From a virus, in IMG/VR virus record IMGVR_UViG_3300017992_000021, positions 1-64,000 of that record: 64,000 bases of DNA. One strand, given 5' to 3'. Within the stretch, counting starts at the first letter, position 1. Each line of letters opens with the position of its first letter. Below the pieces are notes generated by a model. It worked only from the letters and a program-made list of their open reading frames with translations, had not been told where the DNA came from and made no database searches. Below are positions 1-64,000 of the stretch, piece by piece. A program made the translations under genes and the position numbers.

Positions 1-518
1 CATGATTCCGTTAAAGCATCACCATGCTTCGGCCAGTCACCATCCCAGAAGCCGCAACCGTGACCCTGACGTGTCAACCAGAAATCATGACCAGCGGACT
101 CGTAACCGTCCTCCGAGTCATCGATCAGTTCACCATTCTTCTCGACGAACTTCGCACAGTCGCGCTTAATAGCCGCCCACGCTCCTGCTTCAAACGGACA
201 GTCCGCGATTACAAAACCGAGATCCTGATAAGACGCATCAGTATCCTCACCGTTAAACTTGCCCGGACCTTCTGCCCAGAGCAGGCACTCGACGTAACCC
301 CTAACGAACGCATCCATTTGCTGTTCCTCTCTCAACCACTGAGTCATCAGCAGACTGTTGGCCATACGATAATCGAAAAACGCCTCTTCCATCGCATAGT
401 GCGCTTCACGAAGCGGCTTGTAATTGCCGGTCTTTTTGCACTTGCGTGCTATCGGCTTGCAAGCGTCGCGCGCTGCGAGCCATTTCCGCCGGTATTCATT
501 GACGAGTTCTTCAGTCAC
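1..518 (-). CDS. Conserved phage hypothetical protein (partial, runs off window)
   Basis: Not in the ORF track. Hand translation from GTG at 518, overlapping the upstream stop, is open to the window edge. Contains AGHDFWLTRQGHGCGFWDGDW, a motif I recognise from uncharacterised phage early proteins. Confidence 0.75.
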   Translation of the reverse strand, partial: MTEELVNEYRRKWLAARDACKPIARKCKKTGNYKPLREAHYAMEEAFFDYRMANSLLMTQWLREEQQMDAFVRGYVECLLWAEGPGKFNGEDTDASYQDLGFVIADCPFEAGAWAAIKRDCAKFVEKNGELIDDSEDGYESAGHDFWLTRQGHGCGFWDGDWPKHGDALTES

Positions 519-933
519 TTCCTGTCGATATAAGGTCGTCATCAGTTTCTTCCTCAGCCGCTTCGGCTTCCTTGGATTCATACCACGAACCCCACGAGCA
601 CACCACGAACTCATCCTCGCCGTGATCGTACAACAACGTCGTGTCGTAAGTATCACCGAGGTTGACATACGACGCCTTGCCGTAAGCGCAGTCATCAACA
701 AACCCAAGACCTTCAACACCGTGCCCGCCTATAATTTCATTAGCAGCTTCCATACGTCGTTCACAGTCCCACGGCTCGTTGTAGCACTGCGCAACCCACT
801 TTTTAACAGACGGGAATCCGTCAGGGTTAAGCTCACCATCTACAAGTAGGGCGAGTATGTACGCCTGCCAAGGCTCGATGCCTTTAATTTCACAAGCACT
901 TTTTTCGAACGCTTCAAATTCTTCGGGTGTCAT
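511..933 (-). CDS. Hypothetical acidic phage protein
   Basis: ATG at 933 with GAAGGGAG RBS; GGHGVE...YVNLGDTYDTTLLYD motif; acidic tail. Confidence 0.75.
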   Translation of the reverse strand: MTPEEFEAFEKSACEIKGIEPWQAYILALLVDGELNPDGFPSVKKWVAQCYNEPWDCERRMEAANEIIGGHGVEGLGFVDDCAYGKASYVNLGDTYDTTLLYDHGEDEFVVCSWGSWYESKEAEAAEEETDDDLISTGSD

Positions 934-974
934 TTTGTTTCTCCCTTCAATGGGTTTGAAAATCGCAACCCCCA

Positions 975-1637
975 CTAGCAAGGGTTATCGATATAACGCT
1001 CATTGAGCGATCCGTTGTCGCTCCACCGTTTTACCTCCGCAGCGTCTGGCCATTCATCTTGCATGAAGAACGCCATCAGCTTCGGAGATTTCTCCAGTGT
1101 GGTCTTAATGTTTTTGAGCGACACGTGCCTGTACATCAGATGACCAAGATTGAAGCCCAACACGTAAACACCGAACATCGGCTCAACGTATTCCTCACCG
1201 ACGCCGTTCTTGAACACGCGAGTCATCACGCGCCCGTACTGTGTTTCCTCACGTTTGTCATCAGTGTAGAATTCAATCAACACATTCGGCTGCACATGCA
1301 TGGTAGCCGCATAAAGGCAGCTATAATCAAACCAAAGGTACTCTTTACCGTCCTCCGAGGTATAGACCTCCCACAATGTGTCGTAGTTCTTACCGCTGGA
1401 ATGCGGTACGAAATACCACTCGCCGTCATCGCAGCCGAGGTAACCTTTAACCCATTCCCCCTTGCAAGAAATTTTCGCCGGTACACTGAAAGCCGTATCT
1501 GGCGCACCAGTCGTATGAGCCGTAAACAACCGCTCACTACCCGGCTTGTCCCGCACGAGCGGGACGTTCGTGACTTTCTGCAAAGTACCCCACGCGCCTA
1601 TCCGCGTGACTACCTGCTCGGATTTATTACTCGTCAT
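975..1637 (-). CDS. Hypothetical protein
   Basis: ORF coupled to its neighbours; likely start MTSNK at 1637. Confidence 0.7.
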   Translation of the reverse strand: MTSNKSEQVVTRIGAWGTLQKVTNVPLVRDKPGSERLFTAHTTGAPDTAFSVPAKISCKGEWVKGYLGCDDGEWYFVPHSSGKNYDTLWEVYTSEDGKEYLWFDYSCLYAATMHVQPNVLIEFYTDDKREETQYGRVMTRVFKNGVGEEYVEPMFGVYVLGFNLGHLMYRHVSLKNIKTTLEKSPKLMAFFMQDEWPDAAEVKRWSDNGSLNERYIDNPC

Positions 1638-2325
1638 CACCAAACCTTTCAATCAACGCTTCCCGCATGTCCTCGGAGGCTTTGCAGAGGATGTTATCCT
1701 CATCCCGCTGCGACTTGTACGACCAGTCACAACCGAGAATCACGTTCCCCTCACAATTAAGGTACACGTCGCCCTCTTCAACACGACCATCGCAGTATTC
1801 AAACGACTCAGGTTCTAATTTCCGATAATCGAAGTGCCCCTCCATACGACCTTCCGCGACCAGATTCTCGGGATACGTAGCCTCCTCGGGGAACCTACGT
1901 TTAAAGAACGCCAAACCATCAAGCAACGTTGTATCGTAAGCACTGTCATCGCTGTGATAGCCGTCATTAGAAACTACTACCTGCGTGACTTCGTTATCAT
2001 CGCAATATGCAAACCAACGCAGGCACGCTATAACGAACTCTTCTGAAATTGCTTTACCGTTGGTAGCAATATAAAAACCACCAACACCGATTTCAAAATC
2101 TTTGCACAATTTCAACGCCTGCTCCATAATCGTCACATTCAACGAGGGCTCGCCGCCGGTAAACGTGAGGTTGGAGATGTAACGCACTTGCGTAAGTAGC
2201 GCACGTAGATCACGGTATTCCAGATCCATATTTTCGGCATCGCCGCGCAGACAATGGCTACACACCATGTTGCAACGTCGAGTAACTTCAATAACAAGGT
2301 TGTATATTTCCAGTTTCTCTTTCAT
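1627..2325 (-). CDS. Radical SAM protein
   Basis: CxxxCxxC (CNMVCSHC), GGEP, ATNG and SxD motifs. Confidence 0.9.
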   Translation of the reverse strand: MKEKLEIYNLVIEVTRRCNMVCSHCLRGDAENMDLEYRDLRALLTQVRYISNLTFTGGEPSLNVTIMEQALKLCKDFEIGVGGFYIATNGKAISEEFVIACLRWFAYCDDNEVTQVVVSNDGYHSDDSAYDTTLLDGLAFFKRRFPEEATYPENLVAEGRMEGHFDYRKLEPESFEYCDGRVEEGDVYLNCEGNVILGCDWSYKSQRDEDNILCKASEDMREALIERFGDDE

Positions 2326-2540
2326 CTGATTGGGTCCTCAAATTCATAGACATCGTGCTCAAGCAAGCGACCAAGCGAGCCCACGTTGTCATCACGCACG
2401 TAATGGCACATATAAAACGCGACTGCCGCAGCCTGTCGCGGTGACAAACTATTTATAATTATCCGCACGTGCTCGCGATTCCCATTATAAAAGTCATTCA
2501 ACAAATCCCGCGCTAGCTGCATAGGTGTTGTCTTGTTCAT
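2322..2540 (-). CDS. Hypothetical protein
   Basis: ATG at 2540 after GGAGG RBS; 4-nt overlap with the next gene. Confidence 0.65.
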   Translation of the reverse strand: MNKTTPMQLARDLLNDFYNGNREHVRIIINSLSPRQAAAVAFYMCHYVRDDNVGSLGRLLEHDVYEFEDPIR

Positions 2541-2544
2541 ATTT

Positions 2545-2853
2545 TTAATCCTCCGCCAAGCGGGCCATCTCGTAAGACTCTTTCGCCTGCTCAAGTAAAT
2601 CCCGAGCTATGTCGTCGAACTTATTTTCCCTACGACCGATCAAACCGGCACCCCAGAAACCGTGATGATCCTGATCATAACTAGCGTCCCCGGTTCTAAC
2701 CGCCCAGTCACCATCTTCATAGACCTGAAGTCGTACCGGCGCAGACCCGTCATCCCAGCAAAGGGGATCGTCTTTAATAGTCTCCCAGTGCTGCTCGATA
2801 TCCGCAGCCACCTTGGCTATCGCGGGCCACTTCGCTGTCATGTTTAATTTCAC
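2545..2853 (-). CDS. Hypothetical acidic protein
   Basis: GTG start after GGAG; VRTGDASYDQDHHGFWGAG motif. Confidence 0.7.
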   Translation of the reverse strand: MKLNMTAKWPAIAKVAADIEQHWETIKDDPLCWDDGSAPVRLQVYEDGDWAVRTGDASYDQDHHGFWGAGLIGRRENKFDDIARDLLEQAKESYEMARLAED

Positions 2854-2947
2854 GTTTGCTCTCCAATTTTAAAAGGCGCCGCCGCATAGCAGCCGCGCGC
2901 TTCCGTTCGAAGCGACGTATTTCACGCCGTAATTGTCGTTTGGTCAT
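2774..2947 (-). CDS. Small Arg-rich protein (57 aa)
   Basis: Hand translation MTKRQLRREIRRFERKRAAAMRRRLLK...; ATG directly after the upstream TAA, with GGAGG RBS; overlaps the next gene by 80 nt. Confidence 0.5.
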   Translation of the reverse strand: MTKRQLRREIRRFERKRAAAMRRRLLKLESKREIKHDSEVARDSQGGCGYRAALGDY

Positions 2948-3223
2948 TTAAGCCCTCCGAGGTAACAGCACGCCGCCATCAACAGCGAGCTTTGCTTGAA
3001 GCTCCTTAACCTGCCTGTTGGCCTTGTTACGCCGGGCAACGGCGTTCTGTACTAGGGCCAGCTTGGAAGCTTCGCGCAACGTCGTATTGCCATTGCTGAA
3101 CATACACTCACCGCGCGCCATCTTGCGGAGCTTGTCATTGCTCACGCGGTTCTTACGCAATAGGCGCGTAGCTTGTACAACGTCGATCGCGTTGTCAGAG
3201 ATAATCCTGAGAACTGTGTTCAT
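2948..3223 (-). CDS. Basic hypothetical protein
   Basis: ATG at 3223 after AAGGAAGG RBS; Arg/Lys-rich, helical. Confidence 0.7.
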   Translation of the reverse strand: MNTVLRIISDNAIDVVQATRLLRKNRVSNDKLRKMARGECMFSNGNTTLREASKLALVQNAVARRNKANRQVKELQAKLAVDGGVLLPRRA

Positions 3224-3296
3224 GGTAAATCCTTCCTTTAATGGATTCGGAAATGGTTTGATGCCCAATTTTCGTACCTCTCACATGAAAGGCACG

Positions 3297-3326
3297 AAAG
3301 AAGGGCACCACTGACAAATGGTGCCC
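3297..3326 (-). terminator. Putative intrinsic terminator at the 3' end of the structured RNA
   Basis: GGGCACCA-loop-TGGTGCCC followed by TTCTTT on the minus strand. Confidence 0.55.
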
Positions 3327-3995
3327 AACCATGACCGTCATCGCCTAGTATTTCAAGACGCCCCACCAGTGACGCTTATCCGTTTGATTTCGCGTCCTCA
3401 CTTTTAATATCGACGTGACCCAACTCGCTTGGATAACGTCTCGGGAGTTTTTCATTTCACCGCCTCGGGCGTACTCCGCACCCTGCACGGTATAAGCTGC
3501 GATTCCTGCCGCCTTACAGGCCAGCTTTTTGCACCAGCTAACTAATTATCATCACGACAATTCGCCGCTAGAGAAATCCGCTTTAAGCAATTTGCAGCGT
3601 CCACACACCTACCTAACCGCGCATCTATCACTAGCATGCGGGATACGGGATTCCCGGCACTAAGCCGAAACAATACGCTTCCGCTTGGCGTTTGTTTAAA
3701 GCGAATTTCTGATTTCAAATAACACACCACAAGCCACCTACCGACACACCTGATAACTCCTAAGCGTACCGTCAGATATGTTTTCGGCTTTTCGCAGCCT
3801 AATTAATGCACCGCATTGAAGCCTAAATTAGTCCACAGGCGAACATCGCTACGCGTAATGGTGGCTACGCGTTAGCGTTGAATTACCTACAGGTAATTGC
3901 GCATTAAATAGTTGTCAATTAACGGGCGACTATTGAAAGCCGCGTACACTGTTGAAAGCGCACAAGGGCACACCCTCAATTGAGGGTGTGCGGCT
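3300..3995 (-). ncRNA. Putative large structured non-coding RNA (~650 nt)
   Basis: No credible ORF. At least ten stems, including a 15-bp long-range helix 3696-3710/3572-3586. Several helices pair through G-U only on the minus strand. Confidence 0.6.
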
Positions 3996-4009
3996 TCTAC
4001 GTTTTCGCG

Positions 4010-4459
4010 TTACTCCACCAATTGAGCCAGCAATTCAGAAACCTTGTCTAGTATTTCCTTTTTGCTCGACTTGGCGGCTTTTGACGGCTTGGCGGCTTTT
4101 GCCTTGCGCTGCTTGGCGGCTTTTGTTGTCGCCTTTGCTTTGCGAGGCTGGAAAGCATTAAGAGTTTTCCGCGTTGAGGCGGCTTTCATCTTGAACGTTC
4201 CCGCTACCGTTTTGGCGGCTTTACGGAAATCCGCAATCAACGTTTTATCGGACTTGGCGGCTTCACCACGTGCCCGCTTGTCGATTCGGCAATCCGCGAA
4301 GAAAGCCAAACGCTTTACGTTTGAACGTTTTTCTGTATACCGAAAACCGTTTACCGACATATTGCGCTTGATTTGCGCTTGGCGGTTTTCGCTTTCGATA
4401 TTATCGAAGAAAACCCAAACATAAGCACGTTCCGTCAGCATCGTGCATTTATTCGACAT
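4010..4459 (-). CDS. Basic protein with Lys/Ala-rich (histone H1-like) C-terminal region
   Basis: ATG at 4459 after AAAGG RBS; KAAK repeats. Confidence 0.75.
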   Translation of the reverse strand: MSNKCTMLTERAYVWVFFDNIESENRQAQIKRNMSVNGFRYTEKRSNVKRLAFFADCRIDKRARGEAAKSDKTLIADFRKAAKTVAGTFKMKAASTRKTLNAFQPRKAKATTKAAKQRKAKAAKPSKAAKSSKKEILDKVSELLAQLVE

Positions 4460-4566
4460 TAGTAAACCTTTCTTTACTATTGCCCGCACGTGCCTTGCTT
4501 GCACAAGACGCGTGCAAGCGAAACGATAAGCTAAGATAAATGACAAATAACTTTCAACCACGCATA

Positions 4567-4594
4567 ACTATAACTTGGTACTAACACCAAGCAA
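4567..4594 (-). promoter_or_regulatory. Sigma70-type early promoter with overlapping palindromic operator
   Basis: TTGCTT-N16-TATAGT on the minus strand; CTTGGT-N6-ACCAAG inverted repeat (4574-4591) lies across the spacer; AT-rich upstream. Confidence 0.5.
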
Positions 4595-4747
4595 GCAAAA
4601 AACATAATTTATTTCTAATATTGTACAGAAATACAGTATAAAATTACTCCAAAAAATCAGCTAAAAACCCCTATTTTCTAGGGTTTTCGGGGTATTTTTG
4701 GGTATTTTTTAACGGTATTTTGTAACGCAAAAACGCATAAAATATTT

Positions 4748-4845
4748 CTGCAAATTCGCTGCAAATCCTCTGCAAAAATCAACGCGAATCCGCTGCAAAT
4801 TCTCTGCAAATGTTCTGCAAATTCTCTGCAGACGTTTTGCAGAAA
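4748..4845. repeat. 11-bp-period tandem array with CTGCAAA core
   Basis: Cores at 4748, 4759, 4770, 4793, 4804, 4815, 4826 and 4837 (degenerate unit near 4781), in AT-rich intergenic DNA. Confidence 0.85.
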
Positions 4846-4929
4846 ACCACGAATACTGTACAAAAATACAATATTTGAAGGCGCCAGAAAATACGCCCTT
4901 AAATGCCGCCAAGGAAATGGGTATTGTTA

Positions 4930-5928
4930 CTACTCGAACAGCCAGTCTGGAACGCTGGCTTCACGAAGGACGTCCTGCCGCTCGCTAACGGCGAGGTCAT
5001 TCCAGTCCTTACCCTTAGGAACGCGCGCTATCACGCAGTCCTTACCAGCGCCGCGCAACGCGCGACACGTCTTGACGGACTCCGCACGGGCATCCTCGTC
5101 ATGCCCGAGTATCAACCGCTTGCAAGGGTGCGATAGCAGCATACCTAACTGTACGCCGTCCGACTTCATAGCCTTGCCGAACGTAGCCACTGCGGCAAAG
5201 CCTGCCTGCTCCACAGACCACGCATTGAACACACCCTCAACAACCACCAGTTCATCAACGTAAGCCCAGCGGTCGTAATTGTAGATCAAGTCCGATCTAC
5301 CGAACGGCACCTCATCGTTGCGCGGGTTCAGGTACTTCAGCTTAGGATCGAACCGCTTGCCGTGATCCCACGCTTGGAAAAACACAAACTTCCCATCACG
5401 AAATACAGGCAGGCAGGTACGGTCGCGGTACTTACCCTCAACAAAGTACCCCACCCGCATGTCCTGAATCATCTCCAGCGAGAAGCGGCGGTCCAACACG
5501 GCGGTCAGGCTTTCCTGCGCGATGTCGTAATACGCCTGACACCAGTAAGTGTCCGCAGACATCACGCCATGCCAGTAAAGTCCCTCCGGATTAATGCTCT
5601 GGATCTCGTTGGCGACGACTTCCCGCTCGGCATTGCGCTGAGCGACTTCAGCGAAGACATCTTCGATTCGCGATGGTGGTGGACGGTACGCGCCTTCCTC
5701 AACGCCCAGCATCTTCCGGGCGGCCTCATAGGTGATGTCTTCTTCTTCCATCACCATTTTGAAACCGCTGCCGGTCTCGCCACACCGGTAACACAAGTAG
5801 ACGTTCTTGTCGTCGTTGTACCACAGCTTTTGTTCTGCCGCGCAGAACGGGCAATCGAACACATGCTCATCACCAGAAGTATACCGGTGGTTCAGGTTCT
5901 CATTTGCCCAGTCCAGTATTTGCTGCAA
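4930..5928 (-). CDS. DNA primase (Zn finger + TOPRIM)
   Basis: CPFC...CYRC zinc-binding domain; KYLN; VVEGVFNA; DEDA; KDWND. Confidence 0.9.
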   Translation of the reverse strand: MQQILDWANENLNHRYTSGDEHVFDCPFCAAEQKLWYNDDKNVYLCYRCGETGSGFKMVMEEEDITYEAARKMLGVEEGAYRPPPSRIEDVFAEVAQRNAEREVVANEIQSINPEGLYWHGVMSADTYWCQAYYDIAQESLTAVLDRRFSLEMIQDMRVGYFVEGKYRDRTCLPVFRDGKFVFFQAWDHGKRFDPKLKYLNPRNDEVPFGRSDLIYNYDRWAYVDELVVVEGVFNAWSVEQAGFAAVATFGKAMKSDGVQLGMLLSHPCKRLILGHDEDARAESVKTCRALRGAGKDCVIARVPKGKDWNDLAVSERQDVLREASVPDWLFE

Positions 5929-5939
5929 GATACCTCCAA

Positions 5940-6491
5940 TTAAAAGGGTGGCGGTGTGTCGTAATTCGGCGGTTCAGGAATATCACCCCACGCCCGATGC
6001 GGGACGCACCGGCCAAGCTCGCGGTTCTCTTCGAGGATCGCCTTAGATTTACCAAGGTGCGCTTCGAGCGCCTTCCAACGTACGAAATAATAACTATACA
6101 ACGGCGCGTTATGCCTGCCGCCAACTACTACGCGAAGCTTGAGACCATCTTCCTTGATTACGGTCATGAGATCCTGAGCTTTAATGAAGAAGAACTTCAG
6201 TTGTCGCTCGAATGCCTCAGGGATCGTGTACTTGCAGCCTTTCTTACCGTACTTCTGCCATTTGTGTCGCCGATAAACACAGATGACGTACACCTTGTTC
6301 GGCGGCAGATTACGATCTAACTGCGGCTGCTTAATCACCACGCGGTAATAGTCGTGGCAGGCAGCTTTAATCTCAACGTACGGCTCCTCCAAACCGAACA
6401 GGTATTTCACCATGTCTTCGGCGAGTTTACCCGAGGTATGGGAGCCTTTGGTGGTCTTAGCGTAGTATTCCTGATCCCGCTTGTACGTCAT
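5940..6491 (-). CDS. Hypothetical protein
   Basis: ATG at 6491 with GAGG RBS; lies between helicase and primase. Confidence 0.65.
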   Translation of the reverse strand: MTYKRDQEYYAKTTKGSHTSGKLAEDMVKYLFGLEEPYVEIKAACHDYYRVVIKQPQLDRNLPPNKVYVICVYRRHKWQKYGKKGCKYTIPEAFERQLKFFFIKAQDLMTVIKEDGLKLRVVVGGRHNAPLYSYYFVRWKALEAHLGKSKAILEENRELGRCVPHRAWGDIPEPPNYDTPPPF

Positions 6492-6493
6492 AA

Positions 6494-7891
6494 CTACCTC
6501 CCTAGAAATGCGAGCGGGCCAGTAGCCTGCGTCTGCGGCATCGGGTAAGCACCCCAACCCGCCTGCATCTCTTTCTCTTCGAGGTAGGCCAGCACGTAAT
6601 CAATCGCATACGGGATCTCAATGAACTTCTCACCGATGCGGTTCTTGGCCATGTAGAAACGCATGGCACCGCTGCGATGCTCCTGCTCTGTCTGGCACAA
6701 AGCGATGATCACATCGGCGATAGCCGCCTTCTCAAAACACTCGGCGAGATCAGTGATCGTCACCTTATCCTTGGTCGCACCCTTGCGGTTAGTCTGAGTC
6801 GCGGTGATCAGCGCGAAGTTCATCTCGACGGCCATGCCGCGCAACATCGTGTAAATCTCTGCGAGTTCCTCGTACCGCTTATCCTTAGCTCGGGCGCTAC
6901 GCATCAAATCCGCGTAGTCAAGTACGACCACATCCACCGGCGCACCCCACAGGTGCTCGATGCGTCGCAAGAACATGTAAAGCTCCTCGACGGTTAACCT
7001 ACCTGTCGGGAACTGCTTACACATCAGACGGCAGTCGTTGCCGCCCAAGTAATGAAGCCACTGGTTGAGGTGCGCCCCGTGCGTCAGAAATTCGTGAGGC
7101 TTGATGCCGGTAAGGCACGCCATGATCTTCTGAACGATGAGCTTCTCATCCTGCTCAAGCGTGATGTGGACGACCTTCTTGCCCTGCTTCAACAAGTTAG
7201 CCGTGAACGAAGCCATCACGGTGGTCTTGCCTGTATTCGGCGGGGCCTCAATGACGAGCATTTCCTTGCGACCTACACCGCCGCTGAGCGTCTTGTCGAG
7301 CTTGTCCAGACCGATAGGCAGGCAGTCGCGCTTGACTTCCGTAGTCAGATAGTTGTAAGTCCAGCCAAGATCGTACAACAGATCCACGCCGCCTGCGGTG
7401 AGATCCACGCCGATGCTGGAAATCTCGTTTAACCGCTCGATGTAGGTGGACTCACTTACCGGCTTGTTTTGATCGATGCGTTCCTTGATCTCTACAAGCA
7501 TTGACCTGACAGCCTGCGTCTTTGTCCAGCCGTAAATGTGCTCGCGAACGAAGTCCGCTTCGGGAACATACTCGTTGAAGAGAGTGCTGCGTAGATGCGT
7601 GATGCCTTGGTAAGCGATCTGCTGTTCATTCTCAGGCCGTCTACTAATGTAGTCCTGAGACCAATAATCAAACACGCCGATAGGTATAGCGTAGTTGTAC
7701 TGGTCGTGGAAAGCGTAAGCCCATGAGACGGCTTGTTGCAGGTAGGCGCCGCCTATCTGATCACCGGCGAAGAACTCAGGGGGAAGCGAGTGCCGCACTT
7801 GCGACAAGAAGAACGCATCCTGCAGGATGAGCTTCGCAACCGACAGCGAAAACGTCGGCGGTAGTTGTTCAGGCGCGAGATAGCTCGGCAT
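6494..7891 (-). CDS. DnaB/gp41-like replicative helicase
   Basis: Walker A APPNTGKT; ITLE; VVLDYADL; TATQTNR; KNR. Confidence 0.92.
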   Translation of the reverse strand: MPSYLAPEQLPPTFSLSVAKLILQDAFFLSQVRHSLPPEFFAGDQIGGAYLQQAVSWAYAFHDQYNYAIPIGVFDYWSQDYISRRPENEQQIAYQGITHLRSTLFNEYVPEADFVREHIYGWTKTQAVRSMLVEIKERIDQNKPVSESTYIERLNEISSIGVDLTAGGVDLLYDLGWTYNYLTTEVKRDCLPIGLDKLDKTLSGGVGRKEMLVIEAPPNTGKTTVMASFTANLLKQGKKVVHITLEQDEKLIVQKIMACLTGIKPHEFLTHGAHLNQWLHYLGGNDCRLMCKQFPTGRLTVEELYMFLRRIEHLWGAPVDVVVLDYADLMRSARAKDKRYEELAEIYTMLRGMAVEMNFALITATQTNRKGATKDKVTITDLAECFEKAAIADVIIALCQTEQEHRSGAMRFYMAKNRIGEKFIEIPYAIDYVLAYLEEKEMQAGWGAYPMPQTQATGPLAFLGR

Positions 7892-8528
7892 CGCGAATCT
7901 TTCTTACCATCTCACGGTACTCAAGATTACGTGCCATCTCATTCAGTACGTCCGCCACAGGACCGCAATACGCGCCATGAACCTTCCGGCTAATGAGCAG
8001 CTTCAGAAAATGCGTATCCGTGGCAAGGAACTCGGGTGAAAGTGACGGCCCCGACATCAGGAGTGCCTGATCATAGTCCTTGAAAATCCGCAAGTGCTGA
8101 CGGAAGGCGTCAATACTTGCGGCCATCTTGGTGCGCAGAACATCTGCACACGTTTGGTTTGTGTGTATGGTGGTCTCGGCTGGCTTCTCTCCACGTATCT
8201 CCAGATACTTTTCCATCGCTGCTACAGAAAGAAGCCAGTTCGGGCCGAGACGCGGACTCTTCTCAGGTACGAGAGTCCGCACGTAGTCTTTGCACCTGAT
8301 GCCGGTCAAGCGACACCAGTCGAACAATCGTTTGAAGACGGTGTAGTGCTTGCGCTTTGTAAGCGGCACCCGCCTGTTGAAGATGTAGTACGGCTTGCCG
8401 CCCCGGATCTCTTTGACGCGATCCTCGTAGGTACGCATCAGTTCATCGATGGCGTGTCCTTCAAGTTCAGATGGGACTTCAGCTAAGGCCACTGCTTGCG
8501 GCATACTCGCCCTCGTTCCTGTTCTCAC
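7869..8528 (-). CDS. Hypothetical protein (helicase-loader position)
   Basis: First gene of the helicase-primase operon; function inferred from position only. Confidence 0.6.
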   Translation of the reverse strand: MRTGTRASMPQAVALAEVPSELEGHAIDELMRTYEDRVKEIRGGKPYYIFNRRVPLTKRKHYTVFKRLFDWCRLTGIRCKDYVRTLVPEKSPRLGPNWLLSVAAMEKYLEIRGEKPAETTIHTNQTCADVLRTKMAASIDAFRQHLRIFKDYDQALLMSGPSLSPEFLATDTHFLKLLISRKVHGAYCGPVADVLNEMARNLEYREMVRKIRDAELSRA

Positions 8529-8658
8529 CTTGTGACGGCAGTCCTATCTACGATCAAGCCCAGAATCTTCGATCGCAAGGAATATAAAGGCCCCGTAGGC
8601 CGTCACGTCTACGGGGCCTGTCCCGTACCACACTGGGGAACCCCCGTGCGGTCGTAAG

Positions 8659-8737
8659 AAGATAAGGCTCTGCAGACATGCTGTCAACTGTTTTATCAGA
8701 AAAACAGTTGACAGCCCCCGGCTGGCCGGTGTACCCT
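8659..8737. promoter_or_regulatory. Back-to-back sigma70-type promoters sharing a perfect 14-bp inverted repeat
   Basis: CTGTCAACTGTTTT-atcaga-AAAACAGTTGACAG (8681-8714). Minus strand TTGACA-N17-TATCTT; plus strand TTGACA-N18-TACCCT. Confidence 0.7.
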
Positions 8738-8909
8738 TCTCCTTGCGACTCCAATCGTGGACATGATGAGTTTGACATAAGGCAGAATTTCGCAGGGACG
8801 CCTCACGGTTTCCCAACGGCAACCCGCCTGCCAACGGCCACTCATCGTGTGTAGGAGTCGCAACCTCACCGAACAGGTCGGCAGGCGGGTTTGTCATTTT
8901 TGGACTGGC

Positions 8910-9245
8910 ATGCTGAACGAGCACAACATCGTCGTGACAAAAACCGGACAAGGTTCCGCCCCGGCTGAGATTTGGCAGTGCTCCGAACTGACGTGGTTTG
9001 AGAAGGCGCTCTACAATTGTTTACGTGGTTTTCTAGGACGTGATAAACGCTGCTTTCCAAACAACGCGTCATTAGCTCGCAGACTCGGTGTCGAAAAATG
9101 CAGCATTCGACGCAGCATGATTCAATTAGAAATGAAAGAATTCATTTATCGGGTACCGAGGCAAGATGGAAAATCAGGACGAGAGATTATTTTCCGCTGG
9201 CACGCTATTTTTGATTCTGATGGAGATGCTCATGAGACTCGATAA
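8910..9245 (+). CDS. Winged-HTH protein, replication-initiator N-terminal type
   Basis: LTWFEKALYNCL...CFPNNASLARRLGVEKCSIRRSMIQLEMKEFIYR pattern; iterons immediately downstream. Confidence 0.75.
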   Translation: MLNEHNIVVTKTGQGSAPAEIWQCSELTWFEKALYNCLRGFLGRDKRCFPNNASLARRLGVEKCSIRRSMIQLEMKEFIYRVPRQDGKSGREIIFRWHAIFDSDGDAHETR

Positions 9246-9246
9246 G

Positions 9247-9331
9247 GGGGTACAACCTGTTACGCCGTTTGTAACAATCTGTTACGCCACCCGTAACAAC
9301 CTGTTACGCCGTTTGTAACAAATTGTACCCC
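9247..9331. repeat. Iteron-like array (4 units, ~22-bp period), putative replication origin
   Basis: GTAACAA(C/T)CTGTTACGCC-type units at 9250, 9271, 9293 and 9315; bounded by the inverted repeat GGGGTACAA/TTGTACCCC. Confidence 0.8.
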
Positions 9332-9430
9332 AGAGTCTTATACTGAGTATCTACTGAGTATCTTGTAATCTGAGAGATTACAAGGGCGACCGCTAACGCG
9401 GTCGCCGAAAATGGCTTTGAGGTTTTAATT

Positions 9431-10813
9431 ATGTCGAGACCGGAATTAATTTTCACCGAGCACGGTTTACACACATACGTAGCCGGTTATGAAAATTTAA
9501 ACATGTACGATTTACAAATACTCGTACATCATTTCCGTTCGGCATTATCCGTCTACGATGAAAATGGTAGAGCGGTGGAAAACTTCGATTCGCAACTGAT
9601 GTGTTTCCATCGCGGTCATACTCCTCGGGTAGCCAATTATTTCCATCAGCAAGGTTTCCCAATCCTGTGGCGGGCGAATTACCCTGATCGGTTACACGGC
9701 TTTGACGACACCCCACCTGCCGGTGAACTCCGAGGTTTGCAAGAGTGGGCTGTGCAGGAAATGTGCAAGCACGCTTATGGCATCGTCCGGCTAGCGACGC
9801 GGTTCGGGAAAAGCTACATGTACGCCGGGTGGTACGCTCGCGTAGGCAGACCGCGCACATTGATCTTGGTCCACAAGGAGGGCATCGCAAAGCAGATGCG
9901 CGGGGAGCTTGAGGAGTTCCTTGGCGAGCCTGTGGGAATCATCGCGCGCAGTACCGGCTTGAAAGACAACTGGCAGCGCCTCACCATCGGAATCGATAAG
10001 TCGTTCTTCGATGACGAAGACAAGCTACGTCCAGATCGCGGCGAGCAGTTGTACTACCTCGAAGCCCTCATCCGCGACGAGTGCCACAACTGCGGTGCGC
10101 TTGGTTACGACATCTACAACTACACGCCGAACCTGACGTACTCGTGGGGTGGCTCAGCCACGCCGTTCACGAAGGACGCGGTAAAAAACTTCAAGATCGA
10201 AGGACTTGCAGGACCCATCCGCGCAGAGGCGAAGGCAAAGCTGCTCGCTGAATACGGGCTAGTCGCCTACCTCCACTGCTACTGGATTAGATTCCACCAC
10301 TCGCCACTCGGCGACTGCCCTTGGCATAGTTTGTACCACAACTCGATCGTCAACAACAGCCAACGCAACAAGATCATAGCCGACACGTGCACCTTGCACC
10401 AAGGGCAAGGCTTGCAAGGTATCGTGTTCGTCGATAGAGTCGAGCACGGTAAGATCCTCAACAGCATGATTCCGGGTTCCGTGTTCGTGTCATCACAGAC
10501 GATGACGCCCACGGCTGCAAATAGGGTTAAAGACCAATTTAACGCGAAACAGATTCCTACGGTGATCACGACGAAAAAATGGCGCGAAGGAATCACGTTC
10601 TATGCGGACTACGCTTTCAACGCTGAGGGTATGTCGGCTGATCACGTAACGATTCAAAAAGCGGGCAGGCCGCTGATGCCACGCACCGATGGCAAGGCCG
10701 TGCTCTGGTATGACTTCATCGATTTCGGTGAACCAAGATTACACAACCAGTCACTCAATCGCTGGGAGTGCATGGAAGACGAAGGTTGGACCAACGAGGT
10801 GATAAATGGCTGA
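9431..10813 (+). CDS. SF2 DNA helicase (UvsW-like)
   Basis: LRGLQ; ATRFGKS; DECH; SATP; EGI; QKAGR motifs. Confidence 0.88.
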   Translation: MSRPELIFTEHGLHTYVAGYENLNMYDLQILVHHFRSALSVYDENGRAVENFDSQLMCFHRGHTPRVANYFHQQGFPILWRANYPDRLHGFDDTPPAGELRGLQEWAVQEMCKHAYGIVRLATRFGKSYMYAGWYARVGRPRTLILVHKEGIAKQMRGELEEFLGEPVGIIARSTGLKDNWQRLTIGIDKSFFDDEDKLRPDRGEQLYYLEALIRDECHNCGALGYDIYNYTPNLTYSWGGSATPFTKDAVKNFKIEGLAGPIRAEAKAKLLAEYGLVAYLHCYWIRFHHSPLGDCPWHSLYHNSIVNNSQRNKIIADTCTLHQGQGLQGIVFVDRVEHGKILNSMIPGSVFVSSQTMTPTAANRVKDQFNAKQIPTVITTKKWREGITFYADYAFNAEGMSADHVTIQKAGRPLMPRTDGKAVLWYDFIDFGEPRLHNQSLNRWECMEDEGWTNEVING

Positions 10814-11006
10814 AGACCTGACTAAAGACCAGCTTGACGAGTTGGCACGGCTGCTGGATGCGCCCGTTTACATACTCGGCGTGCCGCGCGATCAACTCGA
10901 TGTCCTTATCTCAATGGCTCGCAGAACGCTGAAGGCAGAACGTAAGTTGAAGAGGATTGAGGAAGATCAAAGCTGGGAGAAGTACCCAGATAGAATGGGT
11001 AAGTAA
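10806..11006 (+). CDS. Hypothetical protein
   Basis: Coupled ORF with GAGG RBS. Confidence 0.6.
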   Translation: MAEDLTKDQLDELARLLDAPVYILGVPRDQLDVLISMARRTLKAERKLKRIEEDQSWEKYPDRMGK

Positions 11007-11174
11007 ATGACTAAGAAACCGAGGAAACCTCCGAGAGAGCGATGCTACATCTGCGGGAAACTCCCAAAGCGGGGGCAAGAGTGTAGGTGGTACGATCCGG
11101 GGAGATACGGCGGGGTTGCTTATTGGGTCTGCCCGGACTGTTCGGAAAAGCAGAGAAAGAACCATCATGGCTAA
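11007..11174 (+). CDS. Small zinc-ribbon protein (55 aa)
   Basis: Hand translation MTKKPRKPPRERCYICG...VCPDCSEK; two CxxC pairs; fills the gap exactly. Confidence 0.6.
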   Translation: MTKKPRKPPRERCYICGKLPKRGQECRWYDPGRYGGVAYWVCPDCSEKQRKNHHG

Positions 11175-12591
11175 GAAATCCAAAGCAATACGCAGCCTTG
11201 AAGCACAACGCGAATACATGGCTGGTATTCAAGAGATCAGCGCGCCGGAATACATCCCGTTCCGCTCTGACCTTCTCAACCTGTTTGTCGGCGGCATCGG
11301 TTTTGGTGGCTTCACCGAAATCTCCGGCGATCCAAATCTATACAAGTCCACGATAGCGGCGGAGGTGATCGGGGCCGCTTTGACGATGGGGGCGCACGTC
11401 ATTGTCCACGACAAGGAGCGGAAGTTGGAGGAGAGCCGCTTCACGACGTTAGGCATTCACGGCGCCAACAAGCAGAACCCCAAGTTCTGGTATTTTCGTC
11501 AAGACTGGCCCCGGTACCGCTTAACGATCGAGCAGTACTTCCGCGACATGCTCGATCTTTTCACGGTGATCCGTAACGATGATCTCCAACGCGTTAAGCG
11601 TGAGTTCGAAGACAACAGCGCCAGCGATGAGGCGTACGAGTACTACCGCCGTTGCTTGCCGGAGAAAGAACGCACTAAAGCGCGCACCGCAGGTAGGGCA
11701 AAAACCGTCGCTAGCAAGCTAGTCATTCCGGCTCTACTGCGTAAACAGGATCGTTCCCGTATCCTGACGGTGCTGGACTCATCTACAGCGACGCCCGCCG
11801 ATGAAGAGGCGCCCGATGAGAACGGTGAGGTTGGCGGCGACGGCAAGGCACTACGGGCACGTGTCTGGTCCAAGGAACTCTGCAACATGATGTGGGCTGA
11901 CGATCGAGTGGCGGGTTTACACCTCGCGCAAAAACGCCTGCATCTGAACTTCGGCGGTCGCAGCTACAAGAAGGCAGCATCAACCACGGCGCAGGAGTTC
12001 TATTACAACTGCAGAATGATGACGATACCAATGGCGGGCGGCAGACTGACGCGTAATCCCGACGACGGCACGATCATCATCGGCAACCCGCAGAACGTCG
12101 CCAAAGAAAAGCAGATCAACCAGATCGGCCAGATAATACTCATGGCGATCCACAAAACGTTGCGAGGTGTAAAGACCGAGATACCGCTGTTCATGCTGGC
12201 CATGACCGGCACTGACGTCGTGAACTCCATGTGGCAATTCCTCGTACAACGCGGGCTGATCACGCACCACCACCAAGGTGCGTACAAGTTCAAGCACGGT
12301 ATGTTCTCACGGATCTGGCCTAACGAAACCTTCAAGCCGGTGGAGTTCATCAATTTCTATCGCAACGAGGGTCAGCGGTTGTGGGGCGTCTTGCAAGACT
12401 ACATGCACGTGATGCTGACCGGTGCTCCGATGGAGCAGCCTGCGGTGGAGGTCGAACTGCCGTCACCGTTCGACGAAGAACCAGAGTCGCCTAAAAAGCC
12501 AGCGAAGAAAAAGACGTCCACCAAGAAAAAGACGTCGAAAAAGAAAACCACCCGCAAGAAAGCGAGTAAGAAAAAGGGTAAGAAGAAATGA
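11167..12591 (+). CDS. RecA/UvsX-like recombinase (divergent)
   Basis: LLNLFVGGIGFGGFTEISGDPNLYKST; HDKE; LTVLDS; GGDGKALRAR; Lys-rich tail. Confidence 0.8.
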   Translation: MAKKSKAIRSLEAQREYMAGIQEISAPEYIPFRSDLLNLFVGGIGFGGFTEISGDPNLYKSTIAAEVIGAALTMGAHVIVHDKERKLEESRFTTLGIHGANKQNPKFWYFRQDWPRYRLTIEQYFRDMLDLFTVIRNDDLQRVKREFEDNSASDEAYEYYRRCLPEKERTKARTAGRAKTVASKLVIPALLRKQDRSRILTVLDSSTATPADEEAPDENGEVGGDGKALRARVWSKELCNMMWADDRVAGLHLAQKRLHLNFGGRSYKKAASTTAQEFYYNCRMMTIPMAGGRLTRNPDDGTIIIGNPQNVAKEKQINQIGQIILMAIHKTLRGVKTEIPLFMLAMTGTDVVNSMWQFLVQRGLITHHHQGAYKFKHGMFSRIWPNETFKPVEFINFYRNEGQRLWGVLQDYMHVMLTGAPMEQPAVEVELPSPFDEEPESPKKPAKKKTSTKKKTSKKKTTRKKASKKKGKKK

Positions 12592-12776
12592 TCGATACGA
12601 GTTCACACAAAAAGTGCCTGCAGTTGATCGATGAGTGGACCAATGACCTCAAGGAGATGGTGCAGAACCACTTGATACCGGGCAAGGTGCGTTCAGAGGA
12701 ATACCAGAACGGGTTTATGGCTGGCTGTGCGGCAGTCGCAAACATGGCTGAACGTGCATTGGAGAGACTGAAATGA
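12588..12776 (+). CDS. Hypothetical protein
   Basis: ATGA coupling. Confidence 0.6.
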   Translation: MIDTSSHKKCLQLIDEWTNDLKEMVQNHLIPGKVRSEEYQNGFMAGCAAVANMAERALERLK

Positions 12777-12994
12777 GTGACCGTTGCTGTAAAAACTGCC
12801 ACTACTGGGTTGAGTTCACAGAATGCGAACTCAACCTAAAACTCGGTAAACAGGACCACGGCGAATGTATGGGCGTACCACCAACTCCCGTACACTTACC
12901 GCCGGATACTCCGTGGGAAGTCAAAAGGATGGTCCAGCCCGTAACGCACGGTGCTAGACCAAGATGCGCGCACTGGGAGGGGAAACGTGAATAA
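12773..12994 (+). CDS. Small Cys-rich protein
   Basis: CKNCHYW...GEC...C pattern; ATGA coupling. Confidence 0.65.
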   Translation: MSDRCCKNCHYWVEFTECELNLKLGKQDHGECMGVPPTPVHLPPDTPWEVKRMVQPVTHGARPRCAHWEGKRE

Positions 12995-13934
12995 CCAGCA
13001 ACCCACGCTGATAATTGACGCCCACAATTTAGCGCACAGGGCAGCGCACGCCTACGACCTTTGGCAAGGTGAGGTGTTCACTGGTCTTTTTCATGGGGTC
13101 TTTAAGATGCTGATGACCTACATCAAGGACATCAAGCCTGCGAAGATCGCTATCGTGTCCGACCCGATGAACCCCGATGAAAAACGATCGTGGCGGCACA
13201 ACTTCTTACCCACGTACAAGAACCGCGCACCTAAACGCGATGAGAAAGCACAGCGGCGGTACACCGCGATCCAACGGCAGCTAATTGAACTCAAGCACGC
13301 GATGCTAATGCTGCCGCTGTACTGGTTCGAGCAAGGCTACAACGAAGCCGACGACGTTATCGGGTCCGTCTGCAAGTACCTATGGCCCGACGAGCAGAAA
13401 GTGATCGTGTCCACGGACAAGGACATGTTCCAGCTTGTTGATAACAACACCAAGGTCTTCTACCCCGGCTACAAGAACCGCATGTGGGTGTCTGCTGCGG
13501 ATTTCTCGAATCAGATGGCCCGCTTCGTGGAGCACAACAAGAAGGTTCCCCTCGAAGAGTGGTGGCACCCGGAAAATACCCGTCAGTGGCTTGAGTACCG
13601 CATCCTGCGCGGCGACACCAGCGACTGCATTCCCGGCCTTAGGGGCGTCGGCGTGAAAAAGGCGTGGGAGATCATGAAGGACGGCGGCTTCGCTGCCCAC
13701 TGTGAGAAAGTCGAAGGCGGTAGTCGGAAAATCGACAAGTACCTCACAAGCGCAGAGGCAGCCAACACCTACAGCACAAATTTGTACTTGATGTCGCTAC
13801 CAAGTCCGATGGCGACTCACATTTTGTTCGACTCAGGGCACCACCAGTACTCGACAGGCAATTTGCAGGGCTTTATCGCTTGGTGCGAGCGGTATGGACT
13901 TAAAGAGATCCAGAAAATAACAACGATGGTCTAA
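12987..13934 (+). CDS. 5'-3' exonuclease / flap endonuclease (T4 RNase H-like)
   Basis: IDAHN; YKNR; EADDVIG; STDKD; GDTSDCIPGLRGVGVKKA (H3TH). Confidence 0.92.
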   Translation: MNNQQPTLIIDAHNLAHRAAHAYDLWQGEVFTGLFHGVFKMLMTYIKDIKPAKIAIVSDPMNPDEKRSWRHNFLPTYKNRAPKRDEKAQRRYTAIQRQLIELKHAMLMLPLYWFEQGYNEADDVIGSVCKYLWPDEQKVIVSTDKDMFQLVDNNTKVFYPGYKNRMWVSAADFSNQMARFVEHNKKVPLEEWWHPENTRQWLEYRILRGDTSDCIPGLRGVGVKKAWEIMKDGGFAAHCEKVEGGSRKIDKYLTSAEAANTYSTNLYLMSLPSPMATHILFDSGHHQYSTGNLQGFIAWCERYGLKEIQKITTMV

Positions 13935-13961
13935 CGACCGGCTTTCTTCGATGGAGAGCAG

Positions 13962-15029
13962 ATGAACTTGATCCGCACACCCGACAAGGTTATCGCTGTA
14001 GTAGGCGGTGACCACCATATGCACCCTTGGCCGCAGTACAACGACGTGAGTACCAGCGTATTCGGTTCGCGTATTGATCGCAGCCTAGAGTCGCTCGCAG
14101 AAGGCGCTGAGGCCGCGTGCTTCTACGAAGTTCCATTAATCATCAACGGCGACCTGATGCACACCAAGAACTCCATACCGCCGCACGTGCTTTTAGCACT
14201 ACGAGGGCATTTCCACAGGTACGAGGATGTCTATCACTTCATCAACACCGGCAACCATGAACGCCCTGATAAGTCAGGCATTACTACGCTCGATATCCTG
14301 AACGAATTTAACAACGTACTTGTGTACTCCACTCCAGCGCCAGTCCTCCTACCAATCGATGAAAGCAGACCTGATGTTTACACCAATCAGGTGGCGGTGG
14401 TTATGTTGCCGTGGACGTACGAGCCAGCGGGCTTTATTAAAGACGCCAAAGCTGAAGCACAGGTAGCGCGTGAAACGGGAGTAAAACACGTGGTATTGCT
14501 GGCGCATTACCCGGTGTGTGGTGCCAAGCTAGGTACAGGCACCACCCTCAATGAAGCCCCCGGCTACGAGTCGTTCTTGCCGGAGCACTACGATCTCTTG
14601 CTGTTCAATGATATCCACAAGCAGCAACCCGTCGGCGATAAGGGCTACCACTTAGGCGCCACCCACGCCAACAGCTTCAGTGACGCCGATTATGATTGTC
14701 ATTGGTGGCTTCTCGGCGTGGATGCCAGCGGCCCGTGTATATGGCCTGTAAAAACGAAAATTTCAGGGTTCAAAATTGCGACAACTGAAGATGAAGCTGA
14801 TCAGCTTACTGAGGCAGGTCACTTCACGAAAATAAACATTGAGGCGAGTATACAAAAACAAGTGACACACGCGGAATTACCTCGCATTGCAACAGCAACG
14901 GACAACCTCGCGGATTTAATCGACGGGTACTTCACCGCGAATAACGGCTATAAACTGGATCTGACACCCGAAGAGGTGCAATGTGCAAAGGAGCGTATCA
15001 CGTGGGCGATAAACCAAGCGAAGGTGTGA
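13962..15029 (+). CDS. SbcD/Mre11-like metallophosphoesterase nuclease
   Basis: GDHH; NGDLMH; GNHE; LAH; DIH motifs. Confidence 0.85.
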   Translation: MNLIRTPDKVIAVVGGDHHMHPWPQYNDVSTSVFGSRIDRSLESLAEGAEAACFYEVPLIINGDLMHTKNSIPPHVLLALRGHFHRYEDVYHFINTGNHERPDKSGITTLDILNEFNNVLVYSTPAPVLLPIDESRPDVYTNQVAVVMLPWTYEPAGFIKDAKAEAQVARETGVKHVVLLAHYPVCGAKLGTGTTLNEAPGYESFLPEHYDLLLFNDIHKQQPVGDKGYHLGATHANSFSDADYDCHWWLLGVDASGPCIWPVKTKISGFKIATTEDEADQLTEAGHFTKINIEASIQKQVTHAELPRIATATDNLADLIDGYFTANNGYKLDLTPEEVQCAKERITWAINQAKV

Positions 15030-15454
15030 AGCGCGTATTTGATGACGACCTAGACAAGATAATCGAAGAACTAGGTAGCGTAGAAGAACGCATGGGTGAC
15101 GGCGATAGGGTCCATGCACGCACGCCACTAAACCGCGAAGCACTGAAGGACCTCGCAAGCATCTGCAGTGAGTTGAAACGTCTGCGGAAAATGGAAAAGC
15201 GGGTGCAGCGCCAGCGATTAAATGAGTCCTACTACGGATACTGCGATAAATGTGCCCATAATCGCGGGGAACGACATGTCTTCATGCGGGGCAGCGAGAC
15301 GTACTGCACCTACTTCGGCTGGCACGACAAATTCGGATGCCCGCACTTCGAGCTAGCCGAAGGGAGAGAACTCAACGAGAGCGAACTAGAAATGAAGTCC
15401 TTGATCGAAGAGGCGAGGAAGGAATCGAACGGTGAAACTGATAACCAAGGTTGA
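15026..15454 (+). CDS. Hypothetical protein with Cys cluster
   Basis: GTGA coupling; CDKCAH...C...C. Confidence 0.6.
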   Translation: MKRVFDDDLDKIIEELGSVEERMGDGDRVHARTPLNREALKDLASICSELKRLRKMEKRVQRQRLNESYYGYCDKCAHNRGERHVFMRGSETYCTYFGWHDKFGCPHFELAEGRELNESELEMKSLIEEARKESNGETDNQG

Positions 15455-15668
15455 AACAGGTTTTGCAAATTGCGACCACGATGACACGTACGAAATCACC
15501 CGTGAAGAACTATCGCATTGCAAAACCGCTGAAGATGTTGAGAAATACATCGATGAAGCCGTAGCGACCGAGATAGCCAATTACATTAGCGGACACGGCT
15601 GGTTCGTCCACAACGGCAAAGAACTCGATGCGGATGCTGTGCTGGAGTGGGCAAAGGGAGAAGCATGA
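15432..15668 (+). CDS. Hypothetical acidic protein
   Basis: GTG start after AAGGA RBS. Confidence 0.6.
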   Translation: MKLITKVETGFANCDHDDTYEITREELSHCKTAEDVEKYIDEAVATEIANYISGHGWFVHNGKELDADAVLEWAKGEA

Positions 15669-15925
15669 AACGACTTAGGCATTTCTTAGCTACGTACTGG
15701 TTCCGATTGTGGGGGCGGTATTGGTGTGAGGCAGCAGAAGCACTAGTCTCGTGGGCGCTCATGGCGTTACTGGTACCGGTGCTCATTTTATTAACGGCGG
15801 TTTGTCCGATACGTGCGCTCATTGACGTGTGTCGCGGACGGCTTTCACGTAAATGCAAGACTACCGGCACATGGCTCCACTACAACCCGAGGGACAAAAC
15901 GTGGCGTGGTGAGATCGAACTATAG
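15665..15925 (+). CDS. Hypothetical membrane protein
   Basis: One hydrophobic segment; ATGA coupling. Confidence 0.5.
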   Translation: MKRLRHFLATYWFRLWGRYWCEAAEALVSWALMALLVPVLILLTAVCPIRALIDVCRGRLSRKCKTTGTWLHYNPRDKTWRGEIEL

Positions 15926-15949
15926 CGCAGGAAAGGTAAGAAAATCACA

Positions 15950-16228
15950 ATGGCTAAGAGACAAGCACGTAAAGTTGATGCGACCAACCCCGGCCACTAC
16001 ATCGATGAGAAAATGGAACCCATCGAGGTTATCGATGCGATGGGTATCAGCGAGGGGTTTTGTGTCGGTAACGCGATTAAGTACCTCATGCGATTCGAGC
16101 ACAAGAACGGCGTGGAGGATCTTCGTAAAGCCCGCTGGTATCTGAACTACGCAATTGCAAAGAAACTAGGCGCAGCATGTGAAGATGCAATCGCATACGC
16201 CCGCGCCAAACATTCGGGAGATAGATAA
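15950..16228 (+). CDS. DUF3310-family (T7 gp1.7-like) protein
   Basis: NPGHY...EPIEVI...GFCVGNAIKYLMR...KNGVEDLRKARWYL. Confidence 0.88.
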   Translation: MAKRQARKVDATNPGHYIDEKMEPIEVIDAMGISEGFCVGNAIKYLMRFEHKNGVEDLRKARWYLNYAIAKKLGAACEDAIAYARAKHSGDR

Positions 16229-16962
16229 TGAGCACACTGACCGTCGTTGAACCGAAATTCGAATTGATGACCGAACCAGAAGAGTTCAAGTTCATCATGC
16301 GGAAGCTGGAGCGCGCTGGCCGCACCTGCTATAAATCCGAAAAAGCCATGCGTGAGGATTCGGCTGATGACTTCATCAAGAAGATCATCGATAGCGGCCA
16401 TGAGTCCGTCATTGAGCACGCTGTAATTACAGGTCGGTGTATCGGGTCTCGTTCGATGTCACACCAGCTTGTGCGACATCGCATCGCCGCTTACTCACAA
16501 GAGTCGCAGCGGTACTGTGACTACAGCGGCGACGGCGATGAAGGCTTGCGGATTATCGTGCCGCCATCTGTCGGGAAGATCGTTCCGGGTGTGTATCATA
16601 AACCGGGTGATGCGTCGTACTGGCATCCTGTCGAGGGCACGGGTGCTGAGATTCCCGACGGCGGTCTGGTGCCTGATAAGATCACGATGTATATGGACTC
16701 GGTTGCGGCGTCGTATCAGGCGTATCAGGATTTGCGCGAGCATGGTATCAAGCCGGAAGACGCCCGCGAACTATTACCCAACGCCACCAAGACTGAGGTC
16801 GTGACCACCTACAATTTGCGTACGTGGCGACACGTCTTCCGCGAGCGGGCGCTCAATTCACACGCCCAGTGGCAGATCAAGAAAATCATGCGCGAGGCGC
16901 TAGCCATTTTCGCAGAATACCTGCCGGTTATTTTCGGCGACCTACAGGAACAGGTAAAATGA
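16228..16962 (+). CDS. thyX: Flavin-dependent thymidylate synthase
   Basis: GHESVIEH; RHRIAAYSQESQRY; EDARELLP; HAQWQI. Confidence 0.95.
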   Translation: MSTLTVVEPKFELMTEPEEFKFIMRKLERAGRTCYKSEKAMREDSADDFIKKIIDSGHESVIEHAVITGRCIGSRSMSHQLVRHRIAAYSQESQRYCDYSGDGDEGLRIIVPPSVGKIVPGVYHKPGDASYWHPVEGTGAEIPDGGLVPDKITMYMDSVAASYQAYQDLREHGIKPEDARELLPNATKTEVVTTYNLRTWRHVFRERALNSHAQWQIKKIMREALAIFAEYLPVIFGDLQEQVK

Positions 16963-17231
16963 ATAGAACGACTGACATTAAATGGGACGGCTGGCTGAAG
17001 CACGCCGACATCATCAAGAAAATCAAGTATAACATCGCCAAACTGTGGGACGCCGGAGGGGAGCCGAATATCGTCGTTGTTCCAAAACAATTCAGGGCAC
17101 TCGCTGGTAGCGTCATCCTTGGGTGTAAAGTTGTAACAAGCCACGAGTACAACGACCCGGAGCGTATCTACGTCTTCGATACCAACAAGCTCGACCCGAA
17201 GCTGGAATTAACAGCGACACCCAACAAGTAG
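16959..17231 (+). CDS. Hypothetical protein
   Basis: ATG at 16959 overlapping the thyX stop. Confidence 0.55.
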   Translation: MNRTTDIKWDGWLKHADIIKKIKYNIAKLWDAGGEPNIVVVPKQFRALAGSVILGCKVVTSHEYNDPERIYVFDTNKLDPKLELTATPNK

Positions 17232-17285
17232 GTTTCCTAAAATGGGGTGGTTTCCCACGTGGGAAACCACCTGAAAATAGGAAAC
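17232..17285. repeat. 26-bp perfect palindrome with outer inverted arms
   Basis: GGTGGTTTCCCAC|GTGGGAAACCACC (17246-17271) plus GTTTCCTA/TAGGAAAC. Confidence 0.85.
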
Positions 17286-17297
17286 TCGGAGACGCTC

Positions 17298-19085
17298 ATG
17301 CGCATCGTAGGTAAGAACTTCAAGTGCTTCAGCCACTTCGACATCAATTTCGAGCCCGGCACGAATAACGTCGTGTTGGGCGACAGCAGCGACACCGACT
17401 ATGCAGACTCCAACGGGGCAGGCAAGACCACCTTGGGCATCCACGCACTATGCTGGGTGCGTTACGGTAAGTACCCCGGAATGAGTAATGTCAACAGCCC
17501 GATAAACCTCGCAGCAGGGAAAGGCTGTGAGGTTTACCATGAGTTTACAGATACTTCGGGCAATCCCTGCATCATCAAACGCAGTCGTAAGCCGACTAAG
17601 CTGGAGTTCTGGCAGAACGGTACTGAAGTCAGCGGCGACAAAGATGTCGTGCAGGAAAAGATCAACGCCGCTATCGGTTGCGATTATGATTTCTACGTTA
17701 GGGTGTTTTTATATACCGGCGCTGATGAGTTCAAGTTCGCCAAGCTTACTGATGCGAAACAGAAAGCGATTCTCGACACCATCCTGCCAATGGACTTCGA
17801 TAAGCCGCGCGAACTGGCGGTGAAGGAGCGGGACAAGATTGCACAAGCCCGCGATAATAACCGGCGCGATGTAGCCAACGTGATCGGCGAAATCAACACC
17901 GTGGGTTCGCAGATCCGTGAAGAAGAACAGCAGATAAACATTTGGGAGACCCAAAAACAGTCTGACTGGGCCGCCATCGAACAGAACGTGAAAGCGTGGG
18001 GTAACGTCCACGCTCAGAAAAAAGTGGAATACGATGATGTATGCGCACAAGCATCCGAGACTCTATCCGCCTACACCAAGCTCCACGATCAAGTCGTGGT
18101 TCTTAGAAAAGATCGAACAGTACTTGAGCAGAAGCTGTTCGATGAAAAGACCCGACTCGCGTCGCTGTCCGGTAACGCTGATAACCGCATCTGCCCTACT
18201 TGCCACCAACGACTCGTGGATGAAACTGCTCTGGGACACGTACAGCAAAGAGTCACCGAAGTCGAAGCCTCTGTGGCACAGTTGGAACAGCAAGTAGCCG
18301 CGCTGCCGGACTCAACTGAGATAGAACAGGAGTTCGCGAAAGCTTCTGCAGAACTGGATCACATAACCGGCGTCAAGGAGCACATCAACAACGAGATGCG
18401 CGAGGCTATGCATCATGTTGAGACTGGCACCGCGCAACTGAACAACAAGCCCGAGGGCGACAATCCACACATCCACGCGTGCAAACTACTCAGCGACACT
18501 TTACAAAGACACCAAGACCGCAAAGCGGAATTAGATGCGGAGTGGAACAAGTGCGAGGACGACCTGAAAATATGGGATGCCGTTGTCGGCGCCTTCGGTG
18601 CGAAGGGTCTAAAGCACTACGCCTTCGAAACGTTATGCCCGGAGCTTACCGCGACAGCGCACACGCTACTGAAGTACCTGTCGCCGGAAGACCTCGATGT
18701 AGAATTCAGATCCCATTCAACGGGTAAGAAGGTCAAGGAGGGTTTCCACATCGCCGCGCGCCGCAAGGGCGGCCCGCAGAATTACAGCGACCTCAGTGGT
18801 GGAGAGCGGGCAAGAATTGACTTGGTGGTCTTCTTAACGCTGTTCTTGACGGCCATGAAGCACGTCAGCAATACAGGCATCGTGGTCTTCGATGAGATCG
18901 CCGATACGCTTGACGATACAGGCAAGCAGATGGTCGTTCAGTTGCTTGATTTCTTCTCTAAAGAGTATGGCGTCACTTGCCTAATGCTGACCAACGACAA
19001 ATCAATCTCTTCATACGTGTCACGAGGCTACTGCTGTAAGCGTACCGGAGACGTAAGCGAGGTGGAAAGGATTTTGGAAGGATGA
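17298..19085 (+). CDS. SbcC/Rad50-like ATPase
   Basis: NGAGKTT; coiled coil; CPTC zinc hook; LSGGE; VFDE. Confidence 0.92.
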   Translation: MRIVGKNFKCFSHFDINFEPGTNNVVLGDSSDTDYADSNGAGKTTLGIHALCWVRYGKYPGMSNVNSPINLAAGKGCEVYHEFTDTSGNPCIIKRSRKPTKLEFWQNGTEVSGDKDVVQEKINAAIGCDYDFYVRVFLYTGADEFKFAKLTDAKQKAILDTILPMDFDKPRELAVKERDKIAQARDNNRRDVANVIGEINTVGSQIREEEQQINIWETQKQSDWAAIEQNVKAWGNVHAQKKVEYDDVCAQASETLSAYTKLHDQVVVLRKDRTVLEQKLFDEKTRLASLSGNADNRICPTCHQRLVDETALGHVQQRVTEVEASVAQLEQQVAALPDSTEIEQEFAKASAELDHITGVKEHINNEMREAMHHVETGTAQLNNKPEGDNPHIHACKLLSDTLQRHQDRKAELDAEWNKCEDDLKIWDAVVGAFGAKGLKHYAFETLCPELTATAHTLLKYLSPEDLDVEFRSHSTGKKVKEGFHIAARRKGGPQNYSDLSGGERARIDLVVFLTLFLTAMKHVSNTGIVVFDEIADTLDDTGKQMVVQLLDFFSKEYGVTCLMLTNDKSISSYVSRGYCCKRTGDVSEVERILEG

Positions 19086-19267
19086 AAATCTGGTGGTTCA
19101 TTAAATGCTTCTTCGGTCTCGGCAGCATACACGACGGCTCTATCTGTTGGTTCAGTGAGAGATTCTGGGAGCGTCATGATTACCACGAGGGCCAAGGCGG
19201 CGACGGCGTACCCTCGCACGGCTACAGCTACACCTGCCCTAAATGCGGGAGGAAATTTACGATATGA
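19082..19267 (+). CDS. Hypothetical protein
   Basis: ATGA coupling; C-terminal CPKC. Confidence 0.6.
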   Translation: MKIWWFIKCFFGLGSIHDGSICWFSERFWERHDYHEGQGGDGVPSHGYSYTCPKCGRKFTI

Positions 19268-19362
19268 AGGAAGACCTGCACGACCTACTAGTAGCCCTTG
19301 TACTGATGACACTGATAGGCGGCTTCGTGCTGTTCATTAAGATTGTACTGGAACTCATGTGA
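19264..19362 (+). CDS. Small single-pass membrane peptide (32 aa)
   Basis: Hand translation MKEDLHDLLVALVLMTLIGGFVLFIKIVLELM; GGAGG RBS; ATGA coupling. Confidence 0.5.
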   Translation: MKEDLHDLLVALVLMTLIGGFVLFIKIVLELM

Positions 19363-19806
19363 TTAGTACGGGAACGGGAGATCAGCAGTGACCTTGAGAA
19401 CTTCCACCATGACGAAATTGATGAACTCCTCGAAATCCAACAGGTGGGCAACCGACTCCAGCTTGCCGCAGATGAACCGTGCGAGAATCATCCGTTCAAT
19501 CTGGTCGAGCTTCTCCAGTTCACTCGCTATCGCGGGAATATTAGTGGCAATGTCAATCAGCCCGCATTCGCTCTCGATGAACATCAGCCTCGGCTGCTCC
19601 ATCTCAGCGTACACCGCCTCCAGCGATTCCCGAACATGTCGCATGGCTTCGGCGCGCTGCTCGAATTCCATCACAGATTCTTCGGCAACTTCCGGGGCAG
19701 CCTCCGGGGTGACTTCCGGGGTAGAGCCGCATGCGCCGATCAACAAACAGGCGGCAATTGCAAGGATCATGTAGATAGCGAGAATGTATAGACTGAGACG
19801 TAACAT
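19363..19806 (-). CDS. Putative lipoprotein
   Basis: Signal peptide ending in LIGA-C, then a Pro/Glu linker. Confidence 0.65.
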   Translation of the reverse strand: MLRLSLYILAIYMILAIAACLLIGACGSTPEVTPEAAPEVAEESVMEFEQRAEAMRHVRESLEAVYAEMEQPRLMFIESECGLIDIATNIPAIASELEKLDQIERMILARFICGKLESVAHLLDFEEFINFVMVEVLKVTADLPFPY

Positions 19807-19813
19807 GGCACAC

Positions 19814-20656
19814 CTACCTAACAATGATGAGCTTACCGCGCGTTGCGGCTACCATTTGTTGCGCTTGAGCAAGACCTCGTTTGGAATCGCCTACAAACAC
19901 ATACACGAATTCGCAGCCGTCAGCGGCTAGCTCCTCCCAGAGCGGAAGGAACAGTTCAAGGGTCCTCGAAGAATAGGTGCCATCGCAAAGGAAGATGAAC
20001 TTGTCTAAGTCTTGGTATTTCGTAGCTGCTATTTCAAGCGCGGTCCACGCAGCAGTGCCGCCCGTAGCCTTTAGTTCGTCTACCAAGTTCTCCGCCATGG
20101 CCTTATTAGAGTCGGTGGCGTCCACCAGAGCCTCGAATGAGGTGACCTCGCTCTCAAAGAACACCAGAGCAAAGTCGTCTTCCTCCTCGTCCAGTTCTCG
20201 GATGCACTTGATGGCCTCTTCCTTCACGAGCGTCATCCGTGAGGGCGGATTAGAGTACACGTTGCCATCGGCGTCTTCCATAAGCGGAGGATTATCCATG
20301 GCACTGCGCATAGAGCCTGAGTGGTCGATAACCAGCACGAAATTACCGTCAACCTCTTCGCCGAAAAAGGTCGGGAGGCCCGTGGGTTCAATCGTGACAA
20401 TTTCAGGCGGCGGTTCGACAGGCGGCGGAGGCGGTGGAGGCGGCGGCGGCGGCGGCGGTACTATCCCTGTGGGCGGTAGACGCGGCGGAATGCCTTCGGT
20501 CTTGGGAAGGATAATACGTAGGGGCGGGGCGGGTTTATCAACCCCCTCGTCGACCTCGCGTAGAATCCGAGGGGTAGACGGCTTCTCACCCGTTACAACT
20601 CCGTGGAGAAGCATAACGCAGACGAGCGCCGCACTTAGTGCCCATGTAGTTTTCAA
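19814..20656 (-). CDS. Exported von Willebrand factor A (vWA) domain protein
   Basis: TTG start after GGGGAGG; N-terminal hydrophobic segment; poly-Pro linker; MIDAS motifs IDHSGSM, GGT and LCDG. Confidence 0.85.
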   Translation of the reverse strand: MKTTWALSAALVCVMLLHGVVTGEKPSTPRILREVDEGVDKPAPPLRIILPKTEGIPPRLPPTGIVPPPPPPPPPPPPPVEPPPEIVTIEPTGLPTFFGEEVDGNFVLVIDHSGSMRSAMDNPPLMEDADGNVYSNPPSRMTLVKEEAIKCIRELDEEEDDFALVFFESEVTSFEALVDATDSNKAMAENLVDELKATGGTAAWTALEIAATKYQDLDKFIFLCDGTYSSRTLELFLPLWEELAADGCEFVYVFVGDSKRGLAQAQQMVAATRGKLIIVR

Positions 20657-20692
20657 TTTAGCCCTCCCCTCTCGGATGTGGAGGCTACTCAT

Positions 20693-20721
20693 ATTATACA
20701 CCACCGACCGGCGTGGGACAA
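20693..20721 (-). promoter_or_regulatory. Near-consensus sigma70 promoter for the vWA-lipoprotein cassette
   Basis: TTGTCC-N17-TATAAT. Confidence 0.75.
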
Positions 20722-20767
20722 GCGCGGGTACTGGGCTAGAGACGATCGAGGTATTACAGAAAGTCAA

Positions 20768-21301
20768 ATGATGGAACGCCGCGCTGTAGACCAGCTATTT
20801 AAGACCTCTTATATGGTCGACGTGAAACCGCACAAGATTGAGGTCTTCGAGTCAGACACAGATCCCATCAAGAAGTGGATCTCTCTCGGTTGCGACGTGT
20901 CTGATAATTACGAATACGAGGACAAAAGCTGGCAAGACGGTTTCTTCGTTGATGCTGGCATCAACGTATCGCTGCGACACTTCATGTGGATGCTCCGGCA
21001 GGTAAACGTCAATCACCGACACGCAATACCGTGGCTCCGGAGCGGCGGATGGGAACTCCCGCCTGACTTCCACGCGTGGCTGCACACGATCGTATTCAGC
21101 AACAACATGCAGGTAATCACGGCCTCCCGCCATCGCTTCGAGGAGGCGTGGATGCCTACGATCTATCGCCAACGGTTCATCATCATGGAAGGCGCTGTCG
21201 TGAACGTCGATAAAGTCGTCAACGTCACCAGCGTCTGGAGCAATATTCAGGCTTACGCGCAGCTACTTGAACAACACGAAGAAACAGGAGGGGTGAGGTA
21301 A
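20768..21301 (+). CDS. Hypothetical protein
   Basis: Open frame; likely start at 20768. Confidence 0.6.
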   Translation: MMERRAVDQLFKTSYMVDVKPHKIEVFESDTDPIKKWISLGCDVSDNYEYEDKSWQDGFFVDAGINVSLRHFMWMLRQVNVNHRHAIPWLRSGGWELPPDFHAWLHTIVFSNNMQVITASRHRFEEAWMPTIYRQRFIIMEGAVVNVDKVVNVTSVWSNIQAYAQLLEQHEETGGVR

Positions 21302-21504
21302 TGTCTTATAGCGATGGGTTAAATTTACTCTCTTTTGTCATCGGCCTCGTTATAGGCGGCATGGTAGCCGCCGTCATTGTGATGGCGGTATGTAATGACG
21401 ATATGAGCGACGTACGTAAAGAAGCTATCGAACGCGACTACGCGCAGTACAACCCAAAGACCAGTGAGTGGGAGTGGATCGAGCCAGAGAAAGGCACAGA
21501 GTAA
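21301..21504 (+). CDS. Small membrane protein
   Basis: N-terminal transmembrane segment; TAATG coupling. Confidence 0.65.
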   Translation: MSYSDGLNLLSFVIGLVIGGMVAAVIVMAVCNDDMSDVRKEAIERDYAQYNPKTSEWEWIEPEKGTE

Positions 21505-21773
21505 TGGGAGTTCAACAAGTAACCCGAGTGACATGGCGGCGACCGGTATTTGAGGCGGTCCAATGGGACCCAATAGGTGAGTGGCCCAGTTTCGTGGAGC
21601 AAGCTGAAAAAGTTACCTTTTTAGATGACGAGTACGAACTCACCTGCTCGAACGGAGACTCTTTGTACCCAAAGGCTGGTGATTACATCGTCACTTTCGA
21701 AGACGGTACACGCTGCTCCTACACATGCGACCAATTTTACAAAACCTTTGAAACAATAGTACCCGGTGGGTAA
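21504..21773 (+). CDS. Hypothetical protein
   Basis: EAVQW...GDYIV...FYKTFE pattern typical of small phage proteins. Confidence 0.65.
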   Translation: MGVQQVTRVTWRRPVFEAVQWDPIGEWPSFVEQAEKVTFLDDEYELTCSNGDSLYPKAGDYIVTFEDGTRCSYTCDQFYKTFETIVPGG

Positions 21774-21775
21774 AC

Positions 21776-22483
21776 ATGAACTACGACCACATCATCGGAA
21801 TAGATCCCGGCTACGGAACGCAAGGTATCGCCATCCTCGACTGCCCTGTGGGGTCTAAACCTCAGTTCAGCACCCTGTGCTCATCGATTACCGAGTCCAA
21901 GGTGTTCCCTTCGCACCACGAACGTTGTGATGCGCAGATCGACATCATCGAAGGCGCACTTGGGACAGCACGACACACCATCTCTAACTCGCTTGCGATA
22001 ATCGAGGAGTGGCGTACCAACCCGAAGGCCCGTAATAACGTCACCTCCTATCAGCGTGGATTCTACGACGCGGTTCTGCGTCTACGCATGCAGAGAATTT
22101 GCAGAACCGTCATCACCGTGAATCCTATCTGGGTAAACCAGTACTCAAATCCCAAAGGGAAATTCACCAAAGGCGCCGAAAACCCGTCTGCAATCGAAAT
22201 TCTCACTTACGTGCAGATGTCCTGCCCGTGGCTGAGCGAATTCGAAGCCGCTGAATGGCTTCTCGAACGCGGTACCGTCATTAAGCTGTCTCTTGAGGGC
22301 TACAAGTACTCTCGCAGTGAAAAAAACAAGATCCACTACGCTGATGCTGCTATCATGGCCGTGATGGGCTACATTGCGGCAGCCGATCCGATGCTTGCAG
22401 CGGGCCGACCGCCGCACCAGAAGGATATCACGCAGAAAATGTGTGCTCTCCTGAAGGCAGCGGCAATCAATGATACTCGATGA
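21776..22483 (+). CDS. RuvC-like Holliday junction resolvase
   Basis: IIGIDPG; IIEE; ADAA. Confidence 0.7.
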   Translation: MNYDHIIGIDPGYGTQGIAILDCPVGSKPQFSTLCSSITESKVFPSHHERCDAQIDIIEGALGTARHTISNSLAIIEEWRTNPKARNNVTSYQRGFYDAVLRLRMQRICRTVITVNPIWVNQYSNPKGKFTKGAENPSAIEILTYVQMSCPWLSEFEAAEWLLERGTVIKLSLEGYKYSRSEKNKIHYADAAIMAVMGYIAAADPMLAAGRPPHQKDITQKMCALLKAAAINDTR

Positions 22484-23288
22484 CGAAAAAGCGAGTGATA
22501 TAGTCCTCCGCATGAAGTCCCGGTTGCTCAAGGTTCGCAAGAACAAGACCGGAGATAATGCGCCGCACATCATTCAGGCGCTCGAAGCCGAGTTCTACGA
22601 CTGCACCCTCGACTTTCTCAAGGCAGCGGTAAACGAGTTCTGTCCGACCGCCAACGAGCACGATCGTAAGGATCTCGTACAGGATGGTTTCCTCCGGATC
22701 AACCGCAAAATCATGACTTTCCACCCGAAGAAGGGCAAGCTTCACTCGTGGATGACCATGATCGTCAAAAACATGTGCATCGACTGGATGCGTAAGAAGC
22801 GCCCCGACGTCGACGTGCCGGAGCAGCTATTCGACCGCGCTGAGGAGCCCTCGATCGAGCAGGAATTCGATCGAGACACCTTTGGTAGCCTGAAGGCGTT
22901 CTTCCCGTTTTTCGTGTCGGACAAGTTCATTTTCAAGCTGCTGGCGATCGTCGAGAAATACCGCTTCAAGGCCACGATGTCATGCGTGAACGAGGTTACG
23001 GAAGCCCTCAAAGAGATCGACGTCGATTACACTGAGTACGGTAAGCCCACGACACTCGTGCAGGCAGTCATCATCGCCTTACGCGGCATGCTGCTCACAC
23101 CCATGACTGACCGTACGGCGATAGTCATGGCGTATCTGGCCAAGAACCCAGAACTCGACGTATTAAAGGTCTTGACCTACTTTTTCGGTGAAAAGATGAC
23201 CGCTCAAATGGTGCTCTTGATGGGCGGCATGCAGATCCAACTACCCTCACCGCAGCAGTTCTTCAAGCCCGTTGAGCGCACCCGTTAG
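22470..23288 (+). CDS. Sigma-factor-like protein (region 2) with atypical C-terminus
   Basis: DLVQDGFLRI...FHPKKGKLHSWMTMIVKNMCIDWMRKK. Confidence 0.78.
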   Translation: MILDDEKASDIVLRMKSRLLKVRKNKTGDNAPHIIQALEAEFYDCTLDFLKAAVNEFCPTANEHDRKDLVQDGFLRINRKIMTFHPKKGKLHSWMTMIVKNMCIDWMRKKRPDVDVPEQLFDRAEEPSIEQEFDRDTFGSLKAFFPFFVSDKFIFKLLAIVEKYRFKATMSCVNEVTEALKEIDVDYTEYGKPTTLVQAVIIALRGMLLTPMTDRTAIVMAYLAKNPELDVLKVLTYFFGEKMTAQMVLLMGGMQIQLPSPQQFFKPVERTR

Positions 23289-24607
23289 AACAGCGGCGGA
23301 TACAGCGCGATAACCTCGCCCCACCCCATAATCGGCACCATCGGAATAATACCGGCAGCCATTACGGCGGCGTTCGGAATGTAGAACACTTGGAGATCCG
23401 ATCGGAAGCACCCGACATTGCTGCGCTTATCGGCAGCGAGTGACGGCACGCCCGTATTGACCTCGCGGTAGTGCAAGTCCGGCACAAGATTCACTGTGTC
23501 TAGTACGGAGTCCCACTGAGGGATACCGGCTACACCGCCAACGCTGGCCATTGATTCGCACGCAAACTCGTGGGCGTACAACGTGCCGGTCGGATGACCC
23601 GGATTGTTCGTGGGGTGCTGGAACGGACAGCCCTGCGGCATCGGCAGTGAACCAAGCTGCGACGGTAAGGCGTACGCCGCATAGATGGTCGAAGCAGCGA
23701 TAAGATCGTACGCAAACTGGTCGTGAATGAATTCCCACGTCTGGACGTAGTACCGTTCGGTGAGATCCCGGATGGCTTCGGTGAACTGGTAGCTGTTACT
23801 CGATGCCACCCGTGCGGCGACGTCGCTACAGTAAATCGAATGCACCGTCATTATGAACGAGGACGTGTTCTTGTACAGGACGCCTATCTCGAAATATGTC
23901 GCATCAGCGTCAGGCGTTATCGACATCTGGGCTACTTGATCAGTGCCGGATGAGAGGTCGTTTGTGTCCACCATCTCGACACGCCCGTTAGCGCCGCCGT
24001 CCCACACGGCGTACAGGTTGCCGCTGTTATTGATGTCACAGTCGTACTTGATGGATATCGTCAACGCCTTACCGGCAAAACGATCGACCGGGCAGTGTGC
24101 GCTGATTGGCTGATACAGCGCGGGCCAGTCTTCATTGGCGACGTTCTTGGTACGTGCTGCTGCTGCGAACTGTAATCTCAGAGACTTGTTGCCGAGCAGG
24201 ACGTCCTCGTCACCGAAATCAGAGGTCAGCATCTCGTTAGCGATGAACCACCCCGCCATGATGGTTGGGTGGTACGTGTATGTCGTACCGGCGTACCCGA
24301 GGGAGGTTCCGCTCGGTAAATTGGCGAAATTCGTAGTTGCTGCCCGCACGTTGCCGGGTCCGGGTATCGTGTAAGCAGATGCCTTCAGATGCAGCCAGCG
24401 TGAAATCTGCATGTCGCCGTTGAGTTCAAGCTGGCCATTACCGAACAGCCCGCTGACGGTGTTGGTAATGTTCGTCGTGCGGTTGTGGAGATCGATGATC
24501 TCCTGCTTACACTTGGTGAAATTACCCTCGATCTCCGTAACGTATGCTGCGGGATCGATCGGTAAGTCAAGGTCATTTCCCGACCCAGAAAACGGAGGGT
24601 TCGGCAT
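23285..24607 (-). CDS. Putative tail fibre / receptor-binding protein
   Basis: Last gene of the tail operon; N-terminal coiled segment, beta-rich body, TERYY motif. Confidence 0.6.
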   Translation of the reverse strand: MPNPPFSGSGNDLDLPIDPAAYVTEIEGNFTKCKQEIIDLHNRTTNITNTVSGLFGNGQLELNGDMQISRWLHLKASAYTIPGPGNVRAATTNFANLPSGTSLGYAGTTYTYHPTIMAGWFIANEMLTSDFGDEDVLLGNKSLRLQFAAAARTKNVANEDWPALYQPISAHCPVDRFAGKALTISIKYDCDINNSGNLYAVWDGGANGRVEMVDTNDLSSGTDQVAQMSITPDADATYFEIGVLYKNTSSFIMTVHSIYCSDVAARVASSNSYQFTEAIRDLTERYYVQTWEFIHDQFAYDLIAASTIYAAYALPSQLGSLPMPQGCPFQHPTNNPGHPTGTLYAHEFACESMASVGGVAGIPQWDSVLDTVNLVPDLHYREVNTGVPSLAADKRSNVGCFRSDLQVFYIPNAAVMAAGIIPMVPIMGWGEVIALYPPLF

Positions 24608-24855
24608 CAGTCTTTCTCCTGCTCATAGTAGAGCGCGATGTAGGACTTCTCGTGAGCATTCACGACACTGACTAGCAGTTTCGGAGTTCCGTCGGCGATT
24701 TCCCTGACGAACTTCTCCAAGTCAAACTGGTCGTTAAGCCACTTGTATTTCAATTTGGCCGTGACCGCGAATGCGAAGGCCGCACCTGTCGTTAAAGCCT
24801 TCATGCCCGCCATCGCGGCTGATACGTTCTGCGGTACTCCCGGTATATCGGTCAT
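24607..24855 (-). CDS. Hypothetical protein
   Basis: GGAGAGG RBS; coupled. Confidence 0.6.
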   Translation of the reverse strand: MTDIPGVPQNVSAAMAGMKALTTGAAFAFAVTAKLKYKWLNDQFDLEKFVREIADGTPKLLVSVVNAHEKSYIALYYEQEKD

Positions 24856-24864
24856 ATCCCTCTC

Positions 24865-25608
24865 CTACGGCGTGCATACCGTCGTTGTTTCTCTCCAACC
24901 CCACGAAGATGTTGAGGCGTCGAAACCGACCGGAGCCAGCCCCCAACGCCATCTCACATCATCCCATGGTACCAACACGGTCTGCTGCGTACAGATTAAT
25001 GACCCGCCAGCAGATCCGCGCACACTGTCTGATACGGGGATATAGCCCTGCACGTAGTTTTCACCGAGTACGTGCAAAACTGGGTCCTTGTAGATCCCGT
25101 CACCAGCCGACAAAGTTGAGAGGCCAAGGCTGGTGCGGTAGTTGTTGATCAAGGTTTGCAAATCGGCACTCAAACTGCCGAATAACAAGTACTCCATCCC
25201 GAATAGAAAAGAGAGGTCGCTACCGTCGATCGAATGGATTGGGTAGAAATCGAGTCGTGCTTCGTCAGAACCGTACCCCGACCTGCCGACTACTGTCAGA
25301 CGGCCCGTTTTGTCCTTTTTCAACTGCACCGGCACGCCGGAGTCATCCGCAATCCACTGGCGGGCTTGATTGGCTACAAGTACATCGCGAGCTACCGGCT
25401 GGCCCGGATGCTCAAGCAGACGTACGTTGACAACGAAAGCAATCTGCGTTGGCTGTCCCGGCAAAGCGTCTTCCGGGAACTGTTTGGTGCGTACAGATTC
25501 AGTAGTAACACCTGTAGTGAATTCCTGCTCGCCACGGATAGCTTTTTGCGCGACACGAGCGATCTTGTCGCGGGACTTCTGCTGTTGTGCTACCTGTGAC
25601 TGAGGCAT
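24865..25608 (-). CDS. Putative tail tip protein
   Basis: Position in the tail operon. Confidence 0.6.
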   Translation of the reverse strand: MPQSQVAQQQKSRDKIARVAQKAIRGEQEFTTGVTTESVRTKQFPEDALPGQPTQIAFVVNVRLLEHPGQPVARDVLVANQARQWIADDSGVPVQLKKDKTGRLTVVGRSGYGSDEARLDFYPIHSIDGSDLSFLFGMEYLLFGSLSADLQTLINNYRTSLGLSTLSAGDGIYKDPVLHVLGENYVQGYIPVSDSVRGSAGGSLICTQQTVLVPWDDVRWRWGLAPVGFDASTSSWGWRETTTVCTP

Positions 25609-27462
25609 CTACGCTATCCTGTAAAGTGACGCTGACATAATGGGTTCTGTCCCGCGTGTGATTTCGCGTGACAACGACTTAATCTTGTACTTGAAACCGG
25701 TGTCGTCGTCTTGAATAACATCGCCCGGCTCTAACAGAATGTCCCGCTTCATTTCCGAATTCCTGACCGCCTGTTCCGCCAGACGTATCGCCAACTCTCG
25801 TTGTGCGAACGTGCGGAGTCCGGGATTCGTGACTTCCGGGTGGGTTGGCGCGATTGCCGGGACCACAGAATCATCTTCAGTAGAGAAAATATAATTCTTG
25901 ATCTCGACATCTCGGCGCTCCCACTGTCTGAAGGGCTCAGTTCCCGGTATTTGGGAACCAAAGTGCTCAAGCATGGCGTCTACCCGGAGTTCCTTGTAGA
26001 CGGTCTCAAACGGAACACCATGCACTTCAAACTCGTAGTTACCGATCATCTGCAGTACTGTCATGGCGCCAAGCAACAAGCCTTGTGCGGCAAAGTCCAA
26101 AGCCGTAGATGTAGACCATTCGGTATCGGAAGACGGCGGCGGCACTATAGGCGTGGGAGGCGTACCTATACCCCCGTGCACGTGGGCGCTAAGCAGGGTC
26201 TGCCACGCCTTGATCTGAATCATGGCGTCATTTTGCGTAGCATTTTTGGCGTCTAGTAAACCAATGTACCCGGCGAAGAAAGCTGCGAGTGCGGCAACAA
26301 CAAGAGCGGTATCGTTCTCAACCGTAATTCCGTATTTGTACTCCGTCTGCCTGTAGAACTTTGGCGGATACACAGCCGTAATGAAGCCCTCTTCGCGGAA
26401 ATTCTCAATCTTTGGAGAGATGACCGTGCGCCCTTCGGCGTCAGTAACGGAACCAATTTTGACTCGATAAGAATCCTGCTCATCACCACCCCACGCACCT
26501 TCGAACTCGGTACTGGGATCAAAGAACCCAAAAGTGCCTTTCACGGCGAATAGGCGTTGCTCTTTTTTAACGACGTCTGTCAGATCCTTATCCAGCCCGA
26601 TGGCCCTAACACAGTTCACGGCGTCAAATGCTCCTGATGTCTGAGGCAGGTTTGCAATTTGAATACCGGAAAGTGATCTTGCAACGGGGTCATTGAGGCG
26701 TCGCGAGATGTAACGCAGTTTACCTTCACCGTTGAACTGCGGTACGAGGTGCAGCATCTCCCCTAATGTCTGTAGCGCCTTCAGAGGGTTTACCTGCACG
26801 AACTGAAGCTGCTTCTCGATACGGTAGGGCAGCGGGCCTATGAGTACCTCGTCGTTTTCGAGACCCATACCCCATTCAGCATCCGTAGCGAATTCCTTAG
26901 CGATCTGACCGATATCATCGTAATTGTTGCGGTACTGATAACGCTCATCCGGGTTCGGCAATTGATTGGGGAACCACACGCCGTCCGAGGTCAATTCCCA
27001 CTCAGTGTACTGTGCGTCACGACTGATAAAGTTGATATCGACCTTACGCTCTACGCCGCGCTCTGAACGTCCAGTAGAGGGCGTAGTAACCGCGTTCTGA
27101 AGATCCTCCGTCGCGCTGGGCTGCCCCACGTGCCAACCTGTGAATGTCGTGGGCCACTCGGTCTGCGGAATGCGCGCATCGCCCTCTTTCAACTGCACGA
27201 TGCAGTTGTAGAACATGCCCAGTGACACCTTCTCCAATGAGACCGTTAAATCGAGCGAACTCGCATCGCTTTTCATATCCAGCGTGACGGAGCCGTTAGT
27301 TACATACGGCGTGATGTCTACGGGCGTCTGTTTGTAGCTGCCGCGCACGATGTCGCTGTCGGAATCCTGCCAACGCGAGAACAGCAATATCTGAAAATCA
27401 GGCACGTGGTCGTGCGCCTGCACTTTCAGATCGAGATCAGTACCTTGGTACGTACTCAGCAT
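25609..27462 (-). CDS. Putative tail hub protein
   Basis: VDITPYV; FTG; FNGEGKLRY; NCVRAIG; LEPGDVI hub-like pattern. Confidence 0.65.
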   Translation of the reverse strand: MLSTYQGTDLDLKVQAHDHVPDFQILLFSRWQDSDSDIVRGSYKQTPVDITPYVTNGSVTLDMKSDASSLDLTVSLEKVSLGMFYNCIVQLKEGDARIPQTEWPTTFTGWHVGQPSATEDLQNAVTTPSTGRSERGVERKVDINFISRDAQYTEWELTSDGVWFPNQLPNPDERYQYRNNYDDIGQIAKEFATDAEWGMGLENDEVLIGPLPYRIEKQLQFVQVNPLKALQTLGEMLHLVPQFNGEGKLRYISRRLNDPVARSLSGIQIANLPQTSGAFDAVNCVRAIGLDKDLTDVVKKEQRLFAVKGTFGFFDPSTEFEGAWGGDEQDSYRVKIGSVTDAEGRTVISPKIENFREEGFITAVYPPKFYRQTEYKYGITVENDTALVVAALAAFFAGYIGLLDAKNATQNDAMIQIKAWQTLLSAHVHGGIGTPPTPIVPPPSSDTEWSTSTALDFAAQGLLLGAMTVLQMIGNYEFEVHGVPFETVYKELRVDAMLEHFGSQIPGTEPFRQWERRDVEIKNYIFSTEDDSVVPAIAPTHPEVTNPGLRTFAQRELAIRLAEQAVRNSEMKRDILLEPGDVIQDDDTGFKYKIKSLSREITRGTEPIMSASLYRIA

Positions 27463-30400
27463 TACAAGTAACCTTCGGGCGACAGTTTCAGCGGGCTCGA
27501 ATAGTCCGCTGTCAGTTTATATCCGACGTACGTAACCTGCCCGTTGAAATGCGCTGCGGCGACAATGACGTAATCATCGATCGCCAGTTCGCGTCCGGCA
27601 TCACCAAGCTGGTACGCGGTGCCGAGTAACAACGCGCCGTTAATCGTACGCTTGCGGAACGTGGACGGGTTACGGATGACGACCTTGGCCATATTGTAGC
27701 TGGTAAAAGAGCCGTCATTTTCAAATTCAACTTCATTGGTCGCCGCAATGAACTTCATGCGCGGCATCGAGAACTGGTACGCGGCAGAAGCTAGTCCGCC
27801 GGACGAAGGTCCGCCACGGTTGGCGATCGCCATCGTCGTATTCGGCTGTTGGAGTTCCTTAAAAGCGTAGAAGGTGTTCGCGATACGCACCGCCGACTTG
27901 TCGGTGGTCCCGTCGAAGTGTAAGTCCACGTGTGCTGTCGCCGGAGAAGCAAATAGCTGAGACCCCTTACCGAACAAACCAAGACGGTACACGACGCTCT
28001 CCGCCACGTTGTACAACGTGATGGTGCCGACATCGCCGACCAACGTGACGTCCTTCTGTCCACCGCTGGCTTGTACCTCGGCCAAACTGTTTGGCGGGAA
28101 CATGATTGTATTACCGTCGAAAAACGCGTCGATCGTGTTACTGCCCTCAAGCTGGAGTTTCTGTACAGTTGATGGCACCGTTACGACAACGACATTGCCG
28201 CCGTTAGTCCACTGCACCTGCACATAATCCGCCTGCCGGGACATCACGGTAGATAGATTGTAATCGACGGTGGTGCCCGGAGCCTGAGCCAGAGTGACCA
28301 AACCCAGCTTGTCACCTGTGAAAATGAACCCGCTACCGTTCCATACAGCGGGCGTCGTGATCGACATGATGCCCCACTGGTTGAACACGAACTGCGGCAT
28401 CTCTTCAATGACGTCAAGGTCTGGACGCTCCCACATCAGAGGTTCGCCATCGACATTAATCGGGAACGTCTCGCGCACTGTGTAATCGAGCAACGTCGTC
28501 GCATCAACGAGAACGTCTGCTTCAATCACGTAGAATGAATCACCCGCGCTTAAAAGAGAGCGTACATCTAAAACGGGAATCGAGGTACCTGCATCGGGTA
28601 GCCGAAGGGACACAAGCGAATTCCATAAATCGGCCTCGTCCGTCCAAGTAGCGACAGTAGTTCCAGATTCGTCGATCAGTTTGATGTTCGACAGGTTCGG
28701 GTACGGTTGCGGGGCAGCCGGTGCTGGGTCGTAAAAGTCCAGATAGTTCGGGAACCCTATGAACGGCCATGTTACCAACCTCGAATTAAGTAGGTACGTA
28801 GGCGGAGCATCGAGATCCGCGATCGCGCGTTGCCCGCCGACGGCATAAAGTGTGAGTAGCTGGTCCCAGAGAGGCACCTGCCTCACCACGACCTGAGTAT
28901 CTGTAACGCCACACAGCAGGATGTACTGGTCTTCGTGGCCTAGCCGGTGTAAGAACCTGTTATTACTGAAATCGACGATCTCGCTGATGTTGACTTTACC
29001 GCCAACAATGACCGCCTTCGGATTGATGTCTTTCATGCCGTTCTTACCGACAGCTATGAGAGACTCGAAGCGAGGGCCAACCGAGTACAGGTTATTGACG
29101 AACTCAAGATACGCGTCTTCACCCGGATTAAAATCGATGTAGTAGAAATTCGGGTTACCGGTGCCGCTTACGGCGAGATACATCCGGTTGAGTTCCACAT
29201 CGTATGCCAGCGCCACGATATTGTTGAGACCGATATTATCTATCAGCACGTTCGCGCCGGTCTCTTTATGAATCCAGTACATGTCGCGCGGATTGGAAAT
29301 ATCGACGCCAATCAGATGGCGGTAGTCCTCACGGGCGGTGACGCCGTACATCCGATTCGCCATTGAATCGCTACTATCGAGACTGAAGTCGTCGTTTGGA
29401 TCGTATCGACGCATTACCCCGACGGCGCTGGGCGTGTACACGATGTACAGGAAATCGGTCTCCTCATCGAAGCAAATATCGCGACACTGCGAAGCAAGCG
29501 TCTCCGTAGAAATTTGCGTCCACGTATTATCGTTGCGGTCGATCTCATACAAGAACGCGCTGCCGGTTGCTGTTGTCGCGCCGTACAATTTGTTACGCAC
29601 CCTATCGAACGCCAAACCCGTCGGATTACCCGTTAAGGTAGCGGGGGTCCCGATGCGTGTTAAAGCGCCGGTAGCGACGTCGACCTCAAGGATGCTCTTA
29701 CCGCCGTCAGCGGTACAGGCGTACAGTTTCTGGTTTACTGAATCCCACGCTAGGCCGGTAATACTGCGCGGTGTGGCGCCTTCGAGAAACTGTCCTATAG
29801 ACGTCGGCCCGGTAAATCCAAGAGGGTCTTCGATCGCCTGCTTGATGGTCGCTTGCGCGATGCCGAGATCCGTACCGCTGTACTGGTCCCAACCGGGGAA
29901 ATCCTTGCGACGGAACTTGGTAAAGCTGTACGACGACCCGCCCCACGTAACGGTATACAACTGCCGCGCTGTGGCTTCTACGGAGCCGTTCTTCATGAAG
30001 TCGATCGCGAATATCGCATCGCGCTGCTTATCCAGCAGTTCCAGCATGTACGTCTGCGCTTCCGTCGGCCAATTAGCCGTGGACGCAGGCAGCACTATAC
30101 CGTCGCCACCGGAGCGCAGGCGGATCTCGGTAGACGGCGGTGTCGCGCCGAAGCGGAAATCGGTACCGCTCAGCAGCACGTTCGGTATATCGCCGTCATC
30201 GTAAAGCGTGAAGTCAATCGGTACTTCAAGCGGCGACACAACGCGGAACGCGATCACGTAGTCTTTATAATTCGGGTCGTTTTGTGCTGATCGCAGTCGC
30301 ACTCGCAAGTTGTACAGGTGCTGGGCATCTGGGTTAGAGAGTTCGAAAGTACCTGTGCTCGATATCGGCTCTTGGTTAATCGCGATAACACGCGCAGTAG

Positions 30401-30614
30401 TCGTTCCTTCAATAACGCCGTCTTCAAAGACGCTGATGTATTGTGCTCCGCCATAACTACGTACCCCTCCGTCGTTGCGCCAGAACGGGAGGACCGCCAA
30501 GGGGATGCTCACGGTACCACTCAACGTCGGGACGTTGATCGTAACCACGTTCGAAGGATCAGTCAGATCGACAAATCCTTCAGGGTTATTTACACCAGTG
30601 CCGGGTTCTGCCAT
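27462..30614 (-). CDS. Large tail-associated protein with beta-propeller repeats
   Basis: Repeated GLAWD/GLAFD/ALAYD..LY blades. Confidence 0.65.
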   Translation of the reverse strand: MAEPGTGVNNPEGFVDLTDPSNVVTINVPTLSGTVSIPLAVLPFWRNDGGVRSYGGAQYISVFEDGVIEGTTTARVIAINQEPISSTGTFELSNPDAQHLYNLRVRLRSAQNDPNYKDYVIAFRVVSPLEVPIDFTLYDDGDIPNVLLSGTDFRFGATPPSTEIRLRSGGDGIVLPASTANWPTEAQTYMLELLDKQRDAIFAIDFMKNGSVEATARQLYTVTWGGSSYSFTKFRRKDFPGWDQYSGTDLGIAQATIKQAIEDPLGFTGPTSIGQFLEGATPRSITGLAWDSVNQKLYACTADGGKSILEVDVATGALTRIGTPATLTGNPTGLAFDRVRNKLYGATTATGSAFLYEIDRNDNTWTQISTETLASQCRDICFDEETDFLYIVYTPSAVGVMRRYDPNDDFSLDSSDSMANRMYGVTAREDYRHLIGVDISNPRDMYWIHKETGANVLIDNIGLNNIVALAYDVELNRMYLAVSGTGNPNFYYIDFNPGEDAYLEFVNNLYSVGPRFESLIAVGKNGMKDINPKAVIVGGKVNISEIVDFSNNRFLHRLGHEDQYILLCGVTDTQVVVRQVPLWDQLLTLYAVGGQRAIADLDAPPTYLLNSRLVTWPFIGFPNYLDFYDPAPAAPQPYPNLSNIKLIDESGTTVATWTDEADLWNSLVSLRLPDAGTSIPVLDVRSLLSAGDSFYVIEADVLVDATTLLDYTVRETFPINVDGEPLMWERPDLDVIEEMPQFVFNQWGIMSITTPAVWNGSGFIFTGDKLGLVTLAQAPGTTVDYNLSTVMSRQADYVQVQWTNGGNVVVVTVPSTVQKLQLEGSNTIDAFFDGNTIMFPPNSLAEVQASGGQKDVTLVGDVGTITLYNVAESVVYRLGLFGKGSQLFASPATAHVDLHFDGTTDKSAVRIANTFYAFKELQQPNTTMAIANRGGPSSGGLASAAYQFSMPRMKFIAATNEVEFENDGSFTSYNMAKVVIRNPSTFRKRTINGALLLGTAYQLGDAGRELAIDDYVIVAAAHFNGQVTYVGYKLTADYSSPLKLSPEGYL

Positions 30615-32047
30615 TAGAGCATCTCCACTCTCACAACGTTACTCATGCGCGATTCTACAGGAAATCTGAAGCCCCACAAAGGCCCAGCGTGACCCGTGGT
30701 GATTGAACCCGCCGGAGCAATGATTATTTGCACGGCAAGAACGTCACCCGGAACTACTAACGTGAAATTGATCGGCAGCATCAACCACCCCGGCCCGCCG
30801 GGTTGATTCAAGATTACCCCTAGGGGATCTGACTGCCAGATCATGCCGCCGCCCCACGAATATACCAACCCGAAGATATTATCCCGGCGGACTGCCGACT
30901 GATAATCGTTGTACGGGCCGGGCGCAGCATTCTCATACGATAATTCAACGCCGAACGTACCGGGGCCTGTGTACTCGGCAGAATATCCGCCAAAAACCAC
31001 CATGTCGAACGGGGTGCTACCGTAGCTGGCCGGAGGCCAGAAATACATTGGGATCGTGGTCCCCAGCAGCACCTTATCCTGCGTAGGCCACAACAGCGGC
31101 TGGCCGTCAAGGATGGCTAGCCCGTCATTTGGGCTTGGCGTGCTTACTGAAATGATGCTCGGACCGTCTGCGTAATCAGGCGGGATAGTACCGGGAACTC
31201 CCGGCGGTAGTGGCGTCGTAATACCCGGCGTGACCTGCATCATGCGCTCGCGATGCCACCGCTCCCAATCGCCAATCACGTGCGTGTACGCTGTGCCGTA
31301 AGCGTTCAGGAAAAGTTCGTCGTACCACAGTTGTGCTGGCACGCTAGGCTCGGGCAATCTTGTGTATGGGTCTGCGACCGGTACTCGATCACGTACCGGA
31401 TCGAGCAGTGCTTCATCCGGGTCGTACACGCCGTCGGCAGGATCTCGCGTGATATTGTCGTAAAACTCGTCGCCGCATCCTTGATTTCTGGGATCGCCGG
31501 AAAACCGCGATGTCATCGGGTCAGGCAGGCCAAACTGAATGATCGGGGCTATTTCAGGCGGGTCGAACTCTGTCCAGCAGCATGCGAATGCGGCGGTGGC
31601 ACTTGTAATTCTGTCGGAGCATTCGGATACCCAACCTGTCGGACCTTCGGCAACCCAGAAATAGTACGTGCTTTCAATGGTCTTCGAAACGTTCTTAATA
31701 ACAAGATCCAACTTGAAGCACTGTGGCGCGTAGTAATTCACGCCTTGCGGGAAGCCGAGCTTTTCCCCGCCAAGCGCGCCTTCGAGTTCCCATTGATTTT
31801 CCGATGTCTGTGTTGGGTAGCGTGTAGCGACTAGCGTTTCTGCGTCATCGACTACTCGGCTCAACAGGAATTTAACGCTGCCGACGTGTTGGTTGGTCGT
31901 GACCACAAGACGAACGCCGAGCCCGAGCAGCATAGGGTTGTGCGGCGACATGCCCGCATCGGCCTCTCCCAACACCAAAAACAGCCGGTCATTGAAACCG
32001 CGCTTGGTCTTGAGTAGCTCGCCCCTTAATGTGGTCGGACTGGCCAT
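30614..32047 (-). CDS. Putative tail structural protein
   Basis: Position; N-terminal domain resembles the upstream gene's product. Confidence 0.6.
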   Translation of the reverse strand: MASPTTLRGELLKTKRGFNDRLFLVLGEADAGMSPHNPMLLGLGVRLVVTTNQHVGSVKFLLSRVVDDAETLVATRYPTQTSENQWELEGALGGEKLGFPQGVNYYAPQCFKLDLVIKNVSKTIESTYYFWVAEGPTGWVSECSDRITSATAAFACCWTEFDPPEIAPIIQFGLPDPMTSRFSGDPRNQGCGDEFYDNITRDPADGVYDPDEALLDPVRDRVPVADPYTRLPEPSVPAQLWYDELFLNAYGTAYTHVIGDWERWHRERMMQVTPGITTPLPPGVPGTIPPDYADGPSIISVSTPSPNDGLAILDGQPLLWPTQDKVLLGTTIPMYFWPPASYGSTPFDMVVFGGYSAEYTGPGTFGVELSYENAAPGPYNDYQSAVRRDNIFGLVYSWGGGMIWQSDPLGVILNQPGGPGWLMLPINFTLVVPGDVLAVQIIIAPAGSITTGHAGPLWGFRFPVESRMSNVVRVEML

Positions 32048-32856
32048 TAACAACCCTCGTCAATCGTCTCCAGTGTGTCTGAGCAGACGTTGGTGCCGTT
32101 CCAAGCGTTAAATCCGGCGTCAAGATCCTCGATCGTGTAATCCGCGTCGTAATCCTCCGCGCTTATGTCCCTCGTGAGGATGATACCGTTATGGTAGTCG
32201 GTGAAGTAATTGAAGAACGGACACAGTATGCCACTCTCAACGGTCATGAGTAATTCGGACTCATCAAACCAGAATGTTATCTGCTGAGAGCCACTCGGGT
32301 CGTAATCAAGACTTCCGATGTGGCGCCAGATTCGTACCTTGGCCCTTTGGAATTGTTCGAACATCTCGAAGTCACCGACATTTTCAGTGGCGCAACCACG
32401 TACAGGGATTGGCTCGGCAGCGACGTACACAAAATATTCCTGAACAGCCCTGCGTACGATGTTTGTAGTGGTGACTGTGATTTTGAACGTGACTCCGGAC
32501 TCATAGTCGTTCTCCGTAATGCCGCTGAAGCCAAGCGTATCCTCATCGCCTGCTACCGCCATCATCTCGTAACGCTGCGCGGTTATCTGCTTGAACAGGC
32601 TAGTGATGTCCTTACTTACTGACCCAGCTTCGTATTCTAGCGTAACCGTAAAACTACGGGCGTACTGATTAAGGTCGAGCACAACTGTGAGGCCGAGATC
32701 CTTCAAGATGGAATTGTTGATCGCGTCCTGATCGCCATGTCCGGCATCAAATAAGTTGAGGCGTCGCGCTTCCGATCGTGATGCGTTACGGGGCGGGCGC
32801 TCGCCCCAGTAGGCGTCGCTGTAGTTGCTCGAAGTATGGCTAAAACCATACGGCAT
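32047..32856 (-). CDS. Putative tail structural protein
   Basis: Position; likely start MPYGF at 32856. Confidence 0.6.
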   Translation of the reverse strand: MPYGFSHTSSNYSDAYWGERPPRNASRSEARRLNLFDAGHGDQDAINNSILKDLGLTVVLDLNQYARSFTVTLEYEAGSVSKDITSLFKQITAQRYEMMAVAGDEDTLGFSGITENDYESGVTFKITVTTTNIVRRAVQEYFVYVAAEPIPVRGCATENVGDFEMFEQFQRAKVRIWRHIGSLDYDPSGSQQITFWFDESELLMTVESGILCPFFNYFTDYHNGIILTRDISAEDYDADYTIEDLDAGFNAWNGTNVCSDTLETIDEGC

Positions 32857-32864
32857 CACGTCCC

Positions 32865-33557
32865 TCACTCATTGATATTGAACAACCCAGCTTCTCCGGT
32901 ATCGCTTCCGCCAACCGCGAACAGGTTCGCCTGCGGTAACTCTTCTGCGCGGATGCGTAACCAGATTTGCAATTCATTTACAGCCCAACGTTCCTGACTG
33001 TCTTGCATCGTAATCGTTGGCGTACCATCTGTTTGTCGAACAACATCAATGATATGGCGGGCAGAATACCCGCGATATTCGGGATTCCACTCTTCACCGT
33101 TCACGGTGATCTTCAGGATGTCCACCGCGTACGCTTTATGGTTACGGTCGTAGGGCCGCCAGATGATGAATTCCCCGTTATCCCAGTCAGGATCGTTCAA
33201 CCACATGCGTTCGATTTTATGGATGAACTCCCACGTCGCCGACAGGCCGCCATCGGGGCGGAAAATCTCTTTGACGAGGGCGTCTTCGATAACGCGATCG
33301 TACTTGGCAAAGACGTTCGATTTCAACGTCTTTGAAATCGCTAAATCACGCGTCGCCCGGACATCCCACGTAAAGTCCGTGGTTTCATCAGGCAGCCAAG
33401 GGTAAATCGCCCGGCGTTGCTCCAGCGTATCCAACGCGTTGTGGTACAGCAATCGCGTACCGTTCACGCTGTTGGAGAGCGGGTTATAGTACGCGGCGAT
33501 ATGGGAGCCGTGCATGTACGGCCCATACCGAGGACTGGTTCGGGCGAATGTCAGCAT
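32865..33557 (-). CDS. Putative distal tail protein
   Basis: Size and position downstream of the tape measure. Confidence 0.5.
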   Translation of the reverse strand: MLTFARTSPRYGPYMHGSHIAAYYNPLSNSVNGTRLLYHNALDTLEQRRAIYPWLPDETTDFTWDVRATRDLAISKTLKSNVFAKYDRVIEDALVKEIFRPDGGLSATWEFIHKIERMWLNDPDWDNGEFIIWRPYDRNHKAYAVDILKITVNGEEWNPEYRGYSARHIIDVVRQTDGTPTITMQDSQERWAVNELQIWLRIRAEELPQANLFAVGGSDTGEAGLFNINE

Positions 33558-34918
33558 CAGTCAGTCCCTTCGCTTTCGATGATGTCCCCGTTGGCGTCGA
33601 TCGTGGTCTGAAGCGTCAGCTTGTTAAACTGGTTGGTCTCATCATCAAGATCATCCAGATCCAATGATAGATCCGTAATGCCGGGGTTGTACATGGACAC
33701 TTCGTGCGTGGACGGCTGACCCGTCAACTGCGCAGTCAAACGATATCGGGCGTTATGTCCTGCCAACGACATAGCCTTCTCAAGCGTGGCTAGGTCGATC
33801 TGATCTGATGTGCTATCGAAGACGTCGATATTGGCCTTGGCCTTGTAGACTAGCACAAAGTCCAGAGAGTTCTGCGGCACGGCACCAACAATGCGGTGGA
33901 CGTCTAAGATGTAGAACTCATCCTCGTTCGGGAACGTTGTGCTGTTGACGATCAACGTAGGCACGTTGTTGTTATCGATGAAATTCGGATTGCCATCGAT
34001 AGTGAGCGCAAGGTCGTGCGTAATGTTCCACTCGGCATCCGCTGCCGGGAACGTGAATTTACGCCACGTGCCGCTAGCTACGGCTAACAACTCGTCTGCT
34101 GCGACATCGTATGCCAGTCCTGTTTCAGCAACGGCGGTCGTACCGACGAGCGTTGCAGTGCCCACGGAAAGACTAATCTCGTAGATCCTCGGACCACCAT
34201 CAGTTCCAACACCGAATAGTATTCGCCTCCGTGTGTCAAAGGCAAGACCCGCCATCGCGATAGAACCACCGAAGCCTCCTACCAGCGCCGCAGCGCCCGT
34301 TGCTTTATCAATCGTGTAAAGATTCGTCGCCGTACAACCGTACAGGATATTCGTCAGAGGGTCTTGAGCAAGACCAACAACAGTGCCGGGAATGCCTGTC
34401 GCACCAACCGTTGTGGTAGCACCCGGAGGGCCGCCACCTAGTACCGACGCTGGGAACGTGACGAGATCCTGCGAGCTATCCTCCACGGAGTAGAACAACG
34501 CTGCGGACTCGTCGTACTCAAGCCCGTTCATACCTTTGTCCATGGTGATCTGCAAGATCGTCGCACCAGATGCTTTGTTGATCTCATGGAACTCGCTCGC
34601 GATCGCACTGCCGTCCATACCGTACAACTTATCGTTCGTTGAGTCGTAAGCAGCGTCTTCGGGCGCACCGGGACCACCGGCACCACCAATTAGCGTCTCC
34701 GGCAAATTGGGGTTACCGAGCACAGCCACCTGCGGCATCGTGAACGTGCCGGGAGTACCTGCGGGCGTAGCACCCGGATCAAGACGTGCGATACCTACAC
34801 CATACAGCGCGGGCGGCGCTGGTATGAAATCTGACGCCTGAAATGGCGAGAAAATCCGAATCGCGTCCTGATCTCTCACAGGGATGATCTGAAGGGTTGG
34901 CAATGCGTTCCAAGGCAT
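33557..34918 (-). CDS. Tail-associated beta-propeller protein
   Basis: Blades AAYD, GLEYD, GLAQD, GLAFD, GLAYD. Confidence 0.65.
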   Translation of the reverse strand: MPWNALPTLQIIPVRDQDAIRIFSPFQASDFIPAPPALYGVGIARLDPGATPAGTPGTFTMPQVAVLGNPNLPETLIGGAGGPGAPEDAAYDSTNDKLYGMDGSAIASEFHEINKASGATILQITMDKGMNGLEYDESAALFYSVEDSSQDLVTFPASVLGGGPPGATTTVGATGIPGTVVGLAQDPLTNILYGCTATNLYTIDKATGAAALVGGFGGSIAMAGLAFDTRRRILFGVGTDGGPRIYEISLSVGTATLVGTTAVAETGLAYDVAADELLAVASGTWRKFTFPAADAEWNITHDLALTIDGNPNFIDNNNVPTLIVNSTTFPNEDEFYILDVHRIVGAVPQNSLDFVLVYKAKANIDVFDSTSDQIDLATLEKAMSLAGHNARYRLTAQLTGQPSTHEVSMYNPGITDLSLDLDDLDDETNQFNKLTLQTTIDANGDIIESEGTD

Positions 34919-34929
34919 AACAACGTCCT

Positions 34930-35505
34930 TTACTGGTCGCGGGCACTTACCTCACCGATTACCCGGTGAGTTTCATCCACAAATTTCTTCTGCGTGTACT
35001 GGTACTGCAGTACAGCCGTGGGGTCCGAGGGATCTTTATCGTAAATCGAGATGACCGTCGTAGTCGGAATCCCCTTATCGATAGCGGTGTGCTCTATCTT
35101 CGCATACAACCCTAGAAGACCGGCGATGCGTTCGATGTACTCATTGATCGTTGCCGTGTTAGCCGGGCCGACCGTGCCGAAGTTGTTGGAGAACACTGAG
35201 AAGTGCCATTCATCCTTGAGCAACATCGTAGAGTCGAAGGTACGAACGCGGTAAATTTCGCCAGTCGAATAAAGCGACGAAGCAAGGTTTACCTTGATGA
35301 AGTTTCCCTCGGCGGGCCAATTGATTGTACCGGTCGCTTTCACCGTGAGTGTAGAAACCTCGACGATCTCATAATCCCACGTAGTTGCACCACCCGCACC
35401 GAACGTCGGGTCTGGTAGGAAAATCATGACGTCAGTACCAATCTGGTACTTCTGGAGAGTCGTCGTCTCCATGCTTCCGCCGTAACTCCGTGCTCCAGAA
35501 GGCAT
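34930..35505 (-). CDS. Putative virion structural protein
   Basis: Directly after the tape measure; GGAG RBS. Confidence 0.6.
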   Translation of the reverse strand: MPSGARSYGGSMETTTLQKYQIGTDVMIFLPDPTFGAGGATTWDYEIVEVSTLTVKATGTINWPAEGNFIKVNLASSLYSTGEIYRVRTFDSTMLLKDEWHFSVFSNNFGTVGPANTATINEYIERIAGLLGLYAKIEHTAIDKGIPTTTVISIYDKDPSDPTAVLQYQYTQKKFVDETHRVIGEVSARDQ

Positions 35506-35514
35506 AATTTACTC

Positions 35515-38500
35515 CTACGGGATAGCTGTTGCGGGGGCGTTCCCCAATCCTGCTCCTGCCGCCAGCGGCCTGCCTTGGCGCATGAGATCGATTATTACAT
35601 CGAGCCTCAGTTCAATGCCTCGGTTAGACGCCCGGAAAGCCTCTTCGACTTCCTTAATGGCTACAGTCGTCGTGCCTGAAATAACACCGCGTATCGCTTC
35701 GGTAGATTCTACTGCGCTCTCCACCGTATCTTGCACTACGGTAGCGTTTTCTTGTAGTTTTGACAACACGGCGCTGCCGATAAGTAGCGCGCCCTGCACC
35801 GCTAGTGCTGAAGTGGTACCGAGAACCTTGCTCAGCGCACTGGTAAGATTCTCCTGCAGGCCCTTAACAAAACTGGTTGTGACGTCGCCGAGGACCTGAT
35901 CAAATATCCGCTTAGCGAACTGCGCCGTCACGAATATCCAGTCTTGGATATCACGGCCTTGCTTGCGGGCCTCTTCGCGTGCCGTGCGTATCGACTCCTT
36001 CAATGAACCGTCAATAGCACCGCTGAATATCTCGCCGACAGAACTTGCGACCGGCGCGGAAATCTTCTCGTCAACGAATGGCCGTACGAGGATCTCGATT
36101 TCGCGGTCCTTTAATGCTTCCTTGACACGCTCTACAAGCCCCTCGATGTTGTCGAGATCAACACCAAAGTCGACATCGACGCCCTCTTCCTTGAGAGCCT
36201 TCTTGAGTTCGTCCGCTGATAGGGCGGCATCGTTGAGGATCTTCCTGATCGACAAAACCTCATTACGGAAGTCCCGCGCGCCACTGACATCGAAATCCGT
36301 TGTCGGTTCTACGGCGCCTCGCGCTCGGGCGCGTTCACGCTTTGATTCTTCACGAGTGATTTCCCGCTCAGCGGCTGCTCGTGCCTGCGCGACGATCTTC
36401 AGTGTGTTTACACGATCAAGGATGTTCTCCCGCGTTTGCAATTGGCGATCGAGTAAGCCAACCGTCTCGCCAGCAATGCGCAGTGATTCTGCATCGCCTT
36501 CGCCAATCGTAGCTTCGATTCGCTGCTTGAATTCAGCAAACCGCGCCGCGATCTCGCCGCGAGACATGGCGGATTCGAGCGCCTCCGCACCGAGATCGCT
36601 TAGTCCCTCGGACATGAGATTGCGGATCTCTTCGGCCTTCTTGATTACCGGTTGCGTAACATCGAGATTTTCCAGCCAAGTGAACAACACTTCTGGCAGC
36701 GGGTTTTCCAACTTCAGATGCTCGGCAGCGCGCGGCGCCAACGTCTGAAGCGCGTCATTAAACGCATCGGTAGCCATCTGTGCTTGTTCAGCAAACTTCT
36801 TCGCCGACTCTGCGTCGCCAACAAACAGAGCGTTGCGAGCGTTTTTCAGAGACTCCGCTCGGTCTTGTAGCGCCTTGTCGATATCAAACGCCGCCTTCTG
36901 TGCGGACGCGCTGGCGAGATTAGTCTTTTCCGCTTCAGCCGCTTGGAATATCAGGTCGATGCGTGTCTTGAGCAGGCCCGCCTCTTCTTGCTCGCGCTTA
37001 ACGATCTGCGTTAGAACTTGCAGGCGTTCTTTCTCGATATCGTGCATCACTCGGCCAAGACGGTCGATCTTACCGGTAATGTCGACGATGCCTTGATTGA
37101 ATTCAAGCTGCTGCGTTTGAACCGCGATAAACGCCGGAATGAGGTTTTCCAGCTTTACGCGCATCTCGATGAATTCACGTACAACCTCGTGAGCAGCCTC
37201 ACGTACCTCTTCAGTGCTGGCACCAAGATTGGCCATCTCCTGCTCACGTCGTATGACCTGCTCAGCGATTACGTTTTCGATATTCGTGAACAGGTCAGCA
37301 AAAGCCGGTGAAGCATCTTCTGCGGCGCGCAAGCCATTGATTAGCGATTGACCGATGTCTTGTCCGAGCCGATCCGCTACGACTGCCATTTCACCGATGA
37401 TACCTTGTACCGCCTCGGCTTGTCCCGCCGCGATATCTCCCGGTTTAATGAAACCGAGTGCTACAGCGTTTCGCAACGCCTGTTGAAGTTCAACCGCACT
37501 TGCAGTTGCGGAGTCTAGTTCCCGCAGACTAGTCGCTCTAGCGGCCAGCAGCCCCTTTTCGATAACCTTCTGTTGACTGGATAGCAGGACGTTACGGTCG
37601 ATAAGATCGTTCTGTTTCTCTAATTGCGCCGTGATGCGCTCATTTGAAATGAACAAATCATCGAACTGTCGACGTAACAGTTCTGCATCCCCACCCATCG
37701 ATTCAAGGGCTCGCTCAACATCACCCCGAGCTACTAACTGGTCAACAAAATCACCGAAATTGTCGGTCAGACCATCGAGCATTCCGTTGGTTTTATCAAT
37801 AGCATTTGAAGCATTAGAGAGGAACTGCTCAAAACTTACGGTTTCAAAACCGAGATCCTTGCCTATGTCGATCTTGTCGGGAGTACCTACAAGTTCTTCT
37901 GCCGCATCTACAAACGGGATGACGTCGACTTTATCAATTACGAACTTGATCAATTCCACAAAACCCGTCTGCACCGTGTTCAGTATCCAGTTAATGACGC
38001 CGATGCCGACGCCACGGATCTGACTCCACGCAAATGTAGCAAACTCCTTTACCGCCGCACCAGCTACGGCCAGCAGCCGGATTTTGAATAGTATTACCTC
38101 TAGCAACAGCTTGGGTATCGCCGCCTTTAACTTGGAAGGCATCGCTTCAATCGCAAGTTCTATAGTCAGAAGCAGCAGCTTGAAGCCCGACCGGATTAAT
38201 GCGAATAACGCCTGTGTCAAGAACGTCATCAATCCTGTAGCGACGGCAGACACATCCTGTATAAAGTTACTGACACCATTGGTTGCTTCGAACCAACGCA
38301 TGCGGATGAACCTGACAATCTCAGCAATGGTGCCGAACACAACGCGGGCTATAAACCTCACCCAAACTATGATTTTCCCGATAAGGTCGTTGCCGTCGCT
38401 GTCGATTTCCTTGAACAAGTTTTCTAGGAACGGCGCTAGCTCCTCAAAAATGACAAGCTTGATGCGCTCGAACACCTGCTCAATCTGGACGGTTATCTTT

Positions 38501-41500
38501 TGGAACAGTTTCGCGTTCTCAACAGCTTCATCGCCAATCGGTGGAATCTTCGCCGCCGATCGAAGGGCAGAATTGATGTCGGTAGTGGCGTCAAGGATAA
38601 CGCCCTTGAGATCGCCAAACTGTGCGCCTATCAGTTGCAGCACCCGTTGCTGTTCAGTCGCCGTAAACACGCCCGCACGTAGTGCCTCTACGATGCGGAA
38701 GAATATCTCATCGGGACTGAGTTCCTGCAATCGGTCGAAGGTGACCCCCATCTTGGAGAAGATTAGCGACAGGTCGCCGACACCACCCTCTTCAATCATG
38801 CGGTCAACACTCGACCGTAGCTGTATGAACGCCTGCTGCGTTTGTGATGCTTGAACCCCGAGCATTTCAAACGCGCGGGTGATCCGATCAAAATCCGCAA
38901 GGTCGACTTCAGCCGTAACCGCTTGACGCTTGAGTTCCGTGATGCGGGCGGCGGCGTCCTTAACGAAGTTGAATATCGATGTCGTCGCCGACCGTATAAG
39001 AGAAATAGCGCCAGTAATGACCCCCGCTACAGCCTTGGACACAGCAGCCGCTATCTTGAGGGGGATCGTGACTACTTTTGCTGTGAATTTACCTAGCAGT
39101 TTCAGTAGCGCGTTCAGTGCACCGCCGATACGAGGCCCGAGTACTAATGAGAACGCCCCGGCGATCTTGAAGGGCACCTGTACCAGCGACTCGCCTTGCT
39201 TAGCGACCGCTGTAAAAGTACCGGCAACTAGATTGCCGAATCCTTTAACCGTACCTTCCAGCACCTTGAAGCTGTCTTGCCAGACATCGGTAACTCCGCC
39301 ACGGAAGAAATTCGCCGCGAATTGCCTGAGCGCGCCGACACCGCGCATCATGCTCTCACCCATCAGCGGACCCATCTTGGCCATGCTGAGGATTGCTTCA
39401 CGCAGCGGACCGAACTTGGGCAACGAACTCGGCGTCTGATCCTTGACGCCGGTCTTGAAAACGTCCGTAACCGCAGCTTGGATATCAGGCTTGCCTGCGC
39501 GGATACCCTTAGCCACAAGCTGCATCGTCATCAGACCCTTTTGTACAAAGGTCTGCTGCTGGGCGCCGATGGTCTGTGAGATCGAGTCCAACACTCCACG
39601 CACGGATGCAGCAAAATCAGCACGCAGTTTGACGTCCTTGGTCGGTAAACCTTCCTTTAGTCGCTGCTGTACAAGCGCGCGAATTTGTTTCGGATCAAGG
39701 CCGCTACGGATACCTTCGAGGATGCCTTCTGTAGCGATGCGCTTGGCCTTGGTGCGCATTTCAGCGGGCAGCTTGGTGATGTCCTTAATAAGCTGATTTT
39801 TGAGCGCACGACCAATATTGTTTAGACCCTCAGTAACCTTGGCGAGTTCCTGTACGGTCTTAACACTGAATTCCTTGAGCACCTTCTGTGCAAAAACAGG
39901 ATTTCGGCTCAATTCTCGGAAGAACTTCTTGAGACCTGATTCGAGCGCCTCCAGTTGCTGCGGCGCACCCCGGCCAATCTTGGCGATCGACAACCGGAAT
40001 GCTTCAAGGGGCTCGGCGCCCTTCTTAATCTCGTCAGCGAACTTAACAATGGGACTGTTCCGCAAGTTGCGCGCTGAACCGGATACGTCGCGGAATATTT
40101 GGGCAAGCGATTCACGACCTTTACCGGCAGCTACGATAACCGCAAGTAGCTTACGTAAGTCACCACCCTCGATTCCTGCGGTGGCCTTCGCGGTTGTTTC
40201 CGCCACAGCGCCCTTCAGCGAGGCTGCGGTCTTGCGGACCTCGGCGTTATACTCCTTCGTAGTAAGTACTGAGGCATCAATTACCTGCGCCTGCTCACCG
40301 AGAGACTCGATAACCGCCTTCGCATTAACGTCCATCGCGGATGACGTAGCGGGGTCTACAATGCGCGCTGCTGAGACCTTACCCGCAGCAGCACCTGCAA
40401 TATCCTCGCGTACGCGCTGCTGTGTGAATTTCAGATCCGCTTCCAGAGCAGCGATGCTCGCACCCAACGTACCCATCTTGATAGAGCCATCAGCGAGCGA
40501 TTTCTTGAACACCTCGGCTTGCTGGTCTGTCAAACCAAGCTCATTCTGTAGTTCCTTGGTGATCCGCAGTTCGCCTTCTTGGATGGCGTTGAACGCTGAC
40601 ATAATGTTCAACTGCTTTTCGCGCATGGCCGAAGCCTTCTCCTGCGCGACGCGTACATCCTTAACAGTACGGATAGTGGCGGCTTCTTCAGCGGCGCGAT
40701 CGATGATTGCTTGAACTTCTGCAGCTTCAGCACCAAGTAGCTTCTTCGTCATCGCCTCGCGTTGGGCGGTACGAATTACTTCCTGCTGAGTGTTCCTAAC
40801 GATTACTTCGTTGAGCTTCTCGAATACAGCGTCGGTATCGGTCAGTTCATCAGAAGTGATGCCGAACATGTTAAGCAGGTCCTGCATCCGGGAACGCATG
40901 GTGCCCATGATGCGGTTATTCGCGCCCATAGCGTTGGCGTTTTCAAGAACCTCGGCAGTAGCATTTTCAAACTGCTTGGAATTCTCTACGATCTTCCTAC
41001 CGAGATCACGACGCTCATTGGTGAGATCCGTACGTCCTTCGACGGTGTACTTCTCAGTGACATCCGTAATCGATTTTCGCAATGCGTCCGTCACGCCATC
41101 GACTTCACCAAGACTATCGCGCAACGTCTCACTACGCCTGTTGAGTTCTTCGTTACGGCTCGCCAGATCCGAAATGGTCTTCTCGAACAGATCGAGATTC
41201 GCATCGGGCGGCAAATGCGCCTTCATACTCTCAAGCGCCTCAATGGTGTCGTCGAACTCAACAACTAAGCCGCGTATTGAGCCGGGCGTCTTACGTAGCT
41301 CGCCTTGAATCTGCTCAATATTACCAGCATCGAATTTCGAGAACTTGATGAGGCCATCAGCGTACGCCTTTTCGGCGCTGGTCATCAACTTGCGAACCTC
41401 TTCTGCCGAATCAAGTGACTGCTTCGCGCCACGCAGTTCCGCAGCTAGCTCAGCGCCAAGGATATCGAGTTGATCTTGATTGGCGACTAGTTCGGCTTCC

Positions 41501-44397
41501 TCTTCACGCGTCAGGGCCGCCTGACCGCCACGCGCCAGCATGGAACGCAGTTGTCCTTGACGGATATTCAACTGCGTAATCTGCTCATTGAGTTCGTCGA
41601 TCCGCGTTACCGCAGTTCCGAGGCGATCCTTGTATGCCTTAACCGCACCTTGAAGTTCCATCAGGAACTCAGTATTGCCGCCCAGCGCCAGATTGAAATC
41701 CGTCGTTGTCGCCGAGATGATGTTGGCGACCTTTTCCAGACCCATCGCTTTATCGGTGGCGGCATTAAGTGCGCGCTCCTCTTGCTGCAGTTGCTGGAAC
41801 AACCGTACGTTGAGTTTCTCTGCCACCTCCGCACGTTCTGACAGGCTTTGCTGTACCGACTGGAGTTGCTTGCGCTGCTGGAGTTCCTGCTGCAGACGTA
41901 TTTCTCGTGCCTCAGGAGATTCTTCGCCACGCGCTCCTCGACCGGAGAGGAATCCGAATACGCCGCCGAGACCACCGAGCGCCTTGCTCAACAGTCCGCT
42001 GATGGCACCGGCGCCTTTCGTAAGCACTTTGGTGAGTGCCGCTAACGGGCCTTCGGCGAACATGAACTTGAAAGCGTCGCTCTCTTTAACCTTACCGCCG
42101 ATGACGCGTAAGCCGTCCACCATCGCCTTGGCGCCACGCGTTACAAATTCTGCAGCAGTAAATGCGCCGGTGAACGATTGCCCGACAAGAGAACCGAGAC
42201 CCTTTACAGTGGTACGCAGGAGGGCGACCGTAGCCCGGCGACTAAACGGTGCGACAAGAACCGTACCCAGTGCGGCGAGACCAGTTTTAAATGCCGTCAC
42301 GAAAAGATTAGATCCGCGCTTGGCGGTCTTTTCTATGGCGGCTTGGAACTTCTCATCACCTAAAGAAACGACTCTCAGTATGGTCTCGATAATCGGGGCT
42401 GCCGCGCGTTCACCGCGAACGACCGTCTTGACTAGGAACTGACCGAGTTCTTTCAGGGAATCCGATATGCCGGTTTTCACCTTATCGAAAATGAACTTGG
42501 TGAAGCCTCCAGTGCGTGCAAACAGCCCGCCGATTGTCAGGCTGGCTTTGTTAATCTCTTCGCGTGCCACAGTAATTGCTGCAGCAGTGAGGTTCTTCAC
42601 GCCGCGTATCGCCGTCGGTACGAGAACGGCACCGATACCTGCGGCGAGCACCGTATTGCCTTGCGTGATCAGAGCCCCGATAAATCCCACCGGGTCGGCG
42701 GAAGTAATCGCGGTAAACGCAGCCGACATAATATTCGAAACACGCGTAGCGATGCCGCCCGGCGTAACATCACCGAACAAAGCAGAAAGTTGCGGACCTA
42801 CGAGGTTCGTGATTCCCCGGAAGAAATTACTGACTAAGCTGAACACCACACCGAAGGTGCTCTCCACGAGACTGATGGCCCCCGCTTTATCAGATGGTCG
42901 CCCTAAAAGCGCCACACCGAGGAGACCGCCAATGCCGGGGAGAGCGACAGTGGCCAGCATGCCGGATGCAATCTTGGCTGCCTTAATAAGAGAAGACCCC
43001 AGCCTGCGTCCGGTTTCAGCAGTTCTGGGGCCAGCCATTTCGTCGAGATTGGTCTTGGATGCTTCTTCGCGCGCCATACGCAGCGCCTTAGCAGTCCGCT
43101 CGACTACAGCAGCCGGTCCCGCGCGATCTCCCCCACCAGCGGAGACCTTACTGAAGAGACCTGCGAACTTCGCTGTTAAGTCATCGAGAGATCGGCTCAT
43201 TCGAGCGAATCCATCGTCGAGACGTTTGAACAGCATGCGGAAGTTCGCGTCAAGGTTCTTGATTGTTTTGACCACCTCCTTGAAGTCAGTAATTAGATCC
43301 TTGACGCGTTTGTTAAAGCCGCCCTTCGCGAACTGGTTGATCATCTTCGCGATAGGCTTGGCATTCTTTGCAACGGCTTCGAAAATAGGGAACATCTGGC
43401 GCAGCGCGCGCAGGAATAGCGTTGTTGCCGCACGACCATCGCCGAGACTGGCTCGCAAACCTAGCAGGAACCGACTTACCTTCGCAGATAAGAACCGCAC
43501 TCCGGCTATAGCTGTGGTTGCGAGACCAACTATCGGAACGAGCGCACCACTCAATCCTGCCAGACCTGTCTGGATAGCAATGATCGTAGTAGATATGGTA
43601 GTCAGCGCCGACGTGATGAAGAATAGCCGTTCCACAGCAATTCTCGTCTTCGCCAGCAGACCAACTAGACCATCATTCAACGCGGCTACCAACTGGGTGA
43701 ACCGCGCCAGTGAACCCTCAGGTTTCTTCGACAAGAAACCCAAAAACAGTGAGGTGAATGCACGTAGCGTACCTAGCAGAATACCCGTCGCTGAAGCTAA
43801 CCCTAACGCACTTTGTGCGCCTTCAGCCAGCAAGTGCAGCAGCTTAGGAACATTCAGCGTGAACAGCACCCCCATGAATTCCTTCATGCGTGATAACAGT
43901 AAATTGGAACCGTCATCTGCCACCTTGAAAATAGAAGGCAACAGTGCGCGGATATCAAACCCGCTCATGACCAATTTCTGTATCAGCACAGAAAGTCCCA
44001 ATAGCTGGCCGAGCAACAACGGGCTGATGCGTTTTGTGGAGTCAGCCAGTTTAGAGAAGAAATTGGTAACCCCATCAGTAGCGGTTTGCTGGAGATCATC
44101 CACGCTTTTACCAATGGTGTTCTTCATCTGACGTGCGGTATTTCCTAACCGCCCGTCCATCATGTCGAAAACGCGCGTAACGACCTGACCGAACTTTTCT
44201 GCGAGATCCGCCAATTTGGTGGCGCTGGCTTCAATCTTGTCGAGTTTCGATAGCGCGGCGTCATCAATCTGGACCTTGATGGTCGTCTTACCGGTGGTGA
44301 CTTTGTTCAGCTTCTTCTGTAAATCGTCGATCCCCTTGAACACCTTGTCCAAGTTGGATACGAAATTGACAGCAACTTCGCCGATATTCAGAGGCAT
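35515..44397 (-). CDS. Tail tape measure protein (2960 aa)
   Basis: Very long, Ala/Gly/Leu-rich and helical with hydrophobic stretches; follows tail tube and chaperones; IGEVAVNF N-terminus. Confidence 0.92.
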   Translation of the reverse strand: MPLNIGEVAVNFVSNLDKVFKGIDDLQKKLNKVTTGKTTIKVQIDDAALSKLDKIEASATKLADLAEKFGQVVTRVFDMMDGRLGNTARQMKNTIGKSVDDLQQTATDGVTNFFSKLADSTKRISPLLLGQLLGLSVLIQKLVMSGFDIRALLPSIFKVADDGSNLLLSRMKEFMGVLFTLNVPKLLHLLAEGAQSALGLASATGILLGTLRAFTSLFLGFLSKKPEGSLARFTQLVAALNDGLVGLLAKTRIAVERLFFITSALTTISTTIIAIQTGLAGLSGALVPIVGLATTAIAGVRFLSAKVSRFLLGLRASLGDGRAATTLFLRALRQMFPIFEAVAKNAKPIAKMINQFAKGGFNKRVKDLITDFKEVVKTIKNLDANFRMLFKRLDDGFARMSRSLDDLTAKFAGLFSKVSAGGGDRAGPAAVVERTAKALRMAREEASKTNLDEMAGPRTAETGRRLGSSLIKAAKIASGMLATVALPGIGGLLGVALLGRPSDKAGAISLVESTFGVVFSLVSNFFRGITNLVGPQLSALFGDVTPGGIATRVSNIMSAAFTAITSADPVGFIGALITQGNTVLAAGIGAVLVPTAIRGVKNLTAAAITVAREEINKASLTIGGLFARTGGFTKFIFDKVKTGISDSLKELGQFLVKTVVRGERAAAPIIETILRVVSLGDEKFQAAIEKTAKRGSNLFVTAFKTGLAALGTVLVAPFSRRATVALLRTTVKGLGSLVGQSFTGAFTAAEFVTRGAKAMVDGLRVIGGKVKESDAFKFMFAEGPLAALTKVLTKGAGAISGLLSKALGGLGGVFGFLSGRGARGEESPEAREIRLQQELQQRKQLQSVQQSLSERAEVAEKLNVRLFQQLQQEERALNAATDKAMGLEKVANIISATTTDFNLALGGNTEFLMELQGAVKAYKDRLGTAVTRIDELNEQITQLNIRQGQLRSMLARGGQAALTREEEAELVANQDQLDILGAELAAELRGAKQSLDSAEEVRKLMTSAEKAYADGLIKFSKFDAGNIEQIQGELRKTPGSIRGLVVEFDDTIEALESMKAHLPPDANLDLFEKTISDLASRNEELNRRSETLRDSLGEVDGVTDALRKSITDVTEKYTVEGRTDLTNERRDLGRKIVENSKQFENATAEVLENANAMGANNRIMGTMRSRMQDLLNMFGITSDELTDTDAVFEKLNEVIVRNTQQEVIRTAQREAMTKKLLGAEAAEVQAIIDRAAEEAATIRTVKDVRVAQEKASAMREKQLNIMSAFNAIQEGELRITKELQNELGLTDQQAEVFKKSLADGSIKMGTLGASIAALEADLKFTQQRVREDIAGAAAGKVSAARIVDPATSSAMDVNAKAVIESLGEQAQVIDASVLTTKEYNAEVRKTAASLKGAVAETTAKATAGIEGGDLRKLLAVIVAAGKGRESLAQIFRDVSGSARNLRNSPIVKFADEIKKGAEPLEAFRLSIAKIGRGAPQQLEALESGLKKFFRELSRNPVFAQKVLKEFSVKTVQELAKVTEGLNNIGRALKNQLIKDITKLPAEMRTKAKRIATEGILEGIRSGLDPKQIRALVQQRLKEGLPTKDVKLRADFAASVRGVLDSISQTIGAQQQTFVQKGLMTMQLVAKGIRAGKPDIQAAVTDVFKTGVKDQTPSSLPKFGPLREAILSMAKMGPLMGESMMRGVGALRQFAANFFRGGVTDVWQDSFKVLEGTVKGFGNLVAGTFTAVAKQGESLVQVPFKIAGAFSLVLGPRIGGALNALLKLLGKFTAKVVTIPLKIAAAVSKAVAGVITGAISLIRSATTSIFNFVKDAAARITELKRQAVTAEVDLADFDRITRAFEMLGVQASQTQQAFIQLRSSVDRMIEEGGVGDLSLIFSKMGVTFDRLQELSPDEIFFRIVEALRAGVFTATEQQRVLQLIGAQFGDLKGVILDATTDINSALRSAAKIPPIGDEAVENAKLFQKITVQIEQVFERIKLVIFEELAPFLENLFKEIDSDGNDLIGKIIVWVRFIARVVFGTIAEIVRFIRMRWFEATNGVSNFIQDVSAVATGLMTFLTQALFALIRSGFKLLLLTIELAIEAMPSKLKAAIPKLLLEVILFKIRLLAVAGAAVKEFATFAWSQIRGVGIGVINWILNTVQTGFVELIKFVIDKVDVIPFVDAAEELVGTPDKIDIGKDLGFETVSFEQFLSNASNAIDKTNGMLDGLTDNFGDFVDQLVARGDVERALESMGGDAELLRRQFDDLFISNERITAQLEKQNDLIDRNVLLSSQQKVIEKGLLAARATSLRELDSATASAVELQQALRNAVALGFIKPGDIAAGQAEAVQGIIGEMAVVADRLGQDIGQSLINGLRAAEDASPAFADLFTNIENVIAEQVIRREQEMANLGASTEEVREAAHEVVREFIEMRVKLENLIPAFIAVQTQQLEFNQGIVDITGKIDRLGRVMHDIEKERLQVLTQIVKREQEEAGLLKTRIDLIFQAAEAEKTNLASASAQKAAFDIDKALQDRAESLKNARNALFVGDAESAKKFAEQAQMATDAFNDALQTLAPRAAEHLKLENPLPEVLFTWLENLDVTQPVIKKAEEIRNLMSEGLSDLGAEALESAMSRGEIAARFAEFKQRIEATIGEGDAESLRIAGETVGLLDRQLQTRENILDRVNTLKIVAQARAAAEREITREESKRERARARGAVEPTTDFDVSGARDFRNEVLSIRKILNDAALSADELKKALKEEGVDVDFGVDLDNIEGLVERVKEALKDREIEILVRPFVDEKISAPVASSVGEIFSGAIDGSLKESIRTAREEARKQGRDIQDWIFVTAQFAKRIFDQVLGDVTTSFVKGLQENLTSALSKVLGTTSALAVQGALLIGSAVLSKLQENATVVQDTVESAVESTEAIRGVISGTTTVAIKEVEEAFRASNRGIELRLDVIIDLMRQGRPLAAGAGLGNAPATAIP

Positions 44398-44400
44398 GAA

Positions 44401-44859
44401 TTATCCCCCCGGTCCGACAGGCATACGATTCACCTGAGAAACCAGATCACCTGCACTCGCAGTTTCGAGGTTGGCAGCGTTAACGACAGACCATGGCGCA
44501 CCTGTCGGTACACCGGTTAGCTTGGCCATCGCTATGTCTATTTTTTGTGCCACTTGGAGTCTCTTCTGCGCTTTCTCATCCTCAGATACGGGCCTGCTAC
44601 GTCGTGGCGCAGGCGCATATTCTGCTGGATTATTTACGATTGGCTCCCCGGTAATCATTCCGTGCATTAACTCAAGCTGATATTCCAGATCCTCAGAGTG
44701 AGCTTGTGCTTGTTCGCCTACTCGCTGAGCCTGTTCGCCCACCTCCTTGGATATCAGAGAGCCCATTGTGAGCAGCATCAGCATGCTCTGGGTCCTCTGA
44801 TCGTCAATGGCCTTCTTGATGGAAATAAGCAGGTAGGTTTTAAAGTCCTTCAAGGTCAT
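44401..44859 (-). CDS. Tail assembly chaperone, T-type ORF (probably reached by -1 frameshift)
   Basis: Frame is open far upstream into the preceding gene in the -1 register. Confidence 0.65.
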   Translation of the reverse strand: MTLKDFKTYLLISIKKAIDDQRTQSMLMLLTMGSLISKEVGEQAQRVGEQAQAHSEDLEYQLELMHGMITGEPIVNNPAEYAPAPRRSRPVSEDEKAQKRLQVAQKIDIAMAKLTGVPTGAPWSVVNAANLETASAGDLVSQVNRMPVGPGG

Positions 44860-44948
44860 GTTCAGCCGAATATCATCGAGACTGAACCCGTTGGAGACCA
44901 GTACCTGCTCAGCTTGAGCGAAACTCAGCCGCTCGCCGCCTAGTCCTT

Positions 44949-45434
44949 CTAGGCGTCCACCGTCGTCAATTGCGCGCTGGAGTCTTCTGCCGGGGTCTCC
45001 GTCTTCTTCGTCAGAAACTCCAGTTTCTGTTTTAGGCTGCCGTCCTCCACGTTGACCTTGTACACGGCCTGCGTTAGCGTTATTACATCGCCCATGGAGA
45101 GGTTCTCGGTGTCTTCCTTCTTGAGACCGTGGTAATTCTTGTCCTCTTCCTCGACGGTAGACGTGCAGATAATATCGACGAGTTCGTCGTAATTATTTTC
45201 CGCAATCTCAAGGATGACGTCGAGCCAGTCCACAGCCTTACCCAGATCAAGCAAACCGTCCTCTGACCGCAGGCTGCCTAAATCGAGCACGTTACGCTCT
45301 CTAAGCACGCTGAGGATCTTTCGGAATTTACCCATCACCGTCACGGCGCGAAACGCCGTGAATTCCTGAATGAGCAAAACCCTCCCGCTGCTCAGTTCGA
45401 CTTCGGTTGAAGCCGCTGTTTCAATCCGCTTCAT
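44949..45434 (-). CDS. Tail assembly chaperone, G-type
   Basis: Between tail tube and tape measure; GGAGG RBS. Confidence 0.7.
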   Translation of the reverse strand: MKRIETAASTEVELSSGRVLLIQEFTAFRAVTVMGKFRKILSVLRERNVLDLGSLRSEDGLLDLGKAVDWLDVILEIAENNYDELVDIICTSTVEEEDKNYHGLKKEDTENLSMGDVITLTQAVYKVNVEDGSLKQKLEFLTKKTETPAEDSSAQLTTVDA

Positions 45435-45520
45435 TTTTCCTCCAGAAAATCGTTGAAAAAACCGACACAAGAAGTTCCGCAACTTCTAATAGCCATAATA
45501 GCTAATTCGGATAATGAAGT

Positions 45521-45552
45521 GGGAAAGAAAAAGGGCTGCCGAAGCAGCCCTT
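45521..45552 (-). terminator. Intrinsic terminator after the major tail gene
   Basis: AAGGGCTGC-TTCG-GCAGCCCTT + TTTCTTT. Confidence 0.85.
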
Positions 45553-45577
45553 ATTCCGCAAAGGATTAGAGCATCCT

Positions 45578-46795
45578 TTAGACGCAGGAGCCCTGCGGGG
45601 ATACATAGAAGTCGCGGAAGTCCTTGAACAGCACGAAACGGCCACGACGGCCAATACCGTCGTCGAGGATCGTGCATGTGATCCCGGCTTTCATGAATTC
45701 CTGCGGGTTGACAGTGATGGCGCCATTCAGAGCGATGGAGACATTGTAGAACTCGTAGAACCCTTGCGGGCCGTTGTTCGACAAAATCTGCACACGCAGC
45801 GCACCCTGAAGTGCGATGCCGTCCTGAAGGCTGTAATCACACGCCTCGCGAGTGAAGCTGTACACAATGCGGACCTGACCACCGTCAGGGATGGCACCCG
45901 TGCCAATGCGCTCGATCGTAGCGGCGGAAGTCGCCACTGCAGAAGCGAACGAGAACGGGCCGCCACCGAGATCGGTGTCGAGGTTGCCAGTTGCCGTGAT
46001 GTCATCAGGATCAACGCCGTCGAGGGCGTTGGCATTGATGGTGACCACAGAACCGGCGACAGTCGCATGGAAGTACGTACCGGCGTAGGCATTAACCGCC
46101 TCCGCAAGAGCGGCGGCGAGTTCGCCCGTAGTACCGAGGCTAGCTTCAAAATTTGAGGTAGCGGTAAGAGTGATCGTACCGCCAGTCTCTGGATTCGGAA
46201 GAACAAGCGTATCGGTACCGCCGTACGTAACACCACTAACCGTGATCGCCACGGTCGAGTGCGTACCGGCCACTGCTGCCGTAGGTGTGTAGTCCGTGCC
46301 AGAAACGTACTGTACAGAACCATTGAGGTTTGTGACCTCGATGATTGTGGTCGCACGGTTACTGAGAGCGCCACCAGTGACGCCTTCGACCGCTACCGGT
46401 GCGTAGGCTTCGGCGGTGGTACCGCTCAGGCGGACACGGGCTGCCTCGTACACCGTTGCCGAATTGGCGGCGGTGTCATTACGATCAACGATCGTGGCAG
46501 AGCGGAACATGATTTCGAGGTTACGGCCAACCAACTCTGTCATCGACAGGTTGATTTCACCGGCATTCTCTCCGACCATGCGCCGTACGGTCGAGTAGAT
46601 ACCCAACCGGGCCGACTTCTTTTCAACGAAGTTCTCAGTGATGTTGAGTTCAATGTCCTCAACGTCGCCGAGTTCGAAATACTGCCCTTGGGTGTTGTTA
46701 GCATCGAAGGGAGCAAACCACGCTGAAATGCGAGACGGGAGAGTAAGATTCTGCGGATTGAATGGCCGCACAACTTCGCGTGCTATTGCAGGCAT
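45578..46795 (-). CDS. Major tail tube protein with inserted accessory domain
   Basis: YFELGDVEDIELNI..., YVSGTDY..., GALR; central Thr/Ala/Gly-rich insertion; followed by a terminator. Confidence 0.8.
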   Translation of the reverse strand: MPAIAREVVRPFNPQNLTLPSRISAWFAPFDANNTQGQYFELGDVEDIELNITENFVEKKSARLGIYSTVRRMVGENAGEINLSMTELVGRNLEIMFRSATIVDRNDTAANSATVYEAARVRLSGTTAEAYAPVAVEGVTGGALSNRATTIIEVTNLNGSVQYVSGTDYTPTAAVAGTHSTVAITVSGVTYGGTDTLVLPNPETGGTITLTATSNFEASLGTTGELAAALAEAVNAYAGTYFHATVAGSVVTINANALDGVDPDDITATGNLDTDLGGGPFSFASAVATSAATIERIGTGAIPDGGQVRIVYSFTREACDYSLQDGIALQGALRVQILSNNGPQGFYEFYNVSIALNGAITVNPQEFMKAGITCTILDDGIGRRGRFVLFKDFRDFYVSPQGSCV

Positions 46796-46810
46796 TTGAT
46801 TCTCCCAATG

Positions 46811-47425
46811 TTACGTAGAACGACTGTACAAAAGCTGGAGCCTAAAAGTTGCTTTCGCAAGGCCGCTCTCTGAGATTTCGAATATCTGGGGTTCTTCGAT
46901 AGGGAAGCAACGATGGACTACCAAATCCGGTTCGCTGACATCAAGCAATTGGCCGTCTTCCCCGTACTTTTTACGTAGAACCTCAAAACTCGCATCATCA
47001 AAGAACAAGCTCCAGAGCCGTTGTGCGACGTCCATCGCACGCTGGGTTGGCGCTGATTCGACAACAACTCGAACCAGACCGGGCGTACCCGACTTGTGAA
47101 GCCGGGAGCCAAAGACATCGGTAGTTACGCCGTCCGACATAAAACTAACCATAGTCTTCTGATAATCATCATCGGTGGTAATTTCATTGGTTGTCAACCA
47201 ATAAAACAGATTTTCCCCAATTACCGCCGGAATATAATCGGTGATCCCGTACTGAGCGCAGACGTCTTCCTCTCGATCGGGAATATCAACGGGCCACTGC
47301 ATTGCCTCCAGATATAACGCAACACCCTGTCCGAGTGTATTTCGCGGGCCTTTTGCGAAATCTGTCGGAAATTTAGACCGAATATAAATCTCGATCTGGT
47401 GTTCTTGTCCGGTAGGTTGCGCCAT
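46811..47425 (-). CDS. Putative tail terminator/completion protein
   Basis: Immediately upstream of the tail tube gene. Confidence 0.55.
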   Translation of the reverse strand: MAQPTGQEHQIEIYIRSKFPTDFAKGPRNTLGQGVALYLEAMQWPVDIPDREEDVCAQYGITDYIPAVIGENLFYWLTTNEITTDDDYQKTMVSFMSDGVTTDVFGSRLHKSGTPGLVRVVVESAPTQRAMDVAQRLWSLFFDDASFEVLRKKYGEDGQLLDVSEPDLVVHRCFPIEEPQIFEISESGLAKATFRLQLLYSRST

Positions 47426-47889
47426 TAGTAACCCCAACGTCTACGCTGCACACCCGGCGGTGGCGGTGGTTCATCACTGACGTCCGTAAGCACATAATCC
47501 TCATCGGGATCGAAGCTAGTGCGCTTCTGGGTCGGCTGTAAAGGCATATCTTGCCGCACCAACCTGAGATCATACGTAGACGAACCGCCTAGCATGCTCT
47601 CACCAACCTTGAAATCATAGACCTTGAAGTAGTGCGTAGGGTCATGCTTAAACCGCAGGTACATCCCGGCGTGTAATTTCTGCACGACGTCAGGAGTCTG
47701 AGGTACCGACATCGTGGCATCGATTTGTATCTTGGTATTTTTTCCGGTTGAGATGAACTTCGTTTCTTCGTGCATGTAGCACGGCCAGTAAACGTCGATC
47801 TCATCATCCTTCAGGACGTTCTTGTGCTTACGCGCACGCACGACGTCCACAGGAACAATTGCTTCAACCGTATGTGGATTCTGAAACAC
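47425..47889 (-). CDS. Putative head closure protein
   Basis: Size, position, beta-rich pattern. Confidence 0.5.
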   Translation of the reverse strand: MFQNPHTVEAIVPVDVVRARKHKNVLKDDEIDVYWPCYMHEETKFISTGKNTKIQIDATMSVPQTPDVVQKLHAGMYLRFKHDPTHYFKVYDFKVGESMLGGSSTYDLRLVRQDMPLQPTQKRTSFDPDEDYVLTDVSDEPPPPPGVQRRRWGY

Positions 47890-47890
47890 G

Positions 47891-48769
47891 TTATTCGCCT
47901 TTCAGTCTCTTAACGACCTGCAGCGTTTTCGACGCCGCAAAGGCTAGTAACGCGGGTAGCGCCAGTACGCCCGCTGCCGTAGATCCGAAAACCAAACCCC
48001 CGGCTAGTGCGAGTAGGGCGCCAGCACCGCCAACCATGAACAGCAGTTCCTGCGCGTCCCGGCGAGTTCCGACACCCTTGCCGATGCGCCGGACTTGCTT
48101 GCTCATTTTCTGGACCTTGATAGCCCTGCGACGTAGTTCCCGCAGTTCCTGTTCGGTATGCGTGGCCTTAGCTGTCCGCTGCCGCACACCACTAAACTCT
48201 TCCGCCGCCTGCTTGCCGCGCGCTGACGGGCTCCGCTGCATGATGTTCTTCAATTCCCGCTCAACGGCGTCGACCACCTTGCGGAAAGATTCGAGAATGT
48301 ATATCTCGGAGGTTAACAGAGCCAGAATTTCTGTGGCTGCCATTTCAATCTGCGTCACAGAGTTCACGATATCCGCTACAGCGCGTTGCTCAGCTACCGT
48401 TAATTCACGTTGTTCAATGACGGCTTTAGGGTCGATCTGCTCCAGAGCGAAATTCACCCCCGCGAATTTCTCCTTGCCGGGGATGTTAAGTACATCTGGA
48501 GCAGGCTTCCCCTCCTTGGCGGCCTTCAGTCGAACATCTTCGAGCTTTTTGAGGGCCTTGGTCAGATTCCTATCAGTGTTGAACAGCGCCCGCACCAATT
48601 TACCGACCTGATTCTTCAACGCGTCCGTGAGAATATCGAGGCGTTTGACGGATTTGTTTTTCGTGCGTTCCGCCTTCTCGATACGAGCATCTAGCTCCTC
48701 GATCGCACGAGTGCCTTTTTCGACAAGCGTAACATCTACAGTCGGCTCAACGCCTCTAATAGTAGGCAT
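47891..48769 (-). CDS. Coiled-coil protein with C-terminal hydrophobic hairpin
   Basis: ATG at 48769 after GGAG; LLFMVGGAGALLALAGGLVFGSTAAGVLALPALLAFAA. Confidence 0.65.
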   Translation of the reverse strand: MPTIRGVEPTVDVTLVEKGTRAIEELDARIEKAERTKNKSVKRLDILTDALKNQVGKLVRALFNTDRNLTKALKKLEDVRLKAAKEGKPAPDVLNIPGKEKFAGVNFALEQIDPKAVIEQRELTVAEQRAVADIVNSVTQIEMAATEILALLTSEIYILESFRKVVDAVERELKNIMQRSPSARGKQAAEEFSGVRQRTAKATHTEQELRELRRRAIKVQKMSKQVRRIGKGVGTRRDAQELLFMVGGAGALLALAGGLVFGSTAAGVLALPALLAFAASKTLQVVKRLKGE

Positions 48770-49608
48770 TACAGACTCCCCGGATGATCGACGACCGTAG
48801 TCGCCAAATACGGCTTGAGGAAATGGTACGCTTCTTGACACAACCGGTGCTGCCGGGCCTCCTTGAGATCCCATGTCTCGTTGGAGTCCCCCCGAGATAA
48901 TCCAGTAAGGCCCTGAGATTGAAGATCCCGGCGAGCATCGATGTCGTGCGCCCGATCGTCCTGTTGCATGAGATACAACGCCTGCACCGCACACGCGTGC
49001 TTCAGCGAGACCGGCAGGATTTCCGACGTAGTAGAAAATGCCGCGTACACCTCGCTGGCATCGAATATACGCGGGAACTGCCGTGAAGCGCGCTCGGCAT
49101 CAAATGCATAAACACGCAGCTTGCGGCCCTTGTACTTCTCACGGTCAATGTCATCACTGGCCGTGATCAGGTACCGTAACGCTTTACCGGAATCCGGCAC
49201 CGCAAGGCGCTCCCACATCTCCCAGTCACGCCGCGTCTGGAAGAACTGTGTCGCCTCCGCAAGTGTGGCATACGCCTCGCGACCCTCAGGAACTGTCACA
49301 GCAAAATTGGTGTTGAAGAGTTCTTCTTCAACCCAGACGACTGTCTGGCTCCCAACCAGCGACGTGCCTGTATATTCGAAGAACACATACTCACCGGGGA
49401 ACTTCTCGCGATCGCTGACATCGTAATCGGTGATCTTGTAGGCGTAGTCGCTGCCCGTGATCACCTGCGTAATGCCTGCTGGGTAAACCAGCGTGTCCTG
49501 CAGTGCCCAACGCTGATTACGTACCGCGACGCTTAACGCCGAAAGCTGCACACCGTCTCCGGTGGCAGGATTTACCAGACGACTGGTAATCGTTACTTGA
49601 TCAGCCAT
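48769..49608 (-). CDS. Head-tail adaptor with N-terminal extra domain
   Basis: AYATLAEATQFF...LITASDDID...FPR...LKHACAVQAL...LKPYL. Confidence 0.75.
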   Translation of the reverse strand: MADQVTITSRLVNPATGDGVQLSALSVAVRNQRWALQDTLVYPAGITQVITGSDYAYKITDYDVSDREKFPGEYVFFEYTGTSLVGSQTVVWVEEELFNTNFAVTVPEGREAYATLAEATQFFQTRRDWEMWERLAVPDSGKALRYLITASDDIDREKYKGRKLRVYAFDAERASRQFPRIFDASEVYAAFSTTSEILPVSLKHACAVQALYLMQQDDRAHDIDARRDLQSQGLTGLSRGDSNETWDLKEARQHRLCQEAYHFLKPYLATTVVDHPGSL

Positions 49609-49621
49609 GACGGCCTACTTT

Positions 49622-50125
49622 CTAGGGCTCGTCGTACACGCCCCGCTTGCGTTCGGTCTTGAATCGCCGCAGGCCCTCCTTCGCGCCTTCCTTGAGAAGT
49701 ACGCGGCTGGGCTTGACTGTGCCTTCGGAAGTCGGGAGGTTGATATCGAGGGGCTCATCGTGGACGTACTTGTCGTGCTCCCAGCCATCCTTTTCTTTGA
49801 TCTTGATGCGGTTGCCCTTCTCATCGACCTCAAAGTGCGTTGAATTAGTCTGCTTCCAACCGCCAATAACACGCGCGGGGATATCCCGGATTTCTCCGAC
49901 AGCCGACTTAGCCGCTTGCTTGAGCGCCTCATCCCAACTTTCGAAATTGCGCTCCAAACCGCGATCGCAGCAGCAGTACCCATCGTTGCGGCCAGTGCGC
50001 GGCACATAGTAATCGGCTTCATAACGATCGAGGCCGGTGCGGTGTACGTGAACTCGGGCAACTCCTACGCCGAAAGAACCCTCGATGCGGAGTTCGAAAG
50101 AAGCATGTTGTAAAATTAGCGGCAT
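49622..50125 (-). CDS. Hypothetical protein
   Basis: GGAGG RBS. Confidence 0.65.
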   Translation of the reverse strand: MPLILQHASFELRIEGSFGVGVARVHVHRTGLDRYEADYYVPRTGRNDGYCCCDRGLERNFESWDEALKQAAKSAVGEIRDIPARVIGGWKQTNSTHFEVDEKGNRIKIKEKDGWEHDKYVHDEPLDINLPTSEGTVKPSRVLLKEGAKEGLRRFKTERKRGVYDEP

Positions 50126-50172
50126 GAATATTCCTCCAGAAAAATCTTCTGTAGTATATACGGTCGGCGAGG

Positions 50173-50574
50173 CTAGTCGTCGAAATCCAAAACGTTGGTC
50201 AATCCCCGTTGCCAGCTACGCATCGCTCTAACAGCACGCTCTACGACGGTCTCTACACGAGTCGTAGCCGCATCAAAATCTTCCGTATCGTGGCGGGTTT
50301 CACTGACAACGACATTTGCGGCTGCGGTAATCGTATTTGCGTGTTTTTCACTGAGAGTTTCGGCTCTCTGGAATTTCGATGCTTGCAGCTTACGCACCTT
50401 GATAAACACATCTTCCACGGCTTCATTCAGTTCGTCTTGGAGATCGTTGGCGTGGCCGAACCACTTATCCCGAGCCTCGTCATCATTGACGGAGCTTGGT
50501 TTCGCGTTCTTGAAGAGGACCAACTTTTTATTGATCCTTGAAATGTTGTCTTCCAGTATTTTCGTGTTAGCCAT
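50173..50574 (-). CDS. Hypothetical helical protein
   Basis: Coupled ORF. Confidence 0.6.
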   Translation of the reverse strand: MANTKILEDNISRINKKLVLFKNAKPSSVNDDEARDKWFGHANDLQDELNEAVEDVFIKVRKLQASKFQRAETLSEKHANTITAAANVVVSETRHDTEDFDAATTRVETVVERAVRAMRSWQRGLTNVLDFDD

Positions 50575-50978
50575 CACAGGTCCCCCTTTAGATCGATGTA
50601 CCGCTGCATTTCGAACGTGAAAAGCCGCTGATAGAAATCCCCGAACATCTCCAGCGGCTTTGTCAGATAGCGCGCCGCTCCGAAAAAGCCGAGGCTCGGA
50701 TGGTTGTACGGGATCTCGTGCTGCCTCTCGGCGTATTCGAGGTCGTACACAACCCTAACCATAGATACGGCTTGCTTCAACGTGGGGAAAATTTCAACTT
50801 TCCCACTATCTTTGAGAGCACCTGTTAAGACGGGAACGAAGGCTTTGCTGTCGGCTAGAAGGCGCCTAGCCACTTGAACGAGGGCGTGTTCGGCTGCATC
50901 AGCTAAACGGTTTTTCAATTCACGCACTTTCACGCGAGAATTAACTGTAACCGCGAACGAGCCCTCGATCGGTGGCAT
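50574..50978 (-). CDS. HK97 gp10-like / minor capsid 2 neck protein
   Basis: VPVLTGALKDSG...YAERQHE...ARYLTKPL. Confidence 0.78.
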   Translation of the reverse strand: MPPIEGSFAVTVNSRVKVRELKNRLADAAEHALVQVARRLLADSKAFVPVLTGALKDSGKVEIFPTLKQAVSMVRVVYDLEYAERQHEIPYNHPSLGFFGAARYLTKPLEMFGDFYQRLFTFEMQRYIDLKGDL

Positions 50979-50984
50979 ATCTGT

Positions 50985-51986
50985 CTATCGTCCTTCTGCT
51001 GGGGGTGGCGGTGTCGGCAATCCCGCAGAAGCCGCCTCGGTCTCACCCTTTGCCGCAGCATTTGTTTGCGGCGATACTGTCGCATCCGTCACAGCTTCGT
51101 CAGGCGTAGATGGTGCCTGCTTGAGAGTCTTGTCGGGAGCCATTGACGTCTTTTGTGGGGATTGGCCCTCTACGTGTGATGTTTGCGTGATGGCTGGCGC
51201 CGGGACCTGACCCTGCGGTTGCGGGGTTTGCTGAGGCTGCGCGGGTTGCTGCTGCCTCTGCCCCTTGGGATCGAGGTTCACGAGCACAGGATTTCCGCCG
51301 GTCGGCGACTGTACCGACGTAACCTGCGAGTTGAACCGCGCAGAATGGTCGGTCTTGGAATTCAGTTCTTCCTGTGTCGGATCACGGAACGGCATAAATG
51401 CGATTTGCACGCGCTCCTCAGGTGCAAGCTCCTTGAGCATTACCACCTTGCGGCCCGTGTTCGAATCGATGCTGATATTCGTATCCTCGATCTTTTCGGA
51501 GTAGATGTAGTTCTTGACCTGATTCATCAGTTGCAGAACCAACTTCACAGGCACCTTCCGAATTTCCCAAGGTACGAATTCGTGGCGTGACCGCTCCCAC
51601 AGTACGGTGACGGTCCTACTGGTGCAGACGTCGATCATCTGCTCCTTCATTGCCCGCAGCGAGTGCGTACGCTTTGGTTCACGCGTGAAATTCGCGGCCT
51701 CCATCACAACCAGCAGCATCGGAATATTTTCATGCGGCTGATAGATGGGTGCCTCGCGCTGATCGCCCACAAATGTTTGACGAATGAAATCGTTAATACG
51801 CCTGCGCGCATTATCAACGACCTCTTGTACGACAGGCTTTTTCATCGGATCAAGGTCCTGCTGCGTCTGTCCACCGTATGAAGTAGCGGATGCTGCTCCA
51901 AACGGCAGGATAGCTGGTCCTTGTGCCCTTTGTGGCGCACCTGCTTGCTGAGCAGGGAGTCCGGGTTGCGCCGGTAATCCACTCAT
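50985..51986 (-). CDS. Hypothetical protein with Pro/Gln-rich disordered ends
   Basis: AGGAG RBS; follows the capsid gene. Confidence 0.7.
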   Translation of the reverse strand: MSGLPAQPGLPAQQAGAPQRAQGPAILPFGAASATSYGGQTQQDLDPMKKPVVQEVVDNARRRINDFIRQTFVGDQREAPIYQPHENIPMLLVVMEAANFTREPKRTHSLRAMKEQMIDVCTSRTVTVLWERSRHEFVPWEIRKVPVKLVLQLMNQVKNYIYSEKIEDTNISIDSNTGRKVVMLKELAPEERVQIAFMPFRDPTQEELNSKTDHSARFNSQVTSVQSPTGGNPVLVNLDPKGQRQQQPAQPQQTPQPQGQVPAPAITQTSHVEGQSPQKTSMAPDKTLKQAPSTPDEAVTDATVSPQTNAAAKGETEAASAGLPTPPPPAEGR

Positions 51987-52042
51987 GATTTTCTCCTGTA
52001 CTTTCCAACGAAAAACGAAAAATAGCTGAGATCAGTATAACG

Positions 52043-52070
52043 AAAGGGGGAAGCTCGTGCCTCCCCCTTT
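52043..52070 (-). terminator. Terminator after the major capsid gene
   Basis: AAAGGGGGA-loop-TCCCCCTTT hairpin. Confidence 0.7.
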
Positions 52071-52094
52071 CTTCCGTTACCGAAAAACCTCGGA

Positions 52095-53111
52095 TTATGA
52101 GGTCTGGATGTCACGGATAGAACCCGCCATAAACGGATTCTTGTACTGAAGCTGCGAGTACGTCTTCGCGAACATGATGCTCGCGTCCTTGTTACCCGCA
52201 TCGCGCGGCTCGATCTCGAAATCAAGCAGCATCTTGAACTTCAGCAAGTCGATGTCGATGAAGTCCATCCGGCCTTCCTCATACAGAGGAACGCTGATGA
52301 TGGGAACATCATTGAACATCAGGGCTTCGAAGCCGCCAACGTAGCGCAGTGGGCTAGTTGACTGGGCAGGTGCGAACGTGTAACGACGATCAACACCGAG
52401 CAGCAGACCGAACTGAGTGAACACGTTCGGTGAGCAGAAGATATGCGTGATCTTGCCCTGACGGACAGCACGCACTTCATTCAGGATCTGGTGCAGAAGC
52501 AGTTCCGAGATCGGGCGTGGCGTTCCCGGTGAGACCGGGTTACGCAGCACGAAGGACTGCCACCACGTGTCAACGGAGCGGTCGATGGTACCGTAAGTAC
52601 CAACGTCGCCACCGTCGTCAACCATGGCCTGAATGCCGGTGAGGTCGAGGCCAGTCGCATCCAGCGAGGCGTGTACGCCGTTGAGATTACCAGCGCCGTC
52701 CGACAGACTCTGCAGATTCATGTTTGCCTGAAGCTGCTTGAGGGCCTGCTCGGTGTTTTCGGCGAGGGAGTCTATGATCGCGCTACGCGACTTGGTAATC
52801 GCTTGTGCGAGACCTGAGACCTTGATCGGAACACCATTGAGTTTCCAATCCAGACGTGCAGTGTCGAACTGCTCGCCGAGATCGTTGCGGTCAATTCCGA
52901 TGTCTCCGTTTTCGGCGTAGGAGCCCGCTGCTGGATTTCCTGCGTAGTACACCTTCCAAGTGATGTCCTTCTCGACATACGACTCTTCGGTGGGCTTCAG
53001 GAGTTCCATGAACACATTGTTCCGGACGAATGTACGGTAGAAGGTAGGCTCGAACTCCTCCTTCACCATGACAGCCGCATCGGAAAAATTGAAGCCGACT
53101 TCATTCGGCAT
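52095..53111 (-). CDS. Major capsid protein (HK97 fold)
   Basis: ATG at 53111 after GGGAG; downstream of the scaffold; LTGIQAMVD, YGTIDRS..WW, GGFEALMFNDVPI motifs; terminator follows. Confidence 0.85.
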   Translation of the reverse strand: MPNEVGFNFSDAAVMVKEEFEPTFYRTFVRNNVFMELLKPTEESYVEKDITWKVYYAGNPAAGSYAENGDIGIDRNDLGEQFDTARLDWKLNGVPIKVSGLAQAITKSRSAIIDSLAENTEQALKQLQANMNLQSLSDGAGNLNGVHASLDATGLDLTGIQAMVDDGGDVGTYGTIDRSVDTWWQSFVLRNPVSPGTPRPISELLLHQILNEVRAVRQGKITHIFCSPNVFTQFGLLLGVDRRYTFAPAQSTSPLRYVGGFEALMFNDVPIISVPLYEEGRMDFIDIDLLKFKMLLDFEIEPRDAGNKDASIMFAKTYSQLQYKNPFMAGSIRDIQTS

Positions 53112-53193
53112 GATGCGTCTCCCTACTTGTAAAAACGCGAACCTAATAATGTCTCTGGTAGTCCGTGCGCGAGAAAGCCGTCCGGCCATTGCA

Positions 53194-53227
53194 CAAAAGA
53201 AACAGGTGCGGAATCCACCGCACCTGT
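53194..53227 (-). terminator. Terminator between scaffold and capsid genes
   Basis: ACAGGTGCGG-loop-CCGCACCTGT + TTCTTTTG. Confidence 0.7.
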
Positions 53228-53273
53228 AGGGTAATTGAATATTTCAGGTTTTTTCAACCCCAAAAATCGTTTT

Positions 53274-54374
53274 TTATGTCATACCTTGAACGCGCTTACG
53301 CAGATTTTGCTTGGCTTCACGGAATGACGCGGCTTTTTCACGCGGCTCTGCCGGTGGCGCTTTTGCGGAGCCGCCTCCTTCACCACCTGTGCCGGTAGCT
53401 CCGGGTTTGACTTCGAGTTCCTTATCGTCCTTCACCTTAGCGAAGAATTCAGGCACGTCTTCCTTGAGCTTCTCGAAAATATCCGCGAAGGACATTTCCT
53501 TACCGGCCTCATTTACGATTTCCTGCGCTTTTTGCTGAGCGAACTCATGCAGGTTGGTTGGTATACCGGCATCGTGTGCGGCACTACTGAACTTGTGGAA
53601 GTTGGTTTTCTTTTTCAGGTTGTCGCGATCTTCTTTGATTTCATCACGCACCTCTTCGGCGCGCTTCAGCTTATCCTTGAGATCAGCGTTTTCCTGTTCC
53701 TTTTCCGCGAGCTTGTTCTTGATAGGTTCGAGGCCCTTCTCTACGGCCTCAGTAACCTGCTTGGCGATTGCTTCCTGCGTTATCGCAGGCTGCTGGTCAC
53801 CTTCGGGAGCCTTCGCCGGTTCGCCTTCAGCGGGCTTGGCGGGCTCGCCCGTAGCGGGTTGACCGCCCTCGGCAGGGGTCGTGGTTTCAGCTTCGGCAGA
53901 CTGCGCGGCACCAGCACTGGCAGGCGGCGTGGTTTCAGTTCCGGTAGTTTCCTTGGGTGTAGTTTCGGCACCTTCTCCTGCCACATTTTTCTCCTGTTCT
54001 GCGGTGCGCTTTGAAACACGCTCCTTGATCTCATCGAGCTTGGTCTTCTGCTCGTCGGTCAGCCCCTCCTTACGAATCTGCTCGTATTTCTTGGCGCTGT
54101 CGAGTTCGCTTTCGAACTTTTCAGCTTCCGCATCGAGTTCCTTCATCATGGTGTCGAAATCGAACGCGTCAGCCATTTCCTCGCCACGGATCTCGCCCTC
54201 TTGTGCGGCATCCGCTTTGATTTGATCATGCTTTTCCTCAGTCGCCACCTTCTCATTGATTTTATCCCGCGCTTTGGAAAATCCATCCTGAGCGCGTTCA
54301 TCGGTGAGGAGTTGACGAGACATGCCGCCATCCGGCGGAGTTCCACCCTCGGGTGTGCCTGCTGTGCCTGCCAT
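53274..54374 (-). CDS. Capsid scaffolding protein
   Basis: Acidic coiled coil; PEFF followed by Gly-rich tail; directly upstream of the capsid gene. Confidence 0.8.
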   Translation of the reverse strand: MAGTAGTPEGGTPPDGGMSRQLLTDERAQDGFSKARDKINEKVATEEKHDQIKADAAQEGEIRGEEMADAFDFDTMMKELDAEAEKFESELDSAKKYEQIRKEGLTDEQKTKLDEIKERVSKRTAEQEKNVAGEGAETTPKETTGTETTPPASAGAAQSAEAETTTPAEGGQPATGEPAKPAEGEPAKAPEGDQQPAITQEAIAKQVTEAVEKGLEPIKNKLAEKEQENADLKDKLKRAEEVRDEIKEDRDNLKKKTNFHKFSSAAHDAGIPTNLHEFAQQKAQEIVNEAGKEMSFADIFEKLKEDVPEFFAKVKDDKELEVKPGATGTGGEGGGSAKAPPAEPREKAASFREAKQNLRKRVQGMT

Positions 54375-54390
54375 TCATTCTCTCCATCGG

Positions 54391-55284
54391 TTAAACAGAA
54401 ATAGCGTGCGGGTTAGGCCGCGAACGCCTGCGAATCTTTTTATGGGACGTAAAACGCTGAACGTCTTTGAGAGTCAGCACCGGCCCATACCTCCCATCGT
54501 AGGTGTCCAAGGTTTCCTTGAACGACCGTAGTATATGATGGCGGCAATTTGGATGAAACAAATTTGGGCTTAATTCTCTCTGAACAAACATCAATGCATC
54601 CGCTGTCAGCACCTTACCTTGAACGAAAATACACGTCTGAGATGACTCGGGTACCGCCCCCGGATTACTTATCCGGAACAGGCGCTTAGCTCGCGGTACC
54701 TTCCTCAAACGATCCCGCTGCTTGAGCAGGATGCTGTCGGCCTCTCTGAAGAAATTCGAGGGCAGCGTCTTCACCAGCATTTTCACGTGCTGAGTAATGC
54801 CCATCCGAAAAATAGTACGCTGGCCACCTGCGGTCTGTCGAGTACGAACGACGCCGGACATATTGCCCTTCAACTGGCTCTCCGCCAGCCGCTTCGCGCC
54901 CTCATCACGGCCAAACAGCGCGGTGAATATCCGCTGCAAAATGGTGCGGTTGCGATTCAGTTTGTTCTGCGATCCCTCGATTGAATCCGAGGCAGTGGCG
55001 AACGCTTTCGTGATGTTCTGCACCCACAGGCCGAGATAGCGGTCTCGTAGAAGCAGGATGAATTCCTTAATCTTGTCGTCGGTGATTTTGGCGGTCTCGA
55101 TGAAGGCCGCTGCCATAGCGCGGAATTCGTTGCGTCCGATCGCTACGAGTTCGTTCTGTAATCGGGTCAAGGTGCCTTGGTTGAACTTCGTAACATCCTT
55201 CTCTACATCGCGTTGAAACACGGACAACTGCCGCAGGATGATCCTGAACTTGTTGCCACGAAAGAATATGCGCGGTGGTGCCAT
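54391..55284 (-). CDS. Minor head protein (MuF/gp7-like)
   Basis: C...QGKV...LFHPNCRH. Confidence 0.8.
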   Translation of the reverse strand: MAPPRIFFRGNKFRIILRQLSVFQRDVEKDVTKFNQGTLTRLQNELVAIGRNEFRAMAAAFIETAKITDDKIKEFILLLRDRYLGLWVQNITKAFATASDSIEGSQNKLNRNRTILQRIFTALFGRDEGAKRLAESQLKGNMSGVVRTRQTAGGQRTIFRMGITQHVKMLVKTLPSNFFREADSILLKQRDRLRKVPRAKRLFRISNPGAVPESSQTCIFVQGKVLTADALMFVQRELSPNLFHPNCRHHILRSFKETLDTYDGRYGPVLTLKDVQRFTSHKKIRRRSRPNPHAISV

Positions 55285-55378
55285 AACGCCCCTATATTAA
55301 CAGAAACCGGACCAGTGGCAACTGGCCCGGCTCTGCGATGGAAAGTTCAGAGAGACTAGGCTCCCGACTCACCTCTAT

Positions 55379-56134
55379 CTACGATTGAGGCTCGGTGTCC
55401 TCATCCGAAGAGGCGTCTGCGTCTGCGCCCCCGTGAGACTCATCTTCATCAGGTTTTTCGTCCTCTGAGCCAGCGTCAACGACGTCGGAATCGGATTTTT
55501 CATTGCCATCGATTTCCGGCGCTCCAGAGTCTTCGGTCTTTTCGCCGTCGTCCGTACCGCCGTCGGAATCCTTGGGTTCTTCGTCCGTGCCGTCGTTAGG
55601 CTCTCTGGTATCACCCGTGTCGTTGTCTTCCTCGAAGGATACCTCTGGCTCGACAAGCTCGACTACAAGATCGACGGCCTTTTCAACGAGCACATCTGCC
55701 ATGGGAATATTCAAGCCGACCAAAGCGGCTTCGGCAATCGGACCAAGGGCGCGCACCAGCTTGCCCATCAGGTACATCAAGCCCTTCCACGTGTCGTAGG
55801 CATTTCGCACCGTTGCATTTTCAGCAACAAGGCGGTAGCTATGCAGCACCATGTGCACACGAGTCAGCATTTCCTGACCACGCTCTTTTTGTCCGCTCAG
55901 CAGCAACTTCTGCGCTTCTGCGTACACCTGCGCTAGCTGACCCAATCGAGAACCGAGGGTCATCTCTTTGGCGGACCCCTTCACGGAGTCCTTCACCTCG
56001 ACGATGAGGTTTTCGAATGAGGCTTTACAGAGATCGAGCGCCTCCTGCAGCGCGGGGCGCACTTTCTCAGCGATCTGCGGAAACAGGGCCTTGTTGATGC
56101 TCCCGGTTACCTCATTGTGTGAACGTTCTGGCAT
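55379..56134 (-). CDS. Hypothetical protein with acidic tail
   Basis: GGAGGAG RBS; helical body, Asp/Glu-rich C-terminus. Confidence 0.7.
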   Translation of the reverse strand: MPERSHNEVTGSINKALFPQIAEKVRPALQEALDLCKASFENLIVEVKDSVKGSAKEMTLGSRLGQLAQVYAEAQKLLLSGQKERGQEMLTRVHMVLHSYRLVAENATVRNAYDTWKGLMYLMGKLVRALGPIAEAALVGLNIPMADVLVEKAVDLVVELVEPEVSFEEDNDTGDTREPNDGTDEEPKDSDGGTDDGEKTEDSGAPEIDGNEKSDSDVVDAGSEDEKPDEDESHGGADADASSDEDTEPQS

Positions 56135-56135
56135 G

Positions 56136-56528
56136 CTACTCCTCCATACGGTTGATAATGCTTGTCACGTTTCTAACAACGTGCTTGTGTGTATCCTTCT
56201 TGAAGGCTAGTGCGCCCTCGATAGCTTTAATCACGGTCTCCGTATCCTTGTACCGTCCGGGCGCCTTCTTGAGTTGCTGCTGCGCGAACTTCACCGCGAT
56301 AGCCAATTTGTCATTCGGACCGGGCTGCATGCCGGATTTCTTCATCACCTTCTGAGCCCACTCATTAGCGGCATCGACGGCCATATCGATAATAGCGTCG
56401 TACTTGTCCGGCCAACGGGACTTCAACCACGTGCGCAGCCAGCCAGCGCCAGCGATAATTAAAGTCGCCACTACAGCGGCGATCGTATGTTCCCAGTTGA
56501 ATGAAGTTTCAGTGAGCAAGGTCAGCAT
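56136..56528 (-). CDS. Holin-like membrane protein (one transmembrane segment)
   Basis: Transmembrane segment, then AVDAANE...GPNDKLAIA...IEGAL pattern of LL-H-type holins. Confidence 0.65.
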   Translation of the reverse strand: MLTLLTETSFNWEHTIAAVVATLIIAGAGWLRTWLKSRWPDKYDAIIDMAVDAANEWAQKVMKKSGMQPGPNDKLAIAVKFAQQQLKKAPGRYKDTETVIKAIEGALAFKKDTHKHVVRNVTSIINRMEE

Positions 56529-56541
56529 ATCTGTCTCCTTA

Positions 56542-56572
56542 AAAAACCACCCGGACATTATGCCGGGTGGTT
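56542..56572 (-). terminator. Intrinsic terminator after the lipoprotein gene
   Basis: AACCACCCGG-loop-CCGGGTGGTT + T run. Confidence 0.75.
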
Positions 56573-56634
56573 CATTGGCGGACAAGAGATAATGCGCTAC
56601 TTCTTAGCGACCTCTCTTGAATTCAAGGTTCCGA

Positions 56635-56940
56635 TTACTCGTCCTCCTTGTTCTTTTCCTTGGCATTGGCCAAAGCCTCTTCAGCCAAAGCAAGGTGAGC
56701 CTCAGTTAGCATGGTGCGAGACAGGCCCTCTGCACTGTCCCAGTTACCGTGCCATGAGTTGTCCCCGGCCTTCGCAGCATCGAGCATCAAAGCCGCACTT
56801 TTAGTGTCGGCGTCAATCTGCTTGGCGTTTTCCACAAGCTGTTGAGCTATGCGGACGTCAATGGGTTCCGACGTTTGAAACAGAGCGCACCCACTGAGCA
56901 GTAGGGGCAACACGAGCAAAGCTAAGAACTGCAGTCGCAT
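56635..56940 (-). CDS. Small lipoprotein
   Basis: Signal peptide with LSG-C lipobox; GGAGGAG RBS. Confidence 0.8.
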   Translation of the reverse strand: MRLQFLALLVLPLLLSGCALFQTSEPIDVRIAQQLVENAKQIDADTKSAALMLDAAKAGDNSWHGNWDSAEGLSRTMLTEAHLALAEEALANAKEKNKEDE

Positions 56941-57029
56941 GAGTCTCCTCCATCGTTAATGTGGTAATGGTCTGCACTAATGTGGTAATCCGCGCACCAC
57001 ATTACCTCGTTCTGTGGTGTTGGCAAGAC

Positions 57030-57063
57030 AAAAGTGAAACCGGCCCACGCGGGCCGGTTTCAC
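57030..57063 (-). terminator. Intrinsic terminator
   Basis: GTGAAACCGGCCC-loop-GGGCCGGTTTCAC + TTTT. Confidence 0.75.
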
Positions 57064-57095
57064 AGGTTTCGGAGATGCAATGTCTACGAGCATCG

Positions 57096-57302
57096 TCAGT
57101 CAGTATACGATTCGCCGGTCAAACGGGCAAGCTGTATCCGTAGCTCCTCGCGGGTCATGGCGCTCATGCGGATCGTGGCCAAGAAGGCTTTCTCGCGCCA
57201 GTTCTCCACGCACGCCTCCCTGTAGAACTTGCGCAAGTACCTGCCAATGTACGACGGCTCGAAGTGTTCGGACTGGCTGGTCTTAGTGTGGAATCTCCCC
57301 AT
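57096..57302 (-). CDS. Hypothetical protein
   Basis: ORF filling the gap before the terminator. Confidence 0.5.
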   Translation of the reverse strand: MGRFHTKTSQSEHFEPSYIGRYLRKFYREACVENWREKAFLATIRMSAMTREELRIQLARLTGESYTD

Positions 57303-57319
57303 GCTCTCTGGTGGGCGCT

Positions 57320-57463
57320 CTAGTCCTTCTTCTTTTTCTTACGACCCTTACCAGCCTTGTCCATGGCGATCGCAACGGCCTGCTTTTTCGGCTTACCGGA
57401 ACGGATGAGTTCCGCCACGTTGTCGCTGATGGTCTTCTTGGACTTACCTTTCTTAAGCGGCAT
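57320..57463 (-). CDS. Small basic conserved phage protein (47 aa)
   Basis: Hand translation MPLKKGKSKKTISDNVAELIRSGKPKKQAVAIAMDKAGKGRKKKK...; motif recurrent in phage head regions; GGAGG RBS. Confidence 0.75.
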   Translation of the reverse strand: MPLKKGKSKKTISDNVAELIRSGKPKKQAVAIAMDKAGKGRKKKKKD

Positions 57464-58070
57464 CGTCTTCCTCCGCATCAAGTTCTCGCAGTAGCGTGCG
57501 TAGCTCAGACCGTTTCTCCGTCGGCAGCTTCTTGACGATCTTGCGGGTCTGCCTAAAATCCTCCGGCTTGTCTTCCTTCTTGAAGAGGGCCTTCAGTGCT
57601 GCCTCAAGCCCGTGCGGCTGATCTCTGTCGGAGAGATTACGCCGGGCAAGGAAACGGTAAAGCAGATGCATAAGCGGAACACGCAGGCCGAGGTCCTCCA
57701 TGTTCTCTATCACGCTGGTGAGTTCAGTCAAGGCAATGTACGCATAAACCGCTGACGGGATCATGCTCAAGAGCGGCACCGCGATCTGCGTTTGTTGGGC
57801 TACAAGGATTAACGCGCAGTACAGCAGCAGTTTTCCGATGCCACTCACGAAAGCCCGGCTTGACAGATTTCGATTCTTGATAGCGCGTGAAATTCCAAGC
57901 AACCAATCAAGAGCCCACACAATACCAAGCGCAATGAGCGGTGCGGTGTCATCCACCATCACGTGCCCGTAGACAACTATCGGTGAGGATACGAGTAATT
58001 TCGGTAAAGCTCCTGCAGCTAGCTGACCTGCGCTGCCGAGAAGACCGGAAAATACGCCATCCATGCGCAT
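57453..58070 (-). CDS. Holin (phage holin 4_1-like)
   Basis: DWLLGISRA...SSRAFVSGIGKL...TELTSVIENMEDLG; multiple transmembrane segments. Confidence 0.8.
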   Translation of the reverse strand: MRMDGVFSGLLGSAGQLAAGALPKLLVSSPIVVYGHVMVDDTAPLIALGIVWALDWLLGISRAIKNRNLSSRAFVSGIGKLLLYCALILVAQQTQIAVPLLSMIPSAVYAYIALTELTSVIENMEDLGLRVPLMHLLYRFLARRNLSDRDQPHGLEAALKALFKKEDKPEDFRQTRKIVKKLPTEKRSELRTLLRELDAEEDDAA

Positions 58071-58112
58071 GCTCCATCCCTCCTTGCCCTTCTAGGACAA
58101 AGAGCCTCGCTG

Positions 58113-59468
58113 TTACTGCTTGCGAGTGCCGTCGTCACGCCATACCGGAAGCACGCGGTCGATCTGGACATCTTCCACTGCCGCGCGATAGCGGAACGGT
58201 ACACCGGTGAAGAGACCGGTTTTGTCCGCACCAGCGGCGAGGCTGATGACAACAGGTGTCACGACCAAACGCTTATCCAGAGGTGTGGCGTTTAATGGCG
58301 CATCGTCAAGGTTGATTGTGCAAAGATCATGGGTGCCAAGGACAAGCGGGCCGCCGGTCATTTCAATCGTCATGAGGCCCGCCCCATCCAGTGAGAGCGT
58401 GTTGACTGTCAGAGCACCATCCACCTTGGTAACAGTAGCCGAGGCGTATTCGGGCGCGAACCCGCTGATGGTCAAGTCCACAGTATCAATCGACATCACC
58501 TCACCTATCACAAGTTGCACCTTGAACTTGGCAGGTACCGCATCGAGAGTGACTGGGACAATCTGGAGCTTGTTTGCGTAGACGCTGTAATCACCGTAGT
58601 CATCCTGCATGTCGGTGAGCACAAGTGACGGTTCGTAACCATGACCCAGCATCCACGCCTGCCATAGATTGGCCTCTAACGAAACCTTGCCGATGTTGCG
58701 ATCGTACAGGTTTTGCAGAGCATTCCACGCAGGCTCGACGCCGGTCGTGTCTTGGTTGAGAACTTCCATGGCCGCAGCGAACGGCTTGGAGATGCCTTCC
58801 GCCTCAGCCAGCCATGAGCGTATTTCGATTTCCGTAACGAAACCCGGCTGGTGCTTGAGGTCGCGAAGGTTGTTCGCGGTGATCCGCAAGCCAGCGTCAC
58901 TGGGGTCGTTGACGCCGTTCCAGTTGTCGCTCTGGTACATACGTACGATGGCGACAGCGAGACGAGCGCGATCAGAAGAAGCATCGTAAACCTCGCGGGC
59001 GGTTGAGGGTAGACCGAGCCCTTGCAGGTACGTGCGAATATCGGCGGCAGTCTTACTGTAGGACTGCACTTGGTTCTGCATCTCAACGAAGAACTCGAAC
59101 GCGCGGATACCGTTTTCATGCTGGAGCTTCAAGCTCGCAAGCGGCACCTGCGCAAAGTCCGTAGCGAGATCCGCGTGCGGGAATGAAGCAGCCGCTTGCA
59201 GCGTGATCGAACGGATCAGGCCGTAGCGTGCTACGAGTCCGTAGATGCGCTTCATGCCGTGGCTCAGACCATTGAACTGGTCGAACTTAATCGCGCCGAA
59301 AGTCGTATTGAGGTCGTCCTCAATGTGGCCTTCTGCCGTCGCCGGGGTAGCAGTGAACTGGGCTGCGCCATAGACCGCCAGCATTTTCAGATACTCAGCA
59401 CTGGACTTGTCGTGCTGTACAGTTAATAGCCCGCCTTTAAACAGTACGGTGTCTGGCGTAGTCGGCAT
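58113..59468 (-). CDS. Hypothetical protein, helical N-terminus plus beta-sandwich-like C-terminus
   Basis: 451-aa ORF with GGGAG RBS, between portal and holin. Confidence 0.7.
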   Translation of the reverse strand: MPTTPDTVLFKGGLLTVQHDKSSAEYLKMLAVYGAAQFTATPATAEGHIEDDLNTTFGAIKFDQFNGLSHGMKRIYGLVARYGLIRSITLQAAASFPHADLATDFAQVPLASLKLQHENGIRAFEFFVEMQNQVQSYSKTAADIRTYLQGLGLPSTAREVYDASSDRARLAVAIVRMYQSDNWNGVNDPSDAGLRITANNLRDLKHQPGFVTEIEIRSWLAEAEGISKPFAAAMEVLNQDTTGVEPAWNALQNLYDRNIGKVSLEANLWQAWMLGHGYEPSLVLTDMQDDYGDYSVYANKLQIVPVTLDAVPAKFKVQLVIGEVMSIDTVDLTISGFAPEYASATVTKVDGALTVNTLSLDGAGLMTIEMTGGPLVLGTHDLCTINLDDAPLNATPLDKRLVVTPVVISLAAGADKTGLFTGVPFRYRAAVEDVQIDRVLPVWRDDGTRKQ

Positions 59469-59479
59469 TTTTTACTCCC

Positions 59480-61450
59480 TCAAAAAGACGCGAGTTCGTT
59501 ATTTCGTGTGGACATTTCCGCAACCTGATCGCTCATATCTCCGGTCGCTACATCCTGCGGCGGGGTTTCATCTCCGGGTAGCGCCACTCCTCCTAAACCA
59601 AATGGGGTGGCGTCCTGAAACAATTCCCCCTCCTCTTGTATACGTTTAATCTCCGCGATTGCTTCTTCTTCACTTCTGCCGTCCACTTCTGTGAGGAATG
59701 TGTACAGCGAGAGGCTTGATTTACCGCCTAAACGGTCGATTGACTGAGAGACGTCCTGCGGAAGCGCGGGCATCATCTGAATATCAATGTCATTTTCCCG
59801 AATTACCGCTTGAACCGCGACGTGGCGGTTTTCGATCTCCTGCAGCTGGTTCTGGGTAACCAGATAATCGAGTTCCTCAGTATTTCCAGCCTTTGTCGGG
59901 TCTTCGATAAACAGCCCGAGCGGAGCGTCCTTCAAGACCTCCACTTTCTGGAATACTTCGTTGAAACTCTTCAAAGAGATCCGCACAGCGTTGCTCTCTA
60001 TGAATTTCTGGATCAGGCGAGCCTTTTCCTTGATCTCTTCGGCGGCGCCTTCCATCTGCGCCCGCTCCATAACGCTTTCGGCCACCTTGAAGTCACTGTA
60101 ATAATCGATCGCGCTGATTATCACGAAAATCAAGCGTTGCAGGGAAGACTTGATATTCCCCCTACGCCGGTTGACCTTGTTCAGCGTTGGTGTCAGCTTC
60201 AATTTGTAGGCGACACCAGTCTCTACGGCGTCGGCCTTCTTGGAGCTTAGCAGGACAGGAGCGGTCTGACTCTCCGTAGCAATCATGTCGAGAATGAATT
60301 CCCGGTTGCTCTCCGAGCCCGCAATATCCGCCTGCGGTTGCAGGTAATCCGGTGTGAACTTATCTTGAGGCCGCACGAGAATGACGCCCTCTCGCGGTAC
60401 ACGATAGAACGTCTTGCCGGTAGACGGGTCGAAGGTGACCGCCGTTTCACTGACCATCATTTGCGGACCAGCGTATTTGTTGAGGAGTTCGCCCTCTCGC
60501 GATGCACGATCGTTAAACGAGAGGTTGTGGTCGATGACGCCATCCCACTCACTCTGGAAGGTACCGAGCGTGATCTTGTTTGGCAGGATGACGATCGCGA
60601 AGTCTTGCAGGCCGGTCACTACGACGCGCTTGAGATCCGGCTTGTAGTACTCAAGCGGGACCTCCGCTACGATTTCGCGGCCCTTCACGGCCCACAGGTA
60701 ATTCTCGTAGTATCCCTTGAAGTGGCGTTCCTCGAAGATGAACTTATCAAAGCCGCCGCTTCCGTGAGACTCGTGCGGGATGCCCTTGATTTTCTGCCAA
60801 TCCCGAATGTCCTTCTTGGGGATTGGGATCTTCTTGGATATGCAGGTCCAGTCGTTGTCCTTGTTCTTCGGGAACGACACCCACAGGAACTGAGGCAGGA
60901 CTCGCTGTAATTCCAGCGTGCCGGAATCCTTGTCAACGATCACCTGCACGCCAATATAGCTGAGGGCGCTGGCTTCGAACAACCACTCGTAGATGCTCTC
61001 ACCAATTTGCATGTCATCGTTGAGCAGCGTATCGATCTCGTCGATGCCGGTCTTGATCTTTACACCGCCACCGGCAATCAGGTCTGTCTGGGCCTGCGAT
61101 ATCAGCTTGAGGAAGTTGTAGGCTTGGTACTTGGTCTGCTGATCGACCATGCCGCCTACGCGTTGCTTGTACCACTCCGGTTGGAGGAATTTCACACCCT
61201 CCATCAGAATGCGGGAATATTGAGCTAGCTTCTTGCGTTGCGCTTCGTCCTCTTTCGTACACCAGTACCGCTTGACTTTTCCATCCTTGTTACGGGTGAT
61301 GTACGTTGGATCACGCTGCGTGAGATGGGATCTCTCGAACACGGCGTCGTCACGGATCGCCTCAGCGATCTGATCGATGTAACGCGAGAACCGGATGGAG
61401 ATCCTCAGCGTGTTTGCAAATGCGTTAGCTACGTTGAGAGTTCCCGGCAT
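59480..61450 (-). CDS. Portal protein (SPP1 gp6-like)
   Basis: YNFLKLI; ETGVAYKLKL; EAIAEIKRIQEE; downstream of the terminase. Confidence 0.85.
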   Translation of the reverse strand: MPGTLNVANAFANTLRISIRFSRYIDQIAEAIRDDAVFERSHLTQRDPTYITRNKDGKVKRYWCTKEDEAQRKKLAQYSRILMEGVKFLQPEWYKQRVGGMVDQQTKYQAYNFLKLISQAQTDLIAGGGVKIKTGIDEIDTLLNDDMQIGESIYEWLFEASALSYIGVQVIVDKDSGTLELQRVLPQFLWVSFPKNKDNDWTCISKKIPIPKKDIRDWQKIKGIPHESHGSGGFDKFIFEERHFKGYYENYLWAVKGREIVAEVPLEYYKPDLKRVVVTGLQDFAIVILPNKITLGTFQSEWDGVIDHNLSFNDRASREGELLNKYAGPQMMVSETAVTFDPSTGKTFYRVPREGVILVRPQDKFTPDYLQPQADIAGSESNREFILDMIATESQTAPVLLSSKKADAVETGVAYKLKLTPTLNKVNRRRGNIKSSLQRLIFVIISAIDYYSDFKVAESVMERAQMEGAAEEIKEKARLIQKFIESNAVRISLKSFNEVFQKVEVLKDAPLGLFIEDPTKAGNTEELDYLVTQNQLQEIENRHVAVQAVIRENDIDIQMMPALPQDVSQSIDRLGGKSSLSLYTFLTEVDGRSEEEAIAEIKRIQEEGELFQDATPFGLGGVALPGDETPPQDVATGDMSDQVAEMSTRNNELASF

Positions 61451-61459
61451 GATTTACCT

Positions 61460-61642
61460 CTACGGTACGGCAGGCTTCTGGATGACGAATACCAACTCTT
61501 TCTCAGTCGGTAGGTACGTGGTCGAGACCACGATAGCATCCTGATCCACTGCTGCAACTGCCGCATCCAAAGCCGTCTTCATGGCGGCCTCCGCAACGTG
61601 AGCGTTTATGCGGAAAATCGTGTAGGTGGCAGGTGTCGCCAT
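61460..61642 (-). CDS. Hypothetical protein
   Basis: AAGGA RBS. Confidence 0.6.
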   Translation of the reverse strand: MATPATYTIFRINAHVAEAAMKTALDAAVAAVDQDAIVVSTTYLPTEKELVFVIQKPAVP

Positions 61643-61724
61643 GGCTGTTTTCCTTCAATATTGAAAGCGGGGACGGCGAACGCCCCCGCTCGGTCATTTG
61701 ACAAGAACCAGCGGGGTCAGGAAA

Positions 61725-62045
61725 TTATCCTTCGCCTCCGCTCGGTACAAGGTCGCGCTGCTGTTCCGCACCGGGAGCAGTTGCGGCGATTTCTTGCTTG
61801 GCCTCATCCAAAAGGATAACAGCGTTTTCGATCTTGGCTTCAGTCTCTTCACCGACCTGTGGGGCGGCCTGCGCAGCTTCAAGCGCCTCCATGGCGCCAG
61901 CCTCTGCAACATTCAGACTTTCAACAGCCTTTTGCTCGACCTCTGCTTCCGCTGGCTGGGCGGGTACGCTCGGGGCCATCTTACCGGCCAAGTTTCCTGT
62001 CGGATTACCGGGGTTTGGCGTCATTCCGCCTTGGTCCATCGGCAT
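61725..62045 (-). CDS. Hypothetical Ala/Glu-rich protein
   Basis: GAGGAG RBS; followed by a hairpin at 61664-61691. Confidence 0.65.
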   Translation of the reverse strand: MPMDQGGMTPNPGNPTGNLAGKMAPSVPAQPAEAEVEQKAVESLNVAEAGAMEALEAAQAAPQVGEETEAKIENAVILLDEAKQEIAATAPGAEQQRDLVPSGGEG

Positions 62046-62115
62046 TTTTCTCTCCTCTTGTCAAAGTTAAAACGGTCCTGCACATTATCTACGACCAGAG
62101 GCATTATGAAGTATT

Positions 62116-64000
62116 TTACGGTTGTCCGTCAATGGCGTAGAAAGGCATCTTTGGAGGTGCGCCCTGCTGTTCCTTCGCTGTGCGCCAGTTCTGCATGGCG
62201 ATGTGCTCGTCCACACCCTCTTCCCGCGTCTGCTGGGTGACGAAAGAATACATGTCCGGATTACGCTTCAAAAGGTGTTTAATAGCCATTTGCGCGGCGA
62301 TACCACGATTGAGATCCAGCGAGAGGCGCTGTAAAAAGGCAAGACAGTCCACCGTACCATCCACGGTATCGTCGTGTGCCGCCTGCGGGAATTTCGTGAG
62401 TTCCTCAAAACATTCATCGATGTCTTTTTTCGCTAAAGACGGATGCGAGGTGAGCGGGATATAGAATTGACCACGTTCTACGAGCGGGGACACTCCCAGA
62501 GCACGCGTGGTCTTGTCAGTCTTGCCACGCTTAACCTCGAACACTGGTGCGAAAAATCCAAACATGACGGATAATTCGTTGAGCGTGTCAGCAAGTACCT
62601 TCTGGTATGCCACACTCTCCACGAGGAAACCCATGTGCCGGAAGGGTCTCGTACCTTCGACAACCGGATCGCCTTCGCCTACCTTCCCCGACGGCCAGTA
62701 CCGCCCACCGAATTGATGGTTGTACGCAACGAAGTGCTTGAACATCAAGCGCATCTGCGTAGCAAAGCTGGCCCGCACACGATCGACGTCCACCAGATAA
62801 TACCGACGCTGGTTGGGGGAATACCCCGCCGTAACGATCGCTGTGTAATCCCGGTCAGATTTCTCTGCGGATTTTCCACGTGAACCGGCAGGATCGATCG
62901 CAGTAACAACGATGAGGTCATCAGGCAGAATCTCGTAATGCATGCCCACCGAACGCAAGTACTCCTCTTGCATGGGCGTGAAGAACGTAGCATCCGAAAT
63001 CCAGTATCGGAACCAATCGGGGTGGAAATACCTTGTGCTGTCGTCCAGCGGATTAAGTAAGAACTCCTTCGAGAACGCCAGCGAGCCAATGTCGTTCTTT
63101 TTCCAGTACAGATACGAGAGATAATAAATCTCATCCGGATCTGCGGTGCGGAGTTCCTCATCCGTGTACGGCCTGCCGGTACGGTCTACCGGGCGGTTCA
63201 TATCAGGCTGCGACCAGTATTCCGGCCACAATGGGTTGACTGGGTTCAATTGCTCATCGAACCCATCACACGCAGGCATCTTGACCTTCATCCACAACGC
63301 CGTGCGGGTGGTGTCTTTCCACAACCGCATAACGAGGTCGTCGTCATGAACGGTCGTGCCTACGATAATGATGTTGCCGACGCCAGTCTCGGGCACGTTG
63401 TAGGCTGCACTGAAGAACCAGTTCCACAGCTTGTCACGCACCTCCTGCGTTTTGACGTCCTTGTCTTCGATGACGTCATCGAAGATCAGCAGGTCGGGGC
63501 GGTACGATTTCAGCGTACGGTACCTAACTCGACCTCGCCGGTCACGCTTGATGAAATCCCGAGCTAGATCCTCGGGCAGCGATTCGTTGGTACCACGGAC
63601 AGACCCGCCGACACCTGCGGTGAACACAACGACCTGATTGGTTGTCTTGATGTAGCGGGTACGCCACGTCTCTTTCTGGTTGATCCTGTCAAATCCAACC
63701 AAGTCACCGAAGCACGCCCGAATGCGATGATTGTGCTCCAGTTCAGTCCTGATTTTGTTGAGGAACTTCTCAGCGTTGGGTGCCGTAGTGGAAACGATGC
63801 CAATGTGGCGCTTGCGCCGGTAGCAGATATTCCACAGGACGTAGGCGAAATTGAATAGCGTTGATTTTCCATGCTCACGTGGGAGTAAGAACAGCGCGTG
63901 TCTGCCGGGCCTCAGGTTCTGCAGGTCCTTCTGTATTTTCCTGTGGAAATTACCGAAGTCCCGCGTGAAGTGCTCTCTCAGAAAATACCGGCAGAAAAAT
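62116..64000 (-). CDS. terL: Terminase large subunit (5' end outside the window)
   Basis: Frame open to the window edge. Walker A PREHGKST (hand-translated); LLIFDD; VGT; AIDPA; HDDTVD nuclease motif. Confidence 0.93.
   Translation of the reverse strand, partial: FFCRYFLREHFTRDFGNFHRKIQKDLQNLRPGRHALFLLPREHGKSTLFNFAYVLWNICYRRKRHIGIVSTTAPNAEKFLNKIRTELEHNHRIRACFGDLVGFDRINQKETWRTRYIKTTNQVVVFTAGVGGSVRGTNESLPEDLARDFIKRDRRGRVRYRTLKSYRPDLLIFDDVIEDKDVKTQEVRDKLWNWFFSAAYNVPETGVGNIIIVGTTVHDDDLVMRLWKDTTRTALWMKVKMPACDGFDEQLNPVNPLWPEYWSQPDMNRPVDRTGRPYTDEELRTADPDEIYYLSYLYWKKNDIGSLAFSKEFLLNPLDDSTRYFHPDWFRYWISDATFFTPMQEEYLRSVGMHYEILPDDLIVVTAIDPAGSRGKSAEKSDRDYTAIVTAGYSPNQRRYYLVDVDRVRASFATQMRLMFKHFVAYNHQFGGRYWPSGKVGEGDPVVEGTRPFRHMGFLVESVAYQKVLADTLNELSVMFGFFAPVFEVKRGKTDKTTRALGVSPLVERGQFYIPLTSHPSLAKKDIDECFEELTKFPQAAHDDTVDGTVDCLAFLQRLSLDLNRGIAAQMAIKHLLKRNPDMYSFVTQQTREEGVDEHIAMQNWRTAKEQQGAPPKMPFYAIDGQP

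Follow-up and report, generated by a model that had tools for sequence, protein, structure and literature searches.

Very few RNAs of bacteria and phages exceed about 500 nt and combine an elaborate conserved structure with an unknown function; they comprise GOLLD, ROOL, OLE and classes of raiA size, and each has turned out to be unusual. Among these, ROOL and GOLLD occur in phages and prophages, often near tRNA islands, and in GOLLD the 3' region is more conserved while the 5' region is variable (PMC12286853). Cryo-EM of large RNAs has revealed RNA-only cages, OLE and GOLLD assemblies form loop-loop kissing contacts through palindromic loops, and no protein partner has been identified for ROOL (PMC12286853). 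Here we describe a gene-free gap in a phage genome that holds a non-coding element selected for RNA secondary structure. The element is specific to a small phage clade, occupies the last place in the replication module and has an intrinsic terminator as its 3' end. Large, ornate phage RNA as a kind has precedents; the family is new to Rfam 15. From its sequence and that of its relatives, the element very likely represents a new structured family of large phage RNA. More specifically, we consider it probable that the minus strand of the gap specifies a highly structured, conserved non-coding RNA, about 630-670 nt long, that acts in trans, most plausibly as a ribonucleoprotein with a lysine-rich protein encoded next to it.

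The DNA analysed (the window) covers the initial 64 kb of a linear 77-kb virus record from IMG/VR that is about 82% complete. All genes around the gap lie on the minus strand, where the gap follows the genes for a DnaB-type helicase and a DnaG-type primase, an iteron gap and the gene for the lysine-rich protein (Table 1), about 900 nt downstream of the primase. The helicase is less than 33% identical to those of the closest cultured phages, and the lineage is therefore uncultured. Identical DNA is present in two sediment metagenomes and one seawater metagenome. The runs that contain the sequence are three DNA metagenomes, with no RNA run among them, and contigs of four DNA runs compared with the region showed zero variants. 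We found no second copy of the gap in the phage's own genome.

Table 1. Genes and RNA features of the locus in window positions. A coordinate q, counted on the minus strand, equals 4010 minus the window position.
Feature	Position	Strand	Remarks
DnaB-type helicase	6494-7891	minus	
205-aa ORF	between DnaB and primase in the gene list	minus	
DnaG-type primase	4930-5928	minus	
AT-rich gap with iterons	4562-4929		about nine CTGCAAA units at 11-bp spacing; GC 0.34-0.38
Lysine-rich orphan protein, 149 aa	4010-4459 (from likely ATG)	minus	directly upstream of the RNA in three of three phages
T0 hairpin	3968-3991	minus	perfect 24-nt palindrome; 19 nt past the stop of the lysine-rich gene; no U-tract
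Proposed structured RNA, maximal extent	3294-3967	minus	about 630-670 nt; from the end of the upstream hairpin to the T1 U-tract
Motif A1	3911-3924	minus	UUGACA in the window and L004, UUGGCA in L005; from alignments
5' multi-branch domain	3803-3907	minus	closed by P1 (3901-3907 with 3803-3809); hand-mapped
HP1a, HP1b and a third hairpin	HP1a 3881-3898; HP1b 3847-3877	minus	inside the 5' multi-branch domain; HP1b loop CCAYCAU
HP2 hairpin	3741-3787	minus	loop GUACG..AGGAG, conserved in the window and L005; not found in L004
Motif A2	3710-3721	minus	UAUUUGAMAUCA; immediately 5' of the long stem
P_long domain	3572-3710	minus	3692-3710 with 3572-3590; several hairpins enclosed
P_seg3 two-tier hairpin	3495-3526	minus	3' internal loop GGAAUC (window, L005); directly before the UAUA linker
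Most conserved island	3435-3494	minus	P_hp (outer helix 3487-3492/3458-3463; inner helix 3479-3483/3467-3471), then GAA..AAACU
3' domain hairpins	3371-3440	minus	3412-3440 and 3371-3396; aligned less well among the phages
T1 intrinsic terminator	3303-3326	minus	10-bp stem (6 G-C), then UUCUUUCG
T2 hairpin	3270-3299	minus	13 bp; 5' arm is the T1 U-tract; matching hairpin in L005
Small ORFs of 91, 102 and 90 aa, then a radical-SAM protein	after the gap	minus	

The primase has four relatives among 5.8 billion proteins, and the alignment of these relatives led to a 13.9-kb contig, L004, whose primase is 59% identical to that of the window. A second relative, L005, has a primase 51% identical and is one contig range with L007, the two coming from metagenome and IMG/VR collections, and L008-L010 are more distant (primase 36-39% identical). 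The window, L004 and L005 have a common gene order of DnaB, primase, gap, lysine-rich homologue and gene-free gap. Homologous to the gene-free gap of the window are L004 positions 12925-13505 (nhmmer E = 8.6e-11), where the contig ends at 13580 and the 3' part is missing, and L005 positions 12003-12649 (E = 5.7e-5). One 60-nt island is 82% identical between the window and L004 (blastn). Past the gap, the window and L005 have unrelated genes, and the order upstream is shared, so the RNA travels with the replication module and the lysine-rich protein. Neither that protein nor the RNA was found in L009 and L010, and neither was detected in L008, a record that stops about 200 nt after the primase.

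Positions 3315-4009 of the window (695 nt) are covered by no ORF of at least 70 aa on either strand. This is the longest such stretch in the window, as the preliminary description had claimed, with runners-up of 370 and 341 nt, and measured between its real neighbours, from the lysine-rich ORF (stop at 4010) to the 91-aa ORF (ATG at 3223), the gap is 785 nt long. No long ORF opens in the gap under the alternative codes TGA=W and TAG=Q, and its small ORFs match no PHROG family. All stop-to-stop segments of at least 15 aa from the three gaps were also cross-compared, and no conserved reading frame was found across them. Peptide similarity between the phages was limited to the nucleotide-conserved island, where it fell in several frames and on both strands, over 17-38 aa interrupted by stops. 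The island frame that is open in the window is closed by a UAA in L004, and the substitutions in the island lie off third codon positions and are paired with changes in the opposite helix strand.

Rfam 15 covariance models run at gathering thresholds over the whole 64-kb window gave no match. A sensitive scan of positions 3100-4150 (E up to 10) returned only four miRNA-precursor models, all with E above 3, and sensitive scans of the L004 and L005 homologues returned sub-threshold noise on hairpins, again mostly from miRNA-precursor models and all well short of the gathering scores. In agreement with the preliminary description, ARAGORN detected no tRNA or tmRNA in the window; adjacency to a tRNA island, which is typical of ROOL and GOLLD and not obligatory for them, is thereby absent. 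With no Rfam match and no tRNA or tmRNA, the known candidates (ROOL, GOLLD, OLE, HEARO, raiA, group I and II introns, RNase P, riboswitches and ribozymes) therefore went undetected.

These results bear on the two identities that had been suggested for the RNA, a divergent member of ROOL or GOLLD and a new class. In favour of a very divergent ROOL, GOLLD or other large RNA (OLE, raiA, HEARO) are the similar size, the ornate fold and the phage-borne state, ROOL and GOLLD being known from phages (PMC12286853). Against it, Rfam 15 held no match at the gathering score and gave only noise at E up to 10 in the window and both homologues, and the 64 kb lack a tRNA, so that this identity now appears extremely unlikely. 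A new class, represented by three sequences, is the reading that remains. The RNA does share with ROOL and GOLLD a size class of about 600-800 nt, many hairpins, long-range helices, a phage genome and the lack of a known protein product; as in GOLLD, conservation peaks towards the 3' side, the best island being in the 3' half, and one domain has an interior that ranges from 100 to 190 nt. It differs from both in that the covariance models see no similarity, in having no neighbouring tRNAs, in being part of a replication operon, beside the gene for a conserved basic protein, and in being known from only three to five metagenomic contigs.

Folding of the minus strand gave a minimum free energy (MFE) of -288.3 kcal/mol, compared with -250.6 +/- 7.6 for dinucleotide shuffles (z = -4.95, 40 shuffles; z = -5.1 with 20 shuffles), and folding of the plus strand gave z = -4.3. 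As controls, eight equally long coding stretches of this phage were folded; seven had z between +0.6 and -2.8, and one (52200-52984) had z = -6.2. The gap thus folds better than its dinucleotide shuffles (z about -5), the comparison proposed in the preliminary description; one coding control scores lower still, and the fold energy is therefore supportive, not decisive, and does not single out the region.

The helices listed in that description all exist, including the long stem, the palindrome, the crossing complementarity and the local stems. The arms of the long-range stem (3572-3590 and 3692-3710, 19 nt) are 89% complementary, the palindrome at 3968-3991 is perfect over its 24 nt, and the local stems at 3371-3396, 3412-3440, 3467-3483, 3495-3526, 3741-3787, 3848-3877 and 3881-3898 are all part of the minus-strand MFE fold. 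The pairing that crosses the long stem, put forward as a pseudoknot or alternative fold, does exist as a complementarity (3662-3675 with 3777-3790, 14 nt, 86%), but it has no counterpart in the two relatives, and by RNAduplex and stem enumeration the 9-bp pairing was not above shuffles and not conserved. The asymmetry of pairs that are G-U on the minus strand and A-C on the plus strand was likewise recovered as a count, with 22 G.U cells against 4 A.C cells in the mapped helices, but this count is biased to the minus strand because the helices were picked on that strand.

The comparative base consists of three sequences, the window, L004 and L005, of which L004 lacks its 3' part because its contig stops there, so covariation statistics are weak. 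Two helices, P_hp and P_long, were judged without hand-fitting, because their arms aligned gap-free by sequence alone. In the MAFFT alignment, 97% of the cells of P_hp (window 3458-3492) are paired and four pairs carry double changes, a number reached by 4 of 500 shuffles, while slid partners gave 0-1. The outer helix of P_hp reads UACCGU/GCGGUG in the window, UACCGC/GCGGUG in L004 and UAUUAC/GUAAUG in L005, and the inner helix varies between GGGUG/CGCCC and AGGUG/CGCCU. The base of P_hp is a U.G pair in all three phages, which also share without change the trailing GAA and AGUACGCC, a sequence running through the P_hp loop and the inner helix's 3' strand. A loop-E or sarcin-ricin-like motif, AGUA...GAA, was considered for this element and rejected, the L005 substitutions being compensated in an alternative outer helix instead.

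The arms of P_long are UUCGCUUUAAAC/GCUUAAAGCGGA in the window and UCUUUGAUAAUC/GGUUAUCAGGGA in L004, where 12 of 12 pairs form, three of them G.U, and L005 retains an 8-bp core, AUCCGUUU/AAACGGAU. Double changes fall in 5 of the 12 columns, with the register taken from the sequence-only nhmmer alignment; the MAFFT alignment (A6) has the 3' arm of P_long out of register, and P_long was counted separately in Python. When the 5' arm was scanned for partners, the homologous 3' arm was the best of about 780 positions in both the window and L004, and came sixth of 873 in L005. The enclosed segment measures about 100 nt in both the window and L004 but 190 nt in L005, the behaviour one expects of a variable domain whose closing helix is conserved.

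Manual mapping extended the comparison to further helices. P1 forms 6-7 bp in every phage, the loop motif of HP1b stays similar although its seven stem pairs all differ among the three phages, and P_seg3 has double changes in seven of eight pairs. Altogether, the 12 hand-mapped helices comprise 80 pairs, with 202 of 209 cells canonical and 46 double-change pairs, against 2-10 with slid partners, totals that are inflated because the helices were chosen by hand for each sequence. In a test less prone to this bias, RNAalifold run on an anchored, sequence-only MAFFT alignment gave a consensus energy of -66.5, compared with -41.0 +/- 5.0 for column shuffles that preserve the gap pattern and conservation (z = -5.1, 0 of 100 shuffles), and z = -3.0 for the reverse complement. 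A structure-guided alignment gave z = -6.1 forward and -5.2 reverse; an unanchored StrAl-like alignment, also structure-guided, placed L004 wrongly and was set aside. The higher forward than reverse scores, the G.U pairs and the orientation of the terminator together point to the minus strand, the sense of the primase gene, as the RNA strand.

Compensatory changes thus occur in several helices, the long-range stem among them, as had been looked for in homologues, at the low power that three sequences afford. The large structured minus-strand RNA of the preliminary description is upheld by the homologous gaps, the compensatory changes, the terminator and the lack of an ORF, on three sequences only, and its 9-bp pseudoknot is unconserved.

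The same data bear on whether the gap might be a functionless spacer composed of terminators, decayed genes and chance hairpins, its similarity between phages reflecting recent common descent. Only three related phages carry the gap RNA, several of its helices were mapped by hand, and one coding control matches its thermodynamic z, all of which a spacer would accommodate. However, the homologues flanking the gap in L004 and L005 are only 30% identical to the lysine-rich protein, while islands of the gap itself exceed 80% identity; helix arms differ yet stay complementary, in a register fixed by sequence-only alignment; and the column-shuffle z is -5.1, with no protein-level remnant detectable. 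On this evidence we regard a functionless spacer as improbable.

Mapping by hand gives the elements of the RNA a common order of hairpin(s) or terminator, A1, P1 multi-branch domain, HP2 (window and L005), A2, P_long, P_seg3, UAUA, P_hp, 3' hairpins, T1 and T2. Motif A2 occurs once or twice per RNA and is not repeated elsewhere in the genome. At the position of T0, L004 carries a 17-bp intrinsic terminator with a T-run and L005 three tandem perfect hairpins. The base of the T1 stem, GGGCAC/GUGCCC, is identical in L005, and T2 immediately precedes the RBS and start codon (ATG, 3223) of the 91-aa ORF. The comparison shows that the element closes the replication module, in the order DnaB, primase, iteron gap, lysine-rich protein, RNA; that it begins after the hairpin or terminator that follows the lysine-rich gene; and that it ends at the intrinsic terminator. 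Its fold comprises a 5' multi-branch domain, a domain of variable interior closed by the long-range stem, a pair of two-tier hairpins with UAUA between them, and a 3' domain.

A search of the RNA strand revealed no sigma-70-type promoter in any of the three phages, and none was recognised for the downstream genes. The strong terminator that separates the upstream gene from the RNA in L004 argues for a separate transcription unit. The RNA might be transcribed from an unrecognised promoter, or might arise by read-through and processing of the early transcript. In either case we infer that it accumulates as a discrete, stable, trans-acting molecule, because of the upstream terminator in L004, the strong 3' terminator, the conservation in internal loops and the differing downstream genes.

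An RNA bracketed by terminator-like hairpins could instead be a cis-acting intercistronic control region, a long structured leader in the early operon that modulates T0 and T1 and times read-through from the replication genes to the downstream genes, possibly by attenuation or antitermination and possibly with the lysine-rich protein. The genes are co-oriented, T1 and T2 lie just upstream of the next RBS, and a promoter is recognised neither for the RNA nor for the genes beyond it, all of which is compatible with such control. We nevertheless consider it unlikely. Known processive antitermination RNAs and nut sites span tens to about 120 nt, far short of 650 nt; the window and L005 differ in their downstream genes, which are unrelated, so that the RNA is not tied to one regulated function; the terminators are distant from the long-range helix and from the loops of highest conservation; and we saw no conserved antiterminator alternative to T1. 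The lambda nut and HK022 put sites too belong to an early operon, placed between terminators and in the orientation of the genes around them, whereas this RNA is about five- to ten-fold larger, has no recognisable boxA/boxB-like or put-like element, and is conserved in internal loops and a long-range helix.

Because the gap lies in the replication module, adjoins the iteron array and follows the primase by about 900 nt, an element of the replication origin also has to be weighed, either a pre-primer or R-loop transcript in the style of ColE1 RNA II or a role of the DNA itself. RNA II-type pre-primers are structured and similar in size. The iterons and the AT-rich DNA, however, are in the other gap (4562-4929, GC 0.34-0.38), the GC-skew trend is unchanged at 3300-4000, and Rfam finds nothing like RNA II or RNAI in the gene-free gap. 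The G.U-dependent helices and the stronger signal on one strand, moreover, indicate selection at the level of RNA. An origin element therefore seems to us decidedly improbable.

The reading we favour, a trans-acting RNA, raises the question of a protein partner. Neither Pfam nor PHROG assigned the lysine-rich protein to a family, and it has only 3-4 relatives among billions of proteins. An AlphaFold model (pLDDT 67) has an alpha/beta N-terminal domain, a disordered Lys/Ala tail and a C-terminal helix. Fold searches with this model gave no clear match (Foldseek best E 0.05; VIA best Z 6.9), and its likeness is to a generic ferredoxin/ACT-like alpha/beta sandwich, with no recognisable RNA-binding family. 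The protein and the RNA co-occur in three lineages and are both absent in one (L009/L010). Its adjacency, its charge and this co-occurrence within one small clade make it a candidate partner of the RNA.

A mechanism in which the RNA acts in trans as a ribonucleoprotein is plausible but tentative. The RNA could serve, together with the lysine-rich protein, as a scaffold or decoy in early infection, in replication or in host takeover. A bolder version is possible but doubtful, namely that this is the founding member of a new ornate RNA class and a working part of the replication or early module, that it assembles with the lysine-rich protein or with itself, and that the resulting particle acts in DNA replication or host takeover. 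Protein-sequestering RNAs, namely CsrB/RsmZ-type sponges and 6S RNA, offer a partial parallel as stable, terminator-ended RNAs with a repeated short motif, stability being presumed for the present RNA; they differ in that this RNA is much larger, has no homology to them, and shows its motif a single time in L004, whose copy is truncated. Another, unrelated class would enlarge the set of large ornate RNAs. Its position in a replication operon beside a dedicated basic protein means that genomic context suggests a candidate partner, a handle that is missing for ROOL (PMC12286853).

Searches for additional members outlined a narrow distribution. Protein searches point to two or three more contigs, P0008 (4.3 kb), P0009 (14.1 kb) and P0010 (12 kb). 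Blastn and megablast against GenBank phages, with the gap and with 12 kb around it, gave no match, and neither did IMG/VR with the lysine-rich and 91-aa neighbours as bait; P0008 as bait retrieved nothing either. A pattern of the conserved island recovered from IMG/VR only the L007 contig again and one chance coding match, and from the GTDB representatives (185,579 genomes) 44 matches, all of them chance matches in GC-rich coding DNA. The covariance model R1, built on the conserved core, had no match among the more distant phage records, nor among additional DnaB relatives, and a search of the literature on phage RNA catalogues turned up nothing relevant. The present RNA would also show that rare, lineage-restricted ornate RNAs are still hidden in uncultured marine and sediment phages.

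Two short motifs of the RNA deserve mention. UUGACA in A1 resembles a -35 box and would, if used as one, cut off P1, and it has no -10 partner; A1 is either a -35-like box or a single-stranded RNA motif. The second motif, RGUACG, is present in four copies in the window RNA, five in L005 and one in the truncated L004, where fewer than one would be expected by chance (window and L005), and two of its copies sit in conserved hairpin loops. The invariant, self-complementary GUAC in these two loops could support loop-loop kissing of the kind described for OLE and GOLLD. The loop of HP2 (3762-3769, GUACGCUU) can also pair with 3673-3680 (AAGCGUAU) in the P_long domain, a candidate pseudoknot that we note as a lead; this pairing comprises 8 bp in both the window and L005, with one double change.

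The proposed structured RNA lies directly 3' of the gene for a Lys-rich orphan protein in every case, that is, in the window and in the loci of two related metagenomic phages, L004 and L005. This protein has an alpha/beta N-domain, a tail rich in Lys, Ala, and Thr, and a helix at the C-terminus. Only 3-4 relatives were found among billions of proteins, it belongs to no Pfam or PHROG family, and fold comparison gave no clear match.

The RNA itself carries recurrent short sequences. One is the pentamer GUACG, in most cases extended to RGUACG. The window RNA has four copies (q63, 241, 536, and 733 in minus-strand numbering, q being 4010 minus the window position) and the L005 RNA has five (s5 188, 250, 428, 622, and 676 in its own numbering), against a chance expectation of <1. 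The L004 RNA, whose copy is incomplete at the 3' end, has one. Two copies fall within conserved hairpin loops. Because GUAC is self-complementary, GUACG could be a kissing-loop or protein-binding motif. Each RNA also holds two copies of a YUAUUUGACAUCA-like motif spaced 190-235 nt apart, the first after the upstream terminators and the second immediately before the long stem. A search of the genome found no further repeats of this motif, which may be a promoter element, a protein site, or an RNA motif.

Features in and around the RNA.
Feature	Location	Description
YUAUUUGACAUCA-like motif pair	window 3911-3924 and 3710-3721 (-); also L004, L005	consensus about YUAUUUGACAUCA
Lys-rich orphan protein family	window 4010-4459 (-); L004 12299-12772; L005 11498-11986	
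AT-rich gap	window 4562-4929	GC 0.34-0.38; flanked by primase and Lys-rich ORF
CTGCAAA array	window 4746-4851	~nine units, 11-bp spacing; inside AT-rich gap
Inverted repeats with TGTACA	window 4613-4639 with 4853-4879	flanking, in AT-rich gap
Radical-SAM protein	window 1627-2325 (-)	Pfam Radical_SAM, phrog_1802

At L005 12658-12676 (s5 about 672-690), the sequence reads CCUAGUACGAUGAGGAAC, which resembles the sarcin-ricin loop of 23S rRNA (CCUAGUACGAGAGGACC). This sequence shows no conservation in either the window or L004, and the likeness is therefore probably a coincidence.

As a folding control, a coding segment at 52200-52984 (-), within the ORF at 52095-53189, gave an MFE z of -6.2 from only 12 shuffles, stronger than that of the RNA gap itself. 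Either the mRNA is structured here, or the estimate may be noisy.

The radical-SAM gene lies ~900 nt downstream of the RNA, and the small ORFs surrounding it have no known family. On the other side of the Lys-rich gene, the AT-rich gap, in which GGTATTTT is repeated three times, is likely an origin or regulatory region. At the equivalent position, L004 has a gene-poor gap of 1.3 kb.
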